From: a virus
Lineage: Duplodnaviria; Heunggongvirae; Uroviricota; Caudoviricetes
Direction: 5' to 3' (one strand)
Virus record (IMG/VR): IMGVR_UViG_3300032007_000002
DNA length: 64,000 nucleotides
The notes under the pieces were generated by a model that was given only the letters and a program-made list of their open reading frames with translations, was not told the DNA's origin and did not search any database. Of this stretch, positions 1-64,000 are shown piece by piece; positions within the stretch are counted from its first letter, which is position 1; the number at the start of each line of letters is the position of its first letter. Position numbers and translations under genes: made by a program.

Positions 1-418
1 CAACAAGGCGGTTGCCCACAACCTCCTCCGCACCAACCTTCCGGTCACGATTAAGTTTGACGGCAAGATGGACTATACATACGAAGGCGGTCCTGGCATC
101 GCCCCGACCTACAAGCAGTTGTCCCAGGGCCAGCAGCGCAAGGTCGGTTTCGCAATCGCCATGGCGTTCCGTGACTTCGCTGCCATGCTCGGTAACTTCA
201 AGCTGAACTTCATCAGTTTCGACGAAGTCATCGACCAGTCCACTGACGACAACGCAATGCGCGAAATGCTTGAAATGATCCGCGGCATGGTGCCCGACAT
301 CGGCTGCGCCTTTGTTATCACCCACCGTGGCGGCGTTGTTCGCGACCTTTTCGACTACAAGCTCGAAGTCAAGAACAATGGCGCATACTCTCGCCTTGGC
401 GAGCTCGAAGCAATTTAA
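1..418 (+). CDS. gp46/SbcC/Rad50-like recombination ATPase, C-terminal part (5' end outside window)
   Basis: Frame open from the window edge; ABC signature LSQGQ, 'AFRD', Walker B FISFDEV and H-loop FVITH as in the T4 gp46 C-terminus. Confidence 0.88.
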   Translation, partial: NKAVAHNLLRTNLPVTIKFDGKMDYTYEGGPGIAPTYKQLSQGQQRKVGFAIAMAFRDFAAMLGNFKLNFISFDEVIDQSTDDNAMREMLEMIRGMVPDIGCAFVITHRGGVVRDLFDYKLEVKNNGAYSRLGELEAI

Positions 419-429
419 GGAGGCCAGAC

Positions 430-1170
430 ATGGCAACACGTTCCAAGAAGGTTCTGACGGAAATCACCAAGGCGCTTGACACGCCGAAGAAACCGTCTGT
501 CAAGAAAAAGACTGACGTCAAACGCGTCAAACCTGCCGGCGCAGCTACGGTGGGCCAGGAACCCCCGGTTGGCACTGCCCAGGAACGGCTTGACCGCAAG
601 CTGTCCGCGAAGTATGCCCCGCCGGTCCAGCAAATTTTCGACAAGGGCGCCGACCGCATGCGTTCCGAGTTCGAAAAGGCTACCAAGAACGGCGAAAACA
701 TTCAGCCCGGATTCCAGACGGTTTTCCAGGACACTTGCCAATTCCAGACGGCGGTGGCGACTGACCTAAATGGGAACCCCATCCAGGTCACCCCCGAGAA
801 CATGCTTCCCAATGGCGACAAGTTCCGGGTTGCGGGCCAGGTTCCTGACCAGGCAGCAGCCGACGTGCGTCCGAATACGGCCCTGCCTGCACGGATTTTT
901 GCCCTCGCGCTGAGCGGACTGTCCGGGATGGGCGAGTTTACGATTACACAGAATGACGACCGGACGGTCTTGCGGCTGATAATCGGGGAGCATTTGACGA
1001 TTGAGTATGCAATGCCTGACGACATCCTCTCGATTAAGGCCGATTTCGTGTCTGCCGGACATAACTGCAAGTTCACGGGTACCTATACCGGCAAGTCGGG
1101 TGGCGCTGTCAAGTGTATACGCGACAGCATGACGGAGCAGATGCACAGGGTCTATTCGGCTCACGAATAG
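430..1170 (+). CDS. hypothetical protein with Lys-rich N-terminus
   Basis: 246-aa ORF, AAGGAGG RBS, phage-like codon usage. Confidence 0.75.
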   Translation: MATRSKKVLTEITKALDTPKKPSVKKKTDVKRVKPAGAATVGQEPPVGTAQERLDRKLSAKYAPPVQQIFDKGADRMRSEFEKATKNGENIQPGFQTVFQDTCQFQTAVATDLNGNPIQVTPENMLPNGDKFRVAGQVPDQAAADVRPNTALPARIFALALSGLSGMGEFTITQNDDRTVLRLIIGEHLTIEYAMPDDILSIKADFVSAGHNCKFTGTYTGKSGGAVKCIRDSMTEQMHRVYSAHE

Positions 1171-1191
1171 CAAGAACTTGGTGTGGAGTGG

Positions 1192-1219
1192 GGTGTCCCG
1201 GAGTTCCGGGGCACCTTTT
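1192..1219 (+). terminator. intrinsic terminator
   Basis: GGTGTCCCGGA-gt-TCCGGGGCACC stem followed by TTTT, after ORF 430-1170. Confidence 0.65.
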
Positions 1220-1223
1220 CCGT

Positions 1224-1232
1224 TATAAACTA
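1224..1232 (+). promoter_or_regulatory. phage late promoter TATAAACTA
   Basis: Recurrent intergenic 9-mer resembling T4 late TATAAATA. Confidence 0.8.
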
Positions 1233-1271
1233 GGGGTATCTTCGATTTTAGCACCCGAACCCCGGTTTCCG

Positions 1272-4200
1272 ATGTCCCAACTCTACGATTACGAGAAGTA
1301 TTACAAGCCGATGAAGGCCACCGCGAAGGTCAAGCTGGACCTTAGTGGCCTCCCGCTGAAAACGCTCGCGTCTATACAGGACGAGGAGGGCGAGACCACC
1401 CTCAATGAAAGGGTGACGAACAACGTGATGGAGTATGTCCAGAAAATCACGGCAGCCGCCTCTACCGGGTCCGAGGTGATGCTTCTCGGGAATGTCGCAA
1501 GCGCCACGAACCGGGTGATACACCTTCACTGGACAACTACGACTGCGGGCAGCACGCCGGAGAATACGGACGTGTTCGTTGCCGCGGGTTTCGTCGCCGA
1601 TGACCTCGTGAAGAGTGGCATCGTCAGGGCGAACACCACCCCTTACCGCAGGAAGCCGGACACGCTTGTAAACGGGCAGGCCATCAGGCTCCCCGATGAC
1701 GGCCCGTCCGATACCCATAGCCCGCTGGCGATCACGCTGGAAACCTATACCGCCGACAGCCCGTTCCCGGTAGTCACCGCCGTGTCTTCCGTGACGTTTG
1801 AGTATATCCCCCGCTATCTCCTGATGGTGGACAAGGACACCCTGCAGCAGTCACAGAATTTCAGCTGGATCAACAATGTCCACGTATATCGCGCCGCGCT
1901 CGGGTGTCTCGGGTTTGACCGTGTCCGCGAGCATGGCCGGAAATGGTTTACCAAGACTGCCCCGAAGGACAGGAAGGCGATTACCGGGTATGACGCGTTG
2001 CAGAAGACGCTGAAATACATGTCCCCGTTCTACAACGATGGCGGCATGGGCCTGGAAGTTGTTTACTACGACGACAAGTTCAAGCAGCCCGTCACCGTGG
2101 ACGCGCCTACCCGCGAGGAATGGCAGCTGGACCGTAATGCCGCGAGGGCCAAGCTGAAAGCTCACATGCGCGATGCGGCATCGAAGGATCTTGGCTACAC
2201 GCTTACCTCGATGAAGGGCGGCACGAAGTTCTCCGCCCTCGGCAGTATGCTGGGAACGGATTCTAGCGGCTGGATTAACGAGAAGAACAGGATTTACGCC
2301 GAGGTTGCCGATTCCGACGTTGTTGCACAGGGTGGCGAGGTTGATTACAGCAAGAAGCTCGTGAGTTCCCTTGCCGGGACCGAGGAGACCGGTGGTACCG
2401 GCACCGCGCTCATCCCGAACGTGTGCGACGCGTTCAAGGCGTTCTACTACAGTAAGGAAGAACTGCGTTCCATGCTTGCCGATGCACTCACCGAGACCGC
2501 GGACGAGTTCAAGAACGCCCATGGGACACCCGGCTCGGCCAGGGCCGCACTGCGTTCTTTCTTTGGCGCGGTGGCGGAGAGCGCGTTCCTGCTCAACACG
2601 GACGGTGTCGGCAAGTATGCGCTCGACCTCGGGGAAATCCGCAGGTCGCTCTATACGGTCGGCCGCAGCAAGCAGGACTATGCCGGGATTGGCTACTACG
2701 TGGATGACGATACGGCCGAAATCAGCCTTCGCCTGCGTGCGCTCAGCATCCGCGGGGCGAACGAGTATGCGACCGACTATACTGGGTATGACACGAAGGA
2801 CGGCTATGGCCGTAACGTCCCGGTGATTGCCGGGCCGGCGTGCCTTTATGCCAACAAGGGCGGGCGCAATGTCGTATGGGCCGGATCCGTAAGCGAAACC
2901 GATTTCTGGAAGTATCACCCGACGATGTATTACGATGGCATCAATACCTACGAGGATTACATCCGCGAGAAGGTAAGCTCCAAGGTGGACGCGTCGTATA
3001 TCAAGGCGATACTGTTGGCATGGTATGTCGAGTGGGTGTCGAACGTAAGCACAAAGAACAGCAGCAGCATTTCGATAGACCAGGCATATAGCCGTATATG
3101 GGAAAGCGTCGAGGACTTTGACCGCGATTCCAGCTTTGTCAGGAACCATGCTGCGGTCAAGGCGACCATGGCGAAGTACCCGTATGCGGGTGGCATGATT
3201 TCCGTGGTGCGGGCGAAGGTTTCGTCTATTTCCTATGATTACGTGACCTGGTATGTTGGCGGCGGGTATATTACTGCCCGGTGCGACATCACTGCGCCCG
3301 ACGGATCGCTATATACGGTGGGTGCGGGCAACGACACTGCGCACTGCCGGATGAACAGCATCAACTATGCGACGTTCTATTCACCATACGGGTTCAGTGT
3401 CTATACGCTTGCCCAGTTCGCGACCGAGGCTGCTATCCTCATCAGGGGCATGCGCGACGCGAGCGCTTCCGGGGCCGTTGCCAATGTCCATTCCTGGTAC
3501 CCGGTGAACGACAACTGGAAACTTACCGGGGAGTTTACCGTGCTCGGCGTGGACGAGACGGAATTTCCGCTGGGCGAAGCCCTGTTCAATACTGACGGGA
3601 AGCGGTATGTGACTGGCCTGGACTATTATGCGTCGGCGCATAACCAGTATGACGACGATATTGACTTGAACGATGTTGACGTGTCCATGCCGTATTTTGT
3701 CGATACGGTCATGTGGGCATACAAGAAGATGCTCGCCGGATGGCGCGACTGGCTCGACGACTTGAAGGTGAAACTGTTTGCCGGTTCCCTTATCGGGGGT
3801 GCCGCGGCTGCAGCTGCATCCGTCCTCGAATTTACTACGCGCAAGGAAGAATACGAGGACGCGAAGGATGCGTTCGGGCGGTTGAAGACTGCCATCGAGC
3901 GTATTCGCTACTACGAGTATATCACCCATGAAAGCGTGTTTAACAACAAGTCGAGCATGTATGGCGGTTTCGCCGGGCTCAACTTCAAGATGGTTCCGGC
4001 CAGGTTCATGGTCGCCGTGTCGATGTACAAGAAGGTGCGCAAGCGCTACCGTCGGTTCGGGTTTACCCGTCACCGCATGGTGAAACAGTTCATCGGCATC
4101 CGCTGGGCGGAAGTCCGCATGATAGACACGAACATCTATGCGGAATATCCGCAGCTTGTGGACGATACCTATACTGTCTATCCGGTCGGCCAGACTGCCA

Positions 4201-6440
4201 CCATTACGGGAAATTCTACCGACGGCTATGTCGTTACCGTACCGTCCGCAATCGAGGGCGAGGGCGATGCCAAGCCGGGCGACATTTCCGGGCAGGGTGA
4301 GGTAGTTCTTGACCTGATGGCGTCTGACGGGTACGTCTATTCCTATGGCGCTACGCCGGACGGGGACTTGATCTACTACATCACGGACGATGACTTCGTC
4401 GCATCCGATTTCGCATCGGGTGCCATGTTGCTCAATGTGAAGGTCCCGCTCCCCGCGAGCAAGGACGACGACAGCCGCACTACGGTAGAGCTGCGTTACG
4501 ACATGCCGTCCCTCCCGAGGGCGTCGGAAATCCGCCATCGCGCATTTGTGGACTATGGCCCGTTCGACCAGTCCAGATATGCAATCGTTGACCGTGCGGG
4601 TGACGTTTACAAGGGCCACATGGACGGCAACGGGAAATTTATCTATGACACCGACATGGACGGCAACCTGATACCTGTCGTTGACAGGGTGGACGGCTGG
4701 CGCATATTCCACGAGAGCAGCATGAACATTGCCGACATGCGCAAGGGAATGGGAGTGTTCGACGCTGCCGCGAGCCTGCTCGGTATTCTCCGCGCGGAGT
4801 TCGGCGACAAGCGCGTCGAACTGTGCGAGACGATGCGTTCTGCAGAGGACGAGGCGCAGATTTGCTCCGGCGGGCCGGAGTCTGCGTTCCTGTCATGGCA
4901 TAACTATGGTCTCGGCATAAAGATTTTGATCTATCAGGACGACCTGCGGACGCCTATTGCGGAAGACAGCGACGATTTCAGGAAGCTGATTGACATTGCG
5001 GAAGCGTTCACGGAAGACGCCCGCGAGGCGAAGGTCTGCCCGAAACCGCTCAATGTCGTGTGGTGTGGCCGTCTTGTCATGGGCGCCAATATCTTCTGCT
5101 GGGAGTTTCTCCCGATTGGCGTGGAGCACAGGGATGCCCCGAAGTTCCGCGAGGCGCTGCTTGAACGGATGGATCCGGTCGAACGGTGTTCGTTCGTGAA
5201 CGTCGATGCCAAGGGCTATGTGACGGCGGACCCACCGAAGGACCGCGTCCCGTATATCCTGTCCGGCTCGGAAACCTACCGGGATGCGGAACAGGTGAAT
5301 GGCCAGCACTACGTCGATCCGGTGAAGGTGGTGAACTATGTCCAGACACAGGTCCATCACGACCTTCCGCTGATTAACGTCATCGAGTTCATCAAGATGA
5401 TGCAGTTGAAGATGGCTGCGAACGGCAGCACCCTGACCGACCGCGCGAACATCTATGAATGGAAGTCGGTGAATGAGACCGCGTTCCGCCAGCTGGTCAT
5501 GTATTTCGGCATGGTCGGGAACCTCAGCGGTGCGCAGTCGCTCATATCCGGTGACTTCGTGGAGAGCTACCAGACAATCGTCGATATGTATTACACGACC
5601 GACATCGTGGAGTTCGTCAAGGCGATGCTGGGCAACCTCTACTCTTCGGCGAAGGTGTTCCTTACCGATGTCGGCGACGGTGGCGCGTACATCTCGCTTG
5701 CTGATGGCCGCATCCATGTGTTCGGCGAGAGCACCCGTTCCGCCTATGACCAGAACTACGGCGGCAACGTGTTCGGCGAACGCCAGGTCACCCCGACCAA
5801 GCTCGTCCGAGGTATCGAGCGCGATGGCGTGTTCTACACGGTTGAGGAAGCGAAGGCTCTCGGCATGAATGTGGAATATGTCAGCGACGGTCCGGTGCTC
5901 AGCGGCTACACGATTAACGCCGACGGCTCGGTGACCATTGACGGTGGCGATGCCCAGCTTCTCCATGCCCTTGCCGCAAGCCAGATCAAGGAACAGTACG
6001 AGAAGCTGAAATCCAGGTTCGAGGATTATGGCGGCGCGGTGATGTATGACCATTTTGCCGACGGTCCGAACGCCAACAATGCCGACATGCTGGAAAACGA
6101 GTTCGGCATTATTGCCGGGCAGACGCTGATGAGTTTCGATGCCCTCCGTGCGATGGTTGACAAGTCGGACATCAACGGTTCCGGGAACACTTTGGGAACA
6201 GGCGCGGGCAAGTTGAGCGACGACAGCTACGGCGACCTCGACGGCAACGGCAACCCGCTCGAAAGCGTGTTCGAAAAGGTCGTGTCCAATGCACAGCTTT
6301 CCGGTGTCCGGCTGGCGAGCCTGACCAGGGAACATGTTACCGAGGTCCCGAGATCCAATGGCCTGAGTGTCGAGCGCATCTATGCCATTCTCACCAACGG
6401 AAAGAAGGTGATGGGCAACGATTTGATGCGAAGGAAATAA
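1272..6440 (+). CDS. very large (~1720 aa) virion structural protein with a degenerate M15 peptidase-like domain
   Basis: Long ORF, probable start ATG 1272 after late promoter; ETMRSAEDEAQ...SWHNYGLGIKI resembles the M15 R...SxHxxGxAxD motif. Confidence 0.7.
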   Translation: MSQLYDYEKYYKPMKATAKVKLDLSGLPLKTLASIQDEEGETTLNERVTNNVMEYVQKITAAASTGSEVMLLGNVASATNRVIHLHWTTTTAGSTPENTDVFVAAGFVADDLVKSGIVRANTTPYRRKPDTLVNGQAIRLPDDGPSDTHSPLAITLETYTADSPFPVVTAVSSVTFEYIPRYLLMVDKDTLQQSQNFSWINNVHVYRAALGCLGFDRVREHGRKWFTKTAPKDRKAITGYDALQKTLKYMSPFYNDGGMGLEVVYYDDKFKQPVTVDAPTREEWQLDRNAARAKLKAHMRDAASKDLGYTLTSMKGGTKFSALGSMLGTDSSGWINEKNRIYAEVADSDVVAQGGEVDYSKKLVSSLAGTEETGGTGTALIPNVCDAFKAFYYSKEELRSMLADALTETADEFKNAHGTPGSARAALRSFFGAVAESAFLLNTDGVGKYALDLGEIRRSLYTVGRSKQDYAGIGYYVDDDTAEISLRLRALSIRGANEYATDYTGYDTKDGYGRNVPVIAGPACLYANKGGRNVVWAGSVSETDFWKYHPTMYYDGINTYEDYIREKVSSKVDASYIKAILLAWYVEWVSNVSTKNSSSISIDQAYSRIWESVEDFDRDSSFVRNHAAVKATMAKYPYAGGMISVVRAKVSSISYDYVTWYVGGGYITARCDITAPDGSLYTVGAGNDTAHCRMNSINYATFYSPYGFSVYTLAQFATEAAILIRGMRDASASGAVANVHSWYPVNDNWKLTGEFTVLGVDETEFPLGEALFNTDGKRYVTGLDYYASAHNQYDDDIDLNDVDVSMPYFVDTVMWAYKKMLAGWRDWLDDLKVKLFAGSLIGGAAAAAASVLEFTTRKEEYEDAKDAFGRLKTAIERIRYYEYITHESVFNNKSSMYGGFAGLNFKMVPARFMVAVSMYKKVRKRYRRFGFTRHRMVKQFIGIRWAEVRMIDTNIYAEYPQLVDDTYTVYPVGQTATITGNSTDGYVVTVPSAIEGEGDAKPGDISGQGEVVLDLMASDGYVYSYGATPDGDLIYYITDDDFVASDFASGAMLLNVKVPLPASKDDDSRTTVELRYDMPSLPRASEIRHRAFVDYGPFDQSRYAIVDRAGDVYKGHMDGNGKFIYDTDMDGNLIPVVDRVDGWRIFHESSMNIADMRKGMGVFDAAASLLGILRAEFGDKRVELCETMRSAEDEAQICSGGPESAFLSWHNYGLGIKILIYQDDLRTPIAEDSDDFRKLIDIAEAFTEDAREAKVCPKPLNVVWCGRLVMGANIFCWEFLPIGVEHRDAPKFREALLERMDPVERCSFVNVDAKGYVTADPPKDRVPYILSGSETYRDAEQVNGQHYVDPVKVVNYVQTQVHHDLPLINVIEFIKMMQLKMAANGSTLTDRANIYEWKSVNETAFRQLVMYFGMVGNLSGAQSLISGDFVESYQTIVDMYYTTDIVEFVKAMLGNLYSSAKVFLTDVGDGGAYISLADGRIHVFGESTRSAYDQNYGGNVFGERQVTPTKLVRGIERDGVFYTVEEAKALGMNVEYVSDGPVLSGYTINADGSVTIDGGDAQLLHALAASQIKEQYEKLKSRFEDYGGAVMYDHFADGPNANNADMLENEFGIIAGQTLMSFDALRAMVDKSDINGSGNTLGTGAGKLSDDSYGDLDGNGNPLESVFEKVVSNAQLSGVRLASLTREHVTEVPRSNGLSVERIYAILTNGKKVMGNDLMRRK

Positions 6441-6442
6441 TT

Positions 6443-6451
6443 TGTAGATTT
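6443..6451 (+). promoter_or_regulatory. host-type -10 box (TGTAGATTT), leaderless
   Basis: 5 nt upstream of ATG 6457, same geometry as the other copies. Confidence 0.55.
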
Positions 6452-6456
6452 GGAAT

Positions 6457-7362
6457 ATGAAAGCGTTTATTCTATCCGACATACATGTTGACACATGGTT
6501 TGAAAATGTCGTTGACCGGAAACGGTGGAAAGTCCCCACCCCGGACAAGGACGTTGTCCCGGAAACGATGGATTGGCTGTGGAAATTCCGTGAATATCCT
6601 GTTACTGACGCGTTGATAGTTGCCGGCGACATAGCCAACGACTACCAGTCGTATGTCCAGACGGTGGAATGGCTCTCCAAGAAATACAAGAAGGTCTATA
6701 TCTGCGTAGGCAACCACGATATTCTTGTGCGCCACGCTACCCCGTATGCGTCGAACGCGAAGTTTGCGCTTTCCGAGGACAAGCTGGATGCTATTCTCAT
6801 GCAGGACTTGAAGTATGACAATGTCCATATAATCGAGGGCCGGCAGGTTGACGGTATCGCCGGGTGTATGGGCATGTGCGATCTGAAATGCGATGCCATG
6901 CCGGGGTTCGATTACCGGACCGCGTGGCGCAGGTCGTGGTTCGATGGCCGCAACTGGCGCTACATGAACCAGGAACCGGGCAAGATTTGGAACTACTATG
7001 ATGCGATGCTTACCGGGCTTTGCAAGGCTGCGCCGAAGATTGTGATGACGCACTTTGCCCCGTTCCAGGTCGGCGTGAACTGGAAATACCGCAACAATCG
7101 TGGAAATGTCTTCTTCTACTACCAGGGAGAGAAGTATCTCGACTTGCTGCCTGACGGGACGACCTGGATATGCGGCCACATTCATGACCAGAAGATTTGT
7201 GAGTGGGTGAACTCGTCCGGTGCGCACATCCGCATACTCTGTAACCCGTCCGGTTACCCGGGCGAGGGACGGTCCGAGGCCGACACGGTGAAGGTGGTCA
7301 ACGGGAAAATCGAACGGGACATCGTAACGACGACCCATGAGGACTTCATCATAGACATTTAG
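6457..7362 (+). CDS. calcineurin-like metallophosphoesterase
   Basis: SDIH, AGD, GNHD, TH and GHIH motifs in canonical order. Confidence 0.9.
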   Translation: MKAFILSDIHVDTWFENVVDRKRWKVPTPDKDVVPETMDWLWKFREYPVTDALIVAGDIANDYQSYVQTVEWLSKKYKKVYICVGNHDILVRHATPYASNAKFALSEDKLDAILMQDLKYDNVHIIEGRQVDGIAGCMGMCDLKCDAMPGFDYRTAWRRSWFDGRNWRYMNQEPGKIWNYYDAMLTGLCKAAPKIVMTHFAPFQVGVNWKYRNNRGNVFFYYQGEKYLDLLPDGTTWICGHIHDQKICEWVNSSGAHIRILCNPSGYPGEGRSEADTVKVVNGKIERDIVTTTHEDFIIDI

Positions 7363-7375
7363 AGCCCCTCCCGCT

Positions 7376-7384
7376 TATAAACTG
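7376..7384 (+). promoter_or_regulatory. late promoter variant TATAAACTG
   Basis: One mismatch to consensus, 21 nt before ATG 7406. Confidence 0.7.
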
Positions 7385-7405
7385 GAGAAAAACGACGGTT
7401 TATTG

Positions 7406-8920
7406 ATGGCAGCGGGTGTAATCATACGCAAATACACGGGAAAGGACGGGAGTTTCGGAACCCTCGTTTCTTCCCTCGGCATCAAGAGGGTGGACACTTG
7501 TGTGCCCGCTGTTTATTCGTCCGAACGTCTCGGCGGAAGGGTCATCCCGGCGGATGACGCGTCCGAGGCGGCATACTACTGTATCTATGCCGAGGAGGAC
7601 AGGAAGTGCACCGCATACTCGATGGAGTGCGTGTTCAAGATCCACCTCGAAAAGGCGCCCGATGTCCAGCTCTCCAACATAAGGATTTACCCGGAAGGCG
7701 AACCCCCGATGGACGGGAAGGTTCACCCCATCCTCCGTATCGGCAACTCCGTGGGCTATTCCAAGCCGACCAACACGAAGTCGCAGAAGGCCATCCACAA
7801 CATCTGGGATTTCAGCAAGGAACACCCGTTCTACCTCACGGTCGCGGGCCTCTATGGCCAGGTTCCCGATCCGTCGCTCGGTGTGTCCGAGTACACGGTG
7901 GAATACAAGGACTACGGGTTCGGCAATGTGATTGCGCTCAATGGCGAGCGTCAGGTCGCGGTGCCGGTCGCTACCAAGACTGACAGTGAGAAGGACATCG
8001 TCGTTACCTTCCTCAACCGCAGTTTCAACCGTAGCGAGGATTACACCCAGGAACCGGCCAACTTCATCGAGTTCCTCGGCCTCAAGGAAGACGGGACGCA
8101 GGAACTGCTCGGCGCCCCCTACGTGTCCGTCAAGAAGACCGTCGATGGCGAACTTCTCACGCTTACAGTGAAGAAGGGAGATGACAACCTCATGGCCAAA
8201 TACCCGGCGGGCCTCATCTACCGCATCCCGAGCTTCGACGGCAAGGAACACCCGAACAGCGGGTACATGGTATTCTGGGTTCCCCTCTACAACAGCGCCA
8301 CGGGTTTCGGCAAGCCGGCTTACGTTCCGCACCGCTGGTTCATCCAGAACCGGGATAACCTGACCTACAAGGTCACCGAGGAACCGACCACCCAGCCGGG
8401 CGAAAAGCCGGTAATCTCGTTCGATGTCGAGGCCCGCGACGAGGGCTGCGGCCATTTTGTCTATTACCTGAACGGGGTAAGGGCTCCCCAGCTGATTTTT
8501 GATCCGGGCTGCATTTACCACTTCGTGAACCACACCGGGAGCGCTTTCCCGATGCGCCTGGTGGGGAACTTCAACTCCCCGATGGCTTCCGACATCAACG
8601 ATGTCGTGACTGACGGCGTCATTGTCCTCAATGGCGGGACCGACGAGGAAGAGATTACGATCGATGTCGAGGCCGCCCTGAAGGCGAGCCGGATGGTCGG
8701 CGGCTACCAGTGCGTCTGCGCCCCGTACATGGGCAACGTGGTATATAACCACCCGCTCTTCATGTGCGGCCAGTATAACATGTGCCGCGTGGGTGGTGGC
8801 GTGTATAACCCGCTGCTTGCGGGCGAGACCGACTACGTCTATTTGCAGCTGGAAGTGCCCGGTGATGCCGAACCCGGCTATGCCGTCCCTCAGCTCCATA
8901 TAGAGTATGATGAAAACTAG
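7406..8920 (+). CDS. probable virion structural protein
   Basis: ~504-aa beta-rich ORF under a late promoter; YYLNG..PQL.F..G..Y.F segment typical of T4-like virion proteins. Confidence 0.6.
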   Translation: MAAGVIIRKYTGKDGSFGTLVSSLGIKRVDTCVPAVYSSERLGGRVIPADDASEAAYYCIYAEEDRKCTAYSMECVFKIHLEKAPDVQLSNIRIYPEGEPPMDGKVHPILRIGNSVGYSKPTNTKSQKAIHNIWDFSKEHPFYLTVAGLYGQVPDPSLGVSEYTVEYKDYGFGNVIALNGERQVAVPVATKTDSEKDIVVTFLNRSFNRSEDYTQEPANFIEFLGLKEDGTQELLGAPYVSVKKTVDGELLTLTVKKGDDNLMAKYPAGLIYRIPSFDGKEHPNSGYMVFWVPLYNSATGFGKPAYVPHRWFIQNRDNLTYKVTEEPTTQPGEKPVISFDVEARDEGCGHFVYYLNGVRAPQLIFDPGCIYHFVNHTGSAFPMRLVGNFNSPMASDINDVVTDGVIVLNGGTDEEEITIDVEAALKASRMVGGYQCVCAPYMGNVVYNHPLFMCGQYNMCRVGGGVYNPLLAGETDYVYLQLEVPGDAEPGYAVPQLHIEYDEN

Positions 8921-8928
8921 CGACATCT

Positions 8929-8937
8929 TCTAAACTA
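8929..8937 (+). promoter_or_regulatory. late promoter variant TCTAAACTA
   Basis: One mismatch to consensus, upstream of scaffold candidate. Confidence 0.55.
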
Positions 8938-8984
8938 ACTTACAAAACACGATACCGGCAGTGTCCGGTGAAAGGACAATAGCT

Positions 8985-10622
8985 ATGACCAATCAGGAAC
9001 AAGTCAATTCTATCCTCGCAATGGATGATGACCTTGCCAAGGTTGAATCCATCACTGATGGAATGCCGGTTGATGATTATTCGCCGGAAGACAACAAGGA
9101 ACTCACGCTTGACGACATTTTTGGCGTGACCGCCAACGACCAGCCCCAGACATTCGGGGACTCGTTCGCTCCGCTTGGTGACGACACCAAGACCGAGGAA
9201 GGTCGCGAGATGATTACGCAGGCGTTCGTTTCCGAGCTCAACAAGCTCCCGGACCAGAAGATTGAAATTGCCGACATCCCGGCAATCGCGGCCACGGTTC
9301 AGATGCGCACCGGCGCAAAGGGCGACGTCGAATCCTTCCTTGCCAATACGGTGATGCAGACCGTCAATACCCTCGCCGAACAGAACAAGACCGAGCTCAA
9401 CCCGGATGGTGCTGTCAGCGAAATGGCGAAGGAAACCCAGGAACGCGTTCAGGGCGAAGGCCCGGCTGTCGACCAGTTCGGCAACCCGACGGGTGATGCC
9501 GCGACCGGACCGCTCCCCGAGGTCCCCCCTCTTGCCCCGACCCCGGAGCCGAGTCTCCCGACTGAACAGAGCGCCCCGGCTGACGACCTCAATGGCCTTC
9601 TCCCGCCGGATGATGTCCCGCCTGCAGACCCGAACGCTGCCGGCCCGGAAGGTGACGGAACCCTCGGCCTTGCTGACATCGGCGTGAGCGACGACGATCT
9701 CGCTGCTGCAAACAGCGCCCTTGACAACATTGATGCCGCTCCTGCTCCGGCTGCTGATGCCGGTGTGCCGGAAGCAACCGACACCGCCGGTCTTGACGAC
9801 GCGCTTGCCGGTCTCGACAAACTTGACGACAACATGTTCTCCGGCGATGGTGCTGGTGCGGCTGCGGGCACTGACGCATCGCCTGCCCCCGAAACTCCGG
9901 CGCCGGAAGGTGGCGAACCCGCCGCTACGGAACCTGCTGCCGACGACACGAAGCCGGAAGACGATAAGGACAAGGACGGCGCAAAGGTAGAATCTGCCAA
10001 CGATGACAGCCTTCCACCGATGCTCGAATCCGCCCTCGACACCATCCACTCCGAATACGTTGCCAAGACCCATGCCAGCGAAGACGCTGCCGCTGCGCAG
10101 AACTTCGTTCGTAGCGTTGCCGCTATGATGGAAGCCAAGGACAAGAAGGCTGCTGCCATGGCCGAAGCCGCTGCCGACCGTCGTGCAAAGGCTGATGCAA
10201 TCATGGAAAGCGTAATCAATGCCAATGACCGCAAGGCCATGCTTGAAAACGCTGCCAAGAGCCTCATCGCCGACCGCAAGTCCAACGACCGCGCCTATGC
10301 CATGACCGAAGGCATCATTGCCAAGGCAGGTGCCGGCATGAAGGCCCTCGCCCAGCAACAGGCCATGGTCGAATCTGCCACTGCCGCTCATGCCAAGGCT
10401 GCTGAGACCGCTGCCACCAAGTTGCAGAGTGAGCTCAACAACCTTCTCGAAAGCGCCGACGCTCCGAAGGCTGCCGAACAGGCTCCGATGGTCGAAAGCG
10501 CCGCACAGCCGGCCCCGAAGGCTGACCCGGTTGCAAAGCGCACTGCTCTCATCGAAAGCATCGTTGACCAGTCCGCCCAGGCCCGCCTCGGTGCAATTCG
10601 CGACCGCGTTCAGCAGATCTAA
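8985..10622 (+). CDS. probable prohead core/scaffold protein
   Basis: Acidic Pro/Ala-rich middle, Ala-rich coiled-coil C-terminus, about a dozen (L/M/V/I)-x-E-(S/A/G/N) sites like prohead-protease cleavage sites; strong codon bias. Confidence 0.6.
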   Translation: MTNQEQVNSILAMDDDLAKVESITDGMPVDDYSPEDNKELTLDDIFGVTANDQPQTFGDSFAPLGDDTKTEEGREMITQAFVSELNKLPDQKIEIADIPAIAATVQMRTGAKGDVESFLANTVMQTVNTLAEQNKTELNPDGAVSEMAKETQERVQGEGPAVDQFGNPTGDAATGPLPEVPPLAPTPEPSLPTEQSAPADDLNGLLPPDDVPPADPNAAGPEGDGTLGLADIGVSDDDLAAANSALDNIDAAPAPAADAGVPEATDTAGLDDALAGLDKLDDNMFSGDGAGAAAGTDASPAPETPAPEGGEPAATEPAADDTKPEDDKDKDGAKVESANDDSLPPMLESALDTIHSEYVAKTHASEDAAAAQNFVRSVAAMMEAKDKKAAAMAEAAADRRAKADAIMESVINANDRKAMLENAAKSLIADRKSNDRAYAMTEGIIAKAGAGMKALAQQQAMVESATAAHAKAAETAATKLQSELNNLLESADAPKAAEQAPMVESAAQPAPKADPVAKRTALIESIVDQSAQARLGAIRDRVQQI

Positions 10623-10652
10623 TTGAACTTATTCTCTAACCTCCTTTGAAAT

Positions 10653-10685
10653 AGACCCGCCAATCGGCGGGTCTTCTACGTTTTT
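10653..10685 (+). terminator. intrinsic terminator
   Basis: AGACCCGCC-aatc-GGCGGGTCT plus T-rich tail. Confidence 0.75.
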
Positions 10686-10708
10686 GTAGCCACTGTCCCT
10701 AAAACGAC

Positions 10709-10717
10709 TATAAACTA
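10709..10717 (+). promoter_or_regulatory. late promoter TATAAACTA
   Basis: Exact motif 22 nt before ATG 10740. Confidence 0.8.
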
Positions 10718-10739
10718 CAGTCCAGAAAAGGAACAGTAG

Positions 10740-12917
10740 ATGCCGGGACATTTTAGTGGACGTTTGACATCGGCTATTGAGAGGGCCAACAAGGCGACAC
10801 GCGGACGCGATGGCGCCTTTTATAGCATCCTCAACGAGCGCGGTTTCTATGACATTGATGACGAGAACAATGGCCTGACGCCGGAACAGCGTGCAGGTGT
10901 TCCCGCATACAATCAGCGCCGCATGTCCGCGTTGTGCGACTCCATTTCCGACATGATTGCCGATTTCCTGATGAACGAGGATTATGGCGTAATGACTACG
11001 ACCCTCGAACAGATTGTCGACAAGCTGGACCAGCGTTCTACAATGAACAAGGCGTCGATGGACACCGTTACTGGCATCCTGGCTGCGATACCGGGCGGCC
11101 AGGCTGTCAAGGGCGCCACCATGTCGATGGAGCAGGTGATTGCTGCGATTATGGGCGGCAATCCGTTCGACCCGGATCTCATCCCGCCGCTCGCTCTCGG
11201 GTTTCCGGGTCTGCCCGTGGACATCGCGTCCTGCTTCAAGCCCGGTTATTTCAATGCTGACTGGACATTTCTTTACGACCACGAGATTTTCAAGAGCAAG
11301 AAGGTCTATATCGGCCCTGATGGCAGTCCGTCCATCGGCGCTGGCATCCCGCTTACTTTGGGCGGGAAGGCGAATGTCCTTGTTTTGAAGATGATTTTTA
11401 GTGTCCCGACGACGAACGGTGACGGCATGCCGGAAGGCGACGTGGCCAACGGCATTACCGCCGAGCAGTTCGACATCCTGATGAAGGCATCCAAGATGAC
11501 TTCGGAGGCGGAAATCGAGAAGGACGAGGCTGTGTCCGGCATCGAGCTCACTGATGGACAGATGCGGGCATCCTATTTCAAGTATATCCAGATGACGCTG
11601 TGGGGCGTAATCAGTAACCGCAACAACTGGGCATATCTCCATTGGGGATGCCTCACGAACAACTCCTGCCCGGAACCGGTGAAGACTGCCGTCTGCAGCT
11701 ACATCAAGACGAACGGGCTTGCGCTGAACCCGGACACTTCGCCGGAAAGCTGCCTGATTTCGTATCTGGTGAATACCGGCATGAACTATTATACCGGTGC
11801 CACCCGCAGCCTTGCCTTGATCGAGATTGACGGGACGGAATACATGGACGGCAAGACCAAGCAGAAGGTCAAGAAGGGTTCCTACGAATGGCGCGAGTGC
11901 CCCGATGGCGTCCCGAAGAATACCAATCTGGCGAACCGGTATTTCGCCATGCTCGCCGACGTGATTTCCCGCATGACCTATGGCAGCAACCCGCACGCGG
12001 ACGAGCTGCGCAAGCGCCGTGTGGACGAGGCGAACCGTATCTATGACTACCTCGGCATGGGGACGATTACTTACGGCAAGGTCCTTACGAACAAGGACAT
12101 CGTGAAGGAGGCCGTGGAAAGCCGTGGCTTCTTCAAGCTGGTTAAGGCCCCATTTAAGGTTTACGGGAACGACTCCATCAAGATACCGAACGACCCGGGT
12201 GACATCGACATCCATGTCGCATGCCAGACGGAGGTCCCGCTTACCGACATCTCGATGGCCACGTTGCGCTATATCTGCCGCGAGGCCGGCATCCAGGGTC
12301 TCGTGGTTACGTCGATTTACCGTTCTCCCGAGAAGCAGGCACAGACCATGCTCGGCAACCGTCTTAACGCGAATGGCGGGCGCCCGGTCACATACGCCCC
12401 GCCGGGAAAGTCGGTTGACGACAAGTATGACGAAGTTTCCAAGAAGCACCATCATGGCGCCGTTGTGAAGTTGCAGGGCTCCGAGGTGGAGGAAGCCCGC
12501 TGTGCGATGACCGAACAGGTCAAGAAGTGCATGAACGAGGGCAAGTTCGTTTCCCGTCACGTAAGCGACGGTACCATCATGCAGGCAATCGACATCGGCC
12601 CGAACTCCACCAAGTCGAGGTTCCGCTATTCGTCCGAACAGCTCATGCGCCTGCACGGCGCCTGCATGGCGGCGAAGAAGGCCGGGTATCTCCGGTCGTT
12701 CCTTGCGCCGAAGGCCGAATACGGCGGACCGGGCGACGATCCGGCGTTCCATATCGAGGTGTGGTGCGATTTTGGGCATCCGCACGTTCCCGAGGATGCA
12801 GGCGGTGCGATGCCGTTGCCGACGGTGGATGTGAAGGTTGCCAATGCGAACCTTTTGAACAAGGACATGTTTGACGCGTGCTTCACCAATGACCAGGTAG
12901 CCGCATCGAGAGGATAA
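10740..12917 (+). CDS. virion-associated peptidoglycan hydrolase: GH24/T4-lysozyme-like domain plus M15-like peptidase domain
   Basis: DHE...KVYIGPDGSPSIGAG and LRKRRVDEA (phage lysozyme motifs); TSIYRSPEKQ, SRH...AIDI, FHIE (M15 Zn-peptidase motifs). Confidence 0.72.
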   Translation: MPGHFSGRLTSAIERANKATRGRDGAFYSILNERGFYDIDDENNGLTPEQRAGVPAYNQRRMSALCDSISDMIADFLMNEDYGVMTTTLEQIVDKLDQRSTMNKASMDTVTGILAAIPGGQAVKGATMSMEQVIAAIMGGNPFDPDLIPPLALGFPGLPVDIASCFKPGYFNADWTFLYDHEIFKSKKVYIGPDGSPSIGAGIPLTLGGKANVLVLKMIFSVPTTNGDGMPEGDVANGITAEQFDILMKASKMTSEAEIEKDEAVSGIELTDGQMRASYFKYIQMTLWGVISNRNNWAYLHWGCLTNNSCPEPVKTAVCSYIKTNGLALNPDTSPESCLISYLVNTGMNYYTGATRSLALIEIDGTEYMDGKTKQKVKKGSYEWRECPDGVPKNTNLANRYFAMLADVISRMTYGSNPHADELRKRRVDEANRIYDYLGMGTITYGKVLTNKDIVKEAVESRGFFKLVKAPFKVYGNDSIKIPNDPGDIDIHVACQTEVPLTDISMATLRYICREAGIQGLVVTSIYRSPEKQAQTMLGNRLNANGGRPVTYAPPGKSVDDKYDEVSKKHHHGAVVKLQGSEVEEARCAMTEQVKKCMNEGKFVSRHVSDGTIMQAIDIGPNSTKSRFRYSSEQLMRLHGACMAAKKAGYLRSFLAPKAEYGGPGDDPAFHIEVWCDFGHPHVPEDAGGAMPLPTVDVKVANANLLNKDMFDACFTNDQVAASRG

Positions 12918-12920
12918 AGT

Positions 12921-13664
12921 ATGGCGAAGAGATACCAGAACAGGAAGCTAGAATTTGACCGCATGGTGTATGCGTATCTAGTGAAGCGCTTGCGCGAGCC
13001 GATAAACGTCACTGACTCCTACCAGGTGGGTGCCGTTGACAGTTTCGGTGCGGCCAAGGCTGACAACATCAAGGCGTTCTGGGCATACACGCCCCTGGAC
13101 CGGCTGATTTTCAACCTCCGTGCTGTCCTCGGTGACCAGGTGAAGGCGTTGCCGGCCGATTTTGACGATGCGGAGACGCTAATGCTCATGACTTCCGCGT
13201 CGGATCCGTCCAAAATCCATTCGAAGTATGACGGCATCGTGTCCATCGTCGAGGAATTGACCTATCTCCCGCCCGAACAGCGCTGGACCGGGGAGCCGTA
13301 TCTCGACAAGGATTCCGAGCTTACCTACCCGGAGCGCGTCTCTCGCGCACTGACCGTCGCCACCGCCATGCTTTACTGCATGAAGGTCGACGGGACGCCG
13401 GCCGCCCCGATTTTCGGCAAGATTAAGGATGCGGTGGAGTCCACGTTCTCCATCCGTTCTATCGGTTCCGCCGACGAGATACTCGGCCTGATGAAGTCGT
13501 CGGGTGTCGCCGATTACCGTGACCTTACCAACGAGGGCTACCTGACGCTGGTCAGGATGGCCAAGTGGATAGTCGGCCACGGCCTTCTTGCGGGCGACGG
13601 GACACAGGACGACCTGTCCGGGAATTGGAAACAGTTATCCACTGTGGGGAAAGATGGCGTATAA
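12921..13664 (+). CDS. conserved T4-superfamily hypothetical protein
   Basis: VYAYLVKRL.EP...G.VD..G...AYTPLDRLIFNLR resembles a widespread T4-like head-region protein (from memory). Confidence 0.55.
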   Translation: MAKRYQNRKLEFDRMVYAYLVKRLREPINVTDSYQVGAVDSFGAAKADNIKAFWAYTPLDRLIFNLRAVLGDQVKALPADFDDAETLMLMTSASDPSKIHSKYDGIVSIVEELTYLPPEQRWTGEPYLDKDSELTYPERVSRALTVATAMLYCMKVDGTPAAPIFGKIKDAVESTFSIRSIGSADEILGLMKSSGVADYRDLTNEGYLTLVRMAKWIVGHGLLAGDGTQDDLSGNWKQLSTVGKDGV

Positions 13665-13857
13665 CGGCTTGCCGATATTCGATGTCGAGGAATGTGATCT
13701 CCTCCTCGTGGCGGGTTGCAAGCACTCGCCTTCGGCGCGTTTGCTCGCGAAGCAAATCGTGGACAAGAAATTGCGCGAATTTTACGAAAAACAGCGAAAA
13801 CCGCAATTTGTGGTCCGCTGCAACGACATCATGGTCACATACGGTGTCAAAACATAG
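13654..13857 (+). CDS. small hypothetical protein
   Basis: 67-aa ORF (MAYNGLPIFDVEE...) overlapping the upstream stop. Confidence 0.6.
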   Translation: MAYNGLPIFDVEECDLLLVAGCKHSPSARLLAKQIVDKKLREFYEKQRKPQFVVRCNDIMVTYGVKT

Positions 13858-13882
13858 TTTTAAGGAAAGGATTGGATAATAC

Positions 13883-15568
13883 ATGCTGACACATCCAGAA
13901 GAACCGAGAGAGACTTGGAGTACCAAGGTCCTGAAGCATGCCAGGGACTTTGGTATCGGCAACCCGAGGGGTGCCGACTTTGAACGTCTTTTCAACAGGG
14001 AAGACAGACTGCGTGAGGTGACTGCCGCCGAGAATACTGTCGGCGAGGGCATCACCCAGATGACATACCCGAACGGCAGCGCGACCGACGGGTTCAGCAC
14101 ATACACGCCAGCCTACAACTTCTCCGACGAGAGGTTCGACCCGCAGCAGTTTCAGAACGCGGTCGCCGAGAACCAGGTCAACCTGTTCTGGCGCAAGAAC
14201 GTGGAACGTGCGCTTAAATACGATACGGTCGCGAAGCGTGCCGAGGTGAACGAATCGCTCATCCAGATTTGCAACGAGGCGGTCTATGAGGACGACATTG
14301 GCGACATCTGCTCGCTTGAAATCGACCAGGACCTCGTCTTGGGCGATCCGGTCAAGAAGGAGCTCTGCCGTATCTTCCGACAGGAAGTCCTCCGCCGCAT
14401 CATGAATTTCCGCCGTGTCGGCGCGGAACAGATGCGCTACTTGCTTACCCGCGGGCGCCTGTTCTACGAAATCATCTACGACCCGAAGTCCAGGAAGATA
14501 GTCGGCCTGAACATGCTCCCCGAGGAGAACATGGTCATTATCTACCAGAACAACCTCATCATCGGCTTCCGCCAGATGTTGAGCGGAGCGGCCTTCTCGC
14601 AGACGGGCGGCAAGAACTACATTGATTATTCGCCGAACCAGATCCTTTATGCCTCCCTCGGTATGTATGGCCCGGGCGGCATCAACGACACCCGTTCCAT
14701 CCTGGAACCGGCCATGAAGCCGTACAACCAGTTGAATACGATTGAAGATTCCGTCGTGATGTACCGTGTCCTCTGGGGTAGCGAAAAGCTGATGATGAAG
14801 ATCGATACGTCGGGTATGAACCGCATGCAGGCCGAAAAGTTCATGAAGGACCAGGCCAAGCAGTTCTCCCGCCACCTCGACTACAACCCGATGACCGGCG
14901 AGATTACGAACTTCGGCAAGGTCGTGGGCCTTACGGAACACTATCTCGTGTCCCTCGCGAAGGGCCGTACCGGTTCGACCATCGAACGCATGCAAGGTGG
15001 CGAACAGCTCGGCAACATCGACGACCTGAAATTCTTCAAGCGCAACCTCGTCAACTCGATGATGGTGCCCCCTGGCCGTATCACCGCGCTTGCCGGGGAC
15101 AGCAACAACTACTCCAACGGAAAGATTGGTGAAGTCACACAGGCCGAAGTCTCGTTCGCCAAGCTGGTGCAGAAGTATCAGGCGCCGGTCGAGGACATCA
15201 TGATCCGCCTGTTCGTGATGGTGCTCGAAACCCACAAGGAATATAACGACGACATCAAGGTCCGCGAGAATTTCAGCGTGAAGTTCAGGCGTTCCAACGG
15301 CTTCCAGAACTTCATCGACGCCGATGTGTGGGGCTCCCGCCTCGAAACGTTCTCGAAGATGATGGACAACACCATCTCCAAGGAAAAGCCGGATGCGCCG
15401 CTTTCCAAGAAGTTCGCCTTGAAGTACGGTCTCCGTCTCAACGACGACGAATACACGAAGAACGCCGAATGGCTGGCCCGCGAGAAGGCCGAGGCTGCGG
15501 GCGAGGCCCCTGCCGGAGGCGAGGGCGAAGCCGGTGGCGAAGATGCCGGTGGGCCGCCGATAGGGTAG
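13883..15568 (+). CDS. gp20: portal vertex protein (T4 gp20-like)
   Basis: EV..SL.QI.NEAV, SIL..A.KP.NQL..IEDSVV.YR, KIDT..M...AE, GS.IE.M.GG.QLG.IDD..FF...L, E..F.K.V motifs of gp20. Confidence 0.95.
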   Translation: MLTHPEEPRETWSTKVLKHARDFGIGNPRGADFERLFNREDRLREVTAAENTVGEGITQMTYPNGSATDGFSTYTPAYNFSDERFDPQQFQNAVAENQVNLFWRKNVERALKYDTVAKRAEVNESLIQICNEAVYEDDIGDICSLEIDQDLVLGDPVKKELCRIFRQEVLRRIMNFRRVGAEQMRYLLTRGRLFYEIIYDPKSRKIVGLNMLPEENMVIIYQNNLIIGFRQMLSGAAFSQTGGKNYIDYSPNQILYASLGMYGPGGINDTRSILEPAMKPYNQLNTIEDSVVMYRVLWGSEKLMMKIDTSGMNRMQAEKFMKDQAKQFSRHLDYNPMTGEITNFGKVVGLTEHYLVSLAKGRTGSTIERMQGGEQLGNIDDLKFFKRNLVNSMMVPPGRITALAGDSNNYSNGKIGEVTQAEVSFAKLVQKYQAPVEDIMIRLFVMVLETHKEYNDDIKVRENFSVKFRRSNGFQNFIDADVWGSRLETFSKMMDNTISKEKPDAPLSKKFALKYGLRLNDDEYTKNAEWLAREKAEAAGEAPAGGEGEAGGEDAGGPPIG

Positions 15569-15581
15569 CGCATGACCTCCT

Positions 15582-15618
15582 AAAGGCACCTGGAACAACC
15601 GTTCCGGGTGCTTTTTTC
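15582..15618 (+). terminator. intrinsic terminator after portal
   Basis: AAAGGCACCTGGAAC-aacc-GTTCCGGGTGCTTTT plus T run. Confidence 0.85.
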
Positions 15619-15665
15619 ATTTCAATGTATGATTTTCGACCGTTTTCGGGCGGCTGCCGGGGAAA

Positions 15666-15732
15666 TACTAAACATGAGGTGAATTTTCGGTAGAAGGTCG
15701 CGGATGCGGGTTTCTGCCAGGTTCAGAAACCC
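15666..15732 (+). promoter_or_regulatory. capsid gene promoter variant (TACTAAACA) and 5'-UTR hairpin
   Basis: TAAAC core at 15669; perfect 9-bp stem GGGTTTCTG/CAGAAACCC (15708-15732) just before the AAGGA RBS. Confidence 0.5.
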
Positions 15733-15753
15733 TAACCAAAAGGAATTGCAAAT

Positions 15754-17250
15754 ATGCAGAATCCAGTGAAGAACAGCCTTACCCATAAGTGGCGTGCTTT
15801 CCTCGAAAGCAACATGGGTCCGGCTCCGAAGACCCGCACTGAAGCCAGCATTCTTGCTGTGATGTGCGAAAACCAGAACAAGTGCAACAAGGGTGTGCTT
15901 ACCGAAGGTGCCAACGTCTCGTCTGACGTTGCCCAGTACCAGCAGTATGCCCTCCCGATGATCCGTCGTAAGTTCCAGGAACTCCTGGCCATGAACACGG
16001 TCAGCGTGATCCCGACTACGACCCCGAACGGCATCTATTTCGCCCTTCGTTACCTGTATGACAACGAACCGCTCAAGTCCGTTGCCTTCCGTCAGGGCCA
16101 GAAGCAGGAAATTGGTTACGACCTCGTCGGTGACCACACTTCCTTCGCAGGCTTCCTGAACCCGTGGTCTACCGGCGCAGGTGAAATGCTTTCCAACTAC
16201 TCGGAAGGCACTGACATCTACGGTCGCGCCCGCGGTGCCAACGGCTTCGCTGCTACGCAGGAACCTGGTGGCCAGCTCTTCAACAACTTCGGTCGCTTTG
16301 CCGGCCAGCAGATGGATGGGGATGACTCCTTCGGTGGTTACTCCTACAACATCAAGAAGGCCTCCGTCAAGGTGATTTCCGGTGCCTACCGCGTAGGTAC
16401 CCGCGCAATCAAGAGCCACTACACTCTTGAACTCCAACAGGACATGGCTGCCGGCCACGGCCAGGACGTGGAAGCTCTCCTCCTCGAAGCTCTCCAGTTC
16501 GAAGTGCAACAGGAACAGGACCGTGAAATCCTCATGGCCATGTGCATCGTTGCCCAGAACCCGGCCCTTGGTGGTGAAAAGCCGATCGTGGTTGACCTCG
16601 CCATCGTGAACAACGGTCCTGCCCAGGGTCGTTGGCCGGCCGAACGCATCGCGTCCGGCATCATCTCCACCCTCATCGCTGTGAGCCGCAAGATCTCCCT
16701 CACGACCCGTATGGGTTGCGGTAACTTTGCCATCGTGTCTCCGGACGTCGGTGCTGCAATCTCTACCGTTCAGGGTGCAATCTACTTCAACGGCAACATG
16801 CAGGATATGACCAACCAGCCGGCCGGTGGTGTTGCAAACATCGGTAAGCTCCCGGTCGGTATCCAGATGTACCAGGACATCTACTCTAGCGTTTCCTACG
16901 CCCTCGTGGGATTCAAGGGTCAGAACCAGGGTGAATCTGGTATCATCATGATGCCGTACATCCCGTACATCTTCGTGAAGACGGCCGGTCAGGAAGACGG
17001 TTCTCCGCGCTTGATCGTTAAGTCTCGTTACGCCGTGATCGCCAACCTCCTCGGCGCCGGCCAGTTCTACCGCATGGTTCAGTTCCTCAACATGAACTCT
17101 GTGATCGCTGGCTTCGACGTGACTGCCAACCCGTGGGAAAGCAACGCATCTCTCGGTGCAAGCCTCGAACCGGGTCTCTCTTACGAGCTCCAGTCCAATG
17201 CGCTCGTGAACGCTCCGGCGGGCCTCTCTCAGGAAAGCGGCAACTGGTAA
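15754..17250 (+). CDS. gp23: major capsid protein (T4 gp23-like)
   Basis: LPMIRR..LLA...V.P...P.G..FALRY.Y, TRA.K..YT.EL.QD..A.HG.D.E..L, E.DREI, G.GNF.I.S..V, G....PYIP, P....KSRY. Confidence 0.95.
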   Translation: MQNPVKNSLTHKWRAFLESNMGPAPKTRTEASILAVMCENQNKCNKGVLTEGANVSSDVAQYQQYALPMIRRKFQELLAMNTVSVIPTTTPNGIYFALRYLYDNEPLKSVAFRQGQKQEIGYDLVGDHTSFAGFLNPWSTGAGEMLSNYSEGTDIYGRARGANGFAATQEPGGQLFNNFGRFAGQQMDGDDSFGGYSYNIKKASVKVISGAYRVGTRAIKSHYTLELQQDMAAGHGQDVEALLLEALQFEVQQEQDREILMAMCIVAQNPALGGEKPIVVDLAIVNNGPAQGRWPAERIASGIISTLIAVSRKISLTTRMGCGNFAIVSPDVGAAISTVQGAIYFNGNMQDMTNQPAGGVANIGKLPVGIQMYQDIYSSVSYALVGFKGQNQGESGIIMMPYIPYIFVKTAGQEDGSPRLIVKSRYAVIANLLGAGQFYRMVQFLNMNSVIAGFDVTANPWESNASLGASLEPGLSYELQSNALVNAPAGLSQESGNW

Positions 17251-17282
17251 CCAGCCCAGCCCGTTTACTGACGGACAATATT

Positions 17283-17315
17283 AAGGTGGCAGGGTTTCGG
17301 CCCTGCCACCTTTTT
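17283..17315 (+). terminator. intrinsic terminator after capsid gene (UUCG loop)
   Basis: AAGGTGGCAGGGT-ttcg-GCCCTGCCACCTT-TTT. Confidence 0.9.
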
Positions 17316-17323
17316 GTATATTT
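17315..17323 (+). promoter_or_regulatory. host-type -10 box TGTATATTT, leaderless
   Basis: 5 nt upstream of ATG 17329; overlaps the terminator U-tract. Confidence 0.65.
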
Positions 17324-17328
17324 AGAGT

Positions 17329-17517
17329 ATGAGCAAGTTACCAGATGAAGGGGTCGTAATGGGCGGTCGCGACCCGAACGGGGAAAAGACCGTCATCAAG
17401 ATAGATACCAGGCCGCTGTCGCATGCCAAGGCGAAGCGGTTGATTGAGCAGATGGCGAAGAAGTTCAGGAAGTGCCTGAAATTCGACGCCAAGACCGGCC
17501 AGGTATTGCCTGCATAG
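17329..17517 (+). CDS. 62-aa stand-alone homologue of the portal clip region
   Basis: Ungapped 41-aa alignment to portal residues 301-341, 13 identities. Confidence 0.8.
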   Translation: MSKLPDEGVVMGGRDPNGEKTVIKIDTRPLSHAKAKRLIEQMAKKFRKCLKFDAKTGQVLPA

Positions 17518-17518
17518 C

Positions 17519-17550
17519 AAAAACGGGCCCGCGATTGCGGACCCGTTTTG
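17519..17550. terminator. bidirectional terminator
   Basis: AAAACGGGCCCGC-gatt-GCGGACCCGTTTT between convergent genes. Confidence 0.8.
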
Positions 17551-17563
17551 AAATTGGGGAGGT

Positions 17564-18067
17564 TTATTCGCAGGGGAGGGGATCCCATTCCGCGGCAAAC
17601 TGTGCCTGCGGGGTTCCCATGATGTCCTCGACGACCTTGGCCTCGGACGGCTGGGGTTCGCTGGACTTGTAGAGCATCTGCGTGAGGTTGGCTTCGAGGT
17701 CCAGCCCCTTGTACACCGGCTCCGGGCCGCTGTAGTCCCACTTGTCGAGCTCGTAGTTGCCTTTCGGGAGGGTGCTGACGTCGAACCCTTCCGGGAGATT
17801 GTAGAGGTCGCCGATTGCATAGCAGTCGTACCCGGCCTCGTAGTCTTCGTCGCTGATGTTTTCCCCGTTGTTCGACCACTGGATTGCGAGGAGCTTCCGC
17901 TTGTCCTTGCTGATGTAGCGTTTGTCGTCCGGGAGGGACCACTTGGGTGCACCGCCGACCGCTTCCAGGATGGCGTTGAAAGCCGTTTGTTCGCTGGGGA
18001 AGTGCGACGCGAGCTTGTTTATGGAGTTCTTGAAGTCCGAGATTGCGACGGAAAGTTGTGACTGCAT
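17564..18067 (-). CDS. acidic hypothetical protein, candidate internal head protein
   Basis: 167-aa ORF under late promoter; N-terminal leader ending AFNAILE-A. Confidence 0.6.
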   Translation of the reverse strand: MQSQLSVAISDFKNSINKLASHFPSEQTAFNAILEAVGGAPKWSLPDDKRYISKDKRKLLAIQWSNNGENISDEDYEAGYDCYAIGDLYNLPEGFDVSTLPKGNYELDKWDYSGPEPVYKGLDLEANLTQMLYKSSEPQPSEAKVVEDIMGTPQAQFAAEWDPLPCE

Positions 18068-18092
18068 GCTGAAACTCTGGGTATTTCCTTGA

Positions 18093-18140
18093 TAGTTTAT
18101 AGAACGGGGTTGCCTTTGTCGGGCGCCGACTTATAAACTA
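18093..18140. promoter_or_regulatory. divergent pair of late promoters
   Basis: TAGTTTATA 18093-18101 (-) and TATAAACTA 18132-18140 (+). Confidence 0.8.
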
Positions 18141-18166
18141 TGGACGAGTTTAATTGGGCAGCCCAG

Positions 18167-19984
18167 ATGGCTAGTACCGTAATCACAGCAGCAGGCTTGG
18201 AACTGCTTAATCAAGTGCCGCAGGCCGGCGGTGATACCTATTGGATTGGATATTACGGTCTCGCCTTTGTCCCGGCAGAAAAACGCATTGAGGGCGAGGA
18301 CGATGAGCTGAAAGCTGGCATGACTTCGCTCACGAAGACAGGCGACCACATCTACAACCTGTGGCAGGGTTCGATGGTTGCGGGCGGCTATGCGCAGGGC
18401 ACGTCCGCCGCGGAGCTTGGCGGCGTGGCGATGTACACGTCCAACCTGATGTCCCGCTTCCGCTATGTTCTCGACAAGAACGGGAACAACAACCTCGTCA
18501 TGTTCCGCGGGACTACTGACAGTTCCGCCTCCGATGTCTCCGGCGCGTGTGTTTTCCGTGGGGTAAGACACCAAGACCAGGAACATCCTGAACCGGCACC
18601 GTCAAAAGGCGTTCTTGACGGGATTCCGCTTCCCGCTCCGCTGTTTTTTCATGAATGTGAGGAAAAATATGATAATCCTCCGGCAGACGAAGCAACGTTT
18701 ACACGGGAAGTGCCATCCGATCCAGCAACATTTAAATTTTATGATTATCCTACAATAGGAAGTGGTGACAAGGTTCTTCCTGCCGTGACTACGGACACCC
18801 GTGCCTATATCGGCAAGACTGCTACTGTCCCGGAAGGCGGCGATCCGTTTAACGCTGCCGTGAACGGCGTGGACACCCGCCAGTGGCTGTCCGCCAGCAA
18901 GACCTACACTCAGGATGGGCTGAACGGCGATCCGGCCCAGCCGTTGGAGCCGGACTATAACTGCCTGTGCGAACAATACTGGAAGTTCAAGTCGATTTCC
19001 AACTACAACCGTTATCATGCCCCGGCAAGTTCCGAAGGGTTCCTGGTCGATTACGAGCCGGCCTGTCGCAACATGGCGAAGGTGACGAGGCTCTTCCCGA
19101 TTAGTCATTACAAGGTGGTGAACGCGAAGGAAGGTGCATCTTCCATCCTTCCGGGTAAGAAGATTGCCAGCACGCTCCGTTTCAGCATTAACATGTCGCT
19201 TGACGACATTTACAATACTGTCGCTACCCGTGCGATTACCCAGTCCGGGGAAAGCGGAATTGAGAGTATCGGCGGTGCCGATCTGTTCCAGACCAAGGAA
19301 AGCAGCATCAAGTTCAACCGTATCGGCATCTATGCCGCGAAGATGACTGTCCACCGGTTCTACAAGTCCGAAAATAATGCGTCCAATCGTAGCGGTTGCG
19401 AGGATTTCCGTGTGCAGTTCGAAATCGACGGCAATGCCGAACCGATTCTTTTTGCCGTGGTTGACCTCGACACGACGGTGTATCTCCGCGAAGGTTCTGG
19501 CGAGACCAGCACCTACAAGGTCAACGTGGACCTCAACTTGGGCGACAAGGACACCGGGTCCGTTATCCGCGACGCTTCCGTCTTCTACAACATGTATGAG
19601 GACAATGCGATAACCTGGTACGAGAACCAGCTCATCGCTACGGCAAGCCAGGCGGAGGCCATCACTGATGTGGGCCTTGACATGGCCATCATGAAGCAGC
19701 GCATGGACCGCATGACCGCGAGTGTAAACGGGTGTCAGAACGATGACTCCGGTGACGAGTATGCGCCGAAGAACCACACCCACAACTTCATGAAAAATTT
19801 GGTCGATGGCACGGTGAACCCGGGTGCTGTCCGCGGAGTTGACTGCGCGGTAGAGAGCCTTCCCGTGGACTTTAGCATATTCGATACGTTCAACCAGTCA
19901 TTGTACACGGCGACGCAGGTTTCCGAGCGTTCCGCACAAAACAAAATCCAGTTCTTCACGGTGCATGGCACCCCCAGGAGTTAA
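18167..19984 (+). CDS. tail fibre/baseplate-anchor protein, N-terminal part
   Basis: MASTVITAAGLELL and FNRIGIYA...ILFAV resemble the tail-collar fibre anchor domain; YAPKNHTH fibre motif. Confidence 0.6.
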   Translation: MASTVITAAGLELLNQVPQAGGDTYWIGYYGLAFVPAEKRIEGEDDELKAGMTSLTKTGDHIYNLWQGSMVAGGYAQGTSAAELGGVAMYTSNLMSRFRYVLDKNGNNNLVMFRGTTDSSASDVSGACVFRGVRHQDQEHPEPAPSKGVLDGIPLPAPLFFHECEEKYDNPPADEATFTREVPSDPATFKFYDYPTIGSGDKVLPAVTTDTRAYIGKTATVPEGGDPFNAAVNGVDTRQWLSASKTYTQDGLNGDPAQPLEPDYNCLCEQYWKFKSISNYNRYHAPASSEGFLVDYEPACRNMAKVTRLFPISHYKVVNAKEGASSILPGKKIASTLRFSINMSLDDIYNTVATRAITQSGESGIESIGGADLFQTKESSIKFNRIGIYAAKMTVHRFYKSENNASNRSGCEDFRVQFEIDGNAEPILFAVVDLDTTVYLREGSGETSTYKVNVDLNLGDKDTGSVIRDASVFYNMYEDNAITWYENQLIATASQAEAITDVGLDMAIMKQRMDRMTASVNGCQNDDSGDEYAPKNHTHNFMKNLVDGTVNPGAVRGVDCAVESLPVDFSIFDTFNQSLYTATQVSERSAQNKIQFFTVHGTPRS

Positions 19985-19987
19985 GCA

Positions 19988-22807
19988 ATGTATAAAGACG
20001 TCACCGAAACACTGATGACTACCGCCGAGTTCAAGGAACTTGTCGGGAAGAGCAACACGGGAAAACTTAGCGGTAAGATACTTCCTGATGTCTCTTACAT
20101 GGGTGTCAAGTACAAGGTCGGGAGCGAGACGAAGGTTTATGATGGCGACCATGTTGCCGGCAACTACTACTTCAAGACTTCCGATGGCTTGGTGAAGGTG
20201 AACATCTACGGCTCCGCGTCGGATGTCGTGGAGAGCACCTTGATCGGCCAAATCCAGGCGTTGCCGGGGAATACCGGCGCAAGCGATTTCGAGTATCTTG
20301 AATGCACGAAGAGTGCCGTATTTGACCCGCTTTATGGCTACCATTCCGACAGCCCGGGTGTCGGTGTCGATACGCTGGGCATGGGTGCCGGATCGATGTG
20401 CGAGGCCGACTATTCGTATTCGAACGGCCCGAGCATGTATATCGACTCGGATTCCAGTTATGTGAATGTGCTCGGCAATGACTCCGTTCTCCAGAACTCG
20501 CACTATGTCATGGGCTCTGTGTCGGATTCATTCATCAAGGATGCGTTCGGCCTGGTTGGCGCTATCTTCAATTCCCGACTTACCTCGGTGACCGATACGT
20601 CGGTGCTCGGGGGCATTGTCTTGAACGATTACAGTGCGCTCGAACAGAAGTGGAGTAGCGCGATGGGCGTTCCTCGCTGGCCGGGGTATTTGCTTAATTC
20701 CGACATCAAGGGCACCGGCAACGAAATGTGGGGGTCCGTTGATGGCCTGAAAATCAGGGGTTTCAACAACCACATTGGCTGGTTCAATGAATATACTGTC
20801 AAGCTGCCGGGGGATTCCACTGGTCGCTTCACGATGGGCGACATTGAAGTCAACGGTACCGGAAACTGGGTCGGGTTCAACTCGAGCCAGGTCAAGGTAA
20901 CCGGTTCAACTAACTATATCGCGGTTGGCAGTAAGAATGTCAACGTTATTGGCGACCATTTTAACGAGTATTACAATTATCCTGCCGTAACGGGAAGCCA
21001 GAAGAATCACGCAGTTGGCAGGTATAATGATTATGAGCTGTTGAGCGATACGGAGGCGCAGGCCCGCATTGATGCGGATATGGCAAGCACCGGCACCGAT
21101 GTTGGTCTGAGGGCTATTGTCGTTGGCGATAATGATTTGACATATACCCGTGACGGTGTATCGTATTCAATCGTGGCGAACGAAAGTGCAAACTGTATGT
21201 ATATCGGCTGGGGAGGACCTAAAACTTCTGAAGTTGCCAACTCGAACCGTAAAACCGTGAAGGGCGGTGAAGTTCTTTGGTATACCGAGGAATGGACGTG
21301 GTATCAGATTTTCCCGGCAAATCAGAAGAACGTGCTGTCCGTTGGTGATTATAATACGCTTCCCGATGACGCGGAAAACGTTGTTCTGTGGGGCAATGAG
21401 CTGATATTTGAAACTGCCAACATTTCTGACAGCGTGTTTGCCGCCAACCATATACGTATCGGTGGCCCGAAGAAGATGAAGGTTGGCGATGAGGTGATTG
21501 ACAAGAATATCATTCACGGGGTGTGGTGGATTGACACCAACCATGAACGGGGTGGTGGTAGTAGTGAAAACGGATGCCTGTCTGACATGAATGCCAACGA
21601 GGCTACGCCGAGTTTCACTGATGCGTTCGTGTTCACCAATTCCGGCTTCATGTATAACGGCAGGTTCTATGGCACGATGACCAAGTACGAAGCGCTTTCG
21701 CTTGGTTTCGGCGAAAGCCAGATAACCGGTAGTTCTGCATATATCCTTGATGGCGTGAGCGGCTACATTACCGAGGCTGCATGGTATAACTGCAAGAAGC
21801 CTGATACTCCGATGATTTATACCGGCGGTCTTGCCCTGTATGGTGGCGCAAATGCCTCCACCAGGAACCAGTCTGCATACGGCGTATTGAAGCTCGGTAA
21901 CATGTATTACCATGACAATACCCCGGATGACCAGATCCCGAGCGGCTATGTCGCTGCGGATTATCGCCGCTTGAAGACTGAGGAATACATCAAGAGTATC
22001 CTTGACGGCAAGGTGAGCACGGGCAACGTGTTCAAGGGTGCTGTCGTGATGACCCCGGGTACTGATAAGTGTCCGTATGCCGGCATGTCGCTCATCGTTC
22101 AGGACCGCCAGGAACTCGATGGCTCGTTCCACATCGGTGTTGGCTATCCGAAGTTGGATGTGAACATTGTCGAGAACACCTTGTTGTATGACCATGTCAG
22201 GAAACTTACCTGTTCCTACGTCGGGACACTGACTATTGGGTATCAGGAATACTATGACGGGTCGCAGATCCAGCAGTTGAGCCCGAAGGTGACATACCCG
22301 GATGAAAGCGCGACTACGGGTTCCGCTACGGCGACTTCTACGGCTGATAACGCGATAGTTACCAGTGTTACGACTGTGGCAACCAAGACCCCGTCCGGCG
22401 ATTCTTACACCGAGTCTATGGCGCCGTCCTTCCAGATTACGCCGAAAGCGAACGAAATGATTGTCATTGATCCGGGCATCTTGCACATTTCATACACCAA
22501 CCACACACTGAATGTGTCGCTGGTTGACCCGAGTGAAGCGGACGTGGGCAAGGTATTCTACCTGTACATGTATCTGAGTTCGATTACGGAATATACTCCG
22601 TATGTGACTGCCAAGTGCTTGACCATGACCGGTACATCGGTTGCCAGCGAAGGCACATCGCCTTCCATGGGCACCCGGGGCATCAACCTGCAAACGTGGG
22701 GTGATTCTACTTATGCGTCGTCCAAGAACGTATTCCTGAAAGTATCGGTCAAGAAGGCAAATAACGAGGTTGGCTACTTCTTTGAGCGTATTCCGCTTCC
22801 GAGTTAG
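19988..22807 (+). CDS. tail fibre/spike-like protein
   Basis: 939 aa, G/N/S-rich beta-helix-like repeats (GTGN..G, GFNN.IG, GSTN.I), in frame with upstream ORF. Confidence 0.6.
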   Translation: MYKDVTETLMTTAEFKELVGKSNTGKLSGKILPDVSYMGVKYKVGSETKVYDGDHVAGNYYFKTSDGLVKVNIYGSASDVVESTLIGQIQALPGNTGASDFEYLECTKSAVFDPLYGYHSDSPGVGVDTLGMGAGSMCEADYSYSNGPSMYIDSDSSYVNVLGNDSVLQNSHYVMGSVSDSFIKDAFGLVGAIFNSRLTSVTDTSVLGGIVLNDYSALEQKWSSAMGVPRWPGYLLNSDIKGTGNEMWGSVDGLKIRGFNNHIGWFNEYTVKLPGDSTGRFTMGDIEVNGTGNWVGFNSSQVKVTGSTNYIAVGSKNVNVIGDHFNEYYNYPAVTGSQKNHAVGRYNDYELLSDTEAQARIDADMASTGTDVGLRAIVVGDNDLTYTRDGVSYSIVANESANCMYIGWGGPKTSEVANSNRKTVKGGEVLWYTEEWTWYQIFPANQKNVLSVGDYNTLPDDAENVVLWGNELIFETANISDSVFAANHIRIGGPKKMKVGDEVIDKNIIHGVWWIDTNHERGGGSSENGCLSDMNANEATPSFTDAFVFTNSGFMYNGRFYGTMTKYEALSLGFGESQITGSSAYILDGVSGYITEAAWYNCKKPDTPMIYTGGLALYGGANASTRNQSAYGVLKLGNMYYHDNTPDDQIPSGYVAADYRRLKTEEYIKSILDGKVSTGNVFKGAVVMTPGTDKCPYAGMSLIVQDRQELDGSFHIGVGYPKLDVNIVENTLLYDHVRKLTCSYVGTLTIGYQEYYDGSQIQQLSPKVTYPDESATTGSATATSTADNAIVTSVTTVATKTPSGDSYTESMAPSFQITPKANEMIVIDPGILHISYTNHTLNVSLVDPSEADVGKVFYLYMYLSSITEYTPYVTAKCLTMTGTSVASEGTSPSMGTRGINLQTWGDSTYASSKNVFLKVSVKKANNEVGYFFERIPLPS

Positions 22808-22861
22808 TCCGTGCAGGAAAACCTAGTTTTCCCGCATGAAACGTTTCAAACGAGGAAACCG

Positions 22862-23398
22862 ATGAAAAAGGTAAAACGCGCATACGCAATCAACCTCAAC
22901 CTCATGCTCGAACACGCTGACCAGGTATTCAAGGCCCCGGTCAGCGCATGGTTCCGCTATTTCGTGACCCACAACTTGAAGGTCACTGGCGAAGAACGCA
23001 AGAACACGGTAGAAGCCTTCCCGCCTGACCAGGCTTTCCTTGAAGCCGAACAGCGCCGCTTCGCTATCCAGAAGGAGCTTGGGTTCAATACCCAGGCAGA
23101 TTTTCAGACTGCGTCGCCGGAAGCCCGCGAGGAACTCGAACGCAAGATCCTTGATCTCCGCGAAGAGTGCAAGGAGGCTTACGAGAACGAGGCCATCATC
23201 GACAAGAACCGCAACGAGTTCTGCGACGAGGAAATCGAACTTGACCTCCGCACCATCGAGCTCGAACGTGTGCCGGATTTTGCTGGGACCAACGAACAGC
23301 AGAACTGGTATTACTGGAACCTCCTCAAGCCTCTCATCAAGGATCCTCCGCAGGAAGCCGAACCGGCTGCACCCGCCAAGGAAGAAAAGAAGGGGTAA
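22862..23398 (+). CDS. helical hypothetical protein
   Basis: ORF with GAGG RBS and strong codon bias; TAGTTTT -10 box at 22824. Confidence 0.7.
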   Translation: MKKVKRAYAINLNLMLEHADQVFKAPVSAWFRYFVTHNLKVTGEERKNTVEAFPPDQAFLEAEQRRFAIQKELGFNTQADFQTASPEAREELERKILDLREECKEAYENEAIIDKNRNEFCDEEIELDLRTIELERVPDFAGTNEQQNWYYWNLLKPLIKDPPQEAEPAAPAKEEKKG

Positions 23399-23401
23399 CC
23401 C

Positions 23402-24496
23402 ATGGCTACGCTGGCTGTCTGTCTGGTCGTGAAGAACGGCCGGAGGACGGTCCTGTCGTGTCTGGACAGTGTCCTGCTGGTGGCCGACCAGGTCGTCGTC
23501 GTGGACACGGGTTCTACTGACGGGACTGTCGAACTGGTTCGCGGTTGGGCTGCTCGCAACAAGAAGGATACGGTTGTCGATGCTGTCGGCAGCCGTTTTC
23601 ATGATGGTATGGGCAACTTTGACTTCGGCGCCGCGAAGAACCATGCGATTAACCGTGCTACGACGGACTACGTGATGTGGATTGATGCGAACGAGACGGT
23701 CGAACAACCGGCCCGTCTCCGCAAGGCGTTTACCGTAATCACGGGAAGGACGCCCGATGCGAGCATATTCATATACACCCGCACGAGCCCGAAGTATTTC
23801 TTCCCGCGCCTGCGTATATGCAAGCGCTGTAACGCGCGTTTCGAGGGCCGCATCCACGAGCTTCTCAAGAACTGCGCCCCGAACCCTCCCACGGTCGATA
23901 CCGGCCTGTTCATCAGGAACTTCAAGCCCACGCGCGACGTGGCCCGCAACTTGAAGACGCTGCTTGCGGACTGGAATATCGGGAGGACGCCGAGGACCGC
24001 GTTCTACATCGCGAATTCCTATCGCGACATGAAGAATGTTCCCGCCGCGCTGGAATGGTATAACGTCGCGGTGGACGAGTTCCCCGACAACTTTACCGAG
24101 GAACGCGTCAAGTCCCTGGAAATGATATGCCAGATTTCGGAAACGAACCGCGACCTGGAAACGATTGGCAGGCGCTCCCTCCAGCTTATCCAGGAAAGTC
24201 CGACACGCCCGGAAGGCTACTACTGGCGCGGAAAGTATCAGTACCACAAGGAAAATTACAGCATGGCCGAGAAGTGCATGCGCCAGTGTCTCAAGCTGAA
24301 CGCACGCCCCGATTCGGTGACCTGGATTAACCCGGACATCTACGACCGGCGCAAGATTGTGCAGATGCTCCACGAGGCGCGTGACAAGAGCACTTTCCTC
24401 GGGCAGAAGCCGATGAAGCCGGACCGTATCGAGGAATGGTATGGTAACGGCGCCGGGGCCCGTTCCAGGGTGGAATACCAGGGTTACGGGTACTGA
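23402..24496 (+). CDS. GT2 glycosyltransferase with C-terminal TPR repeats
   Basis: LAVCLVVKN, VVVDTGSTDGT, DF..A.N.A, WIDANE, F.G.IHE, then helical TPR-like repeats. Confidence 0.88.
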   Translation: MATLAVCLVVKNGRRTVLSCLDSVLLVADQVVVVDTGSTDGTVELVRGWAARNKKDTVVDAVGSRFHDGMGNFDFGAAKNHAINRATTDYVMWIDANETVEQPARLRKAFTVITGRTPDASIFIYTRTSPKYFFPRLRICKRCNARFEGRIHELLKNCAPNPPTVDTGLFIRNFKPTRDVARNLKTLLADWNIGRTPRTAFYIANSYRDMKNVPAALEWYNVAVDEFPDNFTEERVKSLEMICQISETNRDLETIGRRSLQLIQESPTRPEGYYWRGKYQYHKENYSMAEKCMRQCLKLNARPDSVTWINPDIYDRRKIVQMLHEARDKSTFLGQKPMKPDRIEEWYGNGAGARSRVEYQGYGY

Positions 24497-24512
24497 TTTC
24501 CGCCCCCGCGGA

Positions 24513-24521
24513 TATAAACTA
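24513..24521 (+). promoter_or_regulatory. late promoter TATAAACTA
   Basis: Exact motif upstream of ATG 24557. Confidence 0.8.
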
Positions 24522-24556
24522 TTGGCGTTACACGAATTTACGAACGGAACCCGCAG

Positions 24557-27500
24557 ATGCAGAATGAAGACAAGCTGATTAAGCAGATTGACGCGATGAC
24601 CTACAACGCGCGGCAGGCTATCAACGCTCTCAACCGCTCGGTGATGAAGGCCGGGTCGTATAACGGGTTTACCGTCGAACGCGCTGGCGAGACGGTAACG
24701 CTCGACCGTGCGGACATCTACAAGCTGTATAAGTTCTACGAGGAATGGGAATACCGTTCCGGGGAGACCCCGTTCGCACAGGACATGTTCGAGACGGCGA
24801 TGGAACAGGCCGACATCCAGGTTGGTGGTCCGTCCGCGTCAGAAGTCCTCGTCAAGCACGCCAAGATACTCTATAAGAGCGCCACGAACGCGGAGCATAC
24901 CGATGACCAGTTCTGGCTCGACAAGATCAAGAATGCGACCAACCCGAAGCTGGTCTCCAACTCGGCGCCGATTCCGCTGAACTTCCGCGCCCCGATTTAC
25001 GACGAGAACCTTTCGACGAAGCATTACAGCCAGTATGAGACCTACCTGTTCCCTGCCGGCTACAACTCGATTGACCTTCTCGGTTTCCAGGGTGACGGGA
25101 CCGACCACCTCGCGGGTGGCCTGAACTGGCGCTTCGAGATTGACGACACGTTCACCGTGAACGCCAACAAGTTCCTGTTTGGTACGCACCGGTTTGACGA
25201 AGTGAAGGCGATGCCGTACACCGACTACAACGAGCGCTTCGCGTTCATGACCGGTGTCGATTGTTATGGCTACGGGCCGAATACCTTTGCTGGTGGCCAT
25301 AGCTGCGTTTCGTATCTCGGTGAGTCGTTCTCATACGGCTATGGCGGTGTCGCCTATGGCGAGGAGTCCGCGACGATTGCGAGCCTGTTTGGGTATTCCC
25401 TCGGGACAGCGTCGTTTACGGAAGGCGGGTATATCCATGCCACGGCCGATTTCGGCGCCGCGTTCAACTACATGACGCAGGCCGGCGGCTATCGCTACAA
25501 GTTCACTACGTTCGCGGACGACGATGACGATACTGCGGACAGCGGAACCGAATGCCAGAGCCGTATCGTGGTTGACGGATGTACTTATACCCGTGCCACG
25601 GGTGCCACCGTGTCCAAGGCGGGGCTTGCCCCGAACCAGATCCGTATCGCGAAGGATGAGTGGGATAACGGCATGCACAGGTTCTACCTCTCTGTCGGCG
25701 ATTCCGTGTATCTCTACAACTGGGAAACGGTCGGCTCTGATGGCAAGGCCCAAAAGCACAATTCTTCCGAAAGCTGCGTCCTGAAGCCTTTCGTCTGCAA
25801 GATTACTGAAATTTCATCCAACGGCAACCTCGACAAGATTATTTCTCTCGACAAGAATGTTACCAACCGCGAAGGGTTTGCTATCGCTGGCGGTAGCATC
25901 TGCGCATACCAGGTTGAAGTTACGGGCATGAACCCGTATAATGCTGCCAACTGGACAACGCCGGGTGCGAACTCCGCGATTACCTATACGGTCGAGTGCG
26001 GCCGTTATAGCGCCGCGCTGAACTACCAGACTACCGCGATGGGCATGGCCCAGACCGTGGTCGGTGCCAACAACGTCCCGATGCTTGAACCGAGGTTCAT
26101 TGTCGGCTGTGGCTATATCGACCGCATGACCCCGGGAGCGGGTTCCGATTTTAGCGGTCTTGCTGGCCGCATGGAAAATGCGTTTGTTGCCGGCCCGAGA
26201 TATTCGTTCATGAAGCTGGCCAATTCCAAGGTGATTGTCGGTGTGTCCGACCATCGCAACACTGCCGATATGCCGGCATGCGGCTACAATACGGCCGTCG
26301 TCGCGGACGAGGCATCCAAGTATGGTATCTACCAGCTGACGGGCGCATACGCGATTACCTGGGACCCGACCGAGAAGATTAAGGGTATCAGCCACGTTTG
26401 CTATGACCGTGGCGAGTTCTCCGTCAATGGTGATGGTCTTCTCGTTCGCCCGATCCCGACCGGCGACCGTTCCGGCGCTGCCGAGTTCGGTTTCCGTGAC
26501 ATTTCTACAAGGCTTGGCGGTGCCCATGGTTCCACGGTAATCTGGTCAGGCAAGGACCCGGACAAGGACCAGATGATGTGGGAACGCTACCAGTACATCC
26601 AGGCTCGGAACGCTGGTACGGAACCGATTAACCGTGTTCACATCTATGGTGAGGACGGCATCACTGTGGAGACCCCGCAGACAATCAAGATGATTGCCCG
26701 CAGGACGGACGGTAACGAGACTTCCTACATCGACATGGATTTCGAGCGTCTCATCCTGAGTGGCCAGACATACGGCGCCCTTGCTGCAGACTGCACGTCC
26801 CGTTCTTACAGCCTCCGCGGCGATACGCTGTTCGTGAACCCGGAATACATGGCCCACAACAGGGAAAGCCACAGCGGCTTCCACTTCGACTGGGCGGACG
26901 GCTATCTTCCGAACGAAGGCCTCCCGGCCGCGTTCCAGAAGTCTTCCTACTGCGACGCATACCACTCTATCGTCAGCTCCTATGTCTATTCCACGACATC
27001 CACCCACTTCAAGGAAAACCACGACGACACCCAGTCGAACAGCGCCTATGACGTGGCTGGCTTCATTCTCCCGGGTGCACTCACCGACTCCATCATGCGC
27101 AACATGTATGTCATGCCGCGTGTCCAGGTCTTCTCCAACACCATCTTCGGTGACGGCAACGGAGGCAAGAACCCGGAAGGCGCATCCCTCTATGAGGAAC
27201 TCGCCTACATGCGCGATGTTGACATGGCCATTGATACGGCACCGAAGGAAAGGGTCGGCACCGGCACCTACTGCCGCGTGGAAAATGGCGTCGTAAAGAC
27301 GAATGACACGACCGCGTCCCAAACAATTCCGGCTTACGTCTATGACAACAAGACCGGCATCATCAAGAAGACCGTTGAGGGCGTGTTTACTACGCCGTGG
27401 TTGAGCGGTGGGCTGGATGGGACCGCCCAGCAACAGGTCCACCAGATGATGGGCGATTATGGCATTATGTGGAACGCCAATTCGTTCGGCTACTGCCTGT

Positions 27501-28030
27501 CCTATGGCAAGTGGGGCATGCCGCTTCTCGACAAACTCTGCATTACCTTGACTGGCCACATCATCACGGTCTCGTTCAACCTTAACCTTACCCTCCTGCA
27601 GCACTACTGCGGAACATCGTATTATCCGGCTGAACTCGACAAGACGAACCGCCTGTGCGGCCTGCGCTTGCCGATCTATCCGTCGATTGGCGACATCAGG
27701 TACCTGGACAGCAAATACCAGGTCCCGATGCTTACCGGCGGTGGGCCATACGGCTATCGCTCCGGCATGACGGTTGCGGCATATTTCCCGACCAGTACGA
27801 GCGCGATGGTATTGGATATCCAGTGGACGGCCCTTATCAACGGGGGCAATATCGTGGAAGCGCCGAATGTGCCTATTGTCTTGCAGGGACCTTGCGCATT
27901 TGCGGCAAAGTCGTCTGCCGAGGACTTCCTGAGTTCCCATCACTCGTCTGCCCTGTCATACTGGGACGGGAAGGCTGCGGTCACCGATGCGCAGATCAGG
28001 AACGCGTTCAGGCAAATCAACTTCTCGTAG
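24557..28030 (+). CDS. large tail fibre/adhesin-like virion protein
   Basis: 1157 aa; YadA-head-like repeats (G..S.A.G..T.A.G), late promoter. Confidence 0.6.
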   Translation: MQNEDKLIKQIDAMTYNARQAINALNRSVMKAGSYNGFTVERAGETVTLDRADIYKLYKFYEEWEYRSGETPFAQDMFETAMEQADIQVGGPSASEVLVKHAKILYKSATNAEHTDDQFWLDKIKNATNPKLVSNSAPIPLNFRAPIYDENLSTKHYSQYETYLFPAGYNSIDLLGFQGDGTDHLAGGLNWRFEIDDTFTVNANKFLFGTHRFDEVKAMPYTDYNERFAFMTGVDCYGYGPNTFAGGHSCVSYLGESFSYGYGGVAYGEESATIASLFGYSLGTASFTEGGYIHATADFGAAFNYMTQAGGYRYKFTTFADDDDDTADSGTECQSRIVVDGCTYTRATGATVSKAGLAPNQIRIAKDEWDNGMHRFYLSVGDSVYLYNWETVGSDGKAQKHNSSESCVLKPFVCKITEISSNGNLDKIISLDKNVTNREGFAIAGGSICAYQVEVTGMNPYNAANWTTPGANSAITYTVECGRYSAALNYQTTAMGMAQTVVGANNVPMLEPRFIVGCGYIDRMTPGAGSDFSGLAGRMENAFVAGPRYSFMKLANSKVIVGVSDHRNTADMPACGYNTAVVADEASKYGIYQLTGAYAITWDPTEKIKGISHVCYDRGEFSVNGDGLLVRPIPTGDRSGAAEFGFRDISTRLGGAHGSTVIWSGKDPDKDQMMWERYQYIQARNAGTEPINRVHIYGEDGITVETPQTIKMIARRTDGNETSYIDMDFERLILSGQTYGALAADCTSRSYSLRGDTLFVNPEYMAHNRESHSGFHFDWADGYLPNEGLPAAFQKSSYCDAYHSIVSSYVYSTTSTHFKENHDDTQSNSAYDVAGFILPGALTDSIMRNMYVMPRVQVFSNTIFGDGNGGKNPEGASLYEELAYMRDVDMAIDTAPKERVGTGTYCRVENGVVKTNDTTASQTIPAYVYDNKTGIIKKTVEGVFTTPWLSGGLDGTAQQQVHQMMGDYGIMWNANSFGYCLSYGKWGMPLLDKLCITLTGHIITVSFNLNLTLLQHYCGTSYYPAELDKTNRLCGLRLPIYPSIGDIRYLDSKYQVPMLTGGGPYGYRSGMTVAAYFPTSTSAMVLDIQWTALINGGNIVEAPNVPIVLQGPCAFAAKSSAEDFLSSHHSSALSYWDGKAAVTDAQIRNAFRQINFS

Positions 28031-28040
28031 GAGCCTTTAG

Positions 28041-29897
28041 ATGTCAACCAAGATTTCGACACTTGAAGCGAACCCGCTGGGTCATATCACGGGTAGTCTT
28101 GCCGTTTCCCAGGCCAATTACGAGGCCATCCTCAATGCCTTGGTCGAGTGGGAGCACAGCAAGATGGACAAGGTCACTGTCCGTCTCAGCACGAACACGC
28201 CCCCGTATTTTGTCGATTATGTCCTTTCGACGAAGCACGCTGCCGACAAGGGCGGTGGCGACAATGCGGTGGCGCCGTTTCTCGGCGCGGGCAAGTATGC
28301 CTACAAGGAAATGCACCGCGTTTCCGCGACCTACGATCCGGCAAACCCGGACACCGTCGTTGCCCGCATTACTACCGGTTCCGACTTTGGCAGGAAGGCT
28401 AAGGTGTATGCCGTCCCGGCAATCTATGACGAGTGTTCAAGGTGGAACCCGGACACAAATTCCACGGAATATTACGTGGCCGACAAGTTCACCAAGGATT
28501 ACCCCGCCGGGACGTATTTCGCCCGCTGCATAGGCAGTCTCGATGACCAGGATGTACCGGCATCAATCGCCCTCTATGTGACGACGGCCGATGTCGTTGC
28601 GGAAGACGCCATTGTGTCTGGAACTGGAACCGGAAGCAACTGCAGGCCAGCGGTGATTGACTATGTGTCCAATCTGCCGTTGCCGACGGAGGATACGCTG
28701 GTGAAGTATCGCGGGGTCGTCTATGAGCTCGCTTCCGACCGGAACATGTCGTATCTGCCGGACAACCCGAAGTCCGGTTTCAGGAAGTTCTGTGATAGCT
28801 ATTCCGAGGAGGCAGTCTATTCCTACGGAACGCTGGTCGAGAAGGACGGGATGTTCTATGTCTATCAGTTCGACGCGGATTCGTCGGTGGCCCCGGCTGA
28901 GCTGGTTGAGGATGCGGGAGGTGACAGCGCCCTCGTGGAGAATACGGACTACTGGGTCCGCATGTTCCCGCTCGATGCGCACTACTCCGTCGGCAATGGC
29001 GGGACGCTCCGGTACAAGCTGGTTACGGACATCTCCGGCTTTATCGTCAAGAACAATTCGTCCGAGCCGTTCATGTCGGATGCGGAAATCCGCATGCACA
29101 GCTCCCTCCGCATCCCGGCAGGCCGCACGGTGCAGCCGAAGGGCGTGGAGATTATCCCGAGCTGCAACTACATCCAATACCCGGATTCCCGGAATGCGAA
29201 GTGGGTTTCGGGGAAGACCTACGGCCCTACTGATACGTCTATCGGCGTTTACGGGTTGCAGGACTATTCTTCCGTGATGGTGTTCAGCCATGCGTCCAAG
29301 GATGTTTCCCGGCTCAACATCATCAACTATGACGGACCGGACCTTGATCAGGGCCTCGCAATCTTCCTTCCCGTAAATGTGGTGGGCAAGAATGATGAGG
29401 TGGTGTCGCCGAAGGATGGCGCCATGTTCGAGTTCATGTTCCGCATCTGGCCGACACCGGAGCTCAATGGCGGAAAGGTGAACGACCTCATCGTGAACAA
29501 GGCGCACATCTACGTGTATAACGTGATGGACTATGCCGACCTCGACCTCGCCTCCCGCCAGTTCTCCAAGAACAACGCGTGGCCGATTGCGAAGTTCAGC
29601 ATGGCCAGGATGACCAACTTCTATGTGTTCGGCGAGAACGTCGCAATTCCTGACCGTCCGGTAATCTACAAGGCCCGGTTCATCTACAACGCCACGGACA
29701 ACGCCTGGCAGACATTTGACTATTACCAGCTCCCGGACCATATCTTCATGTCCCCGAACGGGTTTACCGATTCTGCGGAAACTGCGGGCTTCCCGATGTT
29801 CCAGGATCCGTTCTCCCGCAGTGACCTGAGCCCGATTAGGGTAGGCGCCGAATACTATGGACGGATGAAGGGCGTCTGGAACCAGCCGGAAACCTAG
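28041..29897 (+). CDS. virion/baseplate protein
   Basis: 618 aa, AGGAG RBS; short Y..G..V...G..Y repeats; C-terminal domain shared with the 54803-59872 protein. Confidence 0.55.
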   Translation: MSTKISTLEANPLGHITGSLAVSQANYEAILNALVEWEHSKMDKVTVRLSTNTPPYFVDYVLSTKHAADKGGGDNAVAPFLGAGKYAYKEMHRVSATYDPANPDTVVARITTGSDFGRKAKVYAVPAIYDECSRWNPDTNSTEYYVADKFTKDYPAGTYFARCIGSLDDQDVPASIALYVTTADVVAEDAIVSGTGTGSNCRPAVIDYVSNLPLPTEDTLVKYRGVVYELASDRNMSYLPDNPKSGFRKFCDSYSEEAVYSYGTLVEKDGMFYVYQFDADSSVAPAELVEDAGGDSALVENTDYWVRMFPLDAHYSVGNGGTLRYKLVTDISGFIVKNNSSEPFMSDAEIRMHSSLRIPAGRTVQPKGVEIIPSCNYIQYPDSRNAKWVSGKTYGPTDTSIGVYGLQDYSSVMVFSHASKDVSRLNIINYDGPDLDQGLAIFLPVNVVGKNDEVVSPKDGAMFEFMFRIWPTPELNGGKVNDLIVNKAHIYVYNVMDYADLDLASRQFSKNNAWPIAKFSMARMTNFYVFGENVAIPDRPVIYKARFIYNATDNAWQTFDYYQLPDHIFMSPNGFTDSAETAGFPMFQDPFSRSDLSPIRVGAEYYGRMKGVWNQPET

Positions 29898-29906
29898 TTT
29901 TCGGCC

Positions 29907-30482
29907 ATGCCGGCCAAGAAGTATAAGTGTGTTTTCCCAGGATGCAATTACGAGACCGATGAGCGCAGGCTCATCGAGTTTCATCATGTGAACCCGAAAG
30001 AACTTGGGGTGAAGCTCAACAAGGATGTGACCATCCAGCTATGCCCCGTCCACCACAAGATGATTTACCACCCGCTCGCGAAGAGCGGGCAGCACGCAAT
30101 CAAGGACGAGCACTCCCTGTCCGTCGTGCAGGTGGCGAATACGACTACCGGGAAGGCCGTCATATTCCGTGACATGGCCGGCCATGAGATAACGGTCGAG
30201 GTGGATAGCCGCCCGCCGAAGCCTAGCGCAATCTATGCGTTGTCGTGGTCCCTCGTTGGCGGCATCTCCGAACAGGAGGTGAACGACTGCGATTCCTACG
30301 TGGAACAGCAGGTCGATATGCGCGGGTTCCATCAGGTAGGAAACACTATCTACTACAATTCTGCACACTGTACGGTGGCCCATGAGCTGCTGAAAGCCTA
30401 CATCACCCAATACATGGTTACCGCCAAGGCGGAGTTCTTTGCCGCGCTTGCCAAGGCCCGGGCGGACTACCGCCGGTTATAA
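29907..30482 (+). CDS. HNH endonuclease-domain protein
   Basis: CVFPGC...EFHHVNP...LCPVHH; leaderless behind TAGTTTT. Confidence 0.75.
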   Translation: MPAKKYKCVFPGCNYETDERRLIEFHHVNPKELGVKLNKDVTIQLCPVHHKMIYHPLAKSGQHAIKDEHSLSVVQVANTTTGKAVIFRDMAGHEITVEVDSRPPKPSAIYALSWSLVGGISEQEVNDCDSYVEQQVDMRGFHQVGNTIYYNSAHCTVAHELLKAYITQYMVTAKAEFFAALAKARADYRRL

Positions 30483-30486
30483 ACTA
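30478..30486 (+). promoter_or_regulatory. late promoter TATAAACTA
   Basis: Exact motif overlapping the HNH stop codon. Confidence 0.78.
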
Positions 30487-30512
30487 GGGTAGAAGAATGT
30501 GTAGGTTTAGCG

Positions 30513-32285
30513 ATGGCGGATGGGAATATAAAGCATTTGATACCGTCGGTCTTGTTCAATACGGAACAGGAATATGCCGGGTATTATGATGACAGCAAGA
30601 AAAGCCGCGCCCGCACGAACATTGGCGTAGAAAGCCTGTCGGGTTCCCGGCTTGGCGATCATTATTTCATGACGCATATTGCGACCGAAAACGGGAACCT
30701 TGTCCCCAAGGCTGTTATACCGGGCATTTCCGACATTGCCAATTTGACCGAAAGCCTTTCCGGCAAGAAAGATACCCAGAACCCTGTGGAGGGCGGCGCA
30801 TCCGGCACGGCTGCGGCAACTTCCGATTTCACGTTCATTTCCAATGTGACGCAGGACCGGCAGGGTGTAATCACCCGTGAATGGAAGAAGGTTCCTGATG
30901 CGAGCACATCGGCAAAGGGAGTCGTTCAGCTATCGGATGCGACCAATTCGAGCAGCCATTCTTTGGCAGCTACCGCCTATGCCGTGAAGCAGGCGTATGA
31001 TGAAGGTCATGGCGCAGTCCATTCTGTTGTCGCATCGAGCACTAACGGAAATGTCACTGTTGATGGGACTGACGTTCAGGTTTATCGGCATCCGAGCCAT
31101 ACCGCCTATACTGGAAAGCCGACCGCAAATGCGACGCCTGGTTTTGGTGATTCGGTCACAATTTCCCAGATTGCGAGCGATGCGCTTGGGCACGTGACCG
31201 GGATGACTGACCGGACGATAACGATTCCGGCAACGAAGGCAAGCAGTTCTAAGTTGGGACTGATCCGTTTGAACTATTCTCCGGCTTCCGGCGCCAAGGA
31301 ATATGCTGTCAAGGTAAATTCCAGCGGCGATGCCTATGTTGCGGTTCCGTGGACGGATAGCGATACGAAGAACACGGTCGGGGTTGGGACCAAGAGCGGG
31401 GTGTCCGATACGATGTCGTTCTATTTCCCGTTCACGTCGTCCGTAAGCGGGAGCAGCCAGCAGTCATATACGAAGACTAACGCAAATACCGGCGATGCGT
31501 TGCTTGAAGCGACGTATGATGCGGCCACGAGCGAATGGTTCTTGGATTTTGCCGGGTTCCGTGTTCCGGTGTTTGCACAGTCGGTGGTAGGGGTCAACGA
31601 CGCCTTTGTTGCAACCGATTATGAGGGCCGGCTGACAGTTAAGAAGGGGCCGGTTCGCTATGAAAACGCTGTGACGGGACTCGCGCCCATTCTCCAGACC
31701 GATGATTACACAATGACCATTATTCAAAAGACTGGCATCATTTATGACGGGTCGCAAGTTACGTTGGGACCAGACAAGACGCCTATTGGTTTTTTACTTC
31801 CGCACGTTACTCCGAATCTTATTCCTATTATGGATCTTGACCAGGATGGCCGGACGTATGCGGATGAGATGGATCGTGTGGTTGCAATGGTCGAATACAA
31901 TGGCAGTAGGCCTCCGCTGCTTGCTGTGCAGTGGCGTAACATTCCTGGACAGGTTCATGAGGTGAGTGTGGAGAATTTTGATTCGCACCATCATGAAGTT
32001 TATGATAAAATATCGAAAATGGTCAGCAATGGCCGAATGATATATACATCTCCGAACGGGGTGTCGTCTAGGTGCTATTTGCAAGATTATTCTTTCGACC
32101 CCAATAATGGGTGGCGTGCTACATTTGCCGGCGTGTCTACGATGGGCAACCTGGCAAGGCTGGGTTTGGTGGACTGTTCGTCAAATCACGGCACGCAAAC
32201 GATGAACGCACGTGAGATGACCTTGTACCCAATCGACATCTCGGGCACTTATGGCAATGAGCGAAACACGATTTACTTCCTGTGA
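30513..32285 (+). CDS. tail fibre protein
   Basis: DASTSAKGVVQLSDATNS.S..LAAT..AVK.AYD is the classic phage tail-fibre repeat; DALGHVTG motif. Confidence 0.8.
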   Translation: MADGNIKHLIPSVLFNTEQEYAGYYDDSKKSRARTNIGVESLSGSRLGDHYFMTHIATENGNLVPKAVIPGISDIANLTESLSGKKDTQNPVEGGASGTAAATSDFTFISNVTQDRQGVITREWKKVPDASTSAKGVVQLSDATNSSSHSLAATAYAVKQAYDEGHGAVHSVVASSTNGNVTVDGTDVQVYRHPSHTAYTGKPTANATPGFGDSVTISQIASDALGHVTGMTDRTITIPATKASSSKLGLIRLNYSPASGAKEYAVKVNSSGDAYVAVPWTDSDTKNTVGVGTKSGVSDTMSFYFPFTSSVSGSSQQSYTKTNANTGDALLEATYDAATSEWFLDFAGFRVPVFAQSVVGVNDAFVATDYEGRLTVKKGPVRYENAVTGLAPILQTDDYTMTIIQKTGIIYDGSQVTLGPDKTPIGFLLPHVTPNLIPIMDLDQDGRTYADEMDRVVAMVEYNGSRPPLLAVQWRNIPGQVHEVSVENFDSHHHEVYDKISKMVSNGRMIYTSPNGVSSRCYLQDYSFDPNNGWRATFAGVSTMGNLARLGLVDCSSNHGTQTMNAREMTLYPIDISGTYGNERNTIYFL

Positions 32286-32296
32286 TGAGGTGACCT

Positions 32297-33769
32297 TTGA
32301 GCGGTATTGTTTATGACGAAGAACGTCCATTTGCCCCGGTAGTCAATGACCGGCTTCGGACTGTATTGACCAATCATACTGGGCAATCTGACGCTCACCT
32401 CTCATTCCCTTATCTGGGCATACTTGGCGAGCCGATGCTGAAACAGTATATAGCATTTGACCGGCCCGTAACTGATAATTTTGGCGCAGCGGGTGTTATA
32501 TACAAGAAATCAACGGCTTCACAGCCAAATCGTTCATGGATTGAGTTTCAGCGCGATCCGTCCAATAATCTCATTGTGAGCGCTAGTTCGCAGATGATGT
32601 GGATGCTGAAATATCCTTTTCCTGCGGGTGGACAGGGGTTTCCGTCCCCGTATGCGGATGTTGTCGTTTCGCTTGCTGGAATAAGCGATTATACCGCAAG
32701 GGGGTTTACAGGGAATGGTGATTCGGTAGTCCCGTCGATTGCGTATGGCGGATCCCCGTCGGCAATGACAGGGCATGCCGATGTTTCAAAGGCCGTGACG
32801 TTTAAGTTCTGGGGGCTTGACAGTATATCCAATGCGACTAGATATGTTTCCGCACATTACTTGTTCCATACGGATATACGAAACCTTCCGACTGGCTACA
32901 CGCCGAATTACAGCAACCCGGTCAAGCTCTATACCGATATTAACCATGGCACCATGGGGATGATGAATGGCACCGGAACCTGGCCGCTTTATGTCTGGGA
33001 CACGGGTAGCCAGCAAGAGGGCTCCAGTACGTCATGGCATAAATTTTTGAGCGATCCGAACAATAGCGATTGGTTTAGATGCACTCGTTTCACCGACAAG
33101 GATGCGTTCCCGTCAACGTGCCCGTCCGACGGTAAGATGCTTGCATACATGCGTTTTGACATGCAGAGCGTTTCGCAGACATCGTATATTTCCACGACTG
33201 CGCCTACTGTGGGGCTTGACCTTTCCGGGTTTACCTATAAGTCCGATGCACCCGGTGCAACGCTCCATATTGATCTCGATTATGCGTTCTTGTTCTATGG
33301 CACAAAGGGTAACGGCTGGATCTATGACAATGACGGTTATAAGGATAATGTCCAAACGGCAACCGTTTCGCTGCAACCCAGCGAACGCGAAGTGGAACTT
33401 TTTAGTAATGTGGGCGGGCTGAATATCAGTGCCAAGTGTGAGTATAACGGGCCCATGCTTCGGTTGCGGTCCGCGACTGGCAGTACCATAAGGGTAAACA
33501 AGCTGACTATGGTCGCGAAGGCGAAATCACAGTATGGCGGTGATACTTGGGAACGCGACAATACAAAAACTATTACCACTGCGTTTGACATCCCGGTGGG
33601 TGGCAGCACTTCGTTCTATTATTGGTACAATTATCCTGTCCAAGTTGCGAGTAATACCTCGAAGACGTATTTAAAAGCTATATTTGAGCTTAGCAACGGC
33701 AAGAAACTCACGTTCGAGATTAACTCGACCGGCGGTATCACCTTGCGGCTTAAATGTATAGAGGAATGA
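32297..33769 (+). CDS. probable receptor-binding/fibre-tip protein
   Basis: TTG start with GAGGTG RBS; T/S/Y/W-rich beta composition; follows fibre gene; atypical codon usage. Confidence 0.55.
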   Translation: MSGIVYDEERPFAPVVNDRLRTVLTNHTGQSDAHLSFPYLGILGEPMLKQYIAFDRPVTDNFGAAGVIYKKSTASQPNRSWIEFQRDPSNNLIVSASSQMMWMLKYPFPAGGQGFPSPYADVVVSLAGISDYTARGFTGNGDSVVPSIAYGGSPSAMTGHADVSKAVTFKFWGLDSISNATRYVSAHYLFHTDIRNLPTGYTPNYSNPVKLYTDINHGTMGMMNGTGTWPLYVWDTGSQQEGSSTSWHKFLSDPNNSDWFRCTRFTDKDAFPSTCPSDGKMLAYMRFDMQSVSQTSYISTTAPTVGLDLSGFTYKSDAPGATLHIDLDYAFLFYGTKGNGWIYDNDGYKDNVQTATVSLQPSEREVELFSNVGGLNISAKCEYNGPMLRLRSATGSTIRVNKLTMVAKAKSQYGGDTWERDNTKTITTAFDIPVGGSTSFYYWYNYPVQVASNTSKTYLKAIFELSNGKKLTFEINSTGGITLRLKCIEE

Positions 33770-34731
33770 TGCGTTTCGATGCGGAAGGATATGTTCGCCT
33801 AGTCAATGCCCCGGAAACTGCCGGGGTTCTTTATGGACTGCTGGATGCGCTGGAAGAGAATTTTCCGGGTGCGGCCAGATTGGTTTCCGAGATACGCGGT
33901 GCGCTTTGGCGTTCTGCTGACAAGGTTCCGGTAGTTCCTGCGCAGATTGGAGCGTGGCCGCATATCAAGGTAGATGTTCCTATAACCGACCGGTGTAACC
34001 TTGCCTGTAAGGCATGCTCCCACTTCGCTCCCATAGCGAAGGATGCGCCAATGGTTGACCGTGAGGACATAGCGGCCTCGCTGGAACTGTTGAAACGGTC
34101 ATGCGGGGACATCGTGTTTACTGTATTCCTCATTGGCGGGGAGCCCTTGCTGCACCGTGACCTGGAGGCAATTATCCGGGACACCCGGAAAATCTTCCCG
34201 GACTGCGAACGTTATGTGGTCTCCAACATGCTGCTGTATGGCAGGTGGCGAGGGGTGTTCAGGGATCTGCTGCCTCAGACGGGCACGGCTCTCGGGTATA
34301 GCTGTTACGGGGAGGTCAACCGGCGCGTAATCGAGATTGCCCGCAGGGACAGCGAAACCTATCACTTCCCCTTTGTCCAGTTTGGAACCAATCCGCCGGA
34401 GTTCACCTCCTACTTGAAGAGCGCCGACCCGAAATATCCGGCCACCGGAAAGGCCGATTGCTACATGGCCAACTGCCCTACCCTAATCGGAAACTACCTG
34501 TATTTGTGCAGCCCGGTCTCATATCTTCAATATCCCAATGCCGCGTTCGGGATGAACTTGCAGGCGACCTGCTATGACCGAATAGACTTGCGCGAGGTTG
34601 AACATCCCGACGAGGTCCTTGTCCTAACCCGATTGCCGCATCCGTTTTGCCGTCACTGCAACGTAAAAGGCAACCACCCGATAGGATGGTCGCCAAGCAA
34701 GTGTGAACGCGGCGAGTGGTTCGAGGACTAG
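33766..34731 (+). CDS. radical SAM protein with C-terminal auxiliary Cys cluster
   Basis: CNLACKACSHF (CxxxCxxC), GGEPLLH, C-terminal C...C...C and CRHC. Confidence 0.9.
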   Translation: MMRFDAEGYVRLVNAPETAGVLYGLLDALEENFPGAARLVSEIRGALWRSADKVPVVPAQIGAWPHIKVDVPITDRCNLACKACSHFAPIAKDAPMVDREDIAASLELLKRSCGDIVFTVFLIGGEPLLHRDLEAIIRDTRKIFPDCERYVVSNMLLYGRWRGVFRDLLPQTGTALGYSCYGEVNRRVIEIARRDSETYHFPFVQFGTNPPEFTSYLKSADPKYPATGKADCYMANCPTLIGNYLYLCSPVSYLQYPNAAFGMNLQATCYDRIDLREVEHPDEVLVLTRLPHPFCRHCNVKGNHPIGWSPSKCERGEWFED

Positions 34732-35390
34732 CCGAAGAATTTCGCGAACGCCTCGTTCATTACCCGCCAGTCGTTGTGGTGTTTCAGCCGCTCGTTGACG
34801 AGCCCACAGGCGCCATTGTGGAACTGGACGACGTGCGGGACTTCATGGAACAACGAGAGAATCTTGATGCCCTTTCGCTTCGCATACAGGTGGTAGAGCA
34901 GGTCGTCGTGGTATGACTGGCGAGACAGGCAGTAGTCTGCGATTGCCGCGAATACGTAGGGGTTGTATGCTCCGGGCGGATGCAGGGTCGCATATCCCCA
35001 GGGGATCCCGTCGCCTACGGTCTGTGCGATGATGCAGCCGGGGTTCTGTTTCCACTTGTTGTAGAGTTCCCCCGCGTAGTCATATTTGTATAGGCAGTCG
35101 TCATCCGCGCTTATGATGGGGAGGTCCGGGTAGGCCTTCATTGCGAAGATGATTTTCTTGTAGGGCTTGTAGTTCTTGTGGACCCAGAGTATCTGGACGA
35201 CACCGGTTTTCGCGAGCGCTTGCAGGTCAGCCGGCAGCTCGGCTTCTTTCCGCGGGAACTCTTCGTCGGACAGGGTGAGGACTACCTTGAAGCCCTTGCA
35301 GTGTTTCAGTATGCTGAAAATCGTGAGGCCCACTCCCTTGATGCGGGCTTTCCACGAAGTCAGCGCGATTATCCCCTTTATGTTTTCCAT
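34728..35390 (-). CDS. GT-A fold glycosyltransferase
   Basis: ALTSW..RI, KK......YPD.PII.ADDD (DxD), HDD. Confidence 0.8.
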   Translation of the reverse strand: MENIKGIIALTSWKARIKGVGLTIFSILKHCKGFKVVLTLSDEEFPRKEAELPADLQALAKTGVVQILWVHKNYKPYKKIIFAMKAYPDLPIISADDDCLYKYDYAGELYNKWKQNPGCIIAQTVGDGIPWGYATLHPPGAYNPYVFAAIADYCLSRQSYHDDLLYHLYAKRKGIKILSLFHEVPHVVQFHNGACGLVNERLKHHNDWRVMNEAFAKFFG

Positions 35391-35394
35391 GTAG

Positions 35395-36039
35395 TTACTT
35401 CTTTTCCCCGTATTTCTTGGCGAGCGCCTGTGCTATCCGGGCACCTTCCTTTACGCCGAGCGTGGTGATCTGGTTGTCCGTGCAGAATTTGGCGAGACGT
35501 GCTGCGATTTTCTTGGCAAACTCGAAATTGTCGGTGTCCTTTGTCTGGACCATCTCGTCCTGGGCTTCGCGGACTGCGCCCGACTGCACGAACTTGGTGA
35601 CGATTTCTTCCGTGGGCATTGCCGGGACCTGTTCCTGGTTTACTGCGCCCGGTGTTTCGTCTCCGGTCGGAGGGGGTGCGTCAACCGTGTCCTGCGCTGC
35701 GGTATCGTCTGGTGCAGCCGCGCCGTCCGTGGAAATGTCGCCACCGCCAAGGTCTGCCCCGGCATCCATGCCGCCGAGCCCGCCATCGTCAGCCGGCAGG
35801 CTTGCATCGACCGCATTGGGATCGTCTGTGGCGGGTTCGGTCGCGGAGACATCGGCGGTTTCCGGTGCCGGAACTGCTGCGGCATCTGCCGGGGCATCGG
35901 TTTCCGTTTCCGTAGTCGGGACGCTGCCGTCACCTTCGGCTTCGAAGATTGCCATTGCTGCCTTGATTGTCGCTTCTACGAGGGGGACATCGGGGCAATC
36001 CTGCCGGATGTCTTTGAAGAACGGTGCAAGTTCATTCAT
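35395..36039 (-). CDS. acidic protein with AIFE leader, candidate internal head protein
   Basis: MNEL...DC....VEA..KA..AIFE-A leader, low-complexity D/A/P/T linker. Confidence 0.65.
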   Translation of the reverse strand: MNELAPFFKDIRQDCPDVPLVEATIKAAMAIFEAEGDGSVPTTETETDAPADAAAVPAPETADVSATEPATDDPNAVDASLPADDGGLGGMDAGADLGGGDISTDGAAAPDDTAAQDTVDAPPPTGDETPGAVNQEQVPAMPTEEIVTKFVQSGAVREAQDEMVQTKDTDNFEFAKKIAARLAKFCTDNQITTLGVKEGARIAQALAKKYGEKK

Positions 36040-36060
36040 TGTGTTGCCAAGTGCTTTTGA

Positions 36061-36095
36061 CATAGTTTATAGCGTCGCCCCGGCTATAAACTATG
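36061..36095. promoter_or_regulatory. back-to-back late promoters forming a perfect 13-bp inverted repeat
   Basis: CATAGTTTATAGC-n9-GCTATAAACTATG. Confidence 0.85.
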
Positions 36096-36117
36096 GGTAA
36101 TTACGGAGACAAATGAA

Positions 36118-36510
36118 ATGAACGAATTGGACCAGATGATTGCGGCCACCAAGGCCGACATTGCCGATGACAATATCCTTGCCGAGGCTTTCGAGAAAGG
36201 CGCAAGGGCTATTTTCGAGGGTGTTGGCGCCGAGGGGACCGAAACCACGTCGCTTCCGACCGAAATGGGTGACGTGAGCGGTGACAAGGCAAAGGAAATT
36301 GCCTCTGCCGTGACCAACCTTGGCGAAACCCAGGATGCCGCTGCCGAGGCGAAGGAAGCCGTTGACAAGTCGACGGAGCTTTCTGAACGTGCCGAAAACG
36401 AGGCCAAGCTCGCCGATGCCGACAAGGCTGTCGCCGATGCCGCCAAGACGGCTGCCGACGTCACCAACTCGGTGACCACCGAGAAGAACGAACAACAGCA
36501 GCAGGCCTAG
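36118..36510 (+). CDS. acidic protein with AIFE leader, candidate internal head protein
   Basis: MNELD...DDNIL.EAF.K.A.AIFE-G leader. Confidence 0.65.
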   Translation: MNELDQMIAATKADIADDNILAEAFEKGARAIFEGVGAEGTETTSLPTEMGDVSGDKAKEIASAVTNLGETQDAAAEAKEAVDKSTELSERAENEAKLADADKAVADAAKTAADVTNSVTTEKNEQQQQA

Positions 36511-36512
36511 TC

Positions 36513-37046
36513 ATGCCGTCGAGTTTCGAGACATTCCTCGAAACGGTGCGCGGCAAGCTCGGTGAGGAATGCTACGACAACGTTTGCCGGAGATACCAGA
36601 CGTATCTTGAAAACTGCGCCCCTCCCCCGTTGAGGGTCCCGGACTCCATGCGTGCGAACGCGATGGTCTGGGGGTATTCCGACATGCTCAACATCCTCAC
36701 CCCGTCGGGTGCGGTTGACGGGAACGACTGTACGGGGAAGGCATATACCAACCCCAACCAGCCCGCGCCGTCGATGAAGGACCAGAGCGGGCAGATTGAC
36801 CCGAAGAACTGGGAACACCCGAAGTTCAAGAAGCCTACGCACCTGACGTCGATACCGATCAGGAAGATGATGGAACGCGCACAGTCGCACATCAAGCAGC
36901 CGATGGAATTGGCGAACGCGAGCCAGGTATATCCGAACAAGGTCGGGCCGTTCTCGGGCCGCGACGGGTATAACGTTCCCGTGAGCACCTACGTCGGCGG
37001 GGATTCCAGCAGCTCGGCATCCTCGTCCGCATCTACATCGGAGTAG
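36513..37046 (+). CDS. hypothetical protein
   Basis: 177-aa ORF; FETFLE/YLE N-terminal sites; Ser-rich tail. Confidence 0.65.
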   Translation: MPSSFETFLETVRGKLGEECYDNVCRRYQTYLENCAPPPLRVPDSMRANAMVWGYSDMLNILTPSGAVDGNDCTGKAYTNPNQPAPSMKDQSGQIDPKNWEHPKFKKPTHLTSIPIRKMMERAQSHIKQPMELANASQVYPNKVGPFSGRDGYNVPVSTYVGGDSSSSASSSASTSE

Positions 37047-37098
37047 GCATGGGTTCCGAAGTTTAAATTTGTATTTTTCGACTGGGTGGTACTGCTAG

Positions 37099-38202
37099 AT
37101 GAAATCAAAGAAGGTTGCCGGCAAACGACTTTTCAACTACCTGCAAGGTGGGATCAAGTGGAAGGAACACAAGGACATCATCCTTGACTTCTGGATTGGT
37201 TACAAGTGCAAGGACTATGGCTATCAGCCTAGCCAGTTTGCCCGCATGGTCCGCGTGGTGGACCTTCCTACCGAGGCGCAGAAGCGTTACGAGGAGTGGT
37301 TCAACAGCTACGATTTTCAGAACACGACGGACAAGGCGTGGCTTTCGTTCGTCGATGGCACGCTGAACATCTTCTACCACACGAAGAACCCCGTGATGGA
37401 CCCGGACGACACTTGGTATATCGAGTTGATGCAGTCCGAAGTCAGGGCCCGCGACATTGCTGAAAAACAGACATATCACGGGCGTCCGAACCTGAACAGC
37501 TTCTTCCGTTCCGATACCAACTCGAAGCCGGAAGAAGTCGGTGGCCGTCGAAACGGCTACATTTTCTCGTATAGGCTTGCGGAACTCGATACGTCCCGCG
37601 AAGACAACATGTATTGGGGCATCGTATTCCAGTGCCCCGAGACGGTTACGCTGCAGTTTGACAACAATGGGCGGACCGACAGCAGGTCGATTAACTGGGC
37701 CGCCAATGCCACGCACATGACGCTGGTGCGCGTATGTGCTGACGGGCGCCTGAAAATTGTCCCTGTGTTTGTGGAGGGCAAGGACTGGCATGCCGACCGG
37801 TATGTCCCCGAGGGGCAGGTGAACCAGTCACCGATGTCACCGAAGGCATTGCTTGCCTATGTCAAGGAGAAGTTCCAGGATCTTTATGGTATCTGGGACG
37901 ACATTGACGCGGCAGTGAAGAGCGATAACGAAGGGCAGACCGCCCGTGAAAACGCGATGAACGTCATGAACGACGAAGAAATCAAGGTCGGCAGGGTCAT
38001 CCCGAACATCGAGAAGTTCATCCGCGAGGGTAACGTGTCCGATGCCAAGCGCGAATACAACAAGGAAGTCCGAAAGGCGGTGAAGGCCCAGGTCAAGGGT
38101 TCCGAAAGCGCCAAGAAGGAGAAGATGCGCAATATAGTCAAGGCCAAGAAACGTGCAGCCGATGCGCGTCTTGCCAAGCTGCGGGTGGCGTTGGAGGACT
38201 AG
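37099..38202 (+). CDS. hypothetical protein with basic coiled-coil C-terminus
   Basis: 367-aa ORF; TGTATTTTT box at 37070. Confidence 0.75.
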   Translation: MKSKKVAGKRLFNYLQGGIKWKEHKDIILDFWIGYKCKDYGYQPSQFARMVRVVDLPTEAQKRYEEWFNSYDFQNTTDKAWLSFVDGTLNIFYHTKNPVMDPDDTWYIELMQSEVRARDIAEKQTYHGRPNLNSFFRSDTNSKPEEVGGRRNGYIFSYRLAELDTSREDNMYWGIVFQCPETVTLQFDNNGRTDSRSINWAANATHMTLVRVCADGRLKIVPVFVEGKDWHADRYVPEGQVNQSPMSPKALLAYVKEKFQDLYGIWDDIDAAVKSDNEGQTARENAMNVMNDEEIKVGRVIPNIEKFIREGNVSDAKREYNKEVRKAVKAQVKGSESAKKEKMRNIVKAKKRAADARLAKLRVALED

Positions 38203-38204
38203 CC

Positions 38205-38489
38205 ATGTCGCCTGACCGTTTCGCATTATGGAAATTCAAGACAATCGAGGGCATCCTCCAGGGATGGTGTCCTGGCGACTTCACCCGTTCCAAGTATGAA
38301 CAGGACGGGAAGCTCCGTGCCACGATTGAATACGATCCGAAACAGGAAACCGCCATGGTCTCCGTGGATGGGTCGTCGCCGGTGCAGGTTCCGTTCAGGG
38401 GACTTGTCGGCAAGCTCAAGGAACTTGGCCTGTATGTCCAGCGCGACAGGAAGTTCTGCCACGAAAACGCGCTGATACCATTTTGCTAA
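38205..38489 (+). CDS. hypothetical protein
   Basis: 94-aa ORF with GGAGG RBS. Confidence 0.65.
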   Translation: MSPDRFALWKFKTIEGILQGWCPGDFTRSKYEQDGKLRATIEYDPKQETAMVSVDGSSPVQVPFRGLVGKLKELGLYVQRDRKFCHENALIPFC

Positions 38490-38512
38490 ATCTGAATGAG
38501 GAAGGATTTGTG

Positions 38513-40387
38513 ATGGGCGCCTATAACGGATATGATTATGACATGGGCAGTGCGCTGCTCGAAATGGACAGCATCCTGCTCGAAGCGGGGGAAAGGCCTG
38601 TCTTCGTGGAGGCCGATACCGGAACCTCGGCAGATCCGGCTCCAGACGCCGGGGCGATGTCCCAGGCGGTGTGCGACTGGCTCGCCGACTTTGTAAATTC
38701 CGATGACGGCTGGGGCTACCTGGCCGCGAAACGCAGGTCCGGCAAGCTCGACGTGACAGTCGATGTCGGCGGAGTTACCATCCATGCGGACAACGAGCAC
38801 GAGAAAGGCTCGCCGACGAACTCGAAGGCCCTTGAAGTCAAGGACGGCGAGGTGTTTATCGGCCCGCGCAAGCTGATGGCATCCATCCTTTCTGCAAGTA
38901 TCAACGAGCTCATGGAGCAGGACAAGGATTCCTCATTGCAATCGGCCATCGTCAGCGTCATCCGCGGAGATTCCGCGAAGGGGAACCTGAACGTGAAGTT
39001 CAAGAAGGCCATCGGGGACTTTATCTCCGGCAAGCGCCCGAAGCCGGCCCCGCAGAAGCAGCAGCAACAGCCTGCGTCCCTGCCCGACCGCGTGTGGGCG
39101 TATCTTACCTCCGATGATGCGACCAAGAATAGTGGTCTCGGTGTGGATGCCAAGAATGGCCGGAACGACGGCGCACAGGAAATGCAGCCTGACTTCTATG
39201 GCGAACGCGACATCGACCGCTTCATCCAGGAAACTGCCCAGAAGGACGGCGTTGCTGTCGATCCGGCAACTGTTACGGATGACGATAAGAAGGCTATTCT
39301 CGCCCATCTCCAGAAGGTCGTGGCTGCGGTCAATGAGCTCTCTTCCGACGAGATGTCCGGGGACGATGCCACTGTCGGCAAGTATGTGACTGCCCACCTG
39401 ACAGGAGCCGGGAACGGTACCGGCAAGACTGACGGGCAGGGTGAGAACGGAGACGAGAACGACTGGGCGAAGCAGCTCTGGAAGTTCCTCCTTTCCGATA
39501 ACCAGGACAAGAACCGCATGCTCGGCCAGGACTGCCATCAGGCACGCAAGGCCGATACGCAGGTCGGCGATGATATCTACACCGATGACGCTATCCGGGA
39601 ATACATGACCGTGATGGCCGATGCGAACCCGTCGGAAATTTCCGGCTCGGCTGACAGCATTTCCGGTGCCGACGTGGACGCCTGTCGCGCCGTGATGGGC
39701 AAGGTTCCGCCTGCAATGAACCGTGTTACGCCTGAGCAGTATAACCGCAATGATGTGGAGCTCGGTGCGATTATCACCCAGTACCTTACTGCCGGTGATG
39801 CGAAGAAGGAACAGAACAACGGCATGAAGTCGGTCACTCCGGCAGCAATCATGCGCGGGTTCGAGGCATGGTATTTCGGCCAGTGGGTCCGTACCCGCGA
39901 CGAGGCCGTCAAGCATGTCGAGCGCCTGTTTAGCGGTTCCCCGTTCAGCAGCGATTCCAACGTCAGGAAGCAGATCAATTCCCACGACATCGCGAGCGGA
40001 TTTGCCAACGAGAACTATGTGGCCCGGACGGTCAACGAGTTCAAGGAGGCGATGAAGTCGTCCAAGAACGAGAAGGTAATCCCGGCGATGGACGGCAACG
40101 TGATGATGGCCATTGGCAAGTTCTTCAGCAGCACCCTTCCGGCACGCTACATGAAGCTCCGCCAGGCGGTCCAGGGCGTGGTCGAGAAGAACCCGAAGGC
40201 TGCGAAGGAATGGGAGAAGATTCCTCGCCGCGCAGCTGCGTTCGTTGACAACCGTGTCGATGCCTTCACTACCGAGAAGGTTGGCGGTAACAAGGGTGGC
40301 TGGCTTGAACAGATTGCCCAGGCTACCGAGCGCGTGAACAATTCATTCGGCCTCGAAAACGAGAAGCCGATTGCGGGGTTGAAATGA
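38513..40387 (+). CDS. hypothetical protein, possible internal head/ejection protein
   Basis: N-terminal LLE, LLE-A, FVE-A sites; internal duplication (VWAYLTSD...DFY.E.DI..F / LWKFLLSD...DIY.D..I..Y). Confidence 0.6.
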   Translation: MGAYNGYDYDMGSALLEMDSILLEAGERPVFVEADTGTSADPAPDAGAMSQAVCDWLADFVNSDDGWGYLAAKRRSGKLDVTVDVGGVTIHADNEHEKGSPTNSKALEVKDGEVFIGPRKLMASILSASINELMEQDKDSSLQSAIVSVIRGDSAKGNLNVKFKKAIGDFISGKRPKPAPQKQQQQPASLPDRVWAYLTSDDATKNSGLGVDAKNGRNDGAQEMQPDFYGERDIDRFIQETAQKDGVAVDPATVTDDDKKAILAHLQKVVAAVNELSSDEMSGDDATVGKYVTAHLTGAGNGTGKTDGQGENGDENDWAKQLWKFLLSDNQDKNRMLGQDCHQARKADTQVGDDIYTDDAIREYMTVMADANPSEISGSADSISGADVDACRAVMGKVPPAMNRVTPEQYNRNDVELGAIITQYLTAGDAKKEQNNGMKSVTPAAIMRGFEAWYFGQWVRTRDEAVKHVERLFSGSPFSSDSNVRKQINSHDIASGFANENYVARTVNEFKEAMKSSKNEKVIPAMDGNVMMAIGKFFSSTLPARYMKLRQAVQGVVEKNPKAAKEWEKIPRRAAAFVDNRVDAFTTEKVGGNKGGWLEQIAQATERVNNSFGLENEKPIAGLK

Positions 40388-41529
40388 TCCAGGAAAATAT
40401 GCCGAACCGCTGGCTTAACTGCGCCGTCCCGGGCGTGGCGCTGACGACCTGCATTGGCTCCGTTTACTGCTGGAGCCAGTTCGCCCCCGAGCTCATGAAG
40501 ACTTTCGACTTGTCGAAGGGTGCGGTGAGCGTCGGGTTTACCCTCATCATCTTCTTCCTTGGCATGTGCGCCGCAATCTTCGGTTCGGCCATCGAGAAGA
40601 ACCCGCGCTTCGGTGCGTGGCTGTCCACGATAATCTTCATCACGGGCTTCCTGATGCTCGGGACGTCTGTCCTGATCGAGTCCGTGGCGGCTTTCTACAT
40701 CGCGACCATGTTCATAGGCGCCGGGACGGGCATAGGCTACGTCACGCCGGTAAAGAGCCTGATGAAGTTTTTCGCCGACCACAAGGGGCTTGCGTCCGGG
40801 CTGGCCATTACCGGGTTCGGGCTGGCCAAGTTCATTGCATCCCCGGTCATCGAGTGGCTGCTTGCCACGCTGCCGCTGTATGGCGTGTTCTACGCGCTTG
40901 GCGCGGTATATGCCGTGGTGATGATGCTGTCCAGCCTGTTTATCAGGAAATACCCGTCGGTGGAAATCCCGAAGAACCTTGACTGCTTCCGTTATTCATA
41001 TTTGCTGCGGTCGAGGGAATGGTGGGCCATCTGGTTCATGTTCATGACCAACATCAGCTGTGGCTTGGCGATTATCTCGCAGGAGAAGGGCCTGTTTTCC
41101 GGGCTCGGCATCGCCGCGATAGGCGCCGTCCTGTCAGTCACCGCATTGGCCAACTCCGGCGGTAGGCTGGGGTTCTCCGCGCTTTCCGACCGCATAGGCC
41201 GCAAGGCGTCGTATCATTTCATTTGCAGTTTCGGCATCCTCGGTTCACTGTTCTGCATCACTGGGAGCGTCCCGCTGACCGTGCTCGGCATACTCATGGT
41301 GGAGGCCGCATACGGCGGTAATTTCTCCGGCCTTCCGAGCCTGCTCGCGAAGCGCTTCGGCATCGAGAACGCATCGCGTGTCCATTCCATGACCCTTACC
41401 GGGTGGAGCGTGGGCGGAATTTTCGGCCCGTTGCTCGCGAATAACCTGTCCGGTACCGCGCTCTATGCCGTCCTTGCCGTCCTTTACTTCATTGCGTTCA
41501 CCGTGATGGAAGCCAACGTGAGAAAATAA
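40384..41529 (+). CDS. MFS transporter, oxalate:formate antiporter (OFA)-like family
   Basis: About 12 hydrophobic segments; GSVY.WS.F, G.GIGY.TPV..L.K.F.D.KGLASGLAI.GFG, N..GRL.F..LSD.IGR, YGG.F...P. Confidence 0.88.
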   Translation: MIQENMPNRWLNCAVPGVALTTCIGSVYCWSQFAPELMKTFDLSKGAVSVGFTLIIFFLGMCAAIFGSAIEKNPRFGAWLSTIIFITGFLMLGTSVLIESVAAFYIATMFIGAGTGIGYVTPVKSLMKFFADHKGLASGLAITGFGLAKFIASPVIEWLLATLPLYGVFYALGAVYAVVMMLSSLFIRKYPSVEIPKNLDCFRYSYLLRSREWWAIWFMFMTNISCGLAIISQEKGLFSGLGIAAIGAVLSVTALANSGGRLGFSALSDRIGRKASYHFICSFGILGSLFCITGSVPLTVLGILMVEAAYGGNFSGLPSLLAKRFGIENASRVHSMTLTGWSVGGIFGPLLANNLSGTALYAVLAVLYFIAFTVMEANVRK

Positions 41530-41543
41530 TGTATATTTGGATC

Positions 41544-42176
41544 ATGGTACTCGTTGACGACATGCTCACTGTTCTCGGTTCAATGGCCGCGGTGGTCTTT
41601 GCGCTGATGGGTATTTGTTTCGTCCTGTGGATTGCCGTCCTTGTGTACTGCTCGCTGCATGAGGCCATGGTTTTGCGGGCTGCATGGAGGCGTGGCATGA
41701 AGCTGTTTATTTCCGGTTCGGCATCCATCAAGGTCCTGACCCCGGAGGTCGAGAACGTTATCGACCAGTTCATCGGGAAGGGTGCCGAGATCCTTGTCGG
41801 CGACTGCTATGGTGTCGACTCCGCCGTCCAGCGGTATCTTGCCCGCAGGGAATACAAGAATGTTACCATCTATACGAGTAACTCTACGCCCCGGTGTGAC
41901 TATGTCCCGGGTTGCTGTATCATCTCGTGCAACGGGGAGACCATCGGCCTGCATGGCGAGGCTTTCTATGCGGTAAAGGATGCTGCCATGTGCCGTGACT
42001 GCGACTGCGCCCTCATGCTGTGGGACGGTGTCAGCATAGGCACCAAGAACAATATTGCCCGCGTGAAGGGCGCGGGCAAGCCGTATAAGGTGATTACAGT
42101 AAGCGGTGAGACCAGGGAGCGGATGAACCTTCTCAGACGGGGAGGCGCAGTCCGAGCTCAGGGTGCTCCCGCATGA
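41544..42176 (+). CDS. SLOG/DprA-like Rossmann protein, with an in-frame N-terminal TM extension (second start at 41697)
   Basis: MKLFISGS, ILVGDC.GVD..VQ.YL, KD.AM, WDG.S.GT..NI. Confidence 0.7.
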   Translation: MVLVDDMLTVLGSMAAVVFALMGICFVLWIAVLVYCSLHEAMVLRAAWRRGMKLFISGSASIKVLTPEVENVIDQFIGKGAEILVGDCYGVDSAVQRYLARREYKNVTIYTSNSTPRCDYVPGCCIISCNGETIGLHGEAFYAVKDAAMCRDCDCALMLWDGVSIGTKNNIARVKGAGKPYKVITVSGETRERMNLLRRGGAVRAQGAPA

Positions 42177-42828
42177 ACTCTTTCAGCGCGGCGCCGTAGC
42201 GGAACCTGCTGTATTCGTTCCTGAAAGCAATCTTCTCGTCGCCGTAGTCAATGTTCTCGATTACGTTCTTGGGGATCCTGGCAAGCGGGGTCCCCTTTGC
42301 CATTGCGCGGAGACCGTTCCACTCGTCGTCGTGGAGCATCTTGAAGTAATGGGAGAACCATTCTGTGGGCCAGTCCGCGAGTGAGTGCGGCGGGAATAGC
42401 CGAAGGCCAGCGACCAGCTTCACGCCGACGGTGGACTGCAGCCAGTGGCCGAGGATTGTCTTCGGGTATGCCCTGTGCAGCCGCGTGAGGTAGTCCACCG
42501 TGAACGGGGACACTACGACATCGTCGTCCGTCGTGATGACCGGGATGTCCGGGTATTTCTTCATCGTCGGGTCGAGCTTTTTCAGGGCGCGGGTGTTCTC
42601 CTTGGTCCAGAGGACCTCGAATTTCGGGGAGTTCCGCGTCATGACCTCGATAGCTTCCGGGAGACGGTAGCCTTTGCCGAACTCGTCGGTGGACAGCACC
42701 AGCACGACCTTGTATTTGAAGAAGGTCCGCTGCGTGAGCCAGCGTGCGAGGACGCGGGGGAGTTCCGGGCAGTTGATCCGCCCGGACCAGGTCGTCAGGG
42801 AGACTACGATGTCTAGCGGTTCAGCCAT
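42133..42828 (-). CDS. GT-A fold glycosyltransferase (paralogue of 34728-35390)
   Basis: SLTTW..RI, KKL.P....YPD.PVITTDDD, HDD. Confidence 0.8.
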   Translation of the reverse strand: MAEPLDIVVSLTTWSGRINCPELPRVLARWLTQRTFFKYKVVLVLSTDEFGKGYRLPEAIEVMTRNSPKFEVLWTKENTRALKKLDPTMKKYPDIPVITTDDDVVVSPFTVDYLTRLHRAYPKTILGHWLQSTVGVKLVAGLRLFPPHSLADWPTEWFSHYFKMLHDDEWNGLRAMAKGTPLARIPKNVIENIDYGDEKIAFRNEYSRFRYGAALKEFMREHPELGLRLPV

Positions 42829-43682
42829 TTGGCAATCGCGTCCTTCTTGGAATAGAAGTATGATTCCCAAATCTGGGTGACGTTGTCCAGGTTCTTGCTG
42901 GAGATGTCGTCCATCTTCGGTTTCTTTTGGACATACGGGCGCACGGCGAGCACGTTGTTTTCGCCGATGATGGACTTGACTTCGTATTCCCCGGACTTGC
43001 TGGAACGGGCCACCCAGTCGGAGAAGATGTATTCCGCCCAGCCGACGAGGGTCTTGTTGCCGCTGTCGGTGTTCGGGGTGTCCATGCCGGTTTCGAGGTC
43101 GAGGACCTTGAAGTTGGACCACCCGGATTTCAGGAGGCCCGCGTTGAGGACATCGACCGGGGAGTTCTTCCACATGCCGCCGTCGATGTAGCAGTTCTTG
43201 TCGCTGTCGTAAACGCAGTCGAAGTAGGTCGGGGCTGCGGTACTTGTCAACACTGCGAACCACTTATCAACATCTTTGTCACCAAGATCCCACACCTTTT
43301 CAACGGACGAGCCGTTCATGCAGGTGGACGGGATATAGACCGGCTTCTTCCAGGTCCCGATTTTGCCCGTGAACTTCTCCTGCAATAGCTTCTTGAGGTT
43401 AGAGTTGTTGTAGGTCGGGCACTTCGGTTTGAGGCGCTGCAATACGCCATACTTCGTGAAAATCTTTTTCAGGTTGCTGCGGTAGAGGTCGTACAGGTCA
43501 TGCGCGGAATAGCCTTCCGCGAACCCGGCAGCGATGATTGCGCCGGTTGATGTGCCGGCGTATGCCTGCGCGATGTCGGGAATTTTCTTCCCGATGAGCT
43601 GTTCGACTTTGCAGAGGAAGGCCAGGGGGCCGATGCCTAGCGCACCGCCACCGGCGACGGAGATGACGAGTTGACGTCCCAT
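42813..43682 (-). CDS. patatin-like phospholipase
   Basis: GGGALG oxyanion loop, GTSTG nucleophile, AAPTYF, DGG. Confidence 0.92.
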   Translation of the reverse strand: MGRQLVISVAGGGALGIGPLAFLCKVEQLIGKKIPDIAQAYAGTSTGAIIAAGFAEGYSAHDLYDLYRSNLKKIFTKYGVLQRLKPKCPTYNNSNLKKLLQEKFTGKIGTWKKPVYIPSTCMNGSSVEKVWDLGDKDVDKWFAVLTSTAAPTYFDCVYDSDKNCYIDGGMWKNSPVDVLNAGLLKSGWSNFKVLDLETGMDTPNTDSGNKTLVGWAEYIFSDWVARSSKSGEYEVKSIIGENNVLAVRPYVQKKPKMDDISSKNLDNVTQIWESYFYSKKDAIAKWLNR

Positions 43683-43685
43683 TGA

Positions 43686-43961
43686 TTATCCTTTCATGTG
43701 TTTAAACTTGCGCATCTGAACGAGATGCTCGTCGGCAGCCTCCTTGCTCGGATGGCTGCTCAGGATTTCGCCCGTCTCGTGGGATTCGATGACCCACGGG
43801 GCATCCTCACCCTTCGAGTTCTTGTGGCCTTCGCGATATACAACCGTTTCTATGAGCGGTTCGCCGAAGATGGCGTATGCGGCCTTGCCGAACGCATCTA
43901 CGAGGACATTGTCGTCGCAGTCACTGCGGGCTGCTTCTACGAGCTTGTCTATCTCTTCCAT
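43686..43961 (-). CDS. small protein with AIF leader, candidate internal head protein
   Basis: Leader DDNVLVDAFGKAAYAIFG..LIE; basic C-terminal mini-domain. Confidence 0.65.
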   Translation of the reverse strand: MEEIDKLVEAARSDCDDNVLVDAFGKAAYAIFGEPLIETVVYREGHKNSKGEDAPWVIESHETGEILSSHPSKEAADEHLVQMRKFKHMKG

Positions 43962-43966
43962 AAACG

Positions 43967-44001
43967 AAAAAACTAGGGGTGTATTCAGCCCCTAGTTTAT
44001 A
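43967..44001 (-). terminator. terminator hairpin overlapping a late promoter
   Basis: 10-bp inverted repeat AAACTAGGGG/CCCCTAGTTT plus U-tract on minus strand; TATAAACTA at 43993-44001. Confidence 0.7.
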
Positions 44002-44037
44002 GACCCAGTCGGGTATCGAAATAGTGACTTGGCGGTA

Positions 44038-45522
44038 TTACTTCTTGGAGCACTTCACCGCGAAAGCGTCGTAAGTGTTGTCCGGGTGCACCACGATTGC
44101 AACGCCGGAGCACCAGTTGACCCACGGGCTGTTGCCCGTCTGGTTGTACTGGAGACCGGTTACACCGGCCTGCATGCAGCCGATGTAGTAGTCGCTCGTG
44201 ATGAAGAAGTTAAGCCGTTTGCCGAACTTGTCCGCCGCGTTGATGATCTCGTTGATGAACTGCTGCGTGTCGGAGACAATCTGGCTGCGGGCTTCGTCCG
44301 CGCTGGAAACCCCGAAGTAGGTCGTGAGTTCGTCCTGGGTGAGGTTCTCCGGCTGGTTGGCGTATTTCTTCAAAAGCTCGGTGGTGCCGGATGCCGGTCT
44401 GGATTTCAGGTACCGGTAGCCTTCCAGGAGCTCCTGGTCGATTGTGATGCCCGAGTAGTCGGATGCCGAGCTGTCGGTGTCGCCGCGCCCTTCCGCGATG
44501 CACTGTGCGGTATGCTGTGTGCGGATGAGCTCGGTCGCGAAGTAGTGCGCGTCGTTGGTCTCGAACGGGATCGTGCAGGTGGCGTATGAGGATGACGGTG
44601 CGTTGCCGTAGGCAAGCTGCGTGCCTATCGACTTCGCGTGGGCGATGCCGGTGCTGTTGATGTCGGTGGTGGAGCTACCGTCGCTGTCGCGTTCGGCGTG
44701 CCTGATCACATAGATGAGGCGGTCGCCCTCGGAAAGCCACGGCTTGTCGCTGTCGGTCGTCTTTTCCGGGTCACGCATGATTGCGGCGTAGTAGAAGGTG
44801 TGCTCCTTCGTCATGTTTTGTGACTGGTCCATGAGGAACGCGCGGACATATTCAACCAGTTCTTCCGGGATTTCCGGCTCTTCTGTCGGTTCTGTCGTGA
44901 AGATGAGCTCGTCGCCGCTCGCATACTCGATTGAGTCAGCGGCATCAAGCATGTCGATGTACTTCTGCTTGCGTTCTTCCGTAAGGAACGGGTCGGTGTC
45001 GAGCGCCTGGAAAACGACCTTCGCTTCGCGGAATGAACCGGTAAGCACCAGTGTGTAGGCCGGCGCTAACTTCTCGGCGATTTCCAGCGGGGTGATGCCA
45101 ATGAATTTCGTGAGGATGCACTCTTCCTTGAAGAGGGCTATCATCTCATTCGCCACTTCTATATTGTAGTCAACCTCGCCCGCCACGCCGTCGATTGCCG
45201 CGATGCGGGATGCGTTGGAATTGTATTCAACCTCGAAGCGGACCTTGTCGACTGGCTTGCCCAAGAAGTCAAGGACTGTGTGCTCGTCGTAGTTTTCGAT
45301 GATGTCCGCCGCGGAGTTCGTCCAGAAATCTTTGTTGTTGTATATGCACTGGTCGTCAACATACACAACACGGGAAAGGTATTTCATGTCGGTATCCTCT
45401 GTGAAAATGAAGTCGGCCTCGTCGCGGTTGTCATACTTGATTGCGTCCTTGAGCATGAAGAGGCTGGCGGACTGGTATGCAATTTCGCGGGTGGCTTTGT
45501 CAAGCGCGTAGAACTGTTTCAC
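44038..45522 (-). CDS. fibre-associated helical domain fused to a histidine phosphatase domain
   Basis: YVIRHAER (RHxE motif), G..HA..IG, R...TA..IA. Confidence 0.72.
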   Translation of the reverse strand: MKQFYALDKATREIAYQSASLFMLKDAIKYDNRDEADFIFTEDTDMKYLSRVVYVDDQCIYNNKDFWTNSAADIIENYDEHTVLDFLGKPVDKVRFEVEYNSNASRIAAIDGVAGEVDYNIEVANEMIALFKEECILTKFIGITPLEIAEKLAPAYTLVLTGSFREAKVVFQALDTDPFLTEERKQKYIDMLDAADSIEYASGDELIFTTEPTEEPEIPEELVEYVRAFLMDQSQNMTKEHTFYYAAIMRDPEKTTDSDKPWLSEGDRLIYVIRHAERDSDGSSTTDINSTGIAHAKSIGTQLAYGNAPSSSYATCTIPFETNDAHYFATELIRTQHTAQCIAEGRGDTDSSASDYSGITIDQELLEGYRYLKSRPASGTTELLKKYANQPENLTQDELTTYFGVSSADEARSQIVSDTQQFINEIINAADKFGKRLNFFITSDYYIGCMQAGVTGLQYNQTGNSPWVNWCSGVAIVVHPDNTYDAFAVKCSKK

Positions 45523-45524
45523 GG

Positions 45525-47120
45525 TTAAACCTCCATACCGTTTAGTTCAAGGTAAAACTTCTGGTCAGTGTAAAGCGTTGCCGACCTGACCCCGTCGGAT
45601 TGGTAGGTATTGTCGTAAGCGGCGGATGCGAGGTCTGCTGCTGTCCCGACGTGGTTGATGGCATCCTCCAGCGGCACTTCGGTGACTGCCGAAAAGAGCG
45701 AGACGATGTCGAAGAATGTGGGGATGGTTTGCTGGCCTGTGCTAGTGTCGCCAACTAGGGTGAATGCGGAACCGGTATAGACATAAATGCCGGGGTTGTG
45801 ATGGTCGTCTGGATATTGCCCGGTTTCGTTCAGGTAATAGATACAGTTGGCTGTCCATTCTGTGTAGGAAGTGCCGTAACCCGCATCGTTTGGACCGAAA
45901 TCTACGGTATATCCCGATTTGAGCGTAAATACATCGCCGGTATGGTCGGCATAGTAGAAAGAACCAGTTGCGCCGACGGCCTTGTTTGTGCCATCCGCTA
46001 CGTAGCTCTTGTTGATAAGGGCAATCAGCGCTTCCATGTAATTGCTGTAATCGCCGAAGTTGATTTCTTCCGGGACATCTACGCTGGCAATCTTCCGGTA
46101 AATCCTGTTTTGCGTCAAGTAAGGGCTGACGTTGCTGCCGGTGTAGATTGCGTATTCGTACAGTGCGAGGTCATTGAGAAGGCCCTTGGCCGTTGACTTC
46201 ATGCCAGCATACTGCAACGGATCGAGCGATGCCTTGCGGGTGTAGATGTGGTTGTCTTCAAGGACGTTTTGTCCGCCTTCGTTGTAGTTCCATCCGGTGT
46301 AGCGGAATACATAGTTTGAGGCTGTGCTTAGAATTGTGTCCTTTGCCGCAATGGGGAGACTGGTGCCGGCCGTTCCGACCGGGCCGATGTATGGTCCGGT
46401 GGCGGCAGAATTTCTTATGTAGATTGTTCCCGATGAGAGGCTGTTGAAGCTCCCCGTCCAACGGCGGAAAACACCGGCGGTAGTCGCAATGAACGTGTCG
46501 ATGCTATCGGTTTCCCCATAATAGCCGGCCGTATTGTTGATGTCGGCGATGCTCTTGCTCTGGGCCTGGCCATGCGTCCATTTTAGGTAGTTGCCGTGCC
46601 ATCCGCTAATGGCTTCCGGCTTGAACGAGGCATTGTTATTGGTGTACTGGATGTAATACTTGTAGCCTTTTTTGAGGGTCACGCCGGACACAGCGGCAAG
46701 CCGGCGGTAGCCATTCTTGCCGAACATGGTCTCGCTTGAAATCGTGTCGCCGCTAACTTTTGCGACAACGAGGCCGCTCTCGTGGAAGATGGCCACGTTT
46801 ACCGAGGTAGATGATTCGGACGTTTCCGTGAATATCGCCAGGTTGCTGAGGTTGATGTCCTCTACCGGGACGTATTCAATCGTGACCGCATCGTTGGTTT
46901 CGGCAAGCGATATGTCTGTCGTCCACACGATGTATTTTTCCAGGTCGGCTGCGGACTGGACAGTCGCGCCCGGCGGGATCATGTAGACACGGTCAATGTC
47001 CACGAGGTCATTGGACCCCCCGTTCTTTTTGAGGAACTTGATGCCGTAGGTGTCGGCATTTGGGTTCCCCCTGCTCGGGAAATGGCAGGCTATCTTGCCC
47101 CAGTGAGTTTTTGTTCCCAT
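45525..47120 (-). CDS. probable fibre-tip/receptor-binding protein
   Basis: 531 aa, Y/T/G-rich, in the fibre operon. Confidence 0.55.
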   Translation of the reverse strand: MGTKTHWGKIACHFPSRGNPNADTYGIKFLKKNGGSNDLVDIDRVYMIPPGATVQSAADLEKYIVWTTDISLAETNDAVTIEYVPVEDINLSNLAIFTETSESSTSVNVAIFHESGLVVAKVSGDTISSETMFGKNGYRRLAAVSGVTLKKGYKYYIQYTNNNASFKPEAISGWHGNYLKWTHGQAQSKSIADINNTAGYYGETDSIDTFIATTAGVFRRWTGSFNSLSSGTIYIRNSAATGPYIGPVGTAGTSLPIAAKDTILSTASNYVFRYTGWNYNEGGQNVLEDNHIYTRKASLDPLQYAGMKSTAKGLLNDLALYEYAIYTGSNVSPYLTQNRIYRKIASVDVPEEINFGDYSNYMEALIALINKSYVADGTNKAVGATGSFYYADHTGDVFTLKSGYTVDFGPNDAGYGTSYTEWTANCIYYLNETGQYPDDHHNPGIYVYTGSAFTLVGDTSTGQQTIPTFFDIVSLFSAVTEVPLEDAINHVGTAADLASAAYDNTYQSDGVRSATLYTDQKFYLELNGMEV

Positions 47121-47121
47121 G

Positions 47122-48372
47122 CTAGACTCCCGTTATGCGGAAGAACAGCGTCCCCTTTCCGCCGATGTCTGAACTGTGGTTCTGGACGATGTCAATGATT
47201 TGCGAGTCGCTCTCGACGACGAACAGCTGCTGCGGGAGCAGGGCCGGGGTTCCCGTTTCGATGGGGTTTACCTTGCACTGGACGGCATTGTCAATATTTG
47301 CCTTGTCCGATGCAGTGACTACGCCGGTGTTTCCGCTGGAGCCAGATGCCGGGGCGGTAGCAAGCGGGATGGTGGCCTTCTTGTTGGTGATGCTCACGTC
47401 CGCGCTGTCGTTTTCGAGACGGATGGATTCGATGACGTTCGTTTCGCCACCGCCACCACCGCCGGACACCCAGTCGAGCGTGCCGTTTGCATCGACTACG
47501 CCGAGTACCTTGCCGTTGTCGTTTGCATCCGGTGTAGGCCATGTTGTAGTAAGCCAAGTGTTGAAATCACCAATTTGTTCCTTTTCCGCACCGCTGAGGA
47601 GACCAGCGGTTCCGCCGGCTCCTCCCGATGCCGCGGTTGCGAGGGGGACTGTCACTATCTTGGTGGTAGAATCCGGGGTAAGCGGATCGGATGCGCCATA
47701 CAGCTTGACGCCGTTGATGACGTTCATTTCGCCACCGCCACCACCGCCACCGGTAGAGCTGAACGTGAGTGTCTTGTCGCCGGTTGTTGCGTCCGTGGAT
47801 ATTGCAATCGTGACGTTGTTGCCTTCGGCAAAGATGAGCTTCCCGGATTCGCCCGGGGTGACCTCCGTGTCGGTCCCGCTAATCTTTGCATAGATTGAGC
47901 TGAACAGCGCATCGAGCTTTACCTTGTCAACCGCGGACATGAAGCCGGACTTTGCCGGGACATTTACTGTCTGGCCTGGGTCGTTCGGGTCTTCCTCAGT
48001 AGTCGCGTTCTGTGCGCACGGGGCATAAATCCACGGGTCGTCGCTCGGGTTCGTGGGGAGGCTGGCGATGGACGTAATCGAGCTGTCGGCTTCCTCGATT
48101 GCCAGGTGGACTGTCCGGTTGGCAGGCACCGCGATGTTGACCGACTTGTCGTTCGGGTCAATCGTCGCTGCGGTCCCGTTCACCTTGACCATCTCGATGA
48201 CGTTTTCTTGCGCATTGCCGGGGAGGTTGGCGAGCTTTTCGATAAGTTCGGTACTGACGACGTCCTTGCCTTCCTTGGCTTCCTGTGCGCTGATTTGTGA
48301 GCGGACGCGGGCCTGCTCGGTAGCGTCGAGGGTCTGTTCGTTGTAGCGGACACTAGGATTTACAAAAGACAT
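47122..48372 (-). CDS. tail fibre protein with internal repeats
   Basis: Three NVI..V..NG-type repeats, two poly-Gly hinges, G.MS..DK.KLD fibre motifs. Confidence 0.7.
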   Translation of the reverse strand: MSFVNPSVRYNEQTLDATEQARVRSQISAQEAKEGKDVVSTELIEKLANLPGNAQENVIEMVKVNGTAATIDPNDKSVNIAVPANRTVHLAIEEADSSITSIASLPTNPSDDPWIYAPCAQNATTEEDPNDPGQTVNVPAKSGFMSAVDKVKLDALFSSIYAKISGTDTEVTPGESGKLIFAEGNNVTIAISTDATTGDKTLTFSSTGGGGGGGEMNVINGVKLYGASDPLTPDSTTKIVTVPLATAASGGAGGTAGLLSGAEKEQIGDFNTWLTTTWPTPDANDNGKVLGVVDANGTLDWVSGGGGGGETNVIESIRLENDSADVSITNKKATIPLATAPASGSSGNTGVVTASDKANIDNAVQCKVNPIETGTPALLPQQLFVVESDSQIIDIVQNHSSDIGGKGTLFFRITGV

Positions 48373-48713
48373 TATGCTTCCTCCTTATTGGGAAGTTGAC
48401 GGTCTTCTCCTTCTTGGAGGGATTTTAACAGCCATTCCTGGATTTTTTCCAGGCCCGAAATTGAAATCTGGTTGATTTTCGTGATGGCCGAATCGAACAG
48501 CCCGAGCTGGATGTAGGGGACTACGTCCTTGATGTAGGGGTCGAAGTCGAGGCCTTCATACTGTGGGAGCTGCTTGATGAAGTCGTTGATTATGACCTGG
48601 CCGATGTACTGGTTCCATTCCAGGCCGGTCTTTCCGTGGCTTTCGTAGAGGACCGTGCCGTTGGGGCCGGACTGGTTCCGCATGAGTTCCTGTCTGTTGT
48701 AAGTAGTAAGCAT
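48372..48713 (-). CDS. small fibre-associated protein (possible assembly chaperone)
   Basis: 113 aa between two fibre genes, GAGG RBS. Confidence 0.55.
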   Translation of the reverse strand: MLTTYNRQELMRNQSGPNGTVLYESHGKTGLEWNQYIGQVIINDFIKQLPQYEGLDFDPYIKDVVPYIQLGLFDSAITKINQISISGLEKIQEWLLKSLQEGEDRQLPNKEEA

Positions 48714-48722
48714 GGTTCCTCG

Positions 48723-51700
48723 TTAGGTTGCTGAGTGGATGTTGCGGATGGACATGAAGATACGGGCCGTGTCGATGTCCTCACTGCCCTCGGTGGAGCT
48801 CAATGTCCCGAGATACTGCGCGAATGTTGCGTCGGTAAGGTTGTTGATGCTGCCGCCGGTCAAGTTTTCCAGGTTTGGCCTATGGAGCGTAAGCCGCGGG
48901 ACGCCGTTGCACGTCGCGTTGTACCCGCCACATCCGTAAAGGCCGTGCATTGCCGGGGTATTTCCACCAGAGTCCTGCTTGCAGATGAGCGCGGTGTAGT
49001 AGAGCTTGTCGGAATACAGCTTGCTGTGCGTTTCGCTGATATTGCCCGACGGTATGGTGAGTTCGCGGAAGGCGGACACCGATGGGCTTGACTGCGCGAA
49101 GTCGCTGCAGTTATGGAAATTGGTGTGGCAAACGAGCGCGATGCTGTTTGGGCTATCCAAGTCGAACTCGTAGATGGCGAGTGCGAACTTGCCTGCCGTT
49201 CCTGGCTGGCGGAGATAGAACCCCATCTTGGCACCTGCCTTGATTTCCTGTGACATGACCGGCGTGAACAGGGTTCCGAAGAACACGCCGTTTCCGAACC
49301 ATGCCAGGTTGGAACCGCCGAGATCGTAGGAATTGTGGATTTCCGAGAACGACATGTTGGTGATGATGCGTTCGTCGATTGTCGTCTGCGTTTCTTTTGC
49401 AATTTCGACCGCTTCCTGCGCCGAACCTTCGAGAACGACCGATACGCCGTCGGTCGGGTCGATAATGATTCCGCCCCCTGCCTTCACCTTTATTTGCAGG
49501 TTGTTGTTGCCGTCGGTTTCGAGACCCTTGCCGACGTTTACGTTGATGTTATGGTCGTTTGCGTCGACGGTCGTCGCGATACCGCTGTTGTACTGGGTGC
49601 TCTGGGAGCTGTCGTATTCTGCGGTGCCGGACATGTATTCCTTCACTGCGATACGCGGGAACACGAGGATGTTGTCGCCGGTAGTCGAGTAGTCACCGGC
49701 ATAGGTGAGCATGTAGCCATGATACACCTTGCCGTTGATGGTGAAGTCCTTACCGGAGTTGTTGGAGATTGTCACCGTGCCCGTGAGCGAGCACATGCCG
49801 ACTTCTGCCGGGTATGACATGTGGTGAAGTTCCAAACTTTCGTTGGAACTGCCGGAGAGCACGCGCTGGACGGAGATGTCGCCGAACCCGTAGAACCCTG
49901 TGCTCGGGGTGCGTTCAAGACGAACGTCGTAAGTGAGCTCGAAGAGGTCAACGCCGTCAACGCCGTCGTTCAGCTGCGGGTCGGAGTTCGGGATGGTCTT
50001 GAGCGCGAACACGCACATCTTGTGGGTGTTCGGGTCTTCGGCAAACAGGAACCTGCCGTTGGCGGAGTCCAGCTTTATTACCATTGAATCGGTGATGAGG
50101 TTGGTCGAGTGGGCGGAGACATTGATGACGCCGGCGTCACCCCCGAGATAGCCGATTGCATGGTCGAGGGAAACTTCGAAGTCCTTTGCGCCGGTGTAGT
50201 CGGTGTATTCGGTCACGGAAACGCCGCGGCCCGCGCTGACGGAGACCGGGACTGCCTGGGAACCGCCCTGTGCCGAGATTTCCACCTCGTTCGTGTTCGG
50301 GTCCGCGGTAAGGACGACGTTGTTGCCTGCTTTCAGGCGGAGCGTGGACTTTTCGTCGGACGGTTCGATGTCAACTTCGCCCGCCGGGGTTCCGTCCGTA
50401 TCGACGGTGACCTTGGAGAAGTTCTTCAACTCGTCGAGCTTTTCCTTGTCCTCGCCGGTCATGAGGCCTTCCGTATATGTGGTCGAGTCGTTCTCGGTCA
50501 CATGGGAGGCGAGCGGGACTTCGAGCGTCGAGTCGGTGCCCTGGTTGGCGCTGAAAAGGTTGGATGCCGACTGGGCGCTACCGAGCTTGACTTTCAGCTT
50601 GCCGTCGTTGACCTGGAGAGCGTCGAGCTTCTGGTAGTCGGCTGGCGCGATGAGACCTTCCTGGTATGTGGTCGCCCCGCCGTTGGTGCTCTTGCCCATC
50701 GGGACGCTGACGGACACCGGGTCGTTGTCGGCCTGGTTGGCGGAGAAGGTCTGCGCCGCAGCGGTTCCTACCTGGATGGAGAGCGTACCGTCATGGACGT
50801 TCTCCGCCGTCTGCGCGGAACCGGTAATGTTGATTGCGTATGTGTCAGACGGGGTCCCGGTGGTCGGGAGATTGTCCTGCTTGGAAGTGTCGTGCGGGTG
50901 GACGTGGTCCTCGCGCGAGAACGCGGATGATGTGCCTACTGCGCCAACACCGTCCATTAACGGTGTGCTGTTTCCGGCGACCGGGACGACGATGTTTGCA
51001 ATTTTGTCATTGCCAACGACCGTCTGGTTGTTTACCCTGACATCCTGGACCGCGGTGTCGGCCTTTGCGCCCTGTGCCGCGGTGGCGAAGTCGCTTACCT
51101 TTGCGCCGGCATCTTCGATGGAGCCGTCGGCCTTGACCTTCACGAGGTTGCCGGTAGTCGCGTTGGTGAGCTTCTGGATGTAGTTGGAAAGGTCAACGGA
51201 TGTCTCGCCGATGATTTCCCATGAACCCTGTGCGCTGCCTTCCGGGATGGACCAGATCCATTCCGTGTATTTGTCCTTCTTAGTGGACTGAGAAGCCTTC
51301 GTAAGGTAGATGAAGCGCGGGGACGGGTCCTGGACATCGGGAACTTGTGGTTCGGTACTGGTGAGGGGGACAATCTTGAACCCGCCGTAGTTCGCGAGGG
51401 CAAGTTCGATTGCCGTGTTCATCGCGTCCAGTGTCGGGCGGTCGTCGATGGCTTCCTTGATGTTGCGTCCGCTTTCGTCGCCGTATGCGCGGCGTGCGGC
51501 AAATTCCTTGCCCTTGTATGAGAGCCAGAGCGATACTGCGTCCGGCGCTTCGCCGAACACATGGGCGACAATCTGCTGCCAGGAGACGTTGTTGTTCTCG
51601 TCTGCGGAGAGGATGTTGTCCGCGGCCTGCGATGTCGGGAGGGTTCCCGTCACCGTATGCGTGCGCGTACCGGCCTCGGTGATGTGGCCGCTTGCGTCAT

Positions 51701-52373
51701 ACTTGACATAGGGAACTTCGACCGTAGGACCTTCGGTAGCCGTTCCCGTGCCGGTCTGGCCCGGGGAAACGTGGTTTGTGTGCTTGAAGGTGTTCTTGTT
51801 GCCGGACGTGTCCAGCTTTATGCCGTCGGCTGCTTCGTAGGTAGTGTCGGTGATTTCTACACCGGGGATTGCATCGAGATCCGCCGCAGTAACGGCTTCA
51901 TACGCGGAAATGTGTCCCTTGTTGTCACGGGCCACCTTGTAAAGGCCGAGGCCGAACGGATCCGCGGTCGGGTGGATATACTTGTTTGCGCCATCTTCGA
52001 TGCCGTTGAGTTTCTGCGCGTCGTTCGTCCGATATGGGGCCGTGATTTGGCTAAGGATGTCCTGATTTCCGTGCTGGTGGGCCCAGCTTACGGCAGTCTG
52101 GACACCGGACTTGTTGATGCCGGAGTCCGCGAGGTTGCCGTAGGCGTCAAGCATCGCCATCTTGCCGTTGTGGCCAGTTCCGACCTTGTCGGCCTTCTTG
52201 TTCAGCTCGGACGGGTCAACGCCCCCACCGCCACCGCCCATCCATGAGCGGAACTCGTCGAGCGTGACCTTACCGGTAATCTGCATTTGGCTGTCCAGGG
52301 CCACATAGGCGCCCGGTACATACCCGGCCCTCCAAGGCGGTAAATCTTTGATTCGGACTTGTTTCTCTGCCAT
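48723..52373 (-). CDS. long tail fibre protein
   Basis: KL.GIE.GANKY.HP, D..GHI, FAT.AQGAKADTAVQ, P.MDG...VGTS..FSREDHVHP.DTSK fibre motifs; duplicated DG.L...FSANQ repeat. Confidence 0.82.
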   Translation of the reverse strand: MAEKQVRIKDLPPWRAGYVPGAYVALDSQMQITGKVTLDEFRSWMGGGGGGVDPSELNKKADKVGTGHNGKMAMLDAYGNLADSGINKSGVQTAVSWAHQHGNQDILSQITAPYRTNDAQKLNGIEDGANKYIHPTADPFGLGLYKVARDNKGHISAYEAVTAADLDAIPGVEITDTTYEAADGIKLDTSGNKNTFKHTNHVSPGQTGTGTATEGPTVEVPYVKYDASGHITEAGTRTHTVTGTLPTSQAADNILSADENNNVSWQQIVAHVFGEAPDAVSLWLSYKGKEFAARRAYGDESGRNIKEAIDDRPTLDAMNTAIELALANYGGFKIVPLTSTEPQVPDVQDPSPRFIYLTKASQSTKKDKYTEWIWSIPEGSAQGSWEIIGETSVDLSNYIQKLTNATTGNLVKVKADGSIEDAGAKVSDFATAAQGAKADTAVQDVRVNNQTVVGNDKIANIVVPVAGNSTPLMDGVGAVGTSSAFSREDHVHPHDTSKQDNLPTTGTPSDTYAINITGSAQTAENVHDGTLSIQVGTAAAQTFSANQADNDPVSVSVPMGKSTNGGATTYQEGLIAPADYQKLDALQVNDGKLKVKLGSAQSASNLFSANQGTDSTLEVPLASHVTENDSTTYTEGLMTGEDKEKLDELKNFSKVTVDTDGTPAGEVDIEPSDEKSTLRLKAGNNVVLTADPNTNEVEISAQGGSQAVPVSVSAGRGVSVTEYTDYTGAKDFEVSLDHAIGYLGGDAGVINVSAHSTNLITDSMVIKLDSANGRFLFAEDPNTHKMCVFALKTIPNSDPQLNDGVDGVDLFELTYDVRLERTPSTGFYGFGDISVQRVLSGSSNESLELHHMSYPAEVGMCSLTGTVTISNNSGKDFTINGKVYHGYMLTYAGDYSTTGDNILVFPRIAVKEYMSGTAEYDSSQSTQYNSGIATTVDANDHNINVNVGKGLETDGNNNLQIKVKAGGGIIIDPTDGVSVVLEGSAQEAVEIAKETQTTIDERIITNMSFSEIHNSYDLGGSNLAWFGNGVFFGTLFTPVMSQEIKAGAKMGFYLRQPGTAGKFALAIYEFDLDSPNSIALVCHTNFHNCSDFAQSSPSVSAFRELTIPSGNISETHSKLYSDKLYYTALICKQDSGGNTPAMHGLYGCGGYNATCNGVPRLTLHRPNLENLTGGSINNLTDATFAQYLGTLSSTEGSEDIDTARIFMSIRNIHSAT

Positions 52374-52408
52374 ACGGGTATCTGCCTAGCCAGTAAAAGT
52401 TTCGTCCA

Positions 52409-52417
52409 TAGTTTATA
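52409..52417 (-). promoter_or_regulatory. late promoter TATAAACTA
   Basis: Exact motif upstream of the fibre operon. Confidence 0.8.
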
Positions 52418-52438
52418 GTCTGGGCTGCCGGGCAAACG

Positions 52439-52466
52439 AAAAAGCCGACCGTGTTCCGGTCGGCTT
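52439..52466 (-). terminator. intrinsic terminator
   Basis: AAGCCGACCG-n5-CGGTCGGCTT with U-tract on the minus strand. Confidence 0.8.
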
Positions 52467-52486
52467 CATAAGTGGGAATTGCCCTG

Positions 52487-53488
52487 TTAGATGAGGGGCT
52501 GGACCTTGATGCCTGCTGCTTCGCAGAGAGCGATGGCTTCCGGGCCGCTGAGCTTGGCGACGATTGCCTGGTCGATGCCTTCACCCAGGAGTGCCTGCTT
52601 TGCGCCGCGGAACACGCCTGCGAGCTTGCCACCGATACCCTTGTTCTGGCGGAGGGCCTGACGGGTATGGGCAGCGAGAGACTTTGCACGGTCCTTGATG
52701 CCGACGGTGTTCTTGGCAATTTCGGCCTTGTCGAGGGCGGCGAGGTCTTCGTCAACTTCGGGCTTGTTGCTTCCGGCTTCCTTGATCTTCTTGGCAGCCA
52801 ACTGGGACGCGCGGTCTTCGATGACCTTGGCCGTGCTTTCGTCCTTCGGCTTGCCGTCTTCGCCGAAGAGTTCCGGGCGTGCCTTCTTGTACTTTTCGGT
52901 GATTTCGGCGACAGCGTCGGCCTTGATCTTGTTTTCGTCAACTGCCGGCTTGGCTTCGGTGGCCTGGCGTTCCTTGATGCCCTTCACCTTGTCGGTGCGG
53001 GACTTGTTGGCGTCGATGGTCTTCTGGTCGGCTTCGTTCTGTGCGGCTACCTTCTGTTCCTTTTCGGCCTTCTTTGCGTCGGCAGCGGCCTGCTTTACGC
53101 CGGCCTGGTAGTTCTTGAACGCGGTGTTGATGATGAGCTTCGCGTTGTCCTTGTTGGCGTTGAGGATTGCGACAATCTGCTCGACCGGCTTCTTGATGAC
53201 TTCGTTCACGTCGGTGCGGCCTTCTCCGCCGTCGCCTTCGGTCGCTGCCTCGATCAACACCCTTCCGCGGACGAGGTTGATTGATGCGACATCTTGCGGT
53301 GTCTTGGCCTGGCTTTCGCACATGCCGAGATAGTTCATGAACCTTGCGGTGCCGTTAGTCGGCTGAACCCCCTCGAACAGTGCGCCGCCCACAATGCCGG
53401 CGATTGCTTCGAGCTTCTGCTTGTCGGCCGGGTTCTGCGTAAGAGCCTGGAGCTTGCCCATTCCGGCGAAGAAATTCCTTGTATCCAT
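52487..53488 (-). CDS. Lys/Ala-rich helical protein, candidate internal head protein
   Basis: ALFE-G, MCE-S, LIE-A N-terminal sites; own late promoter (53519-53527) and terminator. Confidence 0.65.
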   Translation of the reverse strand: MDTRNFFAGMGKLQALTQNPADKQKLEAIAGIVGGALFEGVQPTNGTARFMNYLGMCESQAKTPQDVASINLVRGRVLIEAATEGDGGEGRTDVNEVIKKPVEQIVAILNANKDNAKLIINTAFKNYQAGVKQAAADAKKAEKEQKVAAQNEADQKTIDANKSRTDKVKGIKERQATEAKPAVDENKIKADAVAEITEKYKKARPELFGEDGKPKDESTAKVIEDRASQLAAKKIKEAGSNKPEVDEDLAALDKAEIAKNTVGIKDRAKSLAAHTRQALRQNKGIGGKLAGVFRGAKQALLGEGIDQAIVAKLSGPEAIALCEAAGIKVQPLI

Positions 53489-53518
53489 TTTAGTCCTCGG
53501 ATGTAGTGTTTTGACCAA

Positions 53519-53553
53519 TAGTTTATAGGTTGGGTCGGAAAATTTCTATATTT
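53519..53553. promoter_or_regulatory. divergent late promoter (-) and host-type -10 box CTATATTT (+)
   Basis: TAGTTTATA 53519-53527; CTATATTT 53546-53553, 6 nt before ATG 53560. Confidence 0.7.
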
Positions 53554-53559
53554 ATGGAC

Positions 53560-54330
53560 ATGAAGTGTGTCATTTTCAATAAGATCGTGTTTCACGACGT
53601 GGCCAGGTGGCTTGAAACGTGGGTGAAGGATGATATTGTGGTCGTTCTGGGCTACCATGCGGCACCGGCGGGCTGTACCATCGAGCATGTCCGTGCGGAC
53701 AACCCGGGAAAGAAGATAGTGGTTTACCAGCTTGAACAGCTTTATGACGGGTCCCCCGTGATTAACGGCAGATGCGGGGACTGGCTCAAGAAGGCAGACG
53801 AGGTGTGGGAGTTCGACCTTGGCAACAAGGCATACATGGAGAAGTATGGGTTCCACCCGAAATACGTCCCGCTTTCGTTTACCGACCGGACGCAGGTAAA
53901 CATGAGGCGCCCGGAGGAGAGGGACATCGACATCCTGTTTGTCGGGTTCCCGTCAACCTACCGACTGCAGATGTTGCAGCTGATGATGTCGCGCTTCCAG
54001 TATCGGTTCACTACGATTTTGGGGACCGGCGTGTCGGGCTTGATGCTGGATGAACTCATTTCCAGGTCCAAGATTTTCTTGAATATCCATGCCAACGAGA
54101 ACTACCACTGCCAGGAGCAGGTCAGGCTGTTCCGCGCAGTTTCTGGTGGCTGCTGTGTCGTTTCGGAGCGCAGCCCGTTCAACGAGTTCGGGAAGTCTAT
54201 CGTCGAGTGCGGCTATCACGAAATTGGGCCGACGTGCCGGGAATTGCTGAAAAGCGGGGACTGGCAGAAGATTGCAATGAACGCGTCAGAAACCTACCGC
54301 GCCCACTGCCAAAACCGCAAGAAGGTTTAG
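53560..54330 (+). CDS. GT-B-like glycosyltransferase
   Basis: DIDILFVG....R, SKIFLNIH, R.F.A...G..VVSE (glycosyltransferase family 1/YkvP-type C-terminus). Confidence 0.75.
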   Translation: MKCVIFNKIVFHDVARWLETWVKDDIVVVLGYHAAPAGCTIEHVRADNPGKKIVVYQLEQLYDGSPVINGRCGDWLKKADEVWEFDLGNKAYMEKYGFHPKYVPLSFTDRTQVNMRRPEERDIDILFVGFPSTYRLQMLQLMMSRFQYRFTTILGTGVSGLMLDELISRSKIFLNIHANENYHCQEQVRLFRAVSGGCCVVSERSPFNEFGKSIVECGYHEIGPTCRELLKSGDWQKIAMNASETYRAHCQNRKKV

Positions 54331-54719
54331 GCTACCGCCCGTTCCTTCGCGAGCTCCTTGGCCTGCTTCTGTGCGGCTATGCGGTCCATGTGCTTCATTA
54401 TCTTGATGAGGGCCATGATTGCATAGCGCCATCCGTGCGCGGAGTCCCGGAGGAAGTGCACCATCGAGTGCGATGTCTCGTTGAGGCAGATGAAGTTTTC
54501 CGGGTGGTCGAGGTTGCAGTAGTTGAGCTCATCCATGTCCAGGTGATGCACAGTGTATTTGCTGTCGAGTTCTGCCCCGGTGACGGGGTCAATGACCTGC
54601 ATCGCCTTGAGTTTCTTACGGAACTTGGTCCACCGGGCAGACGACCTGAACTTGGTCTTCATCTGCTGTGGCTTGCTGAAACGTTTCCGTTTGAATGGCT
54701 TCTTGCATGCAGCGCTCAT
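54327..54719 (-). CDS. HNH-like endonuclease
   Basis: F.SSARW.KFR, VHHLD, NFICLN..SH..VH. Confidence 0.7.
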   Translation of the reverse strand: MSAACKKPFKRKRFSKPQQMKTKFRSSARWTKFRKKLKAMQVIDPVTGAELDSKYTVHHLDMDELNYCNLDHPENFICLNETSHSMVHFLRDSAHGWRYAIMALIKIMKHMDRIAAQKQAKELAKERAVA

Positions 54720-54766
54720 AATCACCGCTCGGCTGTTCAAGAAAAGTTTAGGATAATTTGGTGCAG

Positions 54767-54796
54767 AAAGGAAAGGCGCCCGCGGTCGCGGACGCC
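54767..54796 (-). terminator. probable intrinsic terminator
   Basis: GC stem GGCGTCCGC/GCGGGCGCC followed by TTTCCTTTC on the minus strand. Confidence 0.6.
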
Positions 54797-54802
54797 ATTT
54801 TC

Positions 54803-57800
54803 TTATTCCAACATGGACGGGGTGACATGCCCGATCGGGTGGTCCTCGCCTCCGGTGCGTGCCATCAGGCGGCCTCCGGTTTCTCCTCCCGGCAGTGCCC
54901 ACATGAGCGTCGGGGACGTGCGGTCGTCTGTCGGCGAGTGCTGGTCGGGAAGCGCGTAGCGAGTGACGTTGCGTGCCGGCCAGTCGAACATGTTGTAGAG
55001 GCCCGGGCTGCCGATGCTGCCGTCGTCATATCCTTCGAGGCCCGGGATGTCGATTACGCCCTGCTTTCCGAGGGCGCCGGTTGCCGGACGGATATACTTG
55101 CGGACACTCCAGATGTTCGCGTGTTCGACCTTCGACATGTAGTTGACCCCGGCATTATATTCGCCGTTGACATTGCACGGGATATTCAGGCCGATGCCGC
55201 CATCGCTAACCGGCATGTATGGTTTGCGGAGGCGGGCCATGAGGGTTGCCTTCGGGCCGGATGACGCTTCCTTATCCACGTCGTTTGCGAGGTCCGGGTT
55301 GAGGACACCCGTATCGAGGAACGGGTTATCTTTGTAAAGCGCCGGGATGCAGGAGACATGAATGTCCATCGGGGAAATCATTCCGTATGGGACGTATTCC
55401 AGGCCCTTGTATGAGCTTGAAATGTTGTCGCATGCAGAGTTTGCCCAGATTTCGTGCTCGCCTTCCGCTGTCGGGAGCTTTTCGGAAAGTGCCCGGTTGC
55501 CGTAGAGCGGGGTGAGGTAGGTGGACGGGTATTGACGGTAGCCAGTCGTGAGCCAGCGTCCGAGCTTGGCGGAGAACGTAAAGCTCATGTAAACGCGGGT
55601 GTATGTCGCCTGGTCATGGAACTCCGGTTTGAGACCTTCCTGTGCATTGTTGAGCCACATGTAAGGTGCGCTTGACAATGACGAGATTACTCGGTTTTCA
55701 TTGACGGTGAACCAGTCGGCGTTCGGGTCGAACGAGTTGACTGGATCGCTGATGAAGTTGTCGCACACGAAACGGTTCATGCGGTCGCCATCGCTACCCG
55801 CGGAGAGTTCGGCTTCTAGCTTGTAGCGGTCATAAACGTTCTGGTCTTCAATGGTGCCATCATGGACAACGACCCTGCTGGACGAGTAGAACCGGCGCCC
55901 GAACTTGGACTGCTGTAACGGGAGATACGTCTTGATGAGATTGGCGAGCGCACCGGAATTGTCATTCTCGTCCGGCTGGAACTCGGATATGAATGCGGTG
56001 TTGTTATTGTTGCCGGCCCATCCGTATTGCCGGATGACGTCCGCGGGAAGAAGTTCGCGCTGTTCGGAAGTGAGCTGTTCCGCTGTGGATGCGTCGATGA
56101 CCGGCGCCTCCGCGCTGTCGAGAGAAACCATGTCAACGAACGGACAGAAGAACTGCGCCGCGCCATAGTTGCCTGCCGCAGTTTCTATTCTGCGCAGGCT
56201 TTCATCGTAGTCAACTGTCTGCAGGTCGGCGAGACGGCGGAAGTCGTCAAGCATGACTGCGATTGACTTGGTCTTGATGCGGCCGTCGGCGTTCAGCATG
56301 TCGGAAACGACATCTATCAGGATACGGTTGCACGGTTCATACTGGGTTCCCGGCATGCCAATGTCGTCATCGACCGGCGCTTCAATTTCCTTGGGGACGG
56401 AGTAGAGCGTAGCATCCTTGTAGTAGGGCAGATTGTCAATGTAGTCGCGGAACTTTGCGCGGAAACCTTCCCATTTCGGGGAAGCGGAAGCTGCCTCGTA
56501 GTCGAAGAACGCGTTGACAAGCAGTCTGGGCATGGTCTTCGGCTTGAAGAGCCACATGTCGTCGCCGACACCGTCAAGTTCGTATGCTTCGTAGTCGTTT
56601 GTGTCAGTAGTATCGCGATCGAAGAAACCGTCGATTGCCGGGAAGGCGCTTCTCGGTTCAACCCCGACATCAATCGTGGTTCCTTCCGACGAGAACAACG
56701 AATTGTAGTCCAGGCGGAGACGGAGCTTGGAGAAGTCCTCGATTAACTGCTGGTATGCCTTGGCTGCCTGGCGAACCGGGTTGCCGGAAGCGTCGGACAC
56801 GGTGTCCTTGGACGTGGCGGGCATCTTCACGCGGAGACGGTAAGCGATTGCACTTTCGCTGCCGGTCGGGCCCGTATGCCCTGCGCCGTCATCGCGGCTG
56901 TCCGAACCCTTTGCGTAGGTAAGCGGGACATCGTCGGCGCTGAACGCGAGGACACCGTCCTTGTGCGTAATACGGGAGAAGTCATCGAAGTCGCCCGGGT
57001 TCGCGAAGTGGTTTACGAGGTCGTAGTTGGCGTGCCATGCGCGGTCCGTAATCGAATCCGTGCCAGCGTCGGCCCACATCGTCATTGCTTCCGCGATTGA
57101 GTTGAGGCGCTTTCTTCCGCTGAGTTTCCACTGGAACGTATTGGTTGCGCCCTGGAATACCGTGGCGAGTAGGTAACGCTTGTCACCTTCCGGGAAATGC
57201 GTCCGGGTAGTGTCGGTCAGGTCGTCAGAGAGGGAGAAGAAACGGTTGAACTCCTGGAGTTTGCCACTCTCGCCGGTTCCGCCGTCCGGCAACCCGATCA
57301 GGTTTTCGCATCTGGTGCGGAGACCCATGTTCAGCGTTGTCGGCGTTTCGGGGTCGATTTCTTGGTTGAGACGGACAAACACGACGCCACATACGGCGAC
57401 GTTGCCGATGACGAACCGGCGGTCGGAAACGCTCCACGGGAAGTCCCCGTTGACCGTAATCGTGGTCGGGGCCGGGTCTTCATCGCTCGGGTAAGTTTCT
57501 GCCGTGGCTATGCCATCTACCCATGCTTCCGCCGGTTCCGTCGCGGAGTTGGTCAGGTGAACTCGCACCGGGAGGGAGACGCCAGTCACGCTGTCATGGT
57601 CGCCTTCCGTATCCGGGTTATGAACAATCGGTTCCCCGTTCAGGTCGCGGATTGCTTCCGTGGTCTTGAAGGTGAACGAACCCGAACCGATGTTGAGGTC
57701 GGTAATCGGGTAGCGGGTGGTCGAAAATTCCTGGAACCCGCCACACACGTAAACGCGCGGCTGGGCGATGAGCGCATAGTAGCCGCTGAGGTCCTTGACA

Positions 57801-59872
57801 TTTCCCTGCTTGAATGCCTGTTCAAAACTGAGGTTTTCGAGCGCGACTTCAATCTCGCAAGTGTCGCCGTCCTTCGTGGAAAGCGGGGCGGGAAGATGGA
57901 TGAATGTCGGCTTGACGACGGTTGTCCCGTCTTCTTTCGGCTTGAGCTCGTTGTAGATGGTGACCACATGGCGGTTGCACTCGTAACGCTCGATATTGCC
58001 TTCCCCGTCGTCTTCCTCGTAGTCGAGGTTGCCTACCGGGTATGCGTCGCCCGTGACGTGGGCGCCTTCGCGGACGAGCGTGATGCTGTTGTTGTAGTCA
58101 ACGTTGCTGTATGGCGTATGCCCGGTAAACGGCCAGTCCCTCGGGAGGGCGGGCTCGTTGGTCATGTCCACCTTGGCGTCGCTGTTGGAGCCGTAACCCC
58201 AGTGGATTACCGGGTGGCTGGGTTCCTGCTCGTATGCGGGAGTACCGTCGTCCATCTCCGCGGTAACCGCTGCGCCGGTTTCTCCGGTGTAGTAGCCGCC
58301 GAGGCCGAAGTTCTCGATGTTCACCACGGAACCCTTGGCGTTGGTGAACGGGGTGGAACCCGGATAGAGGAACCAGTTCACGAAGGCGCCGGCATCGCGT
58401 TCCGTGCTGTATGCGTTCTTGGAAATTCCTTCCGTGCTGTCCTGGACGAACCCGAACACTTCCTTGTCGCTGTAACCCTTGCGGAAGTGGGGGATGTTCT
58501 TCACTCCGTTACATGCCCAGACGTTGTCACTTAAACTCGGGTCGGCAAACGGGTTATGTTCGCGGTCAGACATGTCAGCAATGTTGGGAATTTCAACATA
58601 CTGGTCCTGCATCGTCCCTTCGATAATGTCCTGTGGCATGTCGGAGATGCGGATGAAGCTGTACGTATCGGTGTCTGCATCCTTCGTGAGCGAGTAAACT
58701 CCGTTTCCGGTGTTCTGCGCGGTGAGCGACACGATTGTATCGTCACCGACATCTATTTCGACATCGACCGTGTCGCGGCCAACATGTGTCACCGTGCATC
58801 CGGCGGGGATGTCGATGAGGAAGGTCGTGGTATCGGTAGTCGCGTCGTAGGCGACCTGTTCGACTTCCGCCACGGTTACTTGCAGCGCGGTTCCTTCGAT
58901 GTCGGAACCGGGTGCGGCGACCGGGGTGAGGCTGACTATGGCGTCCGCGGTTGCGCTGAAATCACCGAGAAGGGTGAACATCAGCTTGTCGCCAACCTTG
59001 TCGATGCTTTCCACCGGGATGCGGAACTTGCCTTCCGAGTAACGGACCTTCTGGCGGAACACGATATCCGCTTGTGTATTTTCATACTTGACGCCGTATG
59101 ACTGCTTGAGGAACAGCGGGTTACGGGTCCGGTCGTAGTCGTCGCCGCATGTCGGCTCGTTCGGGACGCCGGACTGGTTCACTTCCGGGAACCCTATCGG
59201 GCTAATCTCGATGTTGCCGTTGTCCTTGACGATGATGTCGCTCTGCGGCCAGTTGACGTAGCTGGCGATGCGGTCGCTTTCCGCGTCATATTCGCTCTTG
59301 AACCCGGATATGTAATGGCCGAGCCAGGTTTCCGCGTTGAAGTCGGTAGTGACGGTGTCTTCCGCCGCATCGACTATCTGGAACCCGTTGGCCACCGCAT
59401 ACAGTTCGGCCGTGTCGGGAACGTCGATGATTTCGAAGAAGATGCCTTCCGCGGTTGCGCCCATGTCGTCCACGGGCAGCGTGATTGTTACCGACTGCTG
59501 GGGATTTACGGTAAACGGTTCCTTGCGGTACGTGCCGTCGATGGACACGTTTACGGTGAACGGGCGGTCAAGGAGTGTGCCGTTGTCGTGTGCGGCGATT
59601 GCGAAGTTGAATTTCAGGAACTTGCCGTCCTCGATGCTTTCCGGCATCGCGGCGAACTTGAGGGCGGCCTTGCGGCTGCCGATGGAGCCGGTAGTGCGCC
59701 GGCGGAACGTCATGCAGACGTAGTAGGGCTGTACGGAACCCATGGGGAGCCGGTCGCTGGGCCAGGCTACCGACACGTCGGTGTCCGTGCCGCTACGCAG
59801 CACTGCGTCGCCCGCCTTTGGGAGGTCTTCAAAAGTGGCGTTTCCGCCAATCCACAGATCGATGCTGGCCAT
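54803..59872 (-). CDS. very large (~1690 aa) acidic virion/baseplate protein
   Basis: Long ORF under late promoter, beta-rich; motifs shared with 28041-29897. Confidence 0.6.
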   Translation of the reverse strand: MASIDLWIGGNATFEDLPKAGDAVLRSGTDTDVSVAWPSDRLPMGSVQPYYVCMTFRRRTTGSIGSRKAALKFAAMPESIEDGKFLKFNFAIAAHDNGTLLDRPFTVNVSIDGTYRKEPFTVNPQQSVTITLPVDDMGATAEGIFFEIIDVPDTAELYAVANGFQIVDAAEDTVTTDFNAETWLGHYISGFKSEYDAESDRIASYVNWPQSDIIVKDNGNIEISPIGFPEVNQSGVPNEPTCGDDYDRTRNPLFLKQSYGVKYENTQADIVFRQKVRYSEGKFRIPVESIDKVGDKLMFTLLGDFSATADAIVSLTPVAAPGSDIEGTALQVTVAEVEQVAYDATTDTTTFLIDIPAGCTVTHVGRDTVDVEIDVGDDTIVSLTAQNTGNGVYSLTKDADTDTYSFIRISDMPQDIIEGTMQDQYVEIPNIADMSDREHNPFADPSLSDNVWACNGVKNIPHFRKGYSDKEVFGFVQDSTEGISKNAYSTERDAGAFVNWFLYPGSTPFTNAKGSVVNIENFGLGGYYTGETGAAVTAEMDDGTPAYEQEPSHPVIHWGYGSNSDAKVDMTNEPALPRDWPFTGHTPYSNVDYNNSITLVREGAHVTGDAYPVGNLDYEEDDGEGNIERYECNRHVVTIYNELKPKEDGTTVVKPTFIHLPAPLSTKDGDTCEIEVALENLSFEQAFKQGNVKDLSGYYALIAQPRVYVCGGFQEFSTTRYPITDLNIGSGSFTFKTTEAIRDLNGEPIVHNPDTEGDHDSVTGVSLPVRVHLTNSATEPAEAWVDGIATAETYPSDEDPAPTTITVNGDFPWSVSDRRFVIGNVAVCGVVFVRLNQEIDPETPTTLNMGLRTRCENLIGLPDGGTGESGKLQEFNRFFSLSDDLTDTTRTHFPEGDKRYLLATVFQGATNTFQWKLSGRKRLNSIAEAMTMWADAGTDSITDRAWHANYDLVNHFANPGDFDDFSRITHKDGVLAFSADDVPLTYAKGSDSRDDGAGHTGPTGSESAIAYRLRVKMPATSKDTVSDASGNPVRQAAKAYQQLIEDFSKLRLRLDYNSLFSSEGTTIDVGVEPRSAFPAIDGFFDRDTTDTNDYEAYELDGVGDDMWLFKPKTMPRLLVNAFFDYEAASASPKWEGFRAKFRDYIDNLPYYKDATLYSVPKEIEAPVDDDIGMPGTQYEPCNRILIDVVSDMLNADGRIKTKSIAVMLDDFRRLADLQTVDYDESLRRIETAAGNYGAAQFFCPFVDMVSLDSAEAPVIDASTAEQLTSEQRELLPADVIRQYGWAGNNNNTAFISEFQPDENDNSGALANLIKTYLPLQQSKFGRRFYSSSRVVVHDGTIEDQNVYDRYKLEAELSAGSDGDRMNRFVCDNFISDPVNSFDPNADWFTVNENRVISSLSSAPYMWLNNAQEGLKPEFHDQATYTRVYMSFTFSAKLGRWLTTGYRQYPSTYLTPLYGNRALSEKLPTAEGEHEIWANSACDNISSSYKGLEYVPYGMISPMDIHVSCIPALYKDNPFLDTGVLNPDLANDVDKEASSGPKATLMARLRKPYMPVSDGGIGLNIPCNVNGEYNAGVNYMSKVEHANIWSVRKYIRPATGALGKQGVIDIPGLEGYDDGSIGSPGLYNMFDWPARNVTRYALPDQHSPTDDRTSPTLMWALPGGETGGRLMARTGGEDHPIGHVTPSMLE

Positions 59873-59900
59873 TGGTTCCGTCAATTCTAGTTACTGTCCC

Positions 59901-59949
59901 TAGTTTATATCCGCCAGGGGGTCGGAGGAAGGTTTCGGACTATAAACTA
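59901..59949. promoter_or_regulatory. divergent pair of late promoters
   Basis: TAGTTTATA 59901-59909 (-) and TATAAACTA 59941-59949 (+). Confidence 0.8.
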
Positions 59950-59974
59950 CGGATGTAAGACTTACGGTAACCAA

Positions 59975-61333
59975 ATGGCAGGTAAAGGAATTAACAAGCG
60001 CATCATTGAACTTGACGAGTTTGCCAGGAACGGTGACGTAGACCCGGACGTAAACATCGACCGCCTCCAGAACGACTGGCCCGACAATAGCCAGCCGTGG
60101 AGCGCCAACTGGTGGATTCCCCTTGACTGCAAGCCCGCGGAAGGTGCTACCGACCTTGAAGACCACGGGACGCTGCGGTTGCCGTTTTCCCGTGTCGCCA
60201 TGCTGGACCAGTCCGGCAAGGTGCCGAACGCGATGCTTCCTGGCTATGTTGACGAGTGGGTGCTTGGCGAAATGACCATCACGACCGGGACGGGCGGGGC
60301 GGAAACGCAATACCTGTTCCACCCGACCGATGGAAGCGGCGCCGATTACGAGTGCCCGGTAATTACTCCGGGTTCGGACCACAGGAAGCCGGAAGGCCGC
60401 TTTGTGTATGTCGCCCGGAAGGTTACTATAAAGGACGCGGAAGGTGAACATGTTATTGTTGACGGGTCAACTACTCCATCCGAAGTCCAGTATCGCTATC
60501 TGGAAACTGCTGGCGGGAGCGGATATTTCTCCCCAATTCCCCAGACGATGGTATTGAAGGATGGGCGCGGCACGCTCGTTGTGCTCGGTGATGCCGACCA
60601 GGAAGTTGACATCAATATCGGCACCCCGCAGAACAAGGCGAGCGGAGCAACCAACCCGCTTGCCATCGCTACACAGGACGGGAAGGATAAACTGATCCAC
60701 TGCAACAGCGGTGTGACTGCCGGAACTTACACTGTTCTCCGTAAGAACGACAACATAACCGTGCTGTCCGACATGGAGATTGACGCGCAGGGGCACGTCA
60801 CCGGATTCGTGGATAAGTCTGGAACCCCGAGCATTGCGGATTACCTGAATTACTGCCCGATTACATCAAACTACGGTTATAAGCATGGTGTGAAGGATGG
60901 GTCGGAATACAACCATCTGTTCCCACCAACGACTGACGACCGGTCGGTGCTCGAAGTTGTGGCAAATACCAATGCAATTAACAACTTTAAGGGCGGTCAT
61001 CACTACCGGATAAGCATGGACATCCAGTATGATGTGGCAAGTTTGGCAGCGGAGTTTGCCCGGTTCTCGTCTTATATTCAGTTTACGTCAGACCAGGAAT
61101 ACCAAAAATTCATGCTTGGTGACAGTGTACTGAATTTGGCGGTTCAGTACCCCCAATTCATTCATATTGACGCCGTGGTTAAAGTTCCAGGAAACGCTAC
61201 CACATCCGCCGAACTTGGTTTTATGTTCGGATTGCCGGAAGATGGGCAGCAATTCCCGTCCGAGGGCGCCTATACTACCCGGAAGGATGACAGCACCCGA
61301 GTGGTGCGTTACTCCATCCGCGAGTTGCTCTAA
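59975..61333 (+). CDS. short tail fibre-like protein
   Basis: VAMLDQSGKVP...LP.YVD and H.NSGVTAGTY...IDAQGHVT fibre motifs. Confidence 0.72.
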   Translation: MAGKGINKRIIELDEFARNGDVDPDVNIDRLQNDWPDNSQPWSANWWIPLDCKPAEGATDLEDHGTLRLPFSRVAMLDQSGKVPNAMLPGYVDEWVLGEMTITTGTGGAETQYLFHPTDGSGADYECPVITPGSDHRKPEGRFVYVARKVTIKDAEGEHVIVDGSTTPSEVQYRYLETAGGSGYFSPIPQTMVLKDGRGTLVVLGDADQEVDINIGTPQNKASGATNPLAIATQDGKDKLIHCNSGVTAGTYTVLRKNDNITVLSDMEIDAQGHVTGFVDKSGTPSIADYLNYCPITSNYGYKHGVKDGSEYNHLFPPTTDDRSVLEVVANTNAINNFKGGHHYRISMDIQYDVASLAAEFARFSSYIQFTSDQEYQKFMLGDSVLNLAVQYPQFIHIDAVVKVPGNATTSAELGFMFGLPEDGQQFPSEGAYTTRKDDSTRVVRYSIRELL

Positions 61334-61938
61334 GAAACGGCAACCAGCCTGACTTCTTTTGTGTCCCAGTCGAACCCGTCTGGGACACTTTCTTTTATCG
61401 CATAAAGCAGGCCCTTGTTCTGCAGTGCAATGACATATTCATGGGATTCCGCGACTAGGTCGTAGATTAGTTCCTTGTTCACGGGGAGCGTCATTTGGCG
61501 TTCGCGCTTTACCTTTGCCGTCTCGACAGTGTCTTCGTCGTCGATGCGCCATTCGTCGGAAACGGAGAGCTCCCCTTCGTACAGTTCGTCCGGCGACGGG
61601 TTCATGCCCAGTGCGACGAGGGTCGTGCTTGCCTTCTGCGCCCGCCGTTCGATCACGTCGTTGATGCGGGACTCGTATTCAATCAGGTCAATCGCCCTGA
61701 ATTGTACGAAACGCGGGGTTTCCGATATGGCTTTCTTGTAGTATTCCTTCAATTCCGGGGATAGCGATGCCGGGTCCAGTTCGGCGAACGAGTTGAAACG
61801 GTCGTTTTCGCTCCAGCACCCGCGGTCACCGAGGATGATGTGCTTGAAGTCGAGGGTAACAGGGCCATTGCCGGCGAGATGCCATTCATTGGTGCCCTTG
61901 TCGCGCCATTCGGCGTATAGCGATATGTGATGGCTCAT
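61330..61938 (-). CDS. hypothetical phage protein
   Basis: Probable start MSHHISLYAE with GGAGG RBS and TAGTTTT box; ends VRLV. Confidence 0.7.
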   Translation of the reverse strand: MSHHISLYAEWRDKGTNEWHLAGNGPVTLDFKHIILGDRGCWSENDRFNSFAELDPASLSPELKEYYKKAISETPRFVQFRAIDLIEYESRINDVIERRAQKASTTLVALGMNPSPDELYEGELSVSDEWRIDDEDTVETAKVKRERQMTLPVNKELIYDLVAESHEYVIALQNKGLLYAIKESVPDGFDWDTKEVRLVAVS

Positions 61939-62010
61939 GGGAAACCTCCGTTTGCAGGTAAAACTATATTTTCCGGCAGCTTTCGGAAAGTTTTTGCTAT
62001 ATTTCCTTGC

Positions 62011-63150
62011 ATGGAAAAGGAAATTACTGCATCCGGCGAGAAAATCGCCATCATTGGTGACCTCCACCTGTCCCCGAAGTGCGAGAACGCGTCTATCCGT
62101 TCCGCCGTCGTGGGTGGCCAGGAGGCGTTTATCGACAAGTTGGTAGCCGACCTCCACGAGCAGGGCATCAAGAAGGCCGTGTTCTGCGGCGACCTGTTTA
62201 CCACGCGCACGTTTATCTCGGTCACCGGCCTTGAATACGCAATCGACATGTTCAGGAACAAGCTGAAGGACATCGAGTGCTATGTCATCGCGGGAAACCA
62301 CGACCTCGCGTATGAGAACAGTGCGGAAAGCACTTCCATCAGGTTCCTCGAACTGCTCCCGAATGTGCATGTCTTCGTCGATACGATCGGCAAGGCAAAG
62401 CTCGCCGGCAAGCAGTTCTTCTTCGTTCCGTGGATTGTCACCCCGGAGAAGGAGATCGAAGTGCGCAAGTGGCTCGAAAAGCTGGCTACGAAGTCCGCGG
62501 CGACCCGTGCGAACACGGTCATTGTCGGGCACTTCGACATTTTCGGCGCCCTCATGGAAGCGGGACAGATGTCCCCGGGCGGCATCGAGCCGGATAAGTT
62601 CACCGACGCGGTAGGCCTCACGATTTCCGGCCACTACCACTGCCGGTCCGAAATCGTCAGGACCAATTCCAAGATCGTGTATGCGGGTAGCCCGTATCAC
62701 CTGTCCTTCGCCCATGTGGGAACGGACTGCGGCTATTACATCTACGACGGCAACGAGATGCAGTTCGTGGAAAATAAGGTTTCCCCGCGTTTCATCGACA
62801 TCACCGACACCGAATATGTCGACGAGGAGACCGGCGACCTTTCCAAGTGCCTTGTCCGTCTGTTCCTTAACAGGGACTGCTCCGATGCCGAACAGGTTGT
62901 CCTGAAGCATTCCATCGAACAGCATAAGCCGCTCCACATCAAGACCGTCCCGTATGGAGACGCCGACGACATCGAAGATCTCCGTATCGCCGATGACGAG
63001 GAGACCAGGAAGCTGCTCAATGCCGACCAGTTCGGCATGGCCGAAATGTATCTCGCGAAGCATCCCGAAAAACTGCCAACACTTCACTCCGGCAAGGACC
63101 CTGCAAAGGAAATCCTCCGGTTCCTGTCCGAATATGCGGACAAGCAGTAG
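62011..63150 (+). CDS. gp47/SbcD/Mre11-like recombination nuclease
   Basis: IGDLH, CGDLF, AGNHD, VPWI, VGHF, SGHYH, Y.GSPY.L.F, G.Y..D motifs of T4 gp47. Confidence 0.88.
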   Translation: MEKEITASGEKIAIIGDLHLSPKCENASIRSAVVGGQEAFIDKLVADLHEQGIKKAVFCGDLFTTRTFISVTGLEYAIDMFRNKLKDIECYVIAGNHDLAYENSAESTSIRFLELLPNVHVFVDTIGKAKLAGKQFFFVPWIVTPEKEIEVRKWLEKLATKSAATRANTVIVGHFDIFGALMEAGQMSPGGIEPDKFTDAVGLTISGHYHCRSEIVRTNSKIVYAGSPYHLSFAHVGTDCGYYIYDGNEMQFVENKVSPRFIDITDTEYVDEETGDLSKCLVRLFLNRDCSDAEQVVLKHSIEQHKPLHIKTVPYGDADDIEDLRIADDEETRKLLNADQFGMAEMYLAKHPEKLPTLHSGKDPAKEILRFLSEYADKQ

Positions 63151-64000
63151 CATACTCGTAGATGCGGTCGCGACCCTAGCGATGAAGGACCCGGGAATTC
63201 TCCGGGTCTGGTCGCTTATACATCCTGTCATTGACGACAGGTCTGACATAGCATACAAGTCAAGGATTGACGGAGACCACCTGGCCTTCGTGTACAATCC
63301 GGCGCTACTGGAAAAGGTGGGATGCCGAATGGCTTCCCGCTTCGTCTACATGGAGTGCCTGCGCCTCCTGCTCGGGCATTACGACAAGCGCAGGAAGCCG
63401 GACATGGCCATCTGCAAGCTGGCGAGCGACATAGTTACCGGGACGATTACGATGCGGGCCATACCGCCCGACGGAGAGACTGCGGGCATCACTAGCCTGG
63501 TGCCGACATACGACAAGTATGTCAACGTTCTTGCCCGGCACCGCATCAGCTACCCGAACGAGAACTTCACGATAGAAGCCATCTACGACGCCCTGATGGA
63601 GGAGAACGAGACAATCCCCGAACCCATCGCTGACGCCGAGAAGGAAAACCCTGGCCCGGAAGGCGAGCCGGGCGATAAACAGCAACCTCCCGACGATAGC
63701 CGGGAAAGGAAGGACGAATCCGATGAAAGCAAGACTGGCGAAACTAATAAAGCTGATGGCGGAAGCGCTGGCGGAGATGGTGACGGTGAACTATCTGGCG
63801 AGTGTGACGGGTCTCCCTGCGATCCTGATGGACCTGATAACTCTTCGGATGAACAGGAAGAACAGGATGAAGCTAACGCTGCTGGCGGGTCTGCTTGCAA
63901 TGGCGACGGTGACGGCACGCCGTCACGGGAAGAAATTATCCAGGACGTTTTTAGATACGTGCCGCCTGATGGCGCATGGAACGGAACCGATGACACCGAG
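63134..64000 (+). CDS. DUF2201/VWA-associated metallopeptidase-like protein, degenerate (runs off window)
   Basis: YNP.LL...YMECLRLLLGH..R.......LASD then acidic low-complexity linker; not in the ORF track because there is no stop in the window. Confidence 0.6.
   Translation, partial: MRTSSSILVDAVATLAMKDPGILRVWSLIHPVIDDRSDIAYKSRIDGDHLAFVYNPALLEKVGCRMASRFVYMECLRLLLGHYDKRRKPDMAICKLASDIVTGTITMRAIPPDGETAGITSLVPTYDKYVNVLARHRISYPNENFTIEAIYDALMEENETIPEPIADAEKENPGPEGEPGDKQQPPDDSRERKDESDESKTGETNKADGGSAGGDGDGELSGECDGSPCDPDGPDNSSDEQEEQDEANAAGGSACNGDGDGTPSREEIIQDVFRYVPPDGAWNGTDDTE

Follow-up and report, generated by a model that had tools for sequence, protein, structure and literature searches.

In phage T4 the clip of the portal protein gp20 (residues 279-358) consists of three strands and helix α6, lies outside the capsid and binds first the terminase and afterwards the neck (PMC4493910). 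The clip sheet is the sole main-chain contact between portal subunits, residues N291, M292, R295 and K296 contact the terminase gp17, and a synthetic peptide of residues 288-311 both binds gp17 and inhibits packaging (PMC4493910). The arm of gp13 docks on helix α6 of the clip (PMC12929587). Mimicry of immune triggers is a known phage tactic, the example being the SPbeta inhibitor DSAD1, which imitates the tail tube protein and takes its place in the DSR2 pocket (PMC10973363). In the portions consulted of the reports on Avs4, Avs11, RAZR and Swarozyc, portals are described as a common immune trigger, Swarozyc binds the portal around stem and clip, and a whole monomer or ring is required for switching these defences on; the same portions describe STAND sensors as wrapping whole folds and name no clip-fragment inhibitor of any of the four systems. 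Small proteins may also be directed against other phages: the Ppi/Rpp-type proteins of PICI satellites block the DNA packaging of a rival, target the small terminase and are unrelated to portals.

Here we describe a portal-clip mini-gene (17329-17517, + strand, ATG to TAG, 62 aa) in a window of 64,000 nucleotides, the whole stretch of viral DNA that was analysed. The mini-protein is homologous to residues 281-321 of the T4 gp20 clip (PF07230; PDB 3JA7, 6UZC). Unlike that clip, it has a natural gene to itself. The two remaining strands of the clip are missing, as are stem, wing and crown, so that no channel is formed; the gene has a putative early-type promoter and about nine times the dN/dS of the portal, and the protein has family-specific residues. 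The logic we propose would be that of DSAD1, a small accessory phage protein resembling a structural trigger and blocking its sensor. The mini-protein resembles an immunity-triggering phage protein, the portal clip, and is small, accessory and patchily distributed, and its promoter motif, common to SbcD-like and phosphoesterase genes and with no late motif, may allow early expression. In contrast to DSAD1 it can be recognised as a piece of the very gene that encodes the trigger, here the portal, and sensor binding is only proposed; candidate targets would be Avs4, Avs11, RAZR and Swarozyc. If the mini-protein acted against rival phages it would share with Ppi/Rpp the blocking of a rival's packaging by a small protein, but the mini-gene sits on an autonomous jumbo phage and not on a satellite: genes for portal and capsid are present in the carrier, and a large terminase in the nearest record of its clade. 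A terminase of the clade lies at L090:1273-2979.

Homology of the mini-protein to the portal clip

The original prediction had aligned the 62-aa ORF without gaps to the portal encoded by the same phage (561 aa, T4-type gp20, 13883-15568, + strand, Pfam E 2.8e-64), and this alignment was reproduced. Residues 19-59 of the mini-protein (17383-17505, + strand) match residues 301-341 of the own portal (14783-14905, + strand) with 13 of 41 positions identical and 28 of 41 positive (E 6e-8), corresponding to T4 gp20 281-321. The local score of 76 was reached by none of 5000 shuffled sequences (mean 28, sd 4, maximum 58), so that the match withstood the shuffling that had been suggested as its check. 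Two profile libraries built independently of this genome also recognised the mini-protein, namely Pfam Portal_T4 (PF07230; E 5.5e-5, profile positions 205-245 of 433) with 22.5 bits, just below the curated cut-off of 22.9 bits, and the portal profile PHROG 213 (E 2.7e-4). The best PDB sequence match of the family profile was T4 gp20 284-321, albeit weak (E 0.04-0.05). At the DNA level 67 of 123 positions are identical to the portal stretch, which excludes an assembly echo and agrees with the predicted divergence; descent from the own portal was rejected as well (p-AU 0.011), which likewise speaks against a recent duplication.

Codon usage prefers the frame of the mini-gene to the other five frames, and stops flank the gene on both sides, with identical ends in 37 alleles. 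The frame is shared with the upstream major capsid gene gp23 (498 aa, 15754-17250, + strand), but readthrough was rejected since three stops, TAA, TGA and TAG, intervene, and recoding of TAG is not indicated because many genes here end in TAG. On sequence grounds the derivation of the mini-gene from a T4-type portal clip and its status as a real, stand-alone gene are confirmed, and the view of it as a dedicated gene under selection has held. With 62 residues, as compared to a portal of about 500 residues in one chain, it has no wing, stem, whole clip or crown, and the channel-forming stem helices are missing. The mini-protein, which is basic (pI 10.0), is thus to be classified as a derived portal fragment and not itself as a portal.

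The mini-protein spans the equivalent of the entire inhibitory T4 peptide 288-311 together with the terminase- and neck-docking tip and thus corresponds to the docking half of the clip, i.e. first strand, helix α6 and hairpin. Its parts are an 18-residue N-terminal arm of low confidence, a strand (residues 21-27), helix α6 (32-45) and a β-hairpin (50-61). The AlphaFold2 model of the monomer shows helix and hairpin at these positions and leaves the first strand unpaired, and is weak (pTM 0.34). Using this weak model in fold searches, the T4 portal was top-ranked in the PDB, but at E 1.1, and two portal clusters were among the Atlas rows (TM 0.35). Feature searches on the mini-protein returned blank. 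A co-folding model that paired the mini-protein with two portal chains (residues 95-505 of the own portal) scored 0.00 and gave evidence in neither direction, and the structure model of the own portal (pLDDT 46) was too poor for use.

Transcription signals and neighbouring genes

The mini-gene is preceded by the promoter-like motif TGTATATTT (17315-17323, + strand) located 5 nt upstream of the ATG in a leaderless layout, TGTATATTT-n5-ATG spanning 17315-17331. Motif and spacing are conserved in all 11 orthologous loci, with the letters of the 5-nt spacer differing. In the window, motifs of this class have an ATG 4-6 nt downstream at six of nine places, as compared to about 5% per site by chance, a statistic that is partly post hoc as the pattern of the class came from the original prediction. 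Genes with such a motif include SbcD-like and phosphoesterase genes and one tail-fibre gene, and because of the latter the class is not strictly non-structural. A scan of the window counted 14 occurrences of the late motif TATAAAC, where 4 would be expected, and none of them lies upstream of the mini-gene. The predicted leaderless promoter of its own and the missing late motif were thus both recovered; that the mini-gene is early and leaderless and its motif read by the host polymerase, the host-type part of the prediction, is what we infer from this arrangement. The tail-fibre gene carries both the late TATAAAC and a leaderless TGTAGGTTT-n4-ATG motif (30478-30516).

Upstream, the capsid gene ends in an intrinsic terminator as predicted (17283-17316, + strand; 13-pair hairpin at 17283-17312 plus T run, folding z -7.5), and the T run ahead of TGTATATTT doubles as the tail of this terminator. 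The terminator-like hairpin probably insulates the mini-gene from the late transcript. Downstream lies a putative bidirectional terminator (17519-17550, both strands) shared with a convergent gene of 167 aa (17564-18067, - strand) that stands behind a late TATAAAC motif and has no function assigned. The predicted site was found here as a hairpin that has T runs on both strands (~17520-17550) and is kept in orthologous loci; it folds with z -2.5 on the + and -4.5 on the - strand and is absent from the list of the terminator scan.

Portal and capsid genes follow each other directly (13883-17250; L008:4726-9706 in the sister clade). The sister clade has a head protease gene after gp23, and the T4 gene order 20-21-22-23 is rearranged in these phages. 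The window also holds a phage-borne major facilitator superfamily transporter (40384-41529; Pfam MFS_1, E 7e-24).

Alleles, selection and free clip relatives in other jumbo phages

Orthologues of the mini-gene form 15 protein clusters with 67-94% identity on rumen-type jumbo-phage contigs of up to 439 kb, the carrier clade being rumen jumbo phages of about 436 kb. Wherever neighbours were readable the gene is placed between gp23 and the 167-aa gene. We collected 37 distinct intact alleles, all with the same stop, and codon models gave a dN/dS of 0.35 with neutrality rejected (2dL 14.6-16.4), so that the intact orthologues looked for and the selection test both argue against a decaying relic. 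Neutrality was also rejected for the clip part alone (dN/dS 0.41, 2dL 8.1). Codons 1-18 have a dN/dS of 0.22, and because of this the first ATG is favoured over the in-frame ATG at 17359. About 60% of the sites fall into a class with dN/dS 0.10 and about 40% into one at 0.8 (free two-class model 0.10 / 0.81); a class above 1 was not found and M2a was no better than M1a, in a test limited by few sequences and recombination.

Among six genes tested the mini-gene has the highest dN/dS, its neighbours ranging from 0.04 to 0.13 and the portal being at 0.04. Strains whose mini-proteins are 67-94% identical have portals that are 97.5-99.6% identical, and the 41 clip residues of the portal are invariant in all strains of the clade examined. 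Variable sites of the mini-protein concentrate at residues 18-20, 29-30, 39-42 and 47-49; they include the tip (29, 30) and helix residues 37-49. Near-constant are the first strand, D26-R28, A35, K36, L38, K44, F46, L50 and G57. One allele is frameshifted by a 1-nt insertion at codon 20, seen in three samples of one study on a 436-kb contig; broken alleles are under-counted in protein databases. The mini-gene is thus selected yet dispensable, and its rate of change far exceeds that of the machinery from which it was copied.

In the frameshifted allele (L016:9985-10174, also L017 and L018) a synonymous change in codon 10 removes a stop of the shifted frame, which may be compensation or chance, as another allele also lacks that stop; a downstream ATG gives a product of 57 aa with the clip intact. 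Two further sequences (P0016, P0017) were rejected as natural variants, as the short contigs L023 and L024 join the mini-gene to unrelated DNA and are probably assembly chimeras. One strain carries an IS605/TnpB element inserted after a glycosyltransferase gene (L016:16618-18000).

A profile search of 1.84 billion proteins yielded two further free clip proteins of 46 aa and 76-77 aa, and both sit in accessory positions. The 46-aa protein belongs to another T4-like phage with 50% G+C, is coupled to a 122-aa gene and forms part of a cassette that has a TATATTT motif and a terminator to itself and stands directly ahead of the head protease operon; strains with a 94-96% identical protease do not have it at that place. 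The 76-77-aa protein, a cluster of 32 sequences, comes from a 411-kb phage with 32% G+C and passes the Pfam Portal_T4 cut-off with 28.9 bits. It sits inside a long series of some 50 small genes, NADAR and Thg1 among them, and head genes are absent for 10 kb around it; its family has a dN/dS of 0.16 with neutrality rejected (2dL 9.3). All three lineages have their own start codons at the same clip boundary and keep the clip boundaries and the hydrophobic pattern of the portal, with N- and C-terminal additions that differ between them; two of the three are strongly basic (pI above 10), the 77-aa lineage being acidic (pI 4.7). In the 411-kb phage, genes for a glycoside hydrolase family 10 protein, a SprT-like protein, Thg1 and NADAR precede the run of small genes (L042:1683-8146). 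The NADAR family includes anti-DarTG proteins (PMC11825919).

The sister clade of the window phage (65% portal identity) has other genes in the slot after gp23. At least two different genes follow the capsid terminator there (L005, L006, L011), marking a variable accessory slot, and we take one to be acetyltransferase-like and the other zinc-finger or homing-endonuclease-like. Thirteen related records, two of them complete, contained the full portal only or nothing, save one weak match in a complete 419-kb phage (L081, G011:C1:364113-364193; E 0.1, 195-codon frame), which could be a fused clip or chance. No relative was found in the bacterial or archaeal genomes searched, and for cultured phages the matches listed were full portals or chance matches, with no short-gene relative among them. 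Longer or fused forms did not score in a search that was weak, as it missed full portals too. The genome G002 of the sister clade has two Terminase_6N matches of 560 and 484 codons (L091, L093).

In a tree of 41 columns with long branches, the three mini-protein lineages form one group (support 93/94, without a star), which a long stem connects to the portals of rumen jumbo phages among which it falls. Grouping of the mini-proteins with their own portal was rejected, as given above, and a separate origin of the 46-aa protein was not (p-AU 0.21). Residues common to all members of the family and absent from 20 portals are T21 and I23, as well as K or R at position 36, where portals have E or S. 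A single origin of the three lineages is likely, and the mini-gene of the window probably does not derive from the portal of this phage. Since the three lineages group apart from portals, the mini-proteins would constitute an old, mobile and previously unnamed family rather than a recent duplicate. Both this family, shared with other jumbo-phage lineages, and the probable origin outside the own portal had been missed in the original prediction. Its statement that no free portal-clip protein has been described was borne out in the literature searched, a jumbo-phage review included, where subscription journals were thinly covered.

Candidate functions of the mini-protein

A partner in the phage's own assembly line would be expected to be as fixed as the clip. 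The mini-protein is not; it varies, its gene lacks a late promoter and close relatives of the phage do without it, and because of this its target should lie outside that line, in a host sensor or in the proteins of a rival. The suggestion that it times or titrates the phage's own terminase fared badly in particular: the own clip is invariant, the mini-protein differs from it and keeps changing at the tip that contacts the terminase, and the gene is patchy and frameshifted in one allele. More broadly, the mini-protein could assist own assembly by keeping terminase or neck proteins back while heads are still unfinished, or by shielding the open strand of unassembled portal monomers, and the gene does adjoin portal and capsid genes, the 46-aa relative lies just ahead of the head protease operon and the first strand is almost invariant in the 37 alleles. 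We consider this improbable, given the missing late promoter, the lack of such a gene in the sister clade and in phages closely related to the one with the 46-aa protein, the fast change against an invariant clip, the frameshifted allele in a 436-kb contig, and the 77-aa relative, whose run of small genes has no head gene within 10 kb. Even less can be said for a functionless, decaying remnant of a portal duplication or rearrangement. The highest dN/dS of six genes, the roughly 40% of sites near neutral and the natural frameshift would suit a relic, but neutrality was rejected for the whole gene, the clip part and the 77-aa family, the dN/dS is 0.35 and not near 1, 37 alleles are intact against a single frameshifted one, promoter spacing is conserved, and three lineages have their own starts at the same boundary, with descent from the adjacent portal rejected; this explanation is largely refuted and very improbable. 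That the clip was turned into a small scaffold with a different task, for instance to bind nucleic acid or a host protein unconnected with portals, is unlikely: the long stem branch, the family-specific residues including a charge reversal in the helix, the strongly basic nature of two lineages and their differing terminal additions fit it, but all three lineages keep the clip boundaries and the hydrophobic pattern of portals, and the 77-aa lineage is acidic overall.

Two outward-directed explanations, both raised before, have to be weighed against each other. The mini-protein may be a weapon against co-infecting relatives that binds the large terminase or neck adaptor of the rival, or caps its growing portal ring via the unpaired strand, the phage's own proteins being spared by drift. 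The gp17-binding T4 peptide that stops packaging (PMC4493910) has its equivalent in the mini-protein, its helix α6 is also the docking site of gp13 (PMC12929587), the clip sheet makes the only main-chain contact between subunits, the monomer model leaves the first strand of the mini-protein unpaired, and jumbo phages with 54-65% identical portals have the same promoter motifs and hence may share hosts. As a rule, however, a terminase docks specifically on its cognate portal, whereas the window protein is no nearer to any one of the rival portals sampled than to the others (10-15 of 41 identical), and the family is common to distant phages whose rivals differ. We regard such a weapon as possible but rather unlikely. 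The occurrence across distant phages would better suit a target that reads shape and tolerates sequence change than a cognate terminase.

Our tentative preference, held with some doubt, is that the mini-protein is a decoy for a portal-sensing host defence. An ancestral jumbo phage would have cut out the exposed half of the clip (strand, helix α6, hairpin) as an accessory counter-defence gene, and the protein would be made from its own early-type leaderless promoter, ahead of and separate from head assembly. An exact copy of the clip would be self-harming because the T4 peptide of the same stretch binds terminase and blocks packaging (PMC4493910). Retaining the shape of the clip while drifting in sequence from the own clip would leave the phage's own terminase and neck unjammed. 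The mini-protein would then occupy a host protein that recognises portals, either a STAND sensor of the Avs4/Avs11 type or one that assembles into rings, as RAZR and Swarozyc do, and would do so without switching it on, since the stem, wing and ring needed for activation are missing. It is conceivable, at a similar level of caution, that jumbo phages excise the immune-exposed tip of an essential structural gene and keep a mobile family of decoy mini-proteins that silences portal-sensing defences.

Several observations weigh against such a decoy. There is no site class with dN/dS above 1, and the faster change may reflect relaxed constraint and not an arms race. Forty-one residues may be too few to bind a STAND sensor, and a clip fragment could activate a sensor instead of blocking it. 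The promoter class includes a tail-fibre gene, and placement and selection pattern suit interference with rival phages equally. Decoy and rival poisoning both appear to fit the available sequences and could not be told apart.

The mini-proteins are a real, selected and previously undescribed family from the portal clip. They may represent a mimicry-based counter-defence, or an interference with packaging, that is reached by an unusual route. The portal is among the features most often recognised by bacterial immunity, and it is not free to change. That selection keeps a free copy of its exposed tip suggests a general escape, in which the essential protein stays fixed and a disposable fragment takes the pressure. 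A decoy, if true, would be a portal-sensor inhibitor of obvious origin and a probe for such sensors in rumen bacteria, and would define a class of counter-defence by excision of the trigger that could be found via short free fragments of virion genes. A terminase blocker, on the other hand, would be a phage-against-phage weapon and the natural counterpart of a packaging inhibitor known so far only as a synthetic T4 peptide. Either way the protein is short and cheap to test, and free fragments of virion genes would serve as a search rule for more such factors.

RNA contigs from two studies stop at 17274 and 17276, a weak hint of termination behind the capsid gene. In four metatranscriptomes, contigs were seen over the capsid gene, in one of them over the 167-aa gene too, but in none over the mini-gene; we did not count this gap, as contigs are informative on presence alone and an RNA of about 200 nt readily escapes assembly. 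A single Fibrobacter genome among 13 exact matches of the promoter 21-mer, together with small motif counts, is too little to name Fibrobacter as the host. Capsid RNA contigs of three studies start exactly at 15697 (15697-17276 of the window), about 25 nt past the late-motif variant TACTAAAC; 15697 is a possible transcription start or processing site, contigs as such being unable to show starts. The phage clade was present in 14 rumen RNA runs.
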